The position numbers were made by a program, and so were the translations under genes. Below the pieces are notes generated by a model that did not search any database, was not told the origin of the DNA, and saw nothing but the letters and a program-made list of their open reading frames with translations. Positions 1-13,488 of a DNA stretch of 13,488 nucleotides are shown here, one piece after another. Every line of letters starts with the position of its first letter. Positions within the stretch are counted from its first letter, which is position 1. The stretch is from a virus (taxonomy: Duplodnaviria; Heunggongvirae; Uroviricota; Caudoviricetes). The DNA is taken from positions 1-13,488 of the IMG/VR virus record IMGVR_UViG_2534681835_000038; one strand, 5' to 3'.

Positions 1-678
1 ACAGTGGCACGTCTCATGGCGGTTATGGGACTTGCCGGTGTTCTCCGGGGTAAAAAGGTCCGTACGACCATCAGCCGGAAAGCCGTTGCCGCAGGCGACC
101 GCGTAAACCGTCAGTTCGTGGCAGAACGACCTGACCAGCTGTGGGTGGCTGATTTTACTTACGTCAGCACATGGCAGGGCTTCGTCTATGTGGCGTTTAT
201 CATTGATGTGTTTGCCGGATACATCGTGGGGTGGCGGGTCTCATCGTCTATGGAAACGACATTCGTGCTGGATGCGCTGGAGCAGGCGTTGTGGGCCCGT
301 CGTCCGTCTGGCACCATCCATCACAGCGATAAAGGCTCTCAGTATGTGTCACTGGCCTATACGGAGCGACTAAAAGAAGCCGGATTACTGGCATCAACAG
401 GGAGTACAGGCGACTCGTATGACAACGCGATGGCTGAGAGCATCAATGGTCTTTACAAAGCGGAGGTAATACACCGTAAGAGCTGGAAAAACCGTGCAGA
501 AGTGGAACTGGCCACACTAACGTGGGTGGACTGGTATAACAATCGACGATTGCTGGGAAGGCTGGGCCATACTCCTCCGGCAGAAGCAGAAAAAGCTTAT
601 TATGCTTCCATCGGAAACGATGATCTGGCAGCCTGAGTTCACAGATAAAACACTCTCCAGGAAACCCGGGGCGGTTCA
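1..678 (+). mobile_element. IS3-family insertion sequence, right-hand portion (left part outside window); right end approximate
   Basis: Encodes the C-terminal 210 aa of an IS3-family OrfB transposase (4-636); the interrupted terminase gene on the opposite strand loses homology at about 678. Terminal inverted repeat not identified by eye, so the exact end (640-690) is uncertain. Confidence 0.8.
4..636 (+). CDS. IS3-family transposase OrfB (integrase-core / DDE domain), N-terminally truncated by window edge
   Basis: Translation has the typical IS3 OrfB core (WVADFTY...IIDVFAGYIVGW...HSDKGSQY...YDNAMAESINGLYKAEV...WYNNRR) with the D, D, E catalytic spacing. ORF runs from the first base of the window to TGA at 634-636. 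Confidence 0.9.
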   Translation: MARLMAVMGLAGVLRGKKVRTTISRKAVAAGDRVNRQFVAERPDQLWVADFTYVSTWQGFVYVAFIIDVFAGYIVGWRVSSSMETTFVLDALEQALWARRPSGTIHHSDKGSQYVSLAYTERLKEAGLLASTGSTGDSYDNAMAESINGLYKAEVIHRKSWKNRAEVELATLTWVDWYNNRRLLGRLGHTPPAEAEKAYYASIGNDDLAA

Positions 679-962
679 AGTTTTCCTTTTGACACCTCAT
701 TTTTTAACTGCTGTGTAACAGCCTGTTCTGCTGTCAGTTCCCATCTGGCAATAAGCAATTTTTCCTCATAGTCGTCTTCGCTATCGCCATCAGGCACATC
801 GTTTTTACTTCTCCTCAGATACGATATGTAAAAATCGCGCCAGGCATCCAGATCCAGTTGCCCTCGCTTATTTGATATCGGGGCACCCGGCAATTTCTGC
901 AATCTGCGAAGCTGGCGATCGGTCAGACTTAAATGCCTGGCAACTTCAGTCTGCGTAGCCAC
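639..962 (-). pseudogene. Terminase small subunit (Nu1/gp1-type, NohA-like) 5' fragment, truncated by the IS insertion
   Basis: GTG start at 962 preceded by GAGGTGAGGA. N-terminal sequence MATQTEVARHLSLTDRQLRRL and the later LIARWELTAEQA segment resemble the small terminase winged-helix region. Only about 95 aa remain before the ORF runs into IS-proximal sequence; it sits immediately downstream of cos, as in lambda. Confidence 0.7.
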
Positions 963-1002
963 TCCTCACCTCGCAAAAACTCTCACCTCACAATCACAAC
1001 AA

Positions 1003-1200
1003 AACCGGTCATGTCCGGTTTACATATCTGTTTTTTGTGCATGTCCGGTTCACAGAAGACCTGTTTTTATATTTTTCATATAGTTAACTTGAAGAGAAAC
1101 CGGACATGGTTCCCGGAAAATTTTCATAAATAGCGAAAACCCGCGAGGTCGCCGCCCCGTAACCTGTCGGATCGCCGGAAAGGACCCGCAAAATGATAAT
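1003..1200 (-). other. Cohesive-end site: cosQ/cosN (about 1125-1196) plus three copies of an 11-mer CATGTCCGGTT (putative cosB R sites)
   Basis: Reverse complement of 1125-1190 reads GCGGGTCCTTTCCGGCGATCCGACAGGTTACG|GGGCGGCGACCTCGCGGGTTTTCGCTATTTATG, matching the lambda right end / left end across cosN as I remember it (12-nt cohesive end GGGCGGCGACCT = 1146-1157). 11-mers at 1010-1020 and 1040-1050 (direct) and 1098-1108 (inverted) lie between cosN and the terminase start, where lambda has R3/R2/R1. Confidence 0.75.
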
Positions 1201-1356
1201 AATTATCATCTACATGTCACAACGTGCATCTACGCCATCAAACCACGTCAAATAATCAATTATGACGCAGGTATCGTATTAATTGATCTGCGTCAACTTA
1301 ACGTAAAAACAACTTCAGACAATACAAATCAGCGACACTGAATACGGGGCAACCTC

Positions 1357-1551
1357 ATGTCAACGAAGAACAAAACCCGCAGAACAACAACCCGCAACAT
1401 CCGCTTTCCTAACCAAATGATTGAACAAATTAACATCGCTCTTGAGCAAAAAGGGTCTGGGAATTTCTCAGCCTGGGTCATTGAAGCCTGCCGTCGGAGA
1501 CTAACGTCAGAAAAGAGAGCATATACATCAATCCAAAGTGATGATGGATGA
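1357..1551 (+). CDS. Small (64 aa) ribbon-helix-helix-like DNA-binding protein
   Basis: Basic N-terminus then RNIRFPNQMIEQINIALEQKGSGNFSAWVIEACRRRL, a strand-helix-helix pattern typical of Arc/CopG-type proteins. ATG start; weak GGGG Shine-Dalgarno. Resembles small prophage proteins found near the Nu1 homologue in E. coli cryptic prophages, but I cannot assign a name with certainty. Confidence 0.55.
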   Translation: MSTKNKTRRTTTRNIRFPNQMIEQINIALEQKGSGNFSAWVIEACRRRLTSEKRAYTSIQSDDG

Positions 1552-1738
1552 ACATCCCGGTTTCTTCCACCATCGCACCGGAAAAGCGACTATGAGGGTA
1601 ACCCTGCGTCTGTCAGCACAGTAAAACCCGGTGTGCATCGTTTTTGATTATTCCCGCACACTCACGCAGAAGGAATTCCCCGTCGGGCTACGGTCATGGT
1701 TAATGCGGGAATACGGCGACGATACAGCGCATAATGTG

Positions 1739-2287
1739 TCAGGCTTGAATACCTTTATCGAATCCCGGTAATAAAAACTGTCCCTGTCTCTCCAGACGTT
1801 CCAGCTTTGCAAGCAATTGAGGTTTTTTCGTTCTCCCCCAGCGATTGAGCAAACGGCCTGACATGCTGGCGACATCCTTCTCTTTCATGTACTCCAGCAT
1901 TACGGCGTTACGTTCTGCTTCATAACTTTCGCTGTACTTACGGAGTTCTGCTGACATCCAGTTAAACGCATTGATATAGGCTTCTTTAACAGCATCGGCT
2001 TTTGCCCCGTTAAATCCCATAACCAGCATAACGAAGCCACTAAAGTCCATGCGGTAGTAAATCTGTTTCTTGTCAAAAATCCCTAAGTCATTGATTTTCT
2101 CGACGGCCCCAAAATGGGTTGTCGAGAATTCCTCAGAACATCTCAAACATTTAATAGCCCTAATCACATGCTGATGGCGTTTACCAAATGCCCTGGCAAT
2201 CTGGAAGGTGTCAGTTACCGGTTGACCTTCTGCTGCGGTAACTAACTGGCGAAAGTCGAAGTCATGATTCGCAATTAATTCATTCAT
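1739..2287 (-). CDS. Rha-family phage regulatory protein (antirepressor-like)
   Basis: Contains the Rha signature (LVTAAEGQPVTDTFQIARAFGKRHQHVIRAIKCL). Start placed at internal ATG 2285-2287 (MNELIANHDF...) rather than the GTG at 2356 used by the ORF track, because Rha proteins normally begin just upstream of this motif. Confidence 0.75.
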   Translation of the reverse strand: MNELIANHDFDFRQLVTAAEGQPVTDTFQIARAFGKRHQHVIRAIKCLRCSEEFSTTHFGAVEKINDLGIFDKKQIYYRMDFSGFVMLVMGFNGAKADAVKEAYINAFNWMSAELRKYSESYEAERNAVMLEYMKEKDVASMSGRLLNRWGRTKKPQLLAKLERLERQGQFLLPGFDKGIQA

Positions 2288-2439
2288 GGCGTTGCCTGCT
2301 TCTTTGAAATGAACCTTTGCCGCACAGGAAACCAGCCCACCGAGGCTCGCCAGCACTAACTGGTATCCTCAAAGGCCCATTCCAAAGGGTCAGGTTCGGT
2401 GTTTATTGTGCGCTGCGGTGCGCGGTGAAATACCGGTAC

Positions 2440-2468
2440 AAAAATGCCCCGCATCTGCGAGGCATTTT
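2440..2468. terminator. Putative bidirectional intrinsic terminator between Rz and the Rha gene
   Basis: Hairpin AAAATGCC-C-CGCA-TC-TGCG-A-GGCATTTT with A-run on one side and T-run on the other; lies 38 nt downstream of the Rz stop. Confidence 0.35.
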
Positions 2469-2505
2469 CCTGAAAGTCACTTGTTAAATTTCAGTGAAAT
2501 TAAAA

Positions 2506-2943
2506 TTATTTTAAGCACTGCGTCCTGATGTATTCCTGCAGGTAGTTAACCTGCGCGGTTATCTTGTCGATTCCACCTCGGAGACGGTAATAATTGAGTT
2601 CAGCATCTGCTGTAAATCCTGGGCTTTCTCCATCGCCCATGCTGCTGGCTCCGGTCGTTGACTTTGCACAGGTGGCGGAGACTTGCAGGCGCTTACGACC
2701 AGCAGAAACATCGGCACGGAGACTTTCGATAGTCGCGTTAGCATCAGCAAGTTCCTTTGTATATCTTGCGTCGAGTTCTGCTACATCACGTTGACGCTTC
2801 TGCATATCAGCGATGATGGATGTGGCTTTATCGCGCTGCTCTTTGTAGGCGATGGCGTTATCACGGTAATGATTAACAGCCCATGACAGGCAGAGGATGA
2901 TGCAAATAACCAGAGCGGAGATAATCGCGGTTACCCTGCTCAT
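2506..2943 (-). CDS. Rz: Rz i-spanin
   Basis: Translation [36 protein letters not shown]... is near-identical at the N-terminus to lambda Rz. ATG 2941-2943 overlaps the endolysin TGA (ATGA). Start placed at MSRV, not the upstream extension in the ORF track. Confidence 0.9.
2559..2750 (-). CDS. Rz1: Rz1 o-spanin (lipoprotein) embedded in the +1 frame of Rz
   Basis: Signal peptide with lipobox VVSA|C followed by a Pro-rich mature region ([16 protein letters not shown]...), entirely inside Rz as in lambda. Confidence 0.75.
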
Positions 2944-3437
2944 TGCTGCCCCCACAAACAGACTTCACGCTCAATCTCACGACGAGTCATCAGGCCTTTC
3001 CATTGCTTACCGCCAGCGTATGTCCAGCGACGTAGCTGGTCACATGCGCCTTTGATATCGCCCTGGTTTATTTTGCGAAGAAGCGTCGATGTTCTGAAAT
3101 TACCAGCGCCCACGTTGTAAACGAACGAGTAAAGAGCGCCGCGCGTTGTTTCCGGTATATCGACTTTGATGTACGGGTTAATTTGTCTGGCGACCGTGGC
3201 AAGGTCTTTATTCAGGAGGGCTTTGCATTCTGCTTCGGTATACGTTTTACCGGGAATGATGTCTTTTCCGGTGTGTCCGTGACATACAGTCCATACGCCA
3301 ACGATATCTTCGTATGGTATGTAGCTGACACCTTCCAGGCCATCGTCACCACTCGGACCAGTGATGAGCACAGACGCTATGGCAACAGCCCCACCACCAA
3401 TAGCAGCAGCAACAGCCTTGCGTAATGATGGCGACAT
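2940..3437 (-). CDS. R: SAR endolysin (T4-lysozyme-type muramidase, phage 21 R / RrrD-like)
   Basis: N-terminal Gly/Ala-rich signal-anchor-release segment ([20 protein letters not shown]) then lysozyme core ([19 protein letters not shown]...). Closely matches the E. coli cryptic-prophage lysozymes RrrD/RrrQ as I recall them. SD AGAGGTG; start ATG overlaps the holin stop (TAATG). Confidence 0.9.
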
Positions 3438-3652
3438 TATTCACCTCTCGCAGCCTTACGCTTATCTTCTTTAATCTTGAAATAAAGGTTTGTCAGATAC
3501 GTCAGCAAGCCAAACACCAGGCTACCCAATACGCCTATTGCCACCCACTGGGATGGGGAGACTTTGTCCAGCAACTGCAGTAGCCAGTATCCCGTCCCCA
3601 CCGCTGACGTGGTGTATGACACACCTGTTGTTATTTTTTCCATCTGGTACAT
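3437..3652 (-). CDS. S: Class II holin (phage 21 S21-type pinholin), dual-start
   Basis: [71 protein letters not shown] aligns along its length with phage 21 S (MKSMDKISTG...RRKAARGE). Two in-frame Met codons (3650-3652 and 3641-3643) match the antiholin/holin dual-start arrangement. SD GGGAGA 6 nt upstream of the first ATG. The ORF-track N-terminal extension is rejected. Confidence 0.85.
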
Positions 3653-4060
3653 ACCCCGTCTCCCGTTATCCGGAAGCTGACAACAATAAAAAGCCACCAG
3701 TTAATTCCTGATGGCCCTGATGCATAAACGTCATAATACCTGACTGTTATGATTGACAATAATGATAATGTTTATATAGAAAGGTTCCCGATGTGTGTTA
3801 CATATCATTTCTCCACGGGGAATATCCCCACGCCAGCGCAGACTCTTTTACCCGTTCTCTTCTGCGCTGGCTCTTTTTTATTATGCTGCTGCATTTACCT
3901 CTGGCACCATGCTTTCTATCTCAACACAATACGTGGTACTTCTTGTAACCAATATCATAACGATTAATCGACATAGAATTTCTCCCGTGTACAGGAACAG
4001 AGTTAAAAAGCCGGAACCGGAATCAAATCACAGGATGACCATCTGCCAGTGGCAGGTCAT

Positions 4061-4087
4061 AAAAAAAAGGCCGCGCCATGCGCAGCC
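4061..4087 (-). terminator. Intrinsic terminator on the late (minus) strand between the moron and the lysis cassette (tR'-like)
   Basis: Minus strand reads GGCTGCGC-ATG-GCGCGGCC (8-bp GC-rich stem, 3-nt loop) followed by T8 (4068->4061). A second hairpin (ATGACC..TGCCA.TGGCA..GGTCAT, 4034-4060) follows immediately. Confidence 0.5.
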
Positions 4088-4272
4088 AGAACTCACAAGG
4101 AAAATGATAGAAGGAAATAACATTAGTGATGTACGCATGGCGCCTCCCGCTAAGTTCTGCAATGATCAAACAGAACTCGCTACGTGCCCTTAAAACTCGA
4201 TCATTTAGCCCCTCCAAGGAGGATTCACCATGCGGTTGATTTTTTAATAAACAGTAAACAAAAAAGTCAAGA

Positions 4273-4383
4273 ATTATTCATTCTGTTCTTTCATCATCGG
4301 CCACAGCAATACCACAATGCCGCAGACCAGAGCGCCATCAGTCAGTACCAACATTATCCTGCTGGTGAAATCCATCATCACCA
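4273..4383 (-). CDS. Possible 36-aa single-pass membrane peptide (below the ORF-track cutoff)
   Basis: MVMMDFTSRIMLVLTDGALVCGIVVLLWPMMKEQNE: one hydrophobic helix with a charged tail. No convincing Shine-Dalgarno; found by manual translation only. Confidence 0.2.
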
Positions 4384-4517
4384 TCACTAAAAGCAGGATC
4401 ACAACAGCAAGCAGACACAGTTTATAAAACAATGTTCAGAAAACGCATTCAGCATGCCTAAGGTTCTATTCCTACGAATAGCCAACTTGCAACTTAAAAT
4501 ATTATTTATGCAGCCAA

Positions 4518-5234
4518 TTAAATTCTGGTCCTTACAATATCAACCTGAAGATTCTTATCTTGTGCTGATTGATAAATGACAAACCTTTTACTACCTGCAT
4601 TGAAAGAAGTAGACAAAACCAGACAATTATCATAACGAGCAAGAACATAATACCAACCATCATTATAATTAATCATTTCATATTCTTTCTTAAACTGTGG
4701 TTTGTAATATCCTGTCAGAAATGAAAAAAGCCAGAAATATGCCACAAAAGCAATCATCACAATCTCAAAAAAATGTTTTTTTATAAATGGCTTATCATAG
4801 AAGCATGATACCGATAAAAATCGCCCATAAGATCTTATCGAAATTGTAACCGCCAGCGCAATCGCTGCTGACAGTAGCAAAAGAGGTACCTGAATCTTCT
4901 GTCTCAATATAGAAAACTCAATAATTGCCGGCACAAACAATAATTCCACAGCAAAATAAAGGCGAAATACATTTAGCTCTTGCATAGAATGTTTTCTTTT
5001 CACTGCGAAAAAGAATACAACACCAATACCCCAACCGATAAGAAATATAGCAATGACGATAACTGCAAAAAATAAACTTCTGGCAACATCATCAACACCT
5101 GCACCTACAATCCACCATGGGAAGCCGTAGTAAAAAGAAGTACCCCATCCATAGAAATAAGCACTCCCCCATCCAAGGCATCCCATGTAGGCAATAAAAA
5201 GTGAAGAACTCCTGAGCAGCGCACCATCCTTCAT
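4518..5234 (-). CDS. Polytopic inner-membrane protein of unknown function (AT-rich moron between pR' and the lysis genes)
   Basis: 238-252 aa ORF, strongly AT-rich codons, 5-6 predicted hydrophobic helices plus a roughly 50-aa hydrophilic C-terminus. Start placed at ATG 5232-5234 (MKDGALL...) preceded by GGGGTGG; longer starts at 5261 and 5276 lack an SD. No family recognised. Confidence 0.6.
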   Translation of the reverse strand: MKDGALLRSSSLFIAYMGCLGWGSAYFYGWGTSFYYGFPWWIVGAGVDDVARSLFFAVIVIAIFLIGWGIGVVFFFAVKRKHSMQELNVFRLYFAVELLFVPAIIEFSILRQKIQVPLLLLSAAIALAVTISIRSYGRFLSVSCFYDKPFIKKHFFEIVMIAFVAYFWLFSFLTGYYKPQFKKEYEMINYNDGWYYVLARYDNCLVLSTSFNAGSKRFVIYQSAQDKNLQVDIVRTRI

Positions 5235-5266
5235 AACCACCCCAATACAAGATGATAACATTGGCT

Positions 5267-5301
5267 TACAACTCATAACAAAAGCAATTCAATGCCGTCA
5301 A
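5267..5301 (-). promoter_or_regulatory. Possible sigma70 promoter for the membrane-protein gene
   Basis: Minus strand TTGACG (5296-5301), about 17-18 nt spacer, TGtTATGAG extended -10-like element (about 5270-5278), roughly 40 nt upstream of the ATG. Confidence 0.3.
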
Positions 5302-5435
5302 GAGGTTACAGGTTAAAAAAACTCTATTACATTGCAGTCAGCATGTTTACTACACAAATACAATTCAGAGCATAAAAACTACTCGGCGGCAGGTTATTGA
5401 GACTCATCAATGACATGTAAAAAACGCCCATTATT

Positions 5436-5471
5436 GGTGTCAAGTTTCCCCAAAGTTATTCAAAAAGTCAA
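5436..5471 (-). promoter_or_regulatory. pR'-like late promoter with Q-utilisation (qut) region
   Basis: Minus strand TTGACT-TTTTGAATAACTTTGGG-GAAACT-TGACACCAATAATGGG aligns almost position-for-position with lambda pR' (TTGACT-TATTGAATAAAATTGGG-TAAATT-TGACTCAACGATGGG) as I remember it. It lies 43 nt downstream of the Q stop. Confidence 0.55.
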
Positions 5472-5513
5472 TATTATGCCGTTAATATGTTGCCATCCGT
5501 GGCAATCATGGCG

Positions 5514-6137
5514 CTAACGTGTGATCGCATTCAAAATGTTGTCTGCGATTGACTCTTCCTTGTGGCATTGCACAACCAGAGCGTCATACAGCGGCTTAAC
5601 AGTGCGTGACCAGGTGGGTTGGGTAAGGTTTGGGATTAGCATCGTCACAGCGCGATATGCGGCGCTTGCTGGCATTCTTGAATAACCGACGCCTTTACAT
5701 CTTCCGCACTCTTTCTCAGCAACTATCCCCCACTGCTCTGTTTTGGCTATATCAACCGCACGGCCTGTACCGTGGCAATCTCTGCATCTTGCGCCCGGCG
5801 TAGCGGCACTACGGCAATAATCCGCATAAGCGAATGTTGCGAGCACTTGCAGTACCTTTGCCTTAGTATTTCCTTCGAGCTTTGCCACACCACGGTATTT
5901 CCCCGATACCTTGTGTGCAAATTGCATCAGATAGTTGATAGCCTTTTGTTTGTCGTTCTGGCTGAGTTCATGCTTACCGCAGAATGCAGCCATTCCGAAT
6001 CCGGCTTGTGATTGCGCCATCCCCATAGCAGCCATCACATCAGTACCAGAAAGAGAGTCAGAAGCCGTAGCCCGTGGTGAGTCGCTCATCATCGGGCTTT
6101 TTGGCGAATGAAATTTAGCTACGCTTTCGAGTCTCAT
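5514..6137 (-). CDS. Q: Late-gene antiterminator Q (lambda-type)
   Basis: 207-aa translation is essentially identical to lambda Q along its full length, including the zinc-binding CRDCHGTGR...ECGRCKGVG region. ATG overlaps the ninI stop (ATGA). Confidence 0.95.
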
Positions 6138-6798
6138 GCGCCTTCTCCCTGTACCTGAATCAATGTGAGGTTTCCGCAGAACACTGCGCCAGTATCGATA
6201 TACATCTGGTTGGCAAATTTGAGTGGTTTCACTGCTGGCGTATGACCAAAGATGAACGTGTCCGCGCCTTTGATTTCTTTCACGATCCCGTCTTGTGAGT
6301 TGCTGATTCGTTCGCGGTTCCAGATTACCTGCTGATGATCAACTGGCTTTCCAAACTCGTATTTATCACAAGGATAATCGGCGTGGCAGATGACATATTT
6401 TTTCCTTTACTCACCAGTTCGATGATTAACGGAAGTTCATCTGCTTTATGGGCAAGAGCTTTAGCCAGAATTTCTTTGTCGTAATCGAGATTAAAGAACC
6501 AGCCACCGCCATTAAGCAGCCAGTGATTGACGTTTCCACGCTCTGATAAGCCATCAATCATCATTTGCTCATGGTTTCCACGTACAGCTCTGAACCAGGG
6601 GAATGTGATTAATTCCAGGCATTCTACGTTCTCTGTACCGCGATCAACCAAATCGCCCACCGAGATAAGCAGGTCTTTTTTGGTGTCGAATCCTATCGTC
6701 TCCAGTTTTTTCATCAGGTTCGTGTAGCATCCGTGCAGATCGCCAACTACCCAAATATTTCGGTATTTGCTGCCATCAATTCTTTCGTAGATATTCAT
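6134..6798 (-). pseudogene. ninI: Ser/Thr protein phosphatase (lambda PPase / NinI) with a -1 frameshift in a homopolymer run
   Basis: Residues 1-132 ([25 protein letters not shown]...GNHEQ...[10 protein letters not shown]) match lambda phosphatase. The frame is lost at the T6 run 6398-6403 (A6 on the coding strand). The rest of the protein (YVICHADYP...[37 protein letters not shown]) is encoded intact in the -1 frame down to the TGA overlapping Q. Confidence 0.8.
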
Positions 6799-7397
6799 GC
6801 AACCTCACTTCTGCTGTTTCGCAGTTTTTTAAGTTTCTGTTGATACTCCGCCTTGATGGCCCTGCACTCTTCGACAGTCCAGCGATAGCGGTTATGGTTT
6901 GATTCGATTTCCTCTACTGCTTCCTGCCCGATGCGGCTAATCAGTTCGACGCGATACGGAACGAGATTTCCGCTTTTGTGCTGGTTGCACACCACGCATT
7001 GCTTGTGAATATTGCGTTCATCAAATCGGAGTTGAGGTGCCGCAGCAGTTGTCCGGTAATGTCCGGCATCCCACTGAGCAGACGTGAGCGTTCCGCACGA
7101 GATACATGGTAAGTCGCGGTCTCTTTCTCTGATGAAGGCGTTTACGGCTTGTTGGGCTTGTTTAATCCAGTAACTGCGGGGCTTTAAGGCGAGTTTTCGA
7201 ATCTTCAGTTTATCTTTCTGTTTCTGCTCCTCTCGTCGTAGTTTCTTCTCTGCTGCTTTTTCCGCTTTTTCGCGTTCTTTACTTCGTCGTTCGAGTGCTA
7301 TCTTGGTTCCACAAATCTCATTACACCAATATTGATTTTGATATTTTGGTATAAACCATTCATTGCAACATTTACATTTCCTTCGATAGATTCGCAT
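6795..7397 (-). CDS. ninG: NinG (Rap-like recombination protein), re-initiated with a new N-terminus
   Basis: From [23 protein letters not shown] to the C-terminus the protein is near-identical to lambda NinG. The N-terminal 25 aa ([29 protein letters not shown]) are AT-rich and diverged but keep the Cys pattern. ATG 7395-7397 has a strong SD (AAAGGAG, 7-nt spacer) located inside the 3' end of the HNH ORF. Stop overlaps the ninI start. Confidence 0.85.

Positions 7398-13488: not shown

Follow-up and report, generated by a model that had tools for sequence, protein, structure and literature searches.

A lambda-architecture cosB of putatively different terminase specificity, left as an orphan in an Escherichia coli lambdoid prophage

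What is a set of 11-mer repeats doing between a lambda-type cohesive-end site (cosN) and a small terminase gene (terS) in an Escherichia coli prophage, and, if the repeats make up a cosB, to which packaging specificity do they belong? The window, by which we mean the whole 13,488-bp stretch of DNA that was analyzed, matches the E. coli O111:H8 strain 8E chromosome (NZ_CP077465.1) at 100% identity. Its host element is a lambdoid prophage in the yfaA/DUF1175-gene (yfa) region, with int, xis, nin genes, a Q antiterminator, a holin, RrrD, a lysis protein, a Rha-family regulator, and a YlcI/YnfO gene. A preliminary description of the locus, made from the letters of the sequence, had proposed a mosaic packaging site that joins the nicking specificity of lambda to a different small-terminase (TerS) binding specificity. 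The architecture concerned is textbook lambda, and the mosaic principle, in which cosQ and cosN are shared and cosB is swapped together with the TerS domain, is known from lambda versus phage 21 and from PICIs. In 2015, Feiss and colleagues counted only three documented packaging specificities among lambda-like phages, those of lambda, 21, and N15, and they expected more diversity, since resident prophages can interfere with infecting phages that share their specificity (PMC4669245).

The site is described here on the minus strand, its functional orientation, with coordinates converted such that lambda nt p corresponds to window position 1158 − p; the features are collected in Table 1. cosQ lies upstream of cosN at the lambda spacing, and cosQ, cosN, and the I2 segment are identical to those of lambda up to nt 45, with 100% identity between 1160..1113 (−) and lambda nt 1–45; we infer from the sequence that cosN is nicked at the same positions as in lambda. 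The near-lambda match previously noted around cosN proved larger than claimed, since 1568..1113 is 96–99.6% identical to the right end and cos of lambda and lambda-like phages. For the 440 bp that precede cosN the figure is again 96–99.6%, in comparison with the right ends of lambda, HK629, DE3, and several newer phages of the lambda type. Alignment with known cos regions places the mosaic junction at lambda nt 45 (window 1113), just before R3, where the lambda identity stops; from nt 46 on, lambda reads TTTAAGGCGTTTCCG and the window reads GAACCATGTCCGG. Phage 21, which represents the classical second specificity, is likewise a mosaic that shares cosQ and cosN with lambda and diverges from cosB onward, leaving the lambda sequence at the same point, nt 45; however, the cosB region of 21 does not align with that of the window.

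Table 1. Features of the packaging site and its surroundings. Positions are those of the window; a point in the strand column means that no strand is assigned.
Feature	Window position	Strand	Lambda equivalent	Remarks
End of an IS1203 (IS3 family) copy interrupting terS	1..677	.		NZ_CP077465.1 annotation
Truncated terS'	678..962	−		GTG start 962; 95 native codons; departs from the PhiR12_1 gene at 677/678
terS start	962	−	nt 196 (lambda: 191)	GTG
R1-like near-palindrome AACCGGTCATGTCCGGTT	1003..1020	.	nt 138–155	exact copy (+) plus 10/11 copy (−)
R2-like site CATGTCCGGTT, inverted relative to R3	1040..1050	+	nt 108–118	exact copy
I1-like IHF site TTTCATATAGTTA	1074..1086	+	nt 72–84	2 mismatches to WATCAANNNNTTR
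R3-like site CATGTCCGGTT, direct	1098..1108	−	nt 50–60	exact copy
I2-equivalent AT-rich segment	1109..1145	−	nt 13–49	lambda-identical to nt 45
cosN, 12-nt cohesive-end sequence GGGCGGCGACCT	1146..1157	−	nt 1–12	identical to lambda
cosQ (GGGTCCT), packaging-termination subsite	1181..1187	−		read directly; within the right-end segment of lambda-like phages
Right-end segment of lambda-like phages	1113..1600	−		96–99.6% to lambda, HK629, Turner, PhiR11_1, and others
YlcI/YnfO-family gene	1357–1551	+		annotation; inside the right-end segment

Beyond the junction, an exact-match scan found exactly three copies of CATGTCCGGTT, one at 1010–1020 (+) and the others at the R2-like and R3-like places of Table 1, and no fourth exact copy anywhere in the 13,488 bp. 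The copy at 1010–1020 is overlapped by a 10/11 copy, CATGACCGGTT, at 1003–1013 (−), and this pair forms the near-palindrome. The scan thus agrees with the three copies reported earlier, two direct and one inverted, of which the first is embedded in a near-palindrome. The lambda R sequence, CGTTTCC.TTCT, is absent, and the 11-mers occupy the places of R3, R2, and R1. One might suppose that the repeats are chance or low-complexity matches without function, and it is in keeping with this that the 11-mer with two mismatches allowed is not enriched in the window as a whole (6 found versus 2.9 expected). Within the 183 bp from cosN to the start codon, however, words that recur three times or more, both strands counted, reach a length of 11 nt, and a triple word of at least 9 nt arose in only 2 of 2000 dinucleotide-preserving shuffles of that interval. 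Three exact 11-mers fall within 100 bp, and different genera retain the motif at a fixed position (see below). The shuffles and the conservation exclude chance as an explanation. An Rfam search of the window found no RNA family.

The arrangement of the repeats follows that of lambda in subsite order, in spacing, and in the logic of orientation, with terS starting ~190 bp from the left end behind a Shine–Dalgarno sequence. The title of a 1994 paper by Higgins and Becker, cited in PMC9026076, puts R3 at ~47 ± 2 bp from the nick, a distance that the placement of the R3-like 11-mer fits. The starts of R3 and R2 lie 54 bp apart, a spacing that is constant in enterobacterial relatives. Between them, the I1-like site resembles lambda I1 (AAACATTAAGTTA) in place and orientation, and lambda I1 likewise carries two mismatches to WATCAANNNNTTR; perfect matches to the IHF consensus occupy this place in the related loci L100, L101, and L103. 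Read in the packaging direction, R3 is direct, R2 is inverted, and R1 consists of an inverted exact copy overlapping a direct 10/11 copy. The exact R1 copy thus differs in orientation from that of lambda, and only the imperfect copy is direct, as R1 and R3 are in lambda. The order R3-I1-R2-R1 is the plan of lambda, phi80, and 21 (PMC4669245) and of Gifsy-1 (PMC9026076), and it is annotated in the phage 21 record.

To the left of the repeats lies a gene whose product is annotated in the source record only as a hypothetical protein. Its open reading frame, 962..639 (−), has 107 codons, the 95 native ones covering a predicted winged-HTH domain and the start of a coiled coil before the frame reads on into an insertion sequence to 639. 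Intact relatives, for example those of PhiR12_1 and of a protein cluster (P0002) of 819 member sequences, have 169 residues. Pfam Phage_Nu1 (PF07471) gave no match to the 107-aa product, and phrog_57 matched it over residues 1–95. An intact relative is matched by Phage_Nu1 over residues 49–150 at 67.9 bits (cut-off 30), and the same profile gives 132.3 bits for N15 gp1 (residues 6–150), 271.9 bits for 21 gp1 (residues 1–163, end to end), 331.5 bits for Gifsy-1 TerS (residues 1–162, end to end), and 333.4 bits for lambda Nu1 (end to end); in PHROGs, phrog_57 takes in the intact relative, lambda Nu1, and N15 gp1 end to end. By these matches the protein is a small terminase of the Nu1 family in which the N-terminal DNA-binding domain has diverged too far for the Pfam profile to match; judged by its sequence, it belongs to the family via its C-terminal two-thirds, the part that it shares at the Pfam level with lambda. 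The Nu1 profile leaves its N-terminal 48 residues unmatched, and the protein lacks ~12 residues behind the wing. The earlier statement that this small terminase is not lambda Nu1-like in sequence therefore applies to the N-terminal domain and fails for the C-terminal part.

Alignment distinguishes three N-terminal types on a common C-terminal body: that of lambda and 21, that of N15 (MAVLLNKSDMASS), and that of the present family, MATQxEVAxHL..T.R.LR.LQK.PGAP, which we call MATQ-type. The N-terminal type LLNKSDMA, considered as another new class, was rejected as such, as it is the N15/Monarch type. The MATQ-type N-terminal domain is predicted to be a diverged MerR-like winged HTH, the fold of lambda TerS and of Rpp, and its best structural match is RppC. 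This match, and the fact that PICI cos sites are mosaic in a similar way, with phage-like cosQ and cosN next to an unrelated cosB (PMC6739421, PMC9026076), invite the explanation that the site is a PICI cos, whose lambda-like cosQ and cosN accompany a cosB read by an Rpp–TerS heterodimer that hijacks a helper phage. However, there is no rpp gene here; the gene beside the site encodes a genuine TerS, its C-terminal half being of the Nu1 type. In intact relatives terS is invariably followed by a large terminase gene (terL) of the GpA_ATPase/GpA_nuclease kind, and portal and head genes also come after it. No similarity to Rpp was found at the sequence level, and the element, with its int, xis, nin, Q, and lysis genes, is a lambdoid prophage. 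Furthermore, the PICI cosB has been proposed to consist of R3 only, lacking I1, R2, and R1 (PMC9026076), unlike the complex cosB of the window. Gene content and the Nu1-type C-terminal half of the neighboring protein effectively exclude a PICI cos.

To examine the conservation of the repeats, we compared cos regions next to MATQ-type genes, many of them from prophage predictions that may themselves be defective. A scan of genome contigs yielded 14 loci, few of them with the N-terminal domain, and the first scan of viral contigs yielded 80 near-identical E. coli loci; divergent relatives were gathered individually and by divergent queries. The core TCCGGTT occurs in nearly all of 94 distinct 300-bp regions upstream of MATQxE[VI]A genes, against a chance expectation of ~0.04 per 300 bp on both strands; the exact core was not found within 300 bp upstream in 8 distant relatives. 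The check named in the preliminary description, whether cos sites elsewhere beside such a terminase lack the 11-mers, therefore speaks for its proposal. Throughout the family, an R3-like copy lies 80–84 bp from a cosQ-like GGTCC(T/C)(T/C), in E. coli, Klebsiella, Salmonella, Citrobacter, Enterobacter, Aeromonas, Pseudomonas, and alphaproteobacterial relatives. This spacing is kept in relatives of 33–49% identity, which include Aeromonas phage phiARM81ld, Pseudomonas phage LPPA33, metagenomic viral contigs, and alphaproteobacterial genomes. The phiARM81ld record starts with GGGCGTTAGACC, carries the motif GCATTTCCGGTTCCGGTTGG at nt 51–68, and has its terS start at nt 79.

Among 64 distinct enterobacterial-type regions, compared with kinship ignored, the best-preserved columns fall in cosQ, in I2 and the left half of cosN, in the cores of R3 and R2, in part of I1, and in the Shine–Dalgarno sequence. 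The R3 and R2 cores, TCCGGTT, are at least 98% conserved in this set, a figure that, like the other conservation counts, ignores kinship, most E. coli loci being near-identical, and TTATGAAAATTT in the I2 segment is at least 98% conserved in relatives. The spacers and R1 are more variable than R3 and R2; in relatives R1 is absent, inverted, or direct, which is as expected of an accessory site. An exact R1 or R2 is wanting in some prophage copies, which suggests that not every copy need matter. Where the box itself changes, it does so in concert, so that R3 and R2 of a given phage show the same variant (ATGTCCGGTT, ATTTCCGGTT, or ACTTCCGGTT). In distant relatives the cosB is simple and is made up of one R3, often in the tandem form TTCCGGTTCCGG, right before terS and an inverted copy inside terS at +172 to +181.

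The same comparison bears on whether the repeats are RNA or DNA hairpins, terminator- or attenuator-like, in a late transcript that runs through cos into terS. Two terminator-like hairpins can be drawn on the minus strand, one at 1021..1002 from the R1 palindrome (7 pairs) and one at 1116..1100 from I2 paired with R3, and a consensus scan of a 1.2-kb region found 4 such hairpins where 1.1 were expected. Across relatives, however, the pairing partners vary while the motif is conserved: I2 holds no complement to R3 in L102, L103, and L104, and the Klebsiella loci L100 and L110 have a single-arm R1. R2 takes part in no hairpin, yet it is conserved as much as R3. The T tails are also poor (TGTTGTGATT, TTTCTCTTCA), and a terminator just ahead of the essential terminase genes would be counter-productive. 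We therefore regard the hairpin explanation as highly improbable and return to the repeats as protein-binding sites of a cosB.

How does this cosB compare with those of known systems? The box of the window, CATGTCCGGTT, differs from that of lambda (CGTTTCC.TTCT), of 21 ((C/T)(A/G)TGTCGG.(A/C)C, also given as CATGTCGG.CC), of N15 and Monarch (GGTTGTTGT), and of Gifsy-1 (CAGATCC(G/T)TTC), and the recognition helices of the MATQ type differ from those of all four. The R boxes of 21, TTCATGTCGGGCCTT, TTCATGTCGGACCTT, and ATCGTGTCGGTACTT, have CATGTC in common with the first six bases of the 11-mer, a likeness that may reflect either ancestry or chance; the rest of the 21 box reads GG.CC where the window reads CGGTT, and 21 gp1, unlike the MATQ-type protein, is a full-length classical Nu1. 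In the N15/Monarch group, too, a lambda-like cos goes with a TerS whose recognition domain is strongly diverged. The cosB of this group comes in two forms, a complex R3-I1-R2-R1 and a simple one of R3 plus an inverted copy ~200 bp away inside terS, with R3 and rR2 of N15 at bp 48–59 and 249–260 (PMC4669245); the MATQ family has complex and simple forms as well, with its intragenic copy at +172..181. Neither the TerS start MAVLLNKSDMASS nor the R box GGTTGTTGT of N15/Monarch occurs here, however.

Gifsy-1 has the same cosB plan (PMC9026076), and a cosN of its type, GGGCGGCAGCGT, adjoins a MATQ-type cosB in the Salmonella locus L103. Membership of Gifsy-1 in the MATQ class, considered on account of that shared cosN, was rejected, as its TerS is a classical Nu1 with R boxes of its own. 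In Citrobacter, an N15-type cosN (GGGCGGCGTCCG) adjoins a MATQ-class cosB. The occurrence of MATQ-class cosB beside cosN of both the Gifsy-1 type and the N15 type indicates that these modules reassort repeatedly.

The base that precedes the core varies within the family, giving a G form (GTCCGGTT) and a T form (TTCCGGTT) of the box, and it varies together with residue 20 of TerS. With Arg20, a G precedes TCCGGTT in 5 of 5 recognition-helix types; with Asp, Asn, Ser, Thr, or Lys at this residue, a T does so in 20 of 20. The exceptions are two stray sites, one a mutated R2 and the other a far-downstream match. The Arg/G state arose at least twice, a count that rests on two independent lineages, the enterobacterial group and locus L115. 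L115 combines Arg20 with G in both R3 and the intragenic copy, and relatives 75–77% identical to it, from 23 viral and 5 metagenomic loci, pair Asn20 with T in both sites. In lambda and 21, specificity is set by recognition-helix residues 20 and 24 (PMC4669245). It is likely that residue 20, located in the predicted recognition helix, reads the base immediately 5' of the core, Arg going with G.

This covariation also bears on the idea that the repeats are operators bound by another protein, for instance a regulator of late genes or of the prophage, of which the neighboring Rha-family protein would be an example. The gene for that regulator (1739–2356) is 600 bp away, and the identity of the protein that binds the repeats is inferred. 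The motif, however, travels with the TerS N-terminal domain and not with neighboring genes: in L100–L105, L244, L245, L012, and L017 the upstream genes are wholly different, and the motif and its distance from cosQ are fixed. The covariation of the base before the core with TerS residue 20, and the second copy inside terS itself in relatives with a simple cosB, likewise argue against operators. Since the motif follows the TerS domain across unrelated neighborhoods and covaries with it, a role for another regulator is very unlikely.

Based on position, architecture, conservation, concerted variation, and protein–DNA covariation across many phages, it appears very probable that the repeats of the window represent a cosB of lambda architecture whose specificity is other than those of lambda, 21, N15/Monarch, and Gifsy-1, present here as an orphan relic. 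We propose, on the model of lambda, that in an intact phage such as PhiR12_1 TerS dimers would bind TCCGGTT through their diverged N-terminal winged HTH, occupying R3 and the inverted R2, which an IHF bend at I1 would bring together, with R1 in an accessory role. Through its Nu1-type C-terminal part, TerS would hold the gpA-type large terminase ~50 bp away on the lambda-identical cosN, where it would nick the DNA and then package leftward on the window, with cosQ serving termination. By analogy with lambda, the binding, bending, and nicking, and the discrimination against lambda, 21, and N15 terminases, may be expected to follow this scheme.

The mosaic proposed in the preliminary description stands in so far as position, architecture, conservation, and covariation point to a lambda nicking module joined to a different cosB, and is qualified in that the adjacent terS is itself cut by IS1203. 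The insertion falls after codon 95 and leaves the DNA-binding domain but removes the TerL-binding part; homology to intact prophages starts again only from window 678. On the far side of IS1203 follow nleG, a transposase fragment, and nleA, and then the chromosome, and the annotation lists no terL, head, or tail genes there. The truncation of terS and the absence of terL, head, and tail genes had escaped the preliminary description. With terS cut and terL absent, the site cannot work with its own terminase, and on this sequence evidence we regard it as an orphan, a dead relic; as a relic beside an IS-truncated gene, the copy in the window carries little biological weight of its own.

Neither a cognate terS nor a second cos lies close by. 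The only role left to such an orphan site would be in trans, where a superinfecting phage of like specificity might use it as a substrate or meet it as a decoy. Such a phage could start packaging there but not terminate, as no second cosQ/cosN was found within 49 kb in the packaging direction, a stretch of core chromosome (rcsC and ompC to radD). Packaging starts that are not followed by termination yield dead particles, according to the Feiss group (PMC4669245). Transduction of the nearby nleG and nleA effector genes from the orphan cos was considered and judged unlikely, because there is no second cosQ/cosN in those 49 kb downstream and strain 8E has a single copy of the cosB block. The same cosB stands beside an intact terS in PhiR12_1 to PhiR12_5, which are phage genome records that name E. 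coli K-12 MG1655 or E. coli C as the host.

Searches of the open literature turned up no mention of the R sequence CATGTCCGGTT, searches with the motif string returning unrelated papers only, and no binding, footprinting, or packaging experiment on a MATQ-type TerS or its site. From the sequence comparisons we rate the repeats and their TerS as an additional, widespread, and so far uncharacterized packaging-specificity class, of which the window holds a decayed copy. A more far-reaching joint reading, which we advance tentatively as a serious possibility, is that the TCCGGTT/MATQ pair constitutes an undocumented natural specificity, probably the commonest non-lambda one in E. coli, where about a fifth of complete genomes have it, EHEC prophages included; that it is ancient, extending to phages of Aeromonas, Pseudomonas, and alphaproteobacteria, and employs both complex and simple cosB; that it switches between Arg20 with G and Asp, Asn, Ser, Thr, or Lys with T; and that its orphan copies are decoys on which packaging by superinfecting phages of this class is aborted.

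If this reading is correct, the one-residue/one-base switch could be used for the rational reprogramming of cos packaging specificity. The natural residue and base variants make the TerS–DNA recognition code directly testable. As a further specificity class beside the three documented ones, the MATQ type, which abounds in pathogenic E. coli, would also show which prophages can cross-package. The cosB block is present, unannotated, in 1147 of 5426 complete E. coli genomes (~21%), and the class would account for this highly conserved intergenic block of 150 bp, which has gone without annotation in more than 1100 complete genomes of the species.

The cosN and cosB modules of these phages reassort independently. 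Among phages that carry the TCCGGTT cosB class (L101, L102, L103 from Salmonella, L104 from Citrobacter, and L105), the 12-nt cohesive end is variable in its right half, with GGGCGGCAGCGT, GGGCGGCGTCCG, GGGCGACGCGCT and others all found beside this class, while cosQ and TTATGAAAATTT stay constant despite these changes. The first of these variants is shared with Gifsy-1 and the second with N15. E. coli prophage loci in viral contigs (L109, L210-L228 and L240) combine lambda-identical cosQ/cosN with R boxes of sequence GGTTGTTGT in the order R3-I1-R2-R1, and their small terminase (TerS) begins M.FLLNKSDMASS. Comparison with N15 (L249, N15 nt 1-300) identifies this box and TerS pair as the known N15/Monarch specificity. 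Since that specificity also lies beside lambda-identical cosN, at least four cosB classes occur in combination with the lambda-type cosN of E. coli.

In relatives whose cosB is simple, with a single R3 ahead of terS, the R motif recurs in inverted orientation within the gene, at +172 to +181 from the terS start (L244, nt 251-261; L245, L246, L114, L115, L116 and L118) and about 195-205 bp from R3; in L115, R3 and the intragenic copy both have the G variant. The geometry of this intragenic copy is identical to that of rR2 in phage N15.

Among E. coli copies that are almost identical apart from this, some have no exact R1 or no exact R2, in others R2 contains CATATCCGGTT, or a deletion or insertion of roughly 30 bp lies between R2 and the start codon (set: L022, L027, L030, L044, L049, L079, L081 and L096; viral contigs); such differences may reflect either prophage decay or tolerated variation. 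No exact TCCGGTT was found within 300 bp upstream in eight distant relatives of the MATQ-type TerS (L014, L016, L019, L120, L121, L123, L124 and L241), several of which also differ in the recognition helix, with QAVGELV or QPAVAKLL for example; these may represent further specificities. Lambda has TTCCGGTT at nt 40-47 (L005), on its own I2/R3 border and 13 bp nearer cosN than the R3-like site of the TCCGGTT class, which could be coincidence or a remnant. The pairing arms of the two hairpins listed in the table are not conserved in relatives.

Features of the window and their coordinates
Feature	Window position	Strand	Other coordinates
IS1203 (IS3 family) insertion in terS, after codon 95	1-677 (end of IS1203) and 639-962 (truncated ORF)	- (ORF)	L001 8268-10636
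Terminator-like hairpins over R1 and the I2/R3 border	1002-1021 and 1100-1116	-	
Two hypothetical-protein genes, 328 and 275 codons	8456-10308	+	

The IS-truncated terS ORF (639-962, minus strand) is labeled a hypothetical protein in RefSeq, and its match to phrog_7289, a 91-position family of "unknown function", runs end to end; this family looks like a set of truncated N-terminal fragments of the MATQ-type small terminase and not a separate protein family. Beyond IS1203 lie nleG and nleA, which encode T3SS effectors, as well as a transposase fragment. Elsewhere in the window, the two hypothetical-protein genes are moron-like. Their strand is opposite to that of the nin/Q genes, and they are flanked by a ninE-family gene and an HNH endonuclease gene.

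Follow-up and report, generated by a model that had tools for sequence, protein, structure and literature searches.

The locus described here raises the question of what an AT-rich membrane-protein gene does between the late promoter and the lysis genes of a lambda-like prophage, and whether it would be expressed without the late antiterminator Q. The DNA analysed, a stretch of 13,488 nt hereafter called the window, belongs to a lambda-like prophage of pathogenic E. coli; the prophage is defective, being interrupted by an IS3-family element and having a deleted nanS-p gene, and carries no structural genes within the window. Approximately 1300 of 5426 complete E. coli genomes, about a quarter, match the query region. 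From Q to the lysis genes, the following elements were recognised:

5514..6137, minus strand: Q, the lambda-type late antiterminator gene (PF03589, E = 1e-57; 203 of 207 residues identical to lambda Q)
4518..5234, minus strand: tfpB-family gene (PF27470 / phrog_1521), 238 aa, with alternative upstream starts at 5261 and 5276
4274..4432, minus strand: tciB-like gene (DUF3927), 52 aa (PF13064, E = 3e-14; phrog_1470 'TciB-like')
4023..4217, minus strand: doubtful small ORF over the terminator, where CPT_434_70 is annotated in phage 434
3865..3974, minus strand: remnant of nanS-p (SASA-family esterase), located by BLAST of the window against phage 434
3690..3718, minus strand: second terminator-like hairpin, immediately 5' of the holin gene (terminator scan)
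2506..3652, minus strand: lysis cassette (PF04971, PF00959, PF03245; RefSeq annotation)
3652-3437, minus strand: class II (S21-type) holin
3437-2940, minus strand: lysozyme
2955-2506, minus strand: Rz-family lysis protein (listed ORF; RefSeq start 2943)

The tfpB open reading frame on the minus strand spans positions 5276-4518 (252 aa), and both RefSeq and the phage 434 record start the gene at the ATG at 5261. The alignment of 28-46 homologues sets the start at the ATG at 5234 (MKDGA), with GGGGTGG just 5' of it, in agreement with the boundary given by an earlier interpretation of the same DNA (hereafter, the sequence-only reading). This is a real gene under strong purifying selection, with dN/dS values of 0.05-0.09 in comparisons with the alleles of E. 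albertii and Escherichia sp., and an intact allele in 23 of 23 DNA variants. Its GC content is 36.3%, compared to 50.6% in Q and 50.2% in the lysis genes, which bears out its earlier description as AT-rich. Hydropathy and an AlphaFold2 model (pLDDT 74.6) place helices at residues 3-36, 47-79, 89-111, 116-136, and 155-181, followed in the model by a beta-rich tail of approximately 55 aa with five strands; the five to six helices and short soluble tail anticipated earlier correspond to these five membrane helices and the C-terminal beta domain. The predicted orientation has the N-terminus inside the cell and the SH3-like beta domain in the periplasm, the resemblance to SH3 folds being at most a hint from the model.

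No family had been recognised from the letters alone, a statement that no longer holds, as the protein belongs to Pfam PF27470 'TfpB' and to phrog_1521, a family that is already catalogued with no function on record. The phrog_1521 match (E = 2e-154) pairs residues 31-252 of the 252-aa ORF with profile positions 1-222 of 222, and PF27470.1 is precomputed for the identical protein P0001 and for 104 of 104 homologues; a Pfam-A release older than PF27470 gave no match to the protein. The relatives share an architecture of about 240 aa comprising an N-terminal aromatic/Gly-rich motif (GWGSAYFYGWG..YYGFPWW), five membrane helices, and a C-terminal beta domain bearing YYVLA..ILSK (alignments and AlphaFold2 model), and this architecture is kept down to 25-30% identity. 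'TfpB' is the product name in the gene tables around the relatives, and presumably comes from the tfpB gene of the Moraxella pilin-inversion region; sequence searches found no Moraxella or named TfpB sequence, the literature held no usable link, and no type IV pilus genes lie beside any family member examined. We take the 'TfpB' of the Acinetobacter literature to be a PilB-like ATPase and unrelated.

The remote-homology check suggested in the sequence-only reading was run and returned no protein of known mechanism similar in sequence or structure. Searches of PDB sequences with the single protein and with a profile gave nothing, or helix matches to acetylcholine receptors at E > 1 that are attributable to chance, and a sub-threshold NCBIfam match to CrgA (E = 0.46) was dismissed. 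Foldseek of the TfpB model against BFVD and PDB gave no match at E <= 0.001; the top PDB fold matches reached TM values of 0.16-0.23 and comprised MscS channels and SH3-like domains (the C-terminal domains of HIV integrase and KorB), which is no evidence for an MscS-like function.

Downstream of tfpB, the tciB-like protein scores 53 bits against PF13064 (cut-off 25), matches phrog_1470 at E = 2.5e-17, and contains two hydrophobic stretches. The tciB gene follows tfpB in nearly all prophage copies with a long enough locus and is absent at the chromosomal and plasmid singletons. Its label, 'inhibition of cell division or resistance to colicin', was assigned by homology to P1 tciB, which is non-essential; the literature on PF27470, TciB, DUF3927, and the phage 434 genome contained no function beyond that annotation and the non-essentiality. 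The small ORF had no family match in the PHROG, PADLOC, and NCBIfam searches, and a 1-nt indel shifts its frame relative to phage 434, leaving the C-terminal halves unrelated. Farther downstream, the nanS-p remnant keeps the first codons and the last ~85 nt, with approximately 1.75 kb lost internally, while intact nanS-p occurs in phage 434 and in many other loci. Phage 434 is likewise annotated with a terminator upstream of its holin gene.

When compared to other phages, the tfpB-type locus is carried by phages 434 and 2B8 and by about 80 IMG/VR prophages, while lambda has no such gene between Q and S, so the earlier view of tfpB as a moron in the Q-S interval is upheld. At every IMG/VR locus that reaches far enough upstream, tfpB is preceded by a lambda-type or 82-type Q. 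A 68%-identical relative lies behind a third Q type, beside lpxR and pmrD, in the layout Q - methylase - tRNA - cargo - nanS-p, which we take to be typical of Stx phages, and this Stx-like slot agrees with the claim that the interval is the one that carries Stx. Other relatives adjoin eltAB on ETEC plasmids (between IS elements), iroBC and bor, or, in C. rodentium, lpxR; prophages carrying nleA/nleG also carry family members, and the relatives in Pasteurellaceae and Neisseria are singletons among housekeeping genes. The family is small, subject to strong purifying selection, confined to animal-associated bacteria, and repeatedly found beside virulence cargo.

The sole family member with experimental data is STM1630 (SL1344_1560) of Salmonella Typhimurium, a protein of 238 aa that is 46% identical to the window protein and whose identity was confirmed via a published deletion primer. 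STM1630 has an H-NS-bound site and its own mapped promoter approximately 215 nt upstream, situated in sequence non-homologous to the window. Expression is seen in macrophages as well as in SPI-2-inducing medium, and the gene is listed among SPI-2-type regulon genes. Mutants reportedly showed attenuation in both calves and chickens, a deletion mutant of strain 4/74 replicated more within macrophages and had no growth defect, and a reported motility effect was later re-examined; these phenotypes are mild and partly not reproduced. By analogy with this homologue, the AT-rich tfpB of the window may also be silenced by H-NS.

Regarding expression, the elements that matter lie between the end of Q and the end of the cassette:

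5436..5471, minus strand: pR'-like late promoter; from the 3' end of Q until shortly after the -10, nearly every base aligns with lambda
5374..5395, minus strand: remnant of an 82/434-type late terminator, where the cassette in common with phage 434 has its left edge (alignment)
5315..5371, minus strand: weak A+U-rich imperfect hairpin with U7 (5321-5315) in the leader (folding)
5252..5301, minus strand: gene-proximal conserved block with two candidate sigma-70 promoters (alignment, promoter scan)
4061..4087, minus strand: strong intrinsic terminator, the first canonical one after pR' (8-bp stem with 7 G-C pairs, T8)

Judged by homology, a lambda-type late control module is present, consisting of a Q protein 98% identical to that of lambda and a pR' with its -35, spacer, and pause element. 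The promoter proposed at 5436-5471 is thus real as a homologue of lambda pR', and is presumed to function as one. It comprises the -35 TTGACT (5471-5466), a 17-nt spacer, the -10 GAAACT (5448-5443), and a start near 5436/5435, followed by the -10-like AATAAT at 5435-5430, a probable sigma-dependent pause element; in lambda, the Q-binding site sits in the spacer between the -35 and the -10. The -10 differs by two substitutions from the TAAATT of lambda, matches 3 of 6 consensus positions, and was missed by the consensus scan, and may make this pR' weaker than that of lambda. The pR' sequence is identical in the isolated phage 2B8.

For lambda, the earlier figure of about 200 nt separating pR' from both tR' and S is right for tR' (approximately 194 nt) and wrong for S, which lies about 600 nt from pR' (end of Q, 44509; start of S, 45186). 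The window has no tR' in the first few hundred nt after pR', and no corresponding short leader RNA. Scanning and folding revealed no canonical terminator between pR' (5436) and 4087, only the degraded remnant and the weak hairpin. The latter (-9.5 kcal/mol, z = -0.5) folds like shuffled sequence and is absent from the terminator scan; it is a possible partial terminator or pause site and could end part of the pR' transcripts. The first strong terminator is situated 1.35 kb downstream of pR', at 4087-4061 (-17 kcal/mol, z = -2.8 against shuffles), and is annotated at the same site in phage 434, confirming the strong minus-strand terminator that had been noted there. As for the gene-proximal block, the first candidate promoter has TTGACG at 5301-5296 and a poor -10, and the second has TTGTTA at 5281-5276, an 18-nt spacing, and TG-TATCAT at 5257-5252 (9 of 12 matches), although promoter-like matches around tfpB are no commoner than in shuffled sequence in this consensus scan. 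The ETEC plasmid copy, which is flanked by IS elements, retains the block and C. rodentium retains part of it, while the sequence farther upstream differs.

The degraded terminator can be compared with its counterpart in phage 434. BLAST homology to that phage covers the window from 5395 to 3950 at 98%, and the terminator at its left edge reads AACCTGCCGCCGAGTAGTTTTT in the window against AAACCCGCTGCCGAGTGGGTTTTTTTT in phage 434; the hairpin of 434 has a folding energy of -13.3 kcal/mol (z = -3.0), whereas the window remnant forms no terminator hairpin. Two layouts can be distinguished, one with an 82-type Q and a strong terminator before the cassette (phage 434) and the other with a lambda-type Q and a degraded terminator (the window and 2B8). 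Among the IMG/VR loci, the degraded form goes with a lambda-type pR' in 37 of 38 cases and the strong form with an 82-type Q in 32 of 32, and the state of the terminator is linked to the type of Q. The terminator-less layout cannot be put down to decay of this defective prophage, because the isolated phage 2B8 shares it over 335 of 336 nt. Lysogenic expression from pR' cannot be essential to the function of TfpB, since an identical protein is encoded behind the strong terminator of phage 434; in the 82-type layout, which is as common as the lambda-Q layout, tfpB would be Q-dependent unless it has its own promoter.

Taken together, we propose that tfpB is accessory cargo, a 'moron' of lambdoid phages whose product is a stand-alone TfpB-family (PF27470) protein of the inner membrane, and that the mobile unit is a small cassette of tfpB, tciB, and terminator within the hypervariable region that separates Q from the lysis genes. 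In the lambda-Q layout, the 82/434-type terminator upstream of the cassette appears to have been destroyed at a recombination junction, and because of this, transcripts from pR', taken as constitutive in Stx-phage lysogens as it is in lambda, would be expected to cross a leader of approximately 200 nt, tfpB, and tciB without Q and to stop at 4061-4087. The product would be an mRNA of about 1.35 kb instead of a short 6S-type leader RNA, and once Q is made, the same transcript would extend into the lysis genes. Such Q-independent read-through is what we infer from the arrangement of the sequence, and Rho or H-NS could block it across the untranslated, AT-rich leader of 200 nt. The earlier proposal that the gene is expressed without Q between pR' and its terminator is therefore retained in that no canonical terminator precedes 4061-4087, and is restricted to the lambda-Q layout, as the 434-type layout has a terminator there. 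A gene-proximal promoter is probably present as well, since relatives are maintained and expressed at sites remote from any Q or pR'. Regarding its role, TfpB most likely alters a property of the envelope or membrane that is useful to the bacterium in an animal host. For this explanation as a whole, namely lambdoid-phage cargo with pR' read-through in the lambda-Q layout and a host-related envelope role, we consider the case evenly balanced. We consider involvement in lytic growth of the phage or in phage defence less likely than the host-envelope role.

The first of these alternatives holds that tfpB and tciB are purely late, Q-dependent genes with no expression in the lysogen. Their products, present only after induction, would then act in lytic growth or in the cell as it lyses, for instance by preparing the membrane for the triggering of the holin or by keeping out superinfecting phages late in infection. 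The cassette lies in sense orientation within the late operon, nanS-p of the same interval is late-expressed, and the strong terminator directly upstream in the 434-type layout would impose Q dependence; basal read-through in the window may also be restricted, both by the less favourable -10 of pR' and by the U7 hairpin. A further cargo gene of this interval, stx2, is late-expressed (PMC7547250). Against this, homologues function without a nearby Q or pR' and at least one has its own promoter, while the terminator-less layout is widespread and found in an isolated phage. Moreover, tfpB is dispensable for the lytic cycle because lambda does without the gene, and P1 tciB is non-essential, and on balance we regard a purely late role as unlikely.

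We give a similarly low probability to TfpB, perhaps together with TciB, acting as a membrane-level defence that blocks the entry of superinfecting DNA or triggers abortive infection, as the sequence-only reading had favoured. This would suit a protein that is encoded by a prophage, sits in the inner membrane, and probably has a periplasmic domain, and whose gene lies where expression in the lysogen is plausible, and many morons of such size and location are exclusion factors, including P22 SieA, HK97 gp15, and T4 Imm; the colicin-resistance or division-inhibition label of tciB points the same way. However, relatives persist as lone genes amid housekeeping genes in Pasteurellaceae and Neisseria, others adjoin toxin, siderophore, or LPS-modification cargo, and STM1630 responds to intracellular infection conditions rather than to phage. 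In addition, the fold searches of BFVD and PDB showed no similarity to known exclusion proteins, and none of the 5027 defence models of PADLOC-DB matched tfpB, tciB, or the small ORF at E <= 1. Finally, that tfpB is a wrongly called ORF or a functionless relic of prophage decay is very improbable and effectively refuted by the selection analysis: the prophage is indeed defective (IS3-family cut, nanS-p deletion, no structural genes in the window) and TfpB has no known function, but the low dN/dS, the intact variants, the protein 100% identical in phage 434, and the constant family architecture all contradict decay.

The slot between Q and S is already a known hot spot that carries Shiga toxin and other conversion genes; the element itself is of a known kind, with TfpB as an uncharacterised example. 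The wiring of such cargo to pR' and tR' decides whether it is produced in healthy lysogens or only upon induction. A stronger version of the host-envelope proposal, which we hold only tentatively and consider doubtful, is that loss of tR' turned the constitutive pR' of a lambda-Q EHEC prophage lineage into a lysogenic-conversion promoter that continuously expresses tfpB-tciB, with TfpB as the founding member of an uncharacterised class of mobile inner-membrane factors. If so, this class would spread with toxin, siderophore, and LPS-modifying genes among animal-associated Proteobacteria, and would modify the envelope as the bacterium colonises its host or keep phages out through a new mechanism. 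Assigning TfpB a mechanism would extend the annotation of the quarter or so of complete E. coli genomes with a match to the query region, and of STM1630 in Salmonella.

When compared to known systems, the control region resembles the pR' - 6S RNA - tR' module of lambda in its Q (98%), its near-identical -35 and spacer, and the -10-like pause element after the start, but the homology stops just past the -10 and the window has neither tR' nor a 6S-type short leader. The classical lambdoid morons and exclusion proteins, such as lambda bor and lom, HK97 gp15, and P22 SieA, are likewise small accessory genes for envelope proteins with deviant composition, a 3' terminator, and patchy occurrence among related phages, although they show no sequence or fold similarity to TfpB. 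Of the features by which Hendrix and colleagues defined morons, tfpB shows patchy presence at the same map position (absent from lambda, present in 434 and 2B8), deviant base composition (36.3% against approximately 50% GC), and its own 3' terminator (4087-4061); for a 5' promoter of its own, there are two consensus-level candidates in the plasmid-conserved block, not above chance. The cassette occupies the same hypervariable slot, after Q and pR' and before the lysis genes, as the cargo genes stx1/stx2 and nanS-p, and presumably nmpC in DLP12 and LT-II. In lambda, and by prediction in Stx phages, pR' is constitutive and its transcripts are terminated shortly downstream in lysogens, and stx-type cargo lies behind tR' and is mainly Q-dependent (PMC7547250); the window cargo, as we read its sequence, has no effective terminator between it and pR' and encodes an integral membrane protein rather than a secreted toxin or enzyme. 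STM1630 shares the Pfam family and architecture and is an AT-rich, horizontally acquired singleton beside the virulence cargo sseJ and steB, but it is chromosomal, lies outside a late operon, lacks tciB, and has its own promoter. The closest counterpart is phage 434, in which CPT_434_68, a 'putative membrane protein' (OL657226), is 100% identical to the window TfpB, and the cassette of tfpB, tciB (CPT_434_69 'TciB'), and small ORF/terminator is 98% identical over 1.45 kb at the same site between Q and holin. Phage 434 differs in its 82-type Q, strong upstream terminator, and intact nanS-p, as opposed to the lambda-type Q/pR', destroyed terminator, and deleted esterase of the window, so that a 100%-identical protein stands behind an intact terminator in 434 and behind a destroyed one in the window and 2B8, a natural testable pair.

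Across the query region, the window matched the chromosome of the O111:H8 E. coli strain 8E at 100% identity, and O26:H11 11368, O103, and other EHEC strains at 99.9%. It represents a defective lambdoid prophage inserted in a DUF1175 gene adjoining yfaA and interrupted by an IS3-family element, with nleA and an nleG-family effector gene within a few kb. On the minus strand, the genes follow the order HNH endonuclease, NinG, NinI phosphatase, Q, tfpB, a DUF3927 gene (tciB), terminator, class II holin, lysozyme, and Rz. The features of the window are as follows:

1-636: partial IS3-family transposase ORF (210 aa), part of an IS1203 copy truncating the prophage
3795-4193, plus strand: RefSeq hypothetical protein WP_012578864.1 (132 aa), spanning the terminator and the esterase remnant; probably a spurious call
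3865-3974: remnant of nanS-p (SASA-family sialate esterase), comprising the first codons and the last ~85 nt, with ~1.75 kb deleted internally; phage 434 and many related prophages have the intact gene
4023-4217, minus strand: small ORF overlapping the terminator, of doubtful coding status
4087-4061, minus strand: terminator with an 8-bp stem (7 G-C pairs) followed by T8; -17 kcal/mol, z = -2.8
4518-5234, minus strand: tfpB
8133-8221: hexanucleotide microsatellite (AAATAG) x 14.8, 98% matches and perfect-looking, between the HNH endonuclease gene and the next two ORFs
8456-9442 and 9481-10308, plus strand: adjacent AT-rich ORFs (328 and 275 aa, 33-35% GC) in the nin region, running against the direction of the phage genes
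11797-13488: right end; the integrase gene directly adjoins a DUF1175 ORF, the latter fused at the attachment site

The microsatellite could be phase-variable or slippage-prone, and it gives rise to the FLFLFL/ISISIS pseudo-ORFs listed among the ORFs. The two plus-strand ORFs matched phrog_14900 and phrog_13344, and both matched the 590-aa phrog_9230, as if they were one split or fused protein; no match was found in NCBIfam or PADLOC, and RefSeq labels them hypothetical. They are a candidate second cargo unit of this effector-carrying EHEC prophage.

The tfpB ORF is real and extends over 5276-4518. Its GC content is 36.3%, whereas Q and the lysis genes are at about 50%. An alignment of 28-46 homologues placed the start (MKDGA) at the ATG at 5234, the gene end already given by the earlier sequence-only reading, with GGGGTGG just 5' of it. 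That reading had recognised no family, which is now outdated: the protein matched phrog_1521 (E = 2e-154), and an identical database protein carries Pfam PF27470, a family that the gene tables name 'TfpB'. The local Pfam search was empty because the PF27470 model is newer than the local copy. TfpB is 100% identical to CPT_434_68, annotated as a 'putative membrane protein' in the classical phage 434, and 98% identical to a phage 2B8 product annotated as 'Phage protein'. The family is small, with only 72 clusters (50% identity), many of them fragments, at E <= 0.001 among 1.84 billion representatives; its hosts are Enterobacteriaceae, Pasteurellaceae, and Neisseria, and every member is labelled hypothetical. 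No convincing resemblance to any solved structure or viral model was found. The topology prediction gave five long helices followed by a five-strand C-terminal domain of ~55 residues, according to hydropathy and two AlphaFold2 runs, the second with a deeper alignment (pLDDT 74.6, pTM 0.66). Since loop Lys and Arg residues number 10 on one side versus 3 on the other, the N-terminus is predicted to lie inside and the C-terminal domain in the periplasm.

The sequence-only reading described a moron between a pR'-like promoter and a strong terminator, and both elements were borne out. The Q protein shares 203/207 residues with lambda Q, and the end of Q, the -35 element TTGACT (5471-5466), and the 17-nt spacer align with lambda pR' nearly base for base; the -10 is GAAACT here versus TAAATT in lambda, which is why a consensus promoter scan missed it. 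A -10-like AATAAT sits after the expected start, and lambda Q depends on an element of this kind for sigma-dependent pausing. Phage 434 is annotated with a terminator at the position matching 4087-4061. The small ORF overlapping it differs in frame from CPT_434_70 ('putative membrane protein') of phage 434 owing to a 1-nt indel, and only its downstream half (IIFLVSSGC...FFMTCHWQMVIL) is conserved, here in the frame starting MRTSL. Between pR' and tfpB, only a weak, imperfect, A+U-rich hairpin ending in U7 was found (5371-5315; -9.5 kcal/mol, z = -0.5), and the first canonical terminator lies 1.35 kb downstream of pR', beyond tfpB and tciB.

The cassette aligned with phage 434 as a single BLAST block (5395-3950, 98% identity) containing the leader, tfpB, tciB, the doubtful small ORF, and the terminator. 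In phage 434, an 82-type Q and a strong terminator come before it; the terminator reads AAACCCGCTGCCGAGTGGG and then T8 (-13.3 kcal/mol, z = -3.0). In contrast, the equivalent bases in the window are AACCTGCCGCCGAGTAG and then T5; both arms are changed, 4 nt are deleted, and the sequence does not fold into a terminator hairpin. Among the 80 IMG/VR loci encoding an identical TfpB, 72 reached far enough upstream for scoring; the degraded form was found in 37/38 loci with a lambda-type pR', and the strong form in 32/32 with an 82-type Q. The isolated phage Lambda_2B8 shares the layout of the window (335/336 bases), and the arrangement is therefore a phage-lineage trait rather than an accident of a decayed copy. 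Prophage loci extending far enough on both sides showed the order Q (lambda or 82 type), tfpB, tciB, an optional nanS-p esterase, and holin, and tciB accompanied tfpB in prophages only. Q, tfpB, and tciB also occur on a 3-kb contig (L003; JAIITD010000172.1) that bears the label 'MAG: Veillonella sp.'; their proteins are 100% identical to E. coli prophage versions, and mis-binning of an E. coli contig is almost certainly the explanation.

The pR' promoter is constitutive in lambda and taken as such in Stx-phage lysogens, its transcript ending at tR' (PMC7547250). If the variant acts like that of lambda, lysogens with the lambda-Q layout would produce a tfpB-tciB mRNA without Q, while none would be expected with the 434 layout. 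The earlier proposal of Q-independent expression in the lysogen is thus supported, as an inference, for the lambda-Q layout, in which no canonical terminator was found from pR' through tciB. Caveats are the altered -10, the leader hairpin with its U7, Rho, which might act on the untranslated leader of 200 nt, and H-NS, which might silence AT-rich DNA. A gene-proximal promoter is a likely second route: the block at 5301-5252, just 5' of the tfpB start, is also conserved in a plasmid copy that is flanked by IS elements and has unrelated sequence further upstream. Two promoter candidates at consensus level lie within the block, but matches of this kind do not exceed chance here. In the lineage of the window, tfpB would be expressed by terminator-less pR' read-through together with a proximal promoter.

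The relatives of tfpB occupy diverse contexts. A 68%-identical copy comes after a third Q type, a DNA methylase, and a pair of tRNA genes and is followed by lpxR, pmrD, and nanS-p; stx occupies this slot in toxin phages. In the third-Q-type prophages L105-L107 (4001-6504), lpxR (lipid A deacylase) follows tfpB on the opposite strand, with pmrD present in 1/3 loci; in phage 434, lpxR is just 5' of the Q gene, and a 66% relative adjoins an lpxR pseudogene in Citrobacter rodentium, so that the pairing of tfpB with a lipid A-modification gene recurs. A 59% relative on ETEC plasmids is divergent to eltAB (heat-labile toxin), with IS elements on either side. In the ETEC plasmid contigs L089-L092 (about 2987-5714), this homologue is ~870 bp from eltAB and a few kb from estB (STb), and may be what is left of a phage late region beside LT-I. 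A 57% relative adjoins iroB/iroC and a bor homologue, and in Pasteurellaceae and Neisseria the relative stands alone between housekeeping genes, at differing sites.

The one homologue with experimental study is the Salmonella relative (46%), which adjoins sseJ; it is STM1630, as NSSMLLAYLGGLGWG is encoded by the deletion primer in the literature. Described as a gene of no known function, STM1630 has an H-NS site and its own promoter, which two SNPs disrupt in ST313 strains, and is expressed inside macrophages and in SPI-2-inducing medium (PMC6785131). Its mutation was reported as attenuating in chickens and calves, and its deletion in strain 4/74 increased intramacrophage replication (PMC6785131). 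A listing of SPI-2-type regulon genes includes it (PMC2639726). Hypermotility was reported for an STM1630 mutant, which was re-examined in a follow-up study.

Taken together, these contexts fit an accessory, self-sufficient membrane protein moved by mobile elements among animal-associated bacteria with virulence and envelope-modifying cargo, and for this reason we favour a role in lysogenic conversion, with the envelope of the bacterium in its host as the target. A purely late, Q-dependent tfpB would be consistent with the 434 layout, but not with the lone chromosomal copies. Phage exclusion is possible; however, the superinfection-exclusion or abortive-infection role suggested by the sequence-only reading found no support here, and no defence-system model matched TfpB. 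A dead relic is ruled out by dN/dS values of 0.05 and 0.09 (against E. albertii and Escherichia sp. alleles). Relative to known systems, the Q-to-lysis slot, the moron concept, and tfpB itself as a hypothetical protein were already described. The new elements are the family assignment of the window protein, its tie to STM1630 and to siderophore- and toxin-adjacent copies, and the strict association of Q type with presence or loss of the upstream terminator, which provides a clean natural experiment on Q-independent expression.
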